Under the pieces are notes generated by a model. That model saw only the letters and a list, made by a program, of their open reading frames with translations. It had not been told where the DNA came from and did no database searches. Both the position numbers and the translations under genes were made by a program. Shown piece by piece: positions 1 to 28,784 of a stretch of 28,784 nucleotides of DNA (position 1 is its first letter; each line of letters begins with the position of its first letter). Source of the DNA: Bugula neritina (lineage: Eukaryota > Animalia > Bryozoa). The stretch spans positions 47,376 through 76,159 of the forward strand of contig CAXIUT010000138.1 in NCBI GenBank assembly GCA_964035545.1, given 5' to 3'.

Positions 1-80
1 CCCAACCCCAACCCCAACCCCAACCCCAACCCCAACCCCAACCCAACCCCAACCCCAACCCCAACCCCAACCCCAACCCC
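1..80. repeat. Left telomere, (CCCCAA)n
   Basis: Tandem CCCCAA from base 1 to 80 with one CCCAA variant near 42-46. The C-rich strand at the 5' end is the correct polarity for a left chromosome end. Confidence 0.98.
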
Positions 81-339
81 TATATTGATTTTTATTTATA
101 TTTATTTAGTTTGGAATATTTTATTGATATAAAATGATAATTTATTTATTTTCTTTAAAGAATTTTTAAAAATTAACTTCATAAATTTTTATCAGTACAA
201 AGGAGTAATATTATGAATAATATAAATAGTAATTGTGATTTATATCTATATAAAAATAACTATAAATTGAAAGTGATTTATAAAAACAATCACAATACCT
301 TAAAACCAGCTTTATCTCATAAATAATAAATAAGACTTA

Positions 340-1149
340 ATGAAGTTTTTTACTGATTCAAAATATTATTTGAATATTCCTAGATATTAATTTTAGTTAT
401 ATATAACAAAATTATATAATAAAGAATAGAGACCTTAAATTCGACATGTGATACCTACCTTTAATAACAGTTTTGTTTTTATTTTTAAATATAATTAAGC
501 TCGTAATTTTATGGTCCATACTGATTCAAAAGGAAATATTATTTGGATTATGAATCTTAAATTTAACATGTATAAAGTTGAACTCTTAGATGATAAAATT
601 ATTATTATTCATCATTCGAATGATAAAGCATTTTATAGATATGATCTTAAATCAGAAATCATTAATCTAGAAAAACAATCATCAATATAAATACTAAATC
701 CTAATCTTTAAATCATTTCTACAACTGTTTTCAACGAGTCTAAAATATTTTGCTTCCAATCTTATACCTAATAATCAATGAAGTTAAAATACTATCATTA
801 TCATAATCTCGTTAATAATAAAAAACCTATTCTCTAGTGGTAATTTGATTTTAATATTTTTAATATGCATCGCTATCAATAAGAATTTGATATTTTTAAA
901 GTTAATAATCACTCCAAAATAGGATGGGTCAGAAAAAATAATATATGTAAATGTTGCTAAAGATTAACTTTCTATTTCTTTTAACTTGATAAATAATTCA
1001 AAGGAAAATTCAGCAGCATAAAAATAAAGAAATATCCTAAATATTTTAATTCTATTTTCGGTTAATAAAATCAAATTTTTTTATATTATTAATATCAACT
1101 AAAGTCAGATTCATACATTATCATAATATCATAAACATATATATCAGAA
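340..1149 (+). CDS. Hypothetical protein, possibly beta-propeller-like; both ends uncertain
   Basis: With TAR=Glu, ATG340 opens a TGA-free frame (MKFFTDSKYY...HTDSKGNIIW...FYRYDL...) that runs in frame into the hydrolase ATG at 1150. A single extra T in the run at 979-982 would instead end it at TGA 987-989. Confidence 0.45.
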
Positions 1150-2241
1150 ATGAATTCCAAACTTGACCCATACTAAAAATATTTCAAACTTTCTCCCAAA
1201 CAAATTAAAAAAATGATAGATTCAGCATAACAAAACAAACACAAAAGTCCCAACCCACAAGGAAATCACATCTTCCCATAAATCAACTTCACACCTTTTA
1301 ACATCTTCAACGAAGAAGGAACTATCACCAAACTAACCACATATCGATATCCAGTCAAAAACCAACCACCAAAAGCAATCATTCTCATGTTCCATGGCTT
1401 GAACTCTCACATGGGGCATGGCGCCCATCTCGCATATGCTTTCGCATAACATGGGTTTTAAACTGTTGGATTCGACCATCGAGGATTCGGACAATCTTAA
1501 GGTTAACCAGGATTTGTCAAGAATTTGCAGTTTCATATTAATGATTGCCTGAAATGGGTTTAAAAAATGAGATAAATGTATAAAGACATGCCTTTTTTTT
1601 GTTTAGGATTGTCTATGGGAGGACTAGCGAGCTACTATTTAACACTTACTCACTCACATCTATTTGAAGGAGCTATTTTGATGGCTCCTGCTCTAAAAAA
1701 TCAAGTAAGCTCTTTTCTTGTTGGATTATCATCTGGTCTGCATTCTCTACTACCTTAAAAAACGAAGTTAATAAAACCAGTTTATGGCAAGGCAAGTAGA
1801 AATCCATAGATAACGGACTTTGTTCAAAAGGATATTTACTCTTATTCAGGAAGAGTTAACTTATCAACAACAACTTTTTTAACTAAAACAATGGACAGAA
1901 GTCCTTAAACTTTTGTTAACTATCGATGCCCATTTCTAATCATTCAAGGAGGTTTAGATAAACTAGTTAATCCATTAGTAGCCTTTGAACTGTTTCAACA
2001 TAGTCCTCTATCTGAATAGGACAAAGATATTCTATTCTATGAAGAAATGTGGCATGATATCTGGCATTAACCTTAAATAGAATAAATTATTGGCAAAATT
2101 ATAAAATGGGTTGATAAAAGAATGGAAATTAATCTTAAAAAATAACATAAAAAATAAAAGAAAGAAAATCATCATAAAGAAAAGTAATAACATAATCATA
2201 AATAAAAGAAAAAATAAATAAACGAACAATAAAGATAATGA
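1150..2241 (+). CDS. Alpha/beta-hydrolase, monoacylglycerol lipase/lysophospholipase-like (Hydrolase_4)
   Basis: Motifs: FHGLNSH, GFDHRGFGQSEG, nucleophile GLSMGG, IIQGGLDKLV (catalytic Asp), MWHDIWHEPE (catalytic His). Continuous with TAR=Glu; TGA at 2239-2241. Confidence 0.92.
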
Positions 2242-2346
2242 TTTCTGCCAATATATCTTTTCTACTATCTCTTAAAGATAAGTTCTTTTTATTTAAAATT
2301 TCTAGTTATTTTTAATTAGATTGATTATTTTTAATTCATAAAAAAA

Positions 2347-4059
2347 TCAGGATTTAGCCATCATTTATTTAAACCCTTCAACAAACATTTCCATTTCTTA
2401 ATTATTTCTAAATTTCAATTGAACATCAATCGGATCTGACACCTTTCTTGAAATAACTCCTTTCATATTTACTATATCATTCTCAACTTAAAGTTTGATA
2501 TGAGATGGTATTAATAATTGTTTTGAAATTGAATTAGAATCTCTTTTGCCGATATTAAGATACATTTTCCAACTTCTTAGCTAATCTTTTATTTATATTT
2601 TTTTCTCACTATTACTTTCAGTATATTCAGACAGTTTTTTCTATATTGATAACATCTATGAACTTGATTCTTTCATAATAATCTACTTTTTCGACTGATT
2701 TTATTTTTTAATCATTCTTTTTATCAAACTTACAATTCTTTTATTGACCTCTCCATTTATTTTAACTTTAGTTTATCCTCGAAAATAGTATTACTCAGTC
2801 TGTTGATTAAAATACCTAACAATTGGCACTTATATCTAATAGATCGTTTCAAAGTTAATTTTTTTGTAAAACATATCATTAAGAATTTATAATATTGATA
2901 TTCTTTCTTCAGGATTTTTAATAAATATTTTTTTAAGTAAATTAACTACCATTTCATTTTAAATATCAAAATATGATACCTATTTCTCTCGAATATGCTG
3001 CAAAATAAAATAAGTGCTACTCCCATCAAAAGGAAATTCTCTAGTATATAGATAATACATCAATACACCTTCATATAAATAAATATACCTAAAACATAAA
3101 ATAAATACCTAAAGACCAAATATCGCTCTTCGAATAATACTTCAAATCGAATAGTTCGCCATCACGACGTCTTATCATCTACGGTGATATGTAGTGCTTT
3201 GAACCGATATATTCCTTGCTTTCGATCAGAGGATCCTCGAGATTGCTTTTTTGTTGGTATAAATTCGAGTTAAATATCTAAAAAGAACCAAAATCTATCA
3301 ATTTTAACCGATATTCATCATCAACTACGAAATTTTAAGCCTGAATAATAGTGCTAATACCTTTATATCTCTATGAGAAACTCCTTGACTTTGCAAATAC
3401 CTCACAATTGAAACAATTTGTGCACAATAATACTTCAATATTTCCTATCTACGATAAAACAAATAATCCCTTTCATAAACCAATCCTAAAACTCTTAATA
3501 ACCCTCCATTTCTTCCCCACTACATTAACATATGTAATTATTTTCCTGTTTTTTATGATTTTATGCCATAATCTATGAGTTTTATTATTCCAGGATGTTT
3601 CAAATTAGACAAAATTTATACTTCTCTTTTGAAATCTTGCTATATCTATTAACTATTTTTACTATTGTTAGGAGCAATAATTGTTTTAAGTGCATATAAT
3701 TATCTTTGTGATGATTATTTATTTTGCTAAGTTTTAATTTTGAATTAATTCTGATTTTTGGCGACCAAATCTACTGTTTTCCCTTAAATACCATTCTGTT
3801 ACTACTTTTACTCATATAAAGTGGTTTCTTTCAAATATTTACATTATTTTTATTCTACCTACTACCTACCCTCAACAATAAAACTTCTATCGTCTTGCTG
3901 TTAATTCAAATAATCTTTTTACTCCCAACTTCTCTATTCCTCTTCCTCCTTCTGATTTTCAATTTTTTAGACCAAGTAGACATCTGAAGTAGCCCCTTTT
4001 CCAATAAAATTAATTTTTCTATATATTCCGCTTTTCAACTTTACTGTTATTCTCTCCAT
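2347..4059 (-). CDS. Ser/Thr protein kinase, AGC/PDK1-like; introns 3341-3360 and 3069-3108
   Basis: Motifs: IGKGATSDV, YALK, HRDIK|AENF, LIDFG, YISPEM, DIWSLG|VLMY, FPF. Removing 20+40 nt restores subdomains VIb and IX. About 550 aa; stop TGA at 2347-2349. Subfamily assignment is tentative. Confidence 0.88.
3069..3108 (-). other. Two abutting 20-nt GT-AG introns (3089-3108, 3069-3088) or one 40-nt intron with an internal AG/GT
   Basis: GTATTTATTTTATGTTTTAG|GTATATTTATTTATATGAAG. All 40 nt must be removed to give DIWSLGVLMYYLYT. Confidence 0.85.
3341..3360 (-). other. 20-nt spliceosomal intron GTATTAGCACTATTATTCAG
   Basis: Interrupts the catalytic loop; removal gives HRDIK-AEN and restores the frame. 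Confidence 0.9.
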
Positions 4060-4108
4060 AATATAACTCTATTCGATTAAACCCTAATTCTATTATTTAA
4101 ATCATTCC

Positions 4109-5650
<1,542 letters not shown>

Positions 5651-5691
5651 TAAATATGATTTGAATCCTATCATATGAATAAATATAAATA

Positions 5692-7353
5692 ATGGCAACT
5701 CTGAATAAAATTAACACCCCATCAGCCAACCTAGCCAACTCCTCCCAGTAATTCCAAGACTTCATCCACCATATAAGACCTAAATTATCTCCATCTCATT
5801 CCCGCAATGCCCCATCTTAGACTCCTTTCTCTGACAACATACCTTCACAAGCCATTTCAAGCAAGTAGATGTATAGCTAAGCTGAATATTCTCTTTATGT
5901 AGCTTCTACTCGATCTCCAGAAATTAGTGGAGGAAAATATGATGGCGATTCTACTTTGAGGAATCGAAATCGAATGGGACATGCCAATCGTCACGCAGTC
6001 AAACAGTTTCAAATTCCTTCTCACTTTTTTACACAAACTAAACACCAACTACAACAACATTTCAAACAGTCTTACGTGAAAGATAGCGGAGATAATAATA
6101 TAGTAAAGCAGTCAAGATTGTCAAATGGTGGTTAGTAGAAAGAGCAGACAACTATGAGATAGAGCAAAATTATCAAGAAAGGAAACAAACATAAATTGTT
6201 CGATGCTAATACATAGAAAGTCATTAAACATTGTCTCATGAATAGATTAACTCCAGAAACAGAAGTCAAATAAATGTATCATTTCTTCACAAAACTGTTA
6301 TCTCTTATTGACTGCTAAATCACTAACCCAAAACTGTAGAGTCACGAAGATTATATCTTCTATGGCAATCAGAACAAATCTCTTCTGAATACAGAAGGAA
6401 TTTTGTTATATTCATAGGCTATATATTTGGGTGAACTGCGTCAATATCATATTTTAAACGGCTATGGAGTATATATTTAATTTGATTCTTTGGCTATTTA
6501 TAAAGGATATTTTAAAAATGGGAAGATGAGTGGAGTATTCGATGTTAAAAAGTAGAAAGAGTCATACTGTGGATAGCTATTGAATCGACAATATCATGGA
6601 TATGGCAAACTTATTAATCATAATGGTACGTTTTAAGGTTTGTTTAAAGAAGGAAAAATTATATAAAATCATCATGATAAAAATAACAAAAATGGAAAAA
6701 CTGGAATAATGCATTCTTCTATGACTGAATTCCCTTCTCATAATAAAAACAGTCAAATCAAACAAGGAAATGGTTCTACTTTTGTCAATAAAATGCATAA
6801 AGAACCAATTCCTAATAACTATTAGCAATATAATTATAAATAACCCAGTGGTCACTATGATTAACATTATGGATAAAGTACATATATGAATGGGTCTCAG
6901 AGCAGATATCGCTCTTACAATAAACCTAAAGAATCACATAGTGATATGATGGAATTCAGTTATCCTTTCGGTCATTAGCTACCATAATACTCAACGAACT
7001 TTAAAAAGAACTATCGATCAAGAATCAGAGGAAAACCTCAAAGTCATAACAGATATCCCGAACAAGAATTTCATCAAGATCAGAATCGAAGTCATAGGTA
7101 TAGACAGAGTCACTAAAGATACAACAATCCAGAACAAAACTAAGGCAAAATATATTCCAAACATAACTATCAGTATCAACCATAAGATAACTACAATAGT
7201 ACATATTACTAAAATGGTCATTAGAACAACTATTATCATTAAAAATCCAGAGTAAATCAAAATCATATTAAAAGAAGAGGCTACATTTCAAGTAAAAAAG
7301 AACGAATTGACTCCACGTATGGATAGTAGCCTCCTCTGCGCTATAATGTATGA
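5692..7353 (+). CDS. MORN-repeat-containing protein with low-complexity tails
   Basis: 553-aa TGA-free frame. Central repeats YLGELRQYHILNGYGVY, YKGYFKNGKMSG, YCGELLNRQYHGYGKL and FEGLFKEG match the MORN consensus. Confidence 0.8.
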
Positions 7354-7400
7354 TCATCTTGATAATATAATCTTTATCATATAAAAATATATAACAAAAT

Positions 7401-9208
7401 ATGCAACCAACTCGCAGTGAAGGACCACAGTCACTAGCAACCCTAACAACCACTCTTAATCAAGGCCAAGTCAATCCTCTTCACTCCTTCTATCACTCTC
7501 TATTGGCCAATTGCGAATACCCTCTCCTCTCACGTCTATTATTCCTTCAACTCCTAACTAAATAAAACGTGCTTTTATACTCTTCTCGTCGCGCATAGAT
7601 CAAGTAGGCTTGGCTGGGTCTTGCTCATAAACTTGGCAATAAAAATCATTTTCTTTACATTATCGATCATGAAACTAAAATATAGGAGATTTTTGTGACA
7701 TCACAAGAAGAAAGAAGGGTCTTACTGTTTGATTTAGGGAAAGTTAGTACTCAGGCATTGAATTATATACTTAACCATAATACAGTCGATATAACTATTT
7801 TAGCTATTGAAGATGAAAGTCGACCTCTTCGTTCATAATTATCAGATTTATTTCCTCTTATCTTTATCGATTAAAATGAAGAAAACTAAAATTAAAATTA
7901 CAATCATGTACATCATCAAATTTCTTTTGACAAGGAAAGGTTTCAGACTACAGTAGCTACTAACTATTCCCAAACAATGGATAATAAACAGTAATAACCC
8001 TTCTTTAAACCATATCTTACTCTTCTTAAATAAAAAACATCCAGCTAAGGCGTAGTACTCCCTCATAGTCGATGGAAAAAAATGACCAAAATATTGCAAT
8101 TGATAGGTTTGACCAGAGTAGACGGAACTTTCAAAAATGTATCACCTGTTGATTGTATCCTAGCACCTGAGTGTTTGGGGAGGACACCTAACTAACTTCA
8201 AACTATAATTAAAGTTAATTAAACCATATTGCTATAGATGGCCTCGCTTTATGGTCTACATCGATGGAACAAACAGCTATCTTCTCATTTCTGGATAACT
8301 CCAACAAAAAAGACATATTTTCTTTCTTTAATAAACAAACTTAAAACAAGACCTTCTTTCTATTACCCTTGCTCAAAATATCCACAAATAGTTACTATCC
8401 AACCATCACCTCCTCTCCTTCGTATAACTTTATCAACTTAGACTATCGTATCATTGGCTATGACAAAAAACTTCTCAGTGATAAATACATAGCAGTAGAT
8501 AGCAACCATTCTTACAGACTAACTCTCAAATACAAAACAGATGATAAAGTTATAATTCATTTAGGTTTGGCTTGCTATGATGCCAATCGCTTAATTATCG
8601 ATCCTCTTCAAGTACTTTATCTAGCTATTTAGGTCTGTAGATATGAAAATACTGCTGTCACCATTGATTCAGTGGATAATTCTACAATAAGAGTGAGAAA
8701 CTAGGATGTAGACATACTTAAAAGATGGAAATAGAGTGATAGTTTTGGATATTAAAGATGTATTGGATTTTATTTAAACGGAGACATCAATCGAGGACTA
8801 ACACCTTAATAAGTAATTTCTGCTGACAACCCATACAGCAAATAACAATAAAACGGAATATTCAAAAAAATACTATAAAACAAAATAGAACTAACACAAA
8901 ATGGAACAAAACAAATAAAAAAGATAAAATCACAAATAATCGACGGCACGACTAAAATAATGAATCACTATCAAGGTGGTAGCTATGTGATAGCTGGGAC
9001 AGTAAAAGGAAATCAGCCTGAATGGAAATAGTTGTCATATGTTTTTAAAGGGTAAGGAAGGAATAATAATGGAGAGGAGATGTTTGTTGGGACTTGTTGG
9101 GTTAGAGTGGTGCTTTTATTGAATTATAATAGTGGGTATCCTGATTTTAAACTTTAAAAGAAAGATGCAGCTATTGATATTAGAGATATTTAGTGGAGTT
9201 CTGCTTGA
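7401..9208 (+). CDS. Degenerate RavA/MoxR-like AAA+ domain joined to a C-terminal beta-rich domain; frame change at ~8210-8280 unresolved; probable 21-nt intron 8612-8632
   Basis: The first frame contains RLLFLQLLTKENVLL and HSRWKKMTKILQ...VSPVDCILAPECL, resembling RavA as I recall it. The second frame runs from ~8280 to TGA 9206-9208. A 23-nt GT-AG (8254-8276) or a 1-nt indel would join them. Confidence 0.6.
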
Positions 9209-9239
9209 TTGTTATTATAGTATTATTTTGATGCATATA

Positions 9240-11109
9240 TCATTATTTCTTTAATTTATTGCCATCCTCTTTCAGATCTATTTAACTCTATTACTATTAT
9301 TTCAATTTTACTTCGCTTTTCTATTCTTCTTCCTGAACAACTATCTCAACTTTCCCTTTATTTCTATACATAATCATCTGCATGATTAAAAGAACAGCTA
9401 AAACAGCTAAATATCAACAAAAATACCTTATTTTATAGACAACCATTTGATGCTCCAGCAATTATGAAGCTACAATCTCCACATAGATGCATAAGCCAAT
9501 AGAGATAACAATGTTATTCTTAGAACAGTTGCTTTTTATACATTTTTTAATTTGAAATTCAATATTATTTGAGGAACCATCACTAGTAGATAAAAGTATT
9601 CTCTAAGTAGTTAGCCAACTTAAGCAAAACTCCATAGTAAGACCACGATAGGACTAACATTTACATTACTAAATATTTGAAACCCAGAATGCAATAATTT
9701 TTTCCAACTAAAATCAATTTACCCAAAAAGATGATAACAGATATTAACTACAACCATCAAAGCCAATAGATTTTTAATAAAATTAGTAAAAAAGCAATCA
9801 AAAGCACTACATTTATGTTAATTTTTATCAAATCTTTTCTAAATAAAATAAACAACCAACCAATGAATTCCAATTCCAACAAAAAATATCAAAACACCAA
9901 TCAACAACTTCAAACCAACAGCTATTCTGACACTAAACGATATCAATTACAACATAATCCAGATATTAACAAAAGTGCCATAACTTCTTGATATTCCAAC
10001 GTTTTTACTGATAAATATATAAGATAATAAATCGATTGTTACCCATAAACTAAATACTATTAATTTTATGTTTATTTAGTTTTATATATGAGGTAATATT
10101 GTATTGATTTTATCTATTTTTTGTAATGATTATTTATCATCTAATATATAGTTTTTTAATGTTTATATTTTCTATATGATAAATTGTTGATTAAATATCC
10201 AATTCCAAACGTATATTATGTTATCTTTGAAGACTAATTTATATGGCTAAAGATATTTTTAAATAAAGGAGTCAGTTAGTTACAATTTATCTATTCTATT
10301 TTCAATTAGAATAGTTTTTAGTTGATACCCCGACATCAACTTTATTTTCTATGTTATTTTCTTTTATTGAGAACCTAAAGAATTTATATTTTTTTTCCAA
10401 TTCTAAACAATTTGCCAAGGCTAGATAGTCTATTTGGCTAGAACATGTCCAACCAAAGGAACAACCTCGTTGATTTTATTCTATATCTAAAATAACTAGC
10501 TAAGTTTTCGTCTATTCTCTATAAAAGCATCACTTTTCTCAATAACATCAAATATCAAACTCACATTAACCTTCTCCACTTCTTTAAACCTCTTATCAAC
10601 TATCTCATAATTACTATCTGAGGTAAATAGTCCAGGCTATTCCAGTTGCGAAACCATCAACGACGATTCCGGATCATAAGAAATATATAAATTACTATAT
10701 TTCAATACAACAGGTATTTTAGCTTGATTGATTCCTTTGATATTAGTTTTTTTGAATAAATGCAAAAATAATTTTTATTTTCTATTTAAAATTTGTTTTT
10801 TATCTGTAATTTCTACATCAATATATATCTACGTATATTTCTATTTTTTTTAGTTATGTATGCCCCATTATACCAAGAATACAACCTAAGTGAAACACTC
10901 ACATTTTTATTCATATTTGTATTACTCAAACTGATGTTAAATACTATTGGCTAAGTCTGATTGATATTGACTGATATGTTTTTAGGTTTTGATTGCTTGC
11001 CGTCCACTGATGGTGATATCTGAACGATGAAATCAGATTGTTGTGAGGTAGTTAGAGAGATTATGAAGATGATGAGGATTAGGAGTTTTGATAAGATATT
11101 TTGTGACAT
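9240..11109 (-). CDS. CLPTM1-family multipass membrane protein (divergent); intron 9407-9426, plus a 17-nt intron (10886-10902) or an indel
   Basis: N-terminal hydrophobic signal, large lumenal part, then TM helices with GISRS, MVPQIILNFKLKNV and LIMQMIMYR. These correspond to CLPTM1 GLSVRS, MTPQLFINYKLKSV and LYQRWIYR. Confidence 0.72.
9407..9426 (-). other. 20-nt intron GTATTTTTGTTGATATTTAG
   Basis: Removal restores the last TM helix and the frame to the TGA at 9240-9242. Confidence 0.8.
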
Positions 11110-11750
11110 TGTGATTATATTTATATTAAAGTTGATATTGAAAGGAAGATTAAATATTTAATAAATTAGAATATGCTTTTAAGATTGTTTTTAATTATAA
11201 TTTAGAATTTTAATATTCATAATCATAATAGTTGAATATTTTCGAGAAAAAGAGTATCATCTTCAACAAAAAAAATCAATCAAAAAATATTTAAACTAAT
11301 TAATTTCAATCTATTCGGTCTTCATAACTAAAATTTATCATTATTTTTGAATAAATTTATTATAGATTGAAATTATTTAACTATTAATGATTACTTGTCT
11401 GACTTCAAAGTTAATAAAAAAGATCAGAAAAGTATTTATATCAATTCTAATATGCATATAAATTATTATTTATGTTTTTGAAGATATAAATCAAATTCTT
11501 TATCATGCAATATGATCATTAAGTTATTGCATTGTAGTAAATTTTATCAAAAAAATCAAATAAAAACCAATTCACTAACATAGTTTCATATTTCTACATC
11601 GATTTACACATGATAGCTTCATTATTTCATTAAAATATGCTTTATTTTTGTCATTTAGATGTTGATTAATAATAATAAACTATTAGACTTTATTATTTAT
11701 ATCAAAAGGTTATTAAATAAATAGCAATCTAATATTCTGATTATTTAACA

Positions 11751-13478
11751 TCATTATTTTTCAACTTACTTCTCTTATACTTTTTTTATACGTCCTTCTG
11801 TTTCAGGACAAATAGCTGTCAACTTCCTTCCATCATCATTCAAAACAAATCCACTTCGAAGATCTTTGATCCTCCCCATTCTCACCGAAACCTTCCGAGC
11901 CAACTTCAAATGCATCACAGGAAACTCAGGTAACTAATCTTTAGATAAAGGCGCCTCTTCTTCTAAAACCTTTACACTCTCAAATTCCTGATGAGTATCA
12001 GGTGCTTTGAAAAATTTAAGCAAAAGATATAACATAGTACTACCTTTTACTTCATCAATTATCAAAGTACCCTCCTTCAACATAGTAAAACTATCTCCAC
12101 CACGAGCCTGAAAAGCAGTCGTACATAGCGCATAAACGCTATTTTTATTTAAGGGTTTATCTCGAATAAATACCTCTTGAACTCTTGGATTTTTATTAGG
12201 ATTGAAAGTAAACTTAATTCCAGAAATAAATAAGAACTGACCACTATATGAAGGATACGATGATACTGATAATTAGAGCATATCTAATATAGCCTATCCT
12301 TTCACTTATTTAACCACCATCGGAGAATCAATAATATTCGACACTTTAGAATATTTCAACCTCCCCTTCTTAATTACAATATCATTTCTCACCATACCAG
12401 AATTGATAGCACAGCAATCAGCGTCATAGTACAATCTGGCTAGATCAGATAAGAAGTTGCCATAGTTGCTTTCCTCTGTCCTTATTTTAGTAAATCTGGT
12501 CTACAATTCAGTTTAGGTGTACCCCACTACATCATCAAATTGTTTATACTACTACATCAAATGATCAACATATTCTTTTAGTTATTTATCAACTTACTAA
12601 AATATAGGCACCTCGTATATTTTCCATTAAAAATTAACACGAACACCTCTATACTCTGTCTCCCTACTAGGTAAATACAGATGTATCAAGCCAACATGAT
12701 TAAAATTGGTTCCACTTTTGATAACAGGCACTTGATTGATAAATTCCTCAAGAATAACATGGTCATGTCCTCCCAGCACAAGATCAACTCCTTATACTTT
12801 ATCTGGAAATTAAATATCTGATCCATTTCGCATATGAGTCAACGCTATAACTAAATGACATCTCAACGATTCTCTCAAATATTTAGCCGTACGATTAGCA
12901 AATCTATCCCATTCTTAAAAATCAAGTATACCGTCATATTCATCATTGAGGATTCCATTCCAATCAGAACCAGCTATCCCCATAATACCAATTTTTAGTC
13001 CATTGTGTTTCTTAACCAAATATGGCAGTCCATCACCAAGCTACTTCCCTGTTGCGAAATAAGTAATATTACCCAAAAGCCATGGAAAATTACATTATTT
13101 AGTCAATTTTAATGTATGATCAATTCCAAAATCAAACTAGTGATTTCCATAGCAAGCAGCATCTATTTTGAGAGTATTCATCGCATGCACCATCTGCCAT
13201 CCGTCTTTGATATTGGTCAAAGTCGATGGAGACAAACAATCTCCTGAAAACAAAGTCAAAGCATCAGGATACTACCTACGTAGCTATTATATTTGGGCTT
13301 TGAAATTGCAAATATCTCTAGAACCATTTCGAGATTGAATGTCATAGACATCGTTGAAATGGATTATTGAGAGGACAGGTTTTGTATGGTCTTTTACACA
13401 TTTTTAGATTGTAGTTGAAAATGTAGATGAAGAACTCAGTTTGTTTGTTAGGTTTTGCTATGATTTAGATAACTACAT
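11751..13478 (-). CDS. 5'-nucleotidase (metallophosphoesterase plus 5'-nucleotidase C-terminal domain)
   Basis: Motifs: IIHFNDVY, LFSGDCLSPS, YGNHEFDFG, ALTHMR, LGGHDH, INSGMVRND, GQFLFISGI, ICPETEGRI. 575 aa, uninterrupted. Confidence 0.93.
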
Positions 13479-13658
13479 CAACTATCACTTATCTTTAATT
13501 ATTAAGATTTGGATATCAAATACAAGTAATATTATTTTTATTTTGATAAATAATAATTAATATTTTGAAATGATTGTTATAGGATATCGATATAATGCTG
13601 TTCTATGATTCAATAATAGAAATAATATCAAATAAATAATTTAGATATTTTAATAGAT

Positions 13659-15026
13659 TCAATGTTCTATTGAAGATTCAATTATACTTTTTTGAGTAGT
13701 TTCCTTTACTTTTACTTTAATTCTTTTACTCAACTTATCTGTCCAAGTTATCTGTTTCTATTTCCAAGATTTATGATGCTCTTCTCTGACATGTAATTCA
13801 AGCAATTCTAGTTTACGAAGACGACGATTAATCCTTTATGCCAAATCTTCAAAACATTCATAATTGTTAAATTAATGCCTTCATAAATATAAATATACCA
13901 AGCCTTTATAATCAACGAAGAAAGACCAGTAAATTTACAAAGCTATATTGTAAATTATTCCTATAATAATATTTTATTTACCATTTATCCTGAATAAAAA
14001 GCAAAAAACCCTTGATTAAGTAAAAATTACTTTGACTTGATTAATAATCTTTTACCAACTATCATATTATGATACTTACTCTATATTTATAAAAAAGCAA
14101 TACAGCAGCTACCTAAATAAACAATTACCCTATATTTATACATAAATACATCTAAATTCAACCTGATATACGCTATTTAAATGACATTTTACAGCTATTG
14201 TTAATTCGATAGTTACTCTAACTTTATCAATCAATTTACGCCTTTATTTATATATTTTTACACTAAATGATTGAATATTTACTGTGTTGATGATAGTCAA
14301 ATGCGATATTCTTCTTTTTTCTTCATTTATAACCTGATTTAATTTAGAACTAATATCATGATAACCATATTGCCTAATCTATAAACTTTTTACCTCAGCC
14401 TCTTCAGCTAAACGCTCAAAAAGCTTCCTCTACAAAGGCTATATATGAATATCTATCTTTTCAAGCTATTTTTTATATTATGAAAGAGGATCATCTCTAA
14501 GTGCCTCTAATCGATATTTATTAGTCTGACTAAGTTTTTCTTATAAATTGATGATTTATTTTCCTTGAATATTAGGTAAATTATTTTTATTTTTGTAAAT
14601 ATTTTCAATAACGTTGAGATCAGATTCATTCAAACCACTAGAATAGGCATCTTATATGAATTTTTACCTTCTTTTTAAAACTGATTAAAAGAGCTTATTT
14701 TGTATTGATTCAAATTTAAGGATATATTTCCTTATTTACTATGATCTATTTTGAAGCAAAGTTGTTATCGATCTCAATTTAGATCTAGTTTCACATGAAG
14801 AATGTTTAAGAAATGACTAACATTACTTATCATTACAAAATAATGCATTTCCATTGCAACTTGAACTAGAACATAAATTAACAATTTAGTGTTTTGAAGG
14901 GCATTTCAAAACAGGATGAATTATTTTGAATTTTTATTCGATTTATTGCTTCTGCTAGATTTCATATATTTTTGATTTTTATTGTTTGACTGGTTTGTTG
15001 CTATCTTTGGCTGTACAAGTTCCCAT
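13659..15026 (-). CDS. Hypothetical protein with MGTC N-terminus, Cys/His Zn-finger-like segment and LRR-like C-terminus; up to ~10 tiny introns
   Basis: ATG15026, CPSKH...CSSSSC...FCNDKEC...HSSC. Predicted introns: 14263-14282, 14218-14239, 14130-14149, 14081-14103, 14059-14079, 14036-14055, 14011-14030, 13990-14009, 13961-13981, 13879-13898. Splicing gives one frame to TGA 13659-13661. Confidence 0.7.
13961..14103 (-). other. Array of six tiny GT-AG introns (23, 21, 20, 20, 20, 21 nt) separated by 1-, 3-, 5-, 1- and 8-nt microexons
   Basis: Every unit begins GT and ends AG with the window-typical length. The spacers A, TTG, TCAAA, G and GATAAATG join in frame to IVKGEM. Confidence 0.7.
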
Positions 15027-15108
15027 ATAAATAACTATAATATTGATATATAAATTATGAACTATATATCATTTAATTTAATGATAGTTACGATTAGAAT
15101 ATATTTAA

Positions 15109-17329
15109 ATGTATAAAAGAACTAATAAAAATGCTACTGAAGGCTCTTCTTAGTCTAGATATCAGAAAGTCTTCATCAATAACTAAACTAAAAGTCCATC
15201 AGGACTTAACTTTAAAAATCAAAAAAAACTTAAGAAAGAGTTATTTCGAAAGAAAAAGGATTCCACTAACCTCAAGGTCTTAGTCATAATTTGACCCAAG
15301 AACAGCTAATGTAAGAAAATAAAGTAAACCAAACATCTAGATTGAATATTAAGAGATAATATAATAGATAAGAAAAACCTATCCAAGTATCTCGATCAAA
15401 ATCAAAATAGAAAAAAGATAGATTGATGCTTAATTTAGCAAAAATGAATAAGAAGAACAACTAGAAATCAAAAATAAAAGGTAAAAATAATAATAACATA
15501 GATAAATCATCGTCGAAAATGGAATCTATATATTTAGATAGATAAAAATCAGCTCCAGAAGAATCAAATGCTTCCTAAAAATAATCAAATCTTTCAAACT
15601 AAATCTAAATGTCTTCTAATTAATCAAAAAATAAAATAACACTCAATATTTACAAAGAGGTTATCAATAAACTATGTTTTCACAAGATCTGTAAAATGTT
15701 ATGTCTTAAGTAGTTATTTAAAACAAAAAATAATAACCTTATTTTCATAAAGCTTAACCTAGTATTAAAAAAATAAATCATTAGAATCGAGTATCCATTT
15801 AAGTCAAAGAAGCAAGTAATATTAGTCCTATTGTTAACAGAACAGCTCATTAAAATAGAATTTATTAAGCTAATAAAGTTTAGGATACAAGTTCAAAGAT
15901 TTTAGCTTCTTCAAAACATGTTAGTTCAGTCCATATAGGATAAAAGTCAAGTCTTGATTTGATGAAGGGTCATAATAAAGTTGTTATTGAGGATTTATCC
16001 AATAGAATGCAAAGATAAAAGGCATAATTCGAAGCAACTATCAGTAGAATATAGAGATAGAAAAAAGACCTTCAATCAACTAACAAACAACTGATATAAA
16101 GTCAATTTTCAATGAAGAATGAAATATAGATGTTGAAAATTAAAAATCTTCAACTGGGCAAAGATTCATAAAATATAAAATTATTTACTACATAACAAGG
16201 TCATGAACAGTAAAAGACTTTGAATGGAATGTCCAAAATATTAAAATAAACTGAAAATCAACTAAATAAAACTAAAAATTAACTCAGAGCTTGTTAAGAT
16301 TAAAACAATAGTCTACTTATGGCTGTTCATTAGTTATAAAGTAGATGTAAGTAGTCAGAAAGTCAAATTACTTCTCTTAATAATTCAAAAAAAATGTTTT
16401 CAAGCTAGCTACAAAATCAGGCTAAATATTATTAATCTCAAATAGCTGAGTTTAAAAATAGAAATTAGTATAAATTAGCATAAGTTGGAGCTAAAAGAAC
16501 TTAAATTGAAGGATAAAAAGAACATCTAAATAGTATCATTATCAACAAATAAAAATAGATAAATGGTCTTAAGAAGGAGATTCATCTGAGAGACCAGCAT
16601 ATAAATCAACTTAAAAATGAGAATCAATCAGCAGATAAAGAACAACTTGAATGTTAAATGAGATTAAAATAGAGATAGAATATTTCATTGATAAATTAAT
16701 TAAATTTTATTCAATAAAAGATAAAAAATCTATCAGAATAGTTAAGTTAAAATACTAAAAAATATGAATTATAAATAAAAAGAAAAGATAGACAAATATA
16801 ATAATTAAATCATTAACTTCAAGAAATAAATATCAAAAATAGAAATAAAGGATTAAATTAAAAAGCTTTCTAGTAGATGTATAATGTAGAGTAAAGTCAT
16901 AATTCATAATCTGAGACCTTTTATAAATTACAACATAATCAAAATCAATAAATAAACATGCTAAAATCTCAACTATCTTCTAAACAAAAATAAATTCATG
17001 ATATTCATATCAATTATGAAGAATTAAAAGATTAACTCAGAAAATTACAACAATAAAATCAGATGTCGAATCGATCAGTAACAACCAATATAAATAACCT
17101 TAAACAGGCTAAATAGACGACTTAAATGGTTCTAAAAGCTGAAATAGAATCATTAAAAAGAAAGCTAAATGCAATCGAAGTTAAAGTAAAGATGAAAGAT
17201 CAATAAATAAAGAGCAAAAATAAATTTATATAACAAAATTTGTTATCAAAAGTTAGTTAAAAATAAGATACTAATGCTTTATTAAAAAAATTAGAATAAA
17301 TTAATAATTATAAAGATTCTAATATGTGA
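15109..17329 (+). CDS. Long coiled-coil protein; two apparent 1-nt deletions in A runs (15221-15228, 15626-15631)
   Basis: E/K/Q/L-rich heptad-like C-terminal two-thirds, open to TGA 17327-17329. The N-terminal part joins only if one A is added in each run. Confidence 0.7.
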
Positions 17330-17443
17330 TTATGTATCAATCTATTCTATCAATTAATATCTAAGTATAAAATATTTAACACTCTTTTTTAAAATATTTT
17401 CGATATTTTTAATAATAAGTATTAGAATTATAATTGATATTTA

Positions 17444-20400
17444 TCATAAAGAAACCATCTAAATTTTATCTAAAATTTAATTTTTCTCATAAATTTCGTT
17501 GTTTTGACATTCAAAAGGAAATTTTTAGGCAATAACTTGAAACTTTTAATAACTGCTTGAGACTATTTATAAAATTTATTTAGCTGATAAAGCATAATAG
17601 TTATAAGAATCGGAAAGACAATTATAGAGTTCATGAGAAATCCATATGTTTATTCAGTTTGGTTATCAACATAGTTAGTAAAATAATTGTCAAAATTTTG
17701 TTTAAGATGTTTGAATATGTTATTCAAGGTACGTCTAATATAGCATACTTCCATGTAAACAGGATAATGACTTCCTAATCTACTTGTGTTTCCTAGATCA
17801 CTTATTTTAGTTCCCTTATAATGATCAATAAGCTATAAGTAGAGGATAAAAGTTTAAGTTAAGGTCCTGTCCATGATTCCATCCAAAATAAGAGAACAGT
17901 TTATATTTCTGTAGAGAGAACCTTCATTAAGATAAGCAAAAGTGCAAAGATTTGTCTTGAATAATTATGACTATAACTTCTCATAATCTTTAAAATATTC
18001 AGGAAGTTAATAGTCAGATGTTAATGAGTAAATATTTAACTAAGCTGATTAAGTATAGTTTTTTCTCTAGTTTATGGGAAGAATTTCCTCCATTGCTGCC
18101 TGAAAAAACTTTTAAGCAGGTCTAATTATTTAAACTACTGATTGTTGCAAGCGGGTATTTTTATGATAGACCAGTTAATAGTTTGAATAATATGAATCAA
18201 AAGATATTTTCAACCATAGAAAATATATAATTACTACCATATTTAGCAGTATTAGATAATTAGAACTAAAAATTAAGTCAACTAAAGTCTATTTTTTTTA
18301 TTGTAGGTGTATCACTATTCATTTTTTCATTTATTTTTAGTTAAGTTTCAGAGTTTACACTTCCTTCATCTTCAAAAAAATCCTATCTTTTCTTTTCATA
18401 ACCTGAATTTTGAATAACTGCCTTCAGTTATTTGTATTTTCCAGTGAGCTCTTGTATAGAATCTTAGGGAAGCTTGTCATAAATCGATAAGATATCGCTT
18501 GAGACCCATCTTAGTTTAAGAGAAAGATATTTAATAACTAAAGAAAGGATCAATGAAAGTGATAAAAGAGTAAGAGCTACAATTTGTATCATATTTATGC
18601 GATCCAGAAGAGATCGAAGGTTAAGTTCTTTATATGCTCCTACAATGGTATCAATGTTGTGTTCATTTCTGACTGAAAAGATGGGGTTATTGCTGTTAAG
18701 AGATTACTTTATATCTGTTAAAAAATCGATTATTGAAATAACACTAGTGTTTTTGGTTTAATTATAGTTGGTAAACTGTAGTGTATATTGTCTATCTTCA
18801 TGAATAATACCAGGCTACCTAGAACTCACTAGCTTAACGATATTTTTTATTAGATTTTGCATAATATTCTTCAGTAATACTAGGAACATCATAGTTTTGG
18901 ATAACTAAAATTTGTTCAGGATAGTTTTTAATTTGATAGTACTGATAATACTGATAATTTAGAAAGTATATAGTTTGTATTTAAGTGAATTTTTTTTGAA
19001 TTGTTGATACTTATTATTTTTGTTGCGAATTCATTAAGTCTATTTCAATACTAACAAAAAATAAAATAGAGATAATGACCACTATGATGAAGAACATGAA
19101 GAGGATCATTATTTTAAGGTATGACCATCGACAACTTAAAGTTATTTTTGACATTTTTTCATCTATAAGGTCTTCATATGAGTTTGGTATTCTGCAGAAA
19201 GTTGCTTCATTGCTTTAAATATTCTTTTTTTTATTTCTTTACACTATTGAAAGACTATCTTTTTCCTTTAAGTCAACAAAATTTTTCAATGAAATAAAAT
19301 CATTGATTTTTTCTTGGTTGATGAAATCATTGCTTTACATTGAGATGAGAGCGAGATGTGAGTGAGAAGATTTATATATTTCTTTTACTTTGAGTTCAAC
19401 TTGTAGTGATAAGTGACTTTTTTTTTTCCTTTTTCAATGAACATATGATAGGTTCATTTATTTTCTTTTCTTTGGTAATAAAGTAGTTAAGATCAATACC
19501 GAATAGTTAACAAGCTGGCATTAATTTGTTGATTTTTCTTTGATAGAACTTAACATATGAATCGAAAAGAGAACAAGTATAAAGGATTCTATCTAATTCG
19601 ACATCATAAAGAAAAAAAGGAATCTATTGTAAGTCTTAACTTTGCTAAAATTGAATAATTTGCTAGAGCCCTGAATTACTATCAAACTTCATTTCAAGTT
19701 GAACTCTGAAAATATAGAGGGATAGTTTTGTAGAAAGAAAAGGAAGAAGAAGCTTTTAAGATTGAGAAATATTCTCAAAAATATTAGTGAAGGAATTTTA
19801 AACATATTTGGCTAGTTAATTCGGAAGAATGGATTTAAGAGTCTAGTTAATGATTTATTATTTCTTTTTATGGAGCTATATTGTCAAATGATTTGAAATG
19901 TTCATTATTTTATGATTAACTAAAATAATAAAGTAGCTTCCTGTAAAGCTGTTACCTTCTTTTTCAGAATATCTTTGACTTTAAACAGCTTTAGATTCGA
20001 AACTAAAGTTAAAAAGTTTCATAGAATAATTATAAAGCTTTATTTGAGCCTTACTATTATGATATAAACTAAGTCCTTCAATAATTTATTCTATTTCCTT
20101 TTATCTTTCTTCAACCTCATTTAAAATTTCATAACAACTACTTTCAGTCAGTTTTTTCTCAAGTACTTCTTACCAAAAAGAGAGAAGTGCATTAATATTT
20201 TTTTAAACACTTTTATTAGCCCATTCAATGGCATTACAAACATTAATAACATTTTAAAAATAATTTTTTTCTGACTCTTTTGTAAAAGTTTTCTCGATTT
20301 AATGTTGAATCTACATAAGTTATATTTGAAGTGAAAAATCATAACTTCCTTTGATTTAATGTGAAAATTATTCAATCTAATTTATTACTTTTCTAGTTAT

Positions 20401-20672
20401 CTTCTCGTGTTTAATTTGATAAAAATATAACTGTATCTTAAACTGATAGTTATAACTACTTTATTAGATATGATGTAAAAGTTTTTTCTTCGCAAACTTT
20501 GATAGTTGCTAATACTTAAGACACTTTTTCATACTCCATTATTTTAATTCTTCAGGAGATTGAGTTAACTTTTATTTAATTTCTTCGATTATTCGATAGA
20601 CTGAGATTTCTTCTTTCCTTTTAATATATGCTTCTTTTTTTAGTTTTTATAATGTATTTAATAAGAGTTCAT
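17444..20672 (-). CDS. Large multipass membrane protein with PAS-like segment (ciliate PAS/TmcB-like family); several homopolymer frame slips; literal frame ends at 17350
   Basis: SFWEEVL, PAS-like EEIINETLKSILPNELAKY, four TM segments, NLC...C.LILDGI and terminal FKLLP. Frame slips lie at T runs near 20635-41, 19418-27, 18843-48 and 18292-99. Confidence 0.65.
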
Positions 20673-20716
20673 TTGATAATATTTTGTTTTAAGTTATTGG
20701 CTTTGGAATAATACTT

Positions 20717-21418
20717 ATGACATAGCCAGCCAAAGAAACGTTAAGAATCACAAAAAACAGAGTCGTAATCGAAGGAGCCAAAAGATCTAAAGAAAATATC
20801 ATGACTAATAAACTTTTCAACACCTTTGTTAAAACACAATTTGCGGCAAATAATCCACTTGAAGAAAAAGACAGTATCACTGATCCAAGTCCTATTATCT
20901 TTAACACTATGATATTATAGCTTGGTCCTAGACAACAAATCAAAACTAGAAGAGAGAATCTACCAAGAAGCATGTTAGAAGAGTAGAAAGTGATTGTACT
21001 TCCTACTAACAAAAACATGATTAGACTCATCACTATTATCCCTATACTAAAAGAATATTCATTTTGGATTATTACTTCGTATGTGTACCTGATGTTAAGA
21101 ATCAGACAGGGGATAGCGATAAACTAAAAAGCTATATAAACATTTGTTAATAGCTTTTTCAATATTTTTGGGTCGAACACTGATTTATTAAATCCTTTAG
21201 TTTCCACTGAGTTATACTTTTCCGAGATGAACCAGATGATGAAAATGATGAAAGGAGCGAGACAGAGTATGTTCACAAGGATGATCAAAGGAAGTGAGAG
21301 AAGAGCCTTTACAACAGTCTAAATAAGAAAAAGAAGTACTTAGGATGAGCTACAAAGAGTGACGTTAAATGAGGACGAAATGATGTTGAGTTTGAAAAGA
21401 TAAATAAAGAAGAATTGA
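20717..21418 (+). CDS. Hypothetical protein (233 aa; possible in-frame 21-nt intron 21079-21099)
   Basis: ATG20717 to TGA 21416-21418 with no internal TGA. Head-to-head with the preceding gene. Confidence 0.65.
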
Positions 21419-21617
21419 AGGATAATGTTAACCTATCTGATATAATGGAGCTGTTTTTGCTAATATCCAGTTCTTACGAAGAATTAAATGACTCTAGATT
21501 TTAAACTTTTGTAATGATGCTTCATTTGATTTAAATAATAGAAGTAAATTTTTTAAAAACTGAAAAATCAACTTCCAAATTATAAAAGTTTAATCATAAA
21601 TTGAACAAACAATCAGA

Positions 21618-22506
21618 TCAATCAGCCATTTAATCAGATGAATTAACTCCAGAAGAAGAACTTTATTCTTATTTTTTTTATCTTTTAACCTCATTCCTTC
21701 TAGACTATTTTTTATGATATTTGTTATCTCTATTAATCCATTTTGTTTTCATAATTTCTCGATGGGCGGTCTTTTTGACCTATCGACCCATCTTCTATTT
21801 ATTTATCTTCCATTGATAGTATTGACTTTGATGTCCATGTAGTTCTTTTTTCTTTACATCGTTGGTAGTTGCCAATCTGCAAACAAGTTTCCTCTTGACT
21901 CCTTCAACTTCATAGTCAGGAAGCTCATACCATACTAAATATCAACTAAATTACTATCACTTTAGTCATGCATGCCTTATCCTTTAGTAAGAGGTCGAAC
22001 AGCTTATTCAGCCTCTTCTTTTGAATTGAAAATCAAATTACAAGATGAATCATTAATCCATTGAATTTTGAAATGAGGATTAATATGAAAATAATTTCTA
22101 ATTAGTTAGTTACTCATATAGTCAACTCCAAAAAGATACCATGTATTTGTTCTTATTTAACAGTTCTATGCCATCAAATCAGGATTAACTCTTTCTTCAA
22201 AAAATTCTATATCATCTAATATGTACTATCTTGTCCTTGTACTTTCAACTCAGGATAAAATTGTTCAATCCTTTCTTTTATCTTCATTTTTCTTTCCTGA
22301 ATATCTTCAATCTAATCTAACAAAATATTTGATAAATATCCGATATTTCCTGTTTCTCTTGCCTTTCGAATTTTATACAACTTGAACTCGCTCAAGGTTA
22401 GAGGAGTAAATTCTGATCCAAACTTCTAGGATCTAAGTTTAAGTTGGTCATTAACCACTTCTAACTCTCCTTCTTATTGAGTTATTTCAGCTATAGCTAA
22501 CTCCAT
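21618..22506 (-). CDS. NCBP3: Nuclear cap-binding protein subunit 3-like; introns 22207-22226 and 21935-21954
   Basis: WYLFGVDYMS...NYF...IQWINDSSCNLIF...AEEAV, then RLATTNDVK...SQYY, match the NCBP3 RRM-like domain. Two 20-nt GT-AG introns restore the frame. Confidence 0.8.
21935..21954 (-). other. 20-nt intron GTAATTTAGTTGATATTTAG
   Basis: Removal gives SDIWYELPDY and the frame carrying the conserved R.AT..D.K motif. Confidence 0.8.
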
Positions 22507-22643
22507 TTATTATTTATCAAAATTTGAATTAATTAATATTTCAAAAAGCTACTATTATCAAAATTAATTTCATATGAACTGATAAATATTGATTATTGAT
22601 AATATGAAATAATAACATTGATTTTATTAAATATATTTTATCA

Positions 22644-22712
22644 GGGGTTGGGGTTGGGGTTGGGGTTGGGGTTGGGGTTGGGGTTGGGGTTGGGGTTGGG
22701 GTTGGGGTTGGG
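22644..22712. repeat. Internal (GGGGTT)n tract: right telomere of the 1-22712 chromosome
   Basis: 69 bp of perfect repeat after an AT-rich subtelomere. Its polarity closes the left molecule. Confidence 0.95.
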
Positions 22713-25700
22713 AGGAAGTTTTTAGTTCTCAGATCTTTGTATACTACGACGAATACTAGGTAGTTAATGATGACTCTTTTATCTCTTTTTTCCTCATTAC
22801 GTGATTCTTGATATTATACTTAAACAACTTTTTCAGAAGGAATCTATTGATAAACTCTTTCTTATTTATTTTATTGATTATTTATGATGACCTGTTCATC
22901 TTTCTTTTTATAAAATTTATTATCTTCTTCTTAAATAGGTTGTAACTTAATTATTTTTTTCTCTTATTTTATTTATTTTTATTACTTTACTTCAATTGGA
23001 TTTTAACTGGCCTATTTTGAGACAACTTTTACTTCAGATACTTTATTTTCCATCTTTGTTTACTAATATATCTAAATTATATCTTGATGACGTTATTCAT
23101 TATAGTTATTATTATCTTGTTCAGTAATAGGAATCATATTTTGTTATTTTTGATTTTATTATTTCGGAACAGATCCAAATACTTTTAAAATCTTTTAATT
23201 TTCAGGTTATTTTATTGTTTATTTTTATTCAGAGTTCTTTTCTTGGTGCTATAATATAGCTGTCTAAGGAAGAGAGGTCTATTCTATCTTTTTATCTTTT
23301 TAACTTTATTAAATCTCATTATTGTCCTTCTCTTTTTACATAATATCTTTATTTTAGTCAACTTCTTCTTTCTTATTTTCTGTTATTATGATTTATTATT
23401 CAACTTTGATATTGTCTTTAATTTATTCAACTATTTAACGATTATATTATTCTTGATTTTATGTATTAACAGTAGGTTATGGTATGGGAATTAGTTCAGA
23501 TTATGTTTTTTAAATAACAATTTGATTTTCTTACCTTTTCTAAACCTACTAAATCTTTTATTCTCTATTTTATCTTGTTTATTTGATTCTATAATTATCT
23601 ATTTCAACTTTATTTAATTTTGCCTATTACTCAGTGTTTGATTTTTATTCATTATCTTCAACCTTTGTATCTTGAATTGTTCTTTATTCTATTTTTGTTT
23701 ATTAAACTATTTATTCAACATCTTTTTCTCCAATTTTTTACACAACAGATATTTATTTATCATTTTTCTAAGATTAATGGCTTTTTTATGATTAATTTTC
23801 CTTTATATTTTCTTAAATATCGATATTTCTCGGATTATAATCAACTTATTTAAGAAATCCTTTTTCTATTTAAATTTATAACTAAATTGTATTTTAATAT
23901 TAAACAGGATTATTAATTTATTATCTTTTTTCAACAATTTCATTGGATATTTAGTCAGATTTTATGTCTAAATTCTATTGCTTTTATTCAACTACAACAT
24001 TTACTATTTCTTTGCTTTTAGAAATTTACTATTAATTATTGTTTTCAATCACATTTTCTATCTATTCTTTTTCATTCTATTTTTAGACAATTTACTCTTT
24101 TTATTCAACTGGAATTGTCTCTTAGAGCTTATCTTCAGAATATTATTTAACTATTTATTCTTTTTATTCTTCTTAAACTTTTTCATCAGCATTCTCTTAA
24201 ACATCTTTTTCTTCAACAATTTTTTCTTCAACATTTTTATCAATTACTATTCCTTATTCTTTTTAACAAGATTAATCGTTTTAATTTGATATTTACTGTT
24301 ATTAAATTTTGTTTTCAATAATTTAAACTGTCTATTATTCTTCTTTATCATCTTTTTACTCAACAATTAACTTCTATTCAGGTTTAATTTAAATTTCTAT
24401 TTTATTTAAAATCTATTAAATAATCTATTTCGATATTTATTCTTGTAGTTCATTCTTTTATTCAACTTTCTACTCTACAACTTACTTCTAAATTGTTTAT
24501 TAATTTTTATATTCAATATTTTCTGAAGGAATAACTACATTTTATTCTTCTAATTTTTCCTTAGTTTTATCAGCTTTATTTTATTCAAACTAAACTTTAG
24601 TCTCTATCTCTATCTAATTTTACTCTTTAACAGGTTTATTTTAAATTTATAGCTCTACTATTTCTTTATGATCATTTTATTATTTAACAGATTAAATTAC
24701 TTTTTAATGAATCACCTAATTTTCTCTTTTAATCTCTTCAATTTATTTATTTTTATCTGTTTCAAGAGGAACATTCTAGTTGATTTATTATATCTCATCT
24801 ACTTTCTATTCCAATTTATCTTTTCCTTATTCAATCAATATTTTATCTTAAATAATCTATTAAATCAATTGTTATTGAGTTGTTTACTGAGCTCTTTCAT
24901 TCTCTGTTTACTCTTTAACTGGAGCGACTTTACTATCATCTTTTTCTTTAGATATTAAATTATTATTTTATATTATCTATGATTTCTATTTTTACTATCT
25001 ATCTTCATCTTACTAACATGCATTTTTTTATACTTGTTAATTTTCTTACTTCTCTTATATTTATTATTTCGGCACTTATTTTATTTTTTATTCAACTATT
25101 TCAAGTTATTCCTTAATTTTTTATTCTTTTTTCATTTCTTTTAAATTTATTACATTTATTATTCCTTTATATTTGAGTCCTCAATTTATTTTATTTCTTA
25201 TTTTATCTATTGTTTGTCTAAATTATCTTATTTTTCTTATTTTTCTTATTTATTTTATTTTATATTTCTAAAATTTAAACTTATTCCTATTTTTGTTCCA
25301 ACTTAGTTTATTCTTCTATTTATTTCATTTATTCATTTTTACTTTAAAGATATTCCTTTGCACTTTCATCCTATTTCACTTACTCATTCACTTTTTCAAC
25401 TTATTTATCTATATAATCTTCTTTCACAATTTATTTATCTTATTTTTAAATTTATTGAACTTATCCATTAATATTTTCTCTTGATATATTTATTTCATTC
25501 TTTTTTAAATCTTATCTTTCTTAATTATCTGATTTATCTGATTTTTCTTATTCCTGAGCTTATTTTAATTATTTTTCTGTTTATTCAACTTCTCTTTTTT
25601 CATTTGTACTTTCCTTTTAAACTTATTTAATTTCATTTTAATCTATCTTTTAAACAAAATTCTTTTAGTTTACTAAATGTTCAATTTATTTTACCTGTAG

Positions 25701-26680
25701 ATATTCTTATTATTTTTACTACTTTTACTCTTCTTTAGCTTATTATTCAGCTTATTTTACTTATTATTCTGCTTTTACCTCTTACTTAGCTTATTCTGTT
25801 TATTTATTGATATTTTCTTATTATTTTTACTACTTTTACTCTTCTTTAGCTTATTATTCAGCTTATTATACTTATTATTCTGCTTTTACCTCTTACTTAG
25901 CTTATTCTGTTTATTTATTGATATTTTCTTATTATTTTTACTACTTTTACTCTTCTTTAACTTACTTTTCAGTCTTTTAATATTATTATTTTATATTTTC
26001 CTGCTATGTAAATTATTATTCAACTTATTACTTTTCTTCTTTTTTATTCTTCATTTATTTTTACAATTATACTATATATTATCCTCCGTTTTCTTTTTAA
26101 GTTTCATTTTAATTATTTATTTGAACTTATTTTTATTCTATTTATTTTTATTTCTTTTCTATTTATTAAATTGTTTCTTTTTTAATTTCTTCTTATTATT
26201 TTAATTTCTATTCTTTATCTTCGACAGTCGACCGATTATAGATTATATAATATCATTATTTTAATCTTCATCTTCTACATTTACACTACTTCTCATTAAA
26301 TCTTCAACTCTTACACTTTAGAAAATAGGAATCTCTTCACTAATCTGATGATTTTCTCCATCATTTTCATTCTGATAAGTTCCCAATAATGATACATCTG
26401 ATTGTAGAACATTCTTCTAATTGCCTTATTCTTTCTTAGAAAATGCATTTTAGTCATTATTTGTAGTTTATTCTTCTTTTTTATCATTTTCTTTTTCATT
26501 ATTAATCTTTTACAATTGTTGATTATTGTCCATATTAATTTTATTTCCAAACTAAGGCTATTCAGTCAAAGATCCAATATCATAAGAATTTCTCCCAGAT
26601 AAGATACTGTTTCTTCTATCATCAATACTATCATCATCGTCATCATAGACAGCTTGGCCATTCTCTTAGTCACTATCCAT
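22713..26680 (-). CDS. Very large Glu/Lys-rich low-complexity protein, 3'-truncated at the internal telomere
   Basis: ATG26680 (MDSDEENGQAVYDDDDD), >1300 codons dominated by TAA/TAG/GAA, with three apparent 1-nt slips (~26240, ~25260, ~25140). No stop before the telomere tract. Confidence 0.7.
25704..25959 (-). repeat. Coding tandem repeat, 111-bp unit (37 aa), ~2.3 copies
   Basis: TTCTTATTATTTTTACTAC recurs at 25704, 25815 and 25926. The unit encodes AKEEEKEEKEEENINKETEEAKEEVKAEEEV(E/K)EAEEE. Confidence 0.9.
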
Positions 26681-26740
26681 ATATCAATTAATTCTGATCT
26701 AAATCCAAATCATAGAATAAATAAGTTTAATAATATATTA

Positions 26741-28582
26741 TCAACTTTTACCAACTTTAGTTGGACTTTTTAATAATTAAATAGCTTTCTTCGATTTTAT
26801 CAAAATATCCTGAACTCTTTCTCTCATCTTTTTATTTCTTGTCTATTTCTACTTCCTTCTTTTGACATTTGATAAATCTTTTGAATATTCTGAAAGATGA
26901 ATTGAATTAGTTTAGATCTTGTTTTAAAAATTTTACATCGATAACATCTTTTTCAATTTATATTCATTATTATCTTTTGGCTCTCTATCAGTTTTACCCT
27001 GAACTGCTTCTTGAACATTCTCATTAAAAAATGATCTTTTAGTACTATTATTGTCTTTAACCTCAAAAACTTATGGATATTTTTATTTATTTTTCTGTAT
27101 TATTTTTTTAAACATAACATTACCAGCAGACTAATGATTCCAACTAGCTTTATCTTTACTATTCTACTCTATCAAATGTCTCGGTAATGCTGTCCTTCGC
27201 ATATGCCCCTATGGTTTAAATGAAGGCATTTGAAGCTAATCTCCTAGTTCTTGAACATATGTATCAACAGATTAAAGATCTTATTCACTTGTCATTTAGG
27301 GAGGATATGTGTTCATGTGATGAAGAATAGGTTTACTTTTAGACGATTGATTTTTATAGTTATATTTATCGAAAATAACTTAAAATTATTCTTATTTATT
27401 TGTTTTAGTTTATGTATAAAATGGTTATTTTTCATATACTTATTTTTAAATTTTATTATTATTAGAAGCCTTCTTTTTCCCAAAAGTTTATTTAATCTAG
27501 CTTATTTTCTGATTTAATTAATTAAGTTGAGTCCATATCTTATTTTATTTCTTTTTTTACTTATCCATCAACTCCATAGACTTATGCTTCTTCAACTAAA
27601 GTATCTTCTATCTCTATTCTCTAATTTTACTTTATTTCTATCTCATTTGCTACATTTCGAATCTCACCTATTTCTTAGATTATTTCTTTATCTATGACCT
27701 ATAGACATTTCTCTCTTATAAATTGTTACTTCCACGACTGAGGACTCCACTTTTCTCTTTTTATTTTCTTTTTCTCTATATCAATGCCCCACCACTTCCT
27801 CTTTCATAATTTTTACCTTATTCTTTTTACTATTCCATTTTTTACAATAGATTTTGCATGTAGTTAACTTGAGGTAATTTAACTGTTTTTTTAATATCAA
27901 TTCCCTCTTATTAACTAGTAACTCTTTAATTTTTTCTATTTTTTTTATCTATTTTAATTTTCATCTTTTAATTATTAACATCCTCTCTTATCAACAGATG
28001 ACTTTACCAATAACTAACAATAATATTGGTCGAATTTAACATATTTTTTTATTGTTTTTTAGTTACTTTAATCTCCTAAACCACGTTTCTTGGTGGCACA
28101 AAGATTCTAAATTACCCATTCGGAGTAAATCCACAATTAGATAACTATAATTAGTAATAAACGCCTATTTCTATCAGATCACTCACCACCTCTCTAAGTA
28201 TTTTTTATAATTTTGATAGTGAAAGATTGATCTTTATTGATGTTTCTTTAATATATTCCATTGAAAAAGGTACTGCTTAATAATAAAGTAGCAATTTATT
28301 GTTATTTTTATGTAAATTATGGATCTATTATTGTCTTATTTGCTTTACTTTTATAGTCCAATTGCTCTTATTAAGCATACTCAACCTTCTGTTCCATTCC
28401 TATGCCTACTTTCTATTCACATCGACCGTTGTTTTAAAACTACGATATTTCTCACATATTTTAGGATCATTCGGAAACAAATAAATAGAATTATTGAAGG
28501 TGTAATCATTACTACGCTATGACCCAGCAGTTCTAGTCCGACGAGATGCTCTCTACATAGTAAAATTGAAGTTTTACATCAT
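26741..28582 (-). CDS. Hypothetical protein (613 aa): N-terminal pseudokinase-like segment plus coiled coil
   Basis: Uninterrupted frame from ATG28582 to TGA 26741-26743. KLLLYYEAVPFSM and ELSNCGFTPNGEFRIF resemble the kinase hinge and subdomains VIb-VII without HRD/DFG. Confidence 0.7.
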
Positions 28583-28627
28583 TGCTTAAATATCAACTAA
28601 TTATATTTATTATCTTAAAGTCATATT

Positions 28628-28687
28628 ATATTCATTCACTATTCAATCATATTCATTCACTATTCAATTATAGTAATTCACTATTCA
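28628..28687. repeat. Subtelomeric short direct repeat (core TTCACTATTCA x3)
   Basis: ATATTCATTCACTATTCAAT occurs twice with a 21-bp period, plus a third ATTCACTATTCA ending 3 bp before the telomere. Confidence 0.8.
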
Positions 28688-28690
28688 TAT

Positions 28691-28784
28691 GGGGTTGGGG
28701 TTGGGGTTGGGGTTGGGGTTGGGGTTGGGGTTGGGGTTGGGGTTGGGGTTGGGGTTGGGGTTGGGGTTGGGGGTTGGGGTTGGG
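28691..28784. repeat. Right telomere, (GGGGTT)n
   Basis: 94 bp of repeat to the end of the window, with one G5 variant. Confidence 0.98.

Follow-up and report, generated by a model that had tools for sequence, protein, structure and literature searches.

How is a protein-coding gene expressed when 322 nt inside it consist of nothing but units of 20-23 nt, each beginning with GT and ending with AG, with one to eight nucleotides between one unit and the next? The question is raised by a gene on the minus strand (15026-13659) of a 28,784-nt stretch of DNA, referred to here as the window. The initial annotation of the window described a stack of six such units at 14103-13961, and these proved exact, with lengths of 23, 21, 20, 20, 20 and 21 nt and with A, TTG, TCAAA, G and GATAAATG as spacers. 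Four flanking tiny introns were proposed as well, and GT..AG units indeed lie at 14263-14282, 14218-14239, 14130-14149 and 13879-13898. The six-unit stack is thus real, but its extent was underestimated: a chain search (GT..AG, 19-23 nt, spacers of at most 8 nt) returned 14 consecutive units that tile 14282-13961 on the minus strand without a gap. Including a further isolated unit downstream, the gene is parsed as follows.

14283 to 15026, minus strand: exon 1, 744 nt, with the ATG at 15026-15024; the translation with TAA and TAG as sense codons runs from MGTCTAKDS... to ...RRISHLTIINT and ends at a codon boundary.
14263 to 14282, minus strand: unit 1, 20 nt, GTA at the start, A at position 15 and TAG at the end; followed by the 1-nt spacer T (14262).
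14242 to 14261, minus strand: unit 2, 20 nt, GTA at the start, A at position 15 and AAG at the end; followed by spacer GC (14241-14240); formerly read as exon.
14218 to 14239, minus strand: unit 3, 22 nt, A at positions 15 and -6; followed by spacer A (14217); substitution in run X1 at 14229.
14195 to 14216, minus strand: unit 4, 22 nt, carries A at position 15 and precedes spacer CT (14194-14193); substitution in runs X1 and X3 at 14200; formerly read as exon.
14173 to 14192, minus strand: unit 5, a 20-nt match to the strict motif, precedes spacer C (14172); formerly read as exon.
14152 to 14171, minus strand: unit 6, a 20-nt match to the strict motif, precedes spacer AT (14151-14150); formerly read as exon.
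14130 to 14149, minus strand: unit 7, a 20-nt match to the strict motif, precedes spacer G (14129).
14109 to 14128, minus strand: unit 8, a 20-nt match to the strict motif, precedes spacer CTGCT (14108-14104); formerly read as exon.
14081 to 14103, minus strand: unit 9, 23 nt; 22 nt in three DNA runs, where one T fewer places an A at position 15; precedes spacer A (14080).
14059 to 14079, minus strand: unit 10, 21 nt, carries A at position 15 and precedes spacer TTG (14058-14056).
14036 to 14055, minus strand: unit 11, a 20-nt match to the strict motif, precedes spacer TCAAA (14035-14031).
14011 to 14030, minus strand: unit 12, 20 nt; 21 nt in three DNA runs, with A at position 15 kept; followed by spacer G (14010).
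13990 to 14009, minus strand: unit 13, 20 nt, begins with GTT as no other unit does, carries A at position 15 and precedes spacer GATAAATG (13989-13982).
13961 to 13981, minus strand: unit 14, 21 nt, carries A at position 15.
13899 to 13960, minus strand: exon of 62 nt, EEFTIELCKFTGLSSLIIKAW, last codon split.
13879 to 13898, minus strand: unit 15, an isolated putative intron of 20 nt with the strict motif; 18 of its 20 bases equal the second unit of the kinase twin intron described below.
13659 to 13878, minus strand: last exon, HEFNNYECFEDLAERINRRLRKLELLELHVREEHH...IEH, with the stop codon TGA at 13661-13659.

Nine of the 14 stacked units are exactly 20 nt long and the other five measure 21-23 nt. 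The 13 spacers have lengths of 1, 2, 1, 2, 1, 2, 1, 5, 1, 3, 5, 1 and 8 nt, alternating between one and two nucleotides among the first eight units. Nowhere in the stack does an AG directly abut the following GT, and the putative exons include six of a single nucleotide and three of two nucleotides. Read in frame, the spacers (33 nt in sum) specify 11 residues, CTHAAIVKGEM. In the peptide FRWELFIEVAA-IVKGEM of the initial annotation the IVKGEM part is therefore retained, whereas the FRWELFIEVAA part is replaced.

The window starts with CCCCAA repeats and finishes with GGGGTT repeats and is thus a complete telomere-capped minichromosome, 28.8 kb long. It is assigned to the macronucleus of a peritrich ciliate. 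It has been scaffolded into a larger contig (C147) of an assembly of 216 Mb in total. Small contigs of this assembly are built alike, with a GC content of about 30% and C4A2 ends. In the very large contigs, GC amounts to 33-41% and the kinase genes are devoid of TAA and TAG; these contigs therefore stem from another organism, one that uses the standard code. The window has TGA as its sole stop codon, while TAA and TAG are read as sense and account for 4.0% and 2.7%, respectively, of the codons in the long open frames. A kinase gene of the window has TAA at the E position of the catalytic-loop motif HRDxKxEN. By sequence, this codon usage is consistent with the peritrich code. Note that under standard reading the TAA and TAG sense codons chop the proteins of this ciliate into short stop-free pieces, the longest for the gene studied here being 32 amino acids.

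Three public sequencing runs (X1-X3, from two studies) were found to contain the locus. All three are DNA, and their contigs run through the introns without interruption and confirm the genomic sequence of the stack. Since the 322-nt stretch is present both in telomere-capped macronuclear DNA and in the contigs of these runs, it is not removed in the manner of the internal eliminated sequences of ciliates. All three runs differ from the assembly by two 1-nt changes in homopolymer length within the stack, one behind 14017 (unit 12) and one at 14091 (unit 9). Substitutions are found at 14200 in X1 and X3 (unit 4) and at 14229 in X1 (unit 3). The differences described here are those that were listed, and further ones exist; among the listed insertions and deletions of 1-6 nt, all eight are intergenic or fall inside units 9 and 12 and none affects an exon. 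The metagenome contigs were also searched for a spliced junction with a gap of 0-18 nt, from the direct join to the microexon form, with no matches.

Chains of GT..AG units could in principle result from chance tiling in AT-rich DNA or from a degenerate minisatellite whose copies start with GT and end with AG. The initial annotation had proposed a comparison with shuffled sequence, and this speaks for it: six units occurred in none of 5000 dinucleotide-preserving shuffles of the 143-nt segment, where the longest chain, seen twice, comprised five. Shuffling the complete 322-nt stretch 5000 times in the same way gave a maximum of six units, in 5 of the 5000 cases. When 165 kb of ciliate DNA, the sample on which the class statistics are based, were shuffled by a Markov model, 0.1 chains of six units arose per data set and none that was longer. 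The shuffles thus never exceeded six units. Furthermore, ten strict 20-nt motifs lie within 350 nt as compared with at most three in shuffles; the chance rate of this motif is 97.6 per 330 kb of shuffled sequence, i.e., about 3e-4 per nt. Tandem Repeats Finder (score 30) detected no repeat in the stack and returned only two trivial rows, both outside it. The interiors of the units, taken as 14 unconstrained positions, are 0.41 identical, against 0.38-0.39 expected from composition, and are thus at chance level. Two features that the search did not select for, GTA at the start and A at position 15, are enriched. On the other hand, the same chain search caught a plain 23-nt minisatellite with 74 units on another contig (L024), and chains alone are consequently no proof of introns. 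Taking these points together, we regard an origin by chance or from a minisatellite as barely credible.

That 74-unit chain was rejected as an intron stack, as was a motif cluster at 25965-25589 of the window, which is a purine-rich coding repeat. In a pattern search for stacks in the same genome, the matches listed were minisatellites of the large standard-code contigs. Adjacent pairs of intron-like units are not enriched in the 165-kb sample (13 versus 12.7 in shuffles), which indicates that stacks are rare special loci and not a genome-wide habit. A search of the window against Rfam matched no family, and the 322-nt stretch folds no more stably than its shuffles (z-score -0.42).

If the units are introns, they should carry the marks of introns in this genome. 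GT and AG were imposed by the chain search, and for these dinucleotides the informative quantity is solely the number of successive units. GTA and an A at position 15 were no part of the search criteria. Nevertheless, GTA starts 13 of the 14 units against a background of about 0.28 for A after GT (binomial estimate approximately 7e-7), and A occupies position 15 in 13 of 14 units against a background of about 0.45 (approximately 3e-4). The latter count rises to 14 of 14 when the version of unit 9 that is shorter by one T in runs X1-X3 is used. Position -6 is A in all nine 20-nt units, and G is found at position -3 in none of the units. The invariance of the signals combined with randomised interiors is the signature of selection on splice signals and differs from what a decaying duplication within one large intron would leave behind.

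For the genome at large, we counted candidates of the form GTA..HAG (H, not G) with a GC content of at most 0.3 in the 165 kb, with the stack and one minisatellite masked. Candidate lengths peak at 20 nt, with 128 cases versus roughly 75 at other lengths, and it is solely at 20 nt that A at -6 is enriched (86 of 128, versus about 0.47 elsewhere). These figures imply that about 50 of the candidates in 165 kb would be true 20-nt introns, nearly all of them with A at -6, which is position 15 in an intron of this length. The excess over background is clear only at exactly 20 nt, whereas five of the 14 stack units are 21-23 nt long. Three other approaches to defining the intron class were abandoned. 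Open-frame junctions and a codon-usage score were both too noisy because TGA is the only stop codon and codon bias is weak, and an EM mixture model of the 20-nt candidates drifted to a class defined by strand composition and was discarded.

Controls are available from the kinase gene of the window, in which introns were located by local tblastn against four intronless paralogous kinases and by direct reading.

3341 to 3360, minus strand: 20-nt intron, HRDIK / intron / A-E(TAA)-NFVV; verified by homology.
3069 to 3108, minus strand: 40 nt consisting of two 20-nt units with zero bases between them, DIWSLG / 40 nt / VLMYY in kinase subdomain IX; verified by homology.

The single 20-nt intron shows the same GTA..HAG and A15 features as the units of the stack. 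For the twin, the frame shift of +1 matches the removal of 40 nt and not of 20 nt. The first unit of the twin lacks the A at position 15. Either the A15 rule has exceptions or the 40 nt are excised in one step, and the latter possibility leaves room for larger introns, which are considered below.

When all 15 units are spliced out, the gene comprises 352 codons. The parse was chosen by intron rules alone, and with it exon 1 reads on into the frame of the last exon that has the best coding score. This frame reaches 0.169 per codon, as compared with -0.43 and -0.02 for the other two, and exon 1 with 0.125 per codon in its own frame is typical of coding sequence. Splicing only the units of exactly 20 nt leads to a stop at codon 251, and the 21-23-nt units must consequently be removed as well. 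Likewise, keeping any one of the units that are not a multiple of three in length brings in a TGA at codons 251-335; units 10 and 14, both 21 nt, are in frame if retained. The 14 introns would lie in phases 0 and 1 only, seven in each. The initial annotation had cautioned that one 143-nt intron gives the same downstream frame and that frame alone is not decisive. This is correct: excision of a single 143-nt intron, excision of a single 322-nt intron (stop at codon 341) and the gene model of that annotation (stop at codon 386) are all in frame. The reading frame thus supports the removal of pieces and cannot tell how they are removed.

Could the stretch remain unspliced altogether, being translated through, belonging to a decaying gene or separating exon 1 and the last exon on different transcripts? 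Frame 0 is free of TGA across it and runs to a stop at codon 381, and for this gene known homologues and Pfam domains are lacking in the pieces that can be tested. A search of ten stop-free pieces of the window against Pfam gave no matches, and when the assembly containing the window was searched at the DNA level for paralogues, the gene itself alone came back. However, a TGA-free run of about 133 codons has a chance of roughly 9% in AT-rich DNA, as estimated from TGA frequency. The unspliced stretch scores at most -0.014 per codon in every frame and falls below the coding range (0.12 +/- 0.10 for coding windows). Translation through the stack would also have to accommodate the changes of +1 and -1 nt in the three DNA data sets, which would rewrite 25 codons, and a decaying gene would not preserve 70 signal positions. 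We consider an unspliced stretch very unlikely.

The gene model of the initial annotation combined ten tiny introns (units 1, 3, 7, 9-14 and 15) with ordinary exons of 23, 68 and 26 nt at 14262-14240, 14217-14150 and 14129-14104. Apart from preserving the frame, it can point to a score of 0.079 per codon for the joined 117 nt, which is inside the coding range, and to a translation that is as rich in glutamate as the remainder of the protein owing to TAA and TAG being read as E. These three segments are nevertheless tiled completely by units 2, 4, 5, 6 and 8 with spacers of 1-2 nt, and four of these five units match the strict 20-nt intron motif perfectly. At a chance rate of about 3e-4 per nt, some 0.035 matches are expected in 117 nt, and four in true exon are very unlikely. 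In a pre-mRNA, such motifs would be substrates like the other introns. We therefore judge this mixture of introns and normal exons distinctly improbable. The underlying idea of the initial annotation, tiny introns stacked with exons down to a single nucleotide, is the explanation best supported by the statistics and the intron hallmarks, while its gene model was wrong in detail.

The main rival is a larger intron, or a few of them: the 322 nt (or 143 nt) would be cut out in a single step, the first GT and the last AG serving as splice sites, and the inner units would be inactive relics of intron duplication or insertion. Single-step removal of 322 nt keeps the frame as noted above, and the kinase twin, from which 40 nt are removed even though the first unit has no A at position 15, suggests that longer single excisions may be possible. 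Neutral relics, however, should lose GT, A15 and AG as fast as the interiors, which are at chance level, and yet GT and AG are present in 14 of 14 units and A15 in 13-14 of 14, all at exact spacing. Against a larger intron also stand the sharp peak at 20 nt in the length distribution of candidates and the narrow distribution published for intron lengths in peritrichs (PMC13685798). Moreover, if the inner sites are intact, nothing would prevent the spliceosome from using them. We rate this alternative as unlikely.

The relationship between the units bears on how the stack may have arisen. Introner-like near-identical copies were not found when the ten 20-nt units were compared with 921 candidates, the best matches differing at 2-5 of 20 positions. 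The mean difference to the best match is 3.6 for the units and 4.4 for units with shuffled interiors, which points to a shared consensus and not to copies. A local hotspot of intron gain, as put forward in the initial annotation, is plausible, although the units show no detectable common ancestry. The proposal of splicing by strict intron-length definition also fits the sequence data, as it agrees with an A fixed at 15 nt from the 5' splice site.

The explanation that we consider best, and rather probable, is that the 322 nt consist of 14 back-to-back mini-introns, each of which would be spliced separately. Each unit of 20-23 nt would hold all of its own signals, with GTA at the 5' end, a presumed branch-point A at position 15 and a 3' end at the next usable HAG, an AG without a preceding G. 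The spliceosome would define each intron by an internal ruler and would not need a real exon beside it. Two spliceosomes cannot occupy adjacent 20-nt units at once, and we infer from this that the units are removed successively. Each excision would add 1-8 nt to the growing upstream exon and would expose the next GTA, until the 13 leftovers together contribute 33 nt and the 11 residues CTHAAIVKGEM. Retention of a unit that is not a multiple of three would shift the frame into an early TGA, and mis-spliced RNAs would probably be discarded. The predicted product of splicing all 15 introns is 309 nt shorter than the genomic sequence and would carry TGCACTCATGCTGCTATTGTCAAAGGATAAATG between ...ATCAACACA and GAATAATTTACA...

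Tiny introns are known from ciliates and nucleomorphs, with 20-30 nt in Paramecium, about 15 nt in Stentor and Blepharisma and a narrow length distribution in peritrichs (PMC13685798, PMC9505925). The stack units share with them the GT-AG ends, a very narrow length class, richness in AT and a premature stop upon retention of units that are not multiples of three. In those cases, however, introns are parted by ordinary exons, whereas here 14 follow each other end to end with 1-8 nt between them. A second point of comparison is recursive splicing at ratchet points with zero-nucleotide exons, as described for Drosophila and vertebrates (10.1101/006163, PMC5126111). In both situations a 3' splice site is followed at once, or in the stack within 1-8 nt, by a 5' splice site, and the stepwise removal proposed for the stack would resemble recursive splicing in regenerating a 5' splice site with every step. 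Formally, the kinase twin at 3108-3069 even holds an exon of zero length. Recursive splicing, in contrast, subdivides introns of tens of kb and leaves nothing in the mRNA, while in the stack each step would take out around 20 nt and most steps would leave 1-8 coding nucleotides. Finally, single-nucleotide or ultra-short microexons are known from Arabidopsis APC11 (PMC4674806) and Fusarium CYP621A (PMC12940212). They too comprise exons of 1 nt that lie between two complete introns and are required for the frame. They are isolated between introns of normal size, whereas the stack would contain six 1-nt and three 2-nt exons in one run among minimal introns. The searchable literature yielded no account of minimal introns lined up with 1-8 nt from one to the next.

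In current models of splicing, exons aid the recognition of splice sites and a spliceosome requires space to either side of an intron. If the proposed explanation is true, 14 minimal introns spaced 1-8 nt apart mean that intron definition works with essentially no exon and that removal is forced to proceed one intron at a time. The locus would then offer a natural system for studying the minimal substrate of the spliceosome, the ruler between 5' splice site and branch point, and intron gain. Programs for gene prediction or read alignment that impose a lower size limit on exons or introns will annotate such genes wrongly, and some reported 'frameshifts' in peritrich genes could be unrecognised mini-introns. 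For this peritrich, we see about even chances that the spliceosome works with a purely internal ruler, consisting of GTA, an A 15 nt on and the next HAG. Introns may then pile up with exons of 1-2 nt between them and be removed one by one, and stacks would mark places of repeated intron gain that are held by selection on the splice signals alone.

Within the stack, the series of 14 GT..AG units (13961-14282, minus strand) for which separate splicing has been inferred, intron phases are confined to phase 0 and phase 1, with seven introns each and none in phase 2. At the start of the stack the spacer lengths alternate strictly (1, 2, 1, 2, 1, 2, 1). All three other DNA data sets differ from the window at two sites, carrying one additional base behind 14017 and lacking one base at 14091. 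Both length differences fall in homopolymer runs and may represent either errors in the assembly of the window or real polymorphism.

The kinase twin, a pair of units in the kinase gene of the window, and the repeats whose sequence carries intron-like motifs are listed below.

Introns and repeats with intron-like motifs
3069-3108 of the window, minus strand: kinase twin intron, 20+20 nt with zero bases between the units, verified by homology
25589-25965 of the window, minus strand: coding repeat, about 111 nt, of purine-rich sequence in which GTAA and AAG are frequent
L024 (a piece of contig C290 of the window's own assembly, G000), 945-2645, plus strand: 23-nt minisatellite with a unit similar to GTAGTCATTAGTACTATCAACTA, repeated about 74 times
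C1:5017775-5018532 and C1:553500-554285: example minisatellites of the GTA-N11-A-N3-AG type

In the first unit of the kinase twin, position 15, where the presumed branch point A is expected, is occupied by T, and the nearest A is found at position 12. Unless the two units leave together in a single 40-nt excision, the branch rule must allow exceptions. The second unit (3069-3088, minus strand) is identical in 18 of 20 positions to unit 15, the isolated 20-nt intron in the same gene as the stack (13879-13898, minus strand). As about one pair with this identity is expected by chance in the roughly 900 comparisons made, the likeness provides no evidence of intron mobility.

Two of the listed repeats were considered as intron clusters and dismissed. 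The GT..AG tiling of the L024 minisatellite is an accident of the repeat sequence, and the array appears to be an ordinary minisatellite that lies in no clear reading frame. At 25589-25965, the coding repeat mimics the intron motif and no chain is formed. Many minisatellites of 21-22 bp with a unit fitting GTA-N11-A-N3-AG plus 1-2 nt also reside on the large standard-code contigs C1 and C2 of G000; this pattern yields 4166 matches versus 246 for its reversed counterpart, a gap that may be due to a few long arrays.

In the assembly, a run of 200 N links the window to further pieces of contig C147, and L015 terminates in N. Telomeric repeats are present at both ends of the window, CCCCAA at 1-40 and GGGGTT at 28745-28784. 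The window is therefore a whole minichromosome of 28.8 kb, extending from telomere to telomere. Within its kinase gene, the glutamate position of the catalytic-loop motif (HRDIK-A-E-N) is occupied by TAA (3338-3340, minus strand), which directly supports a reading of TAA as glutamate, as in the peritrich code.
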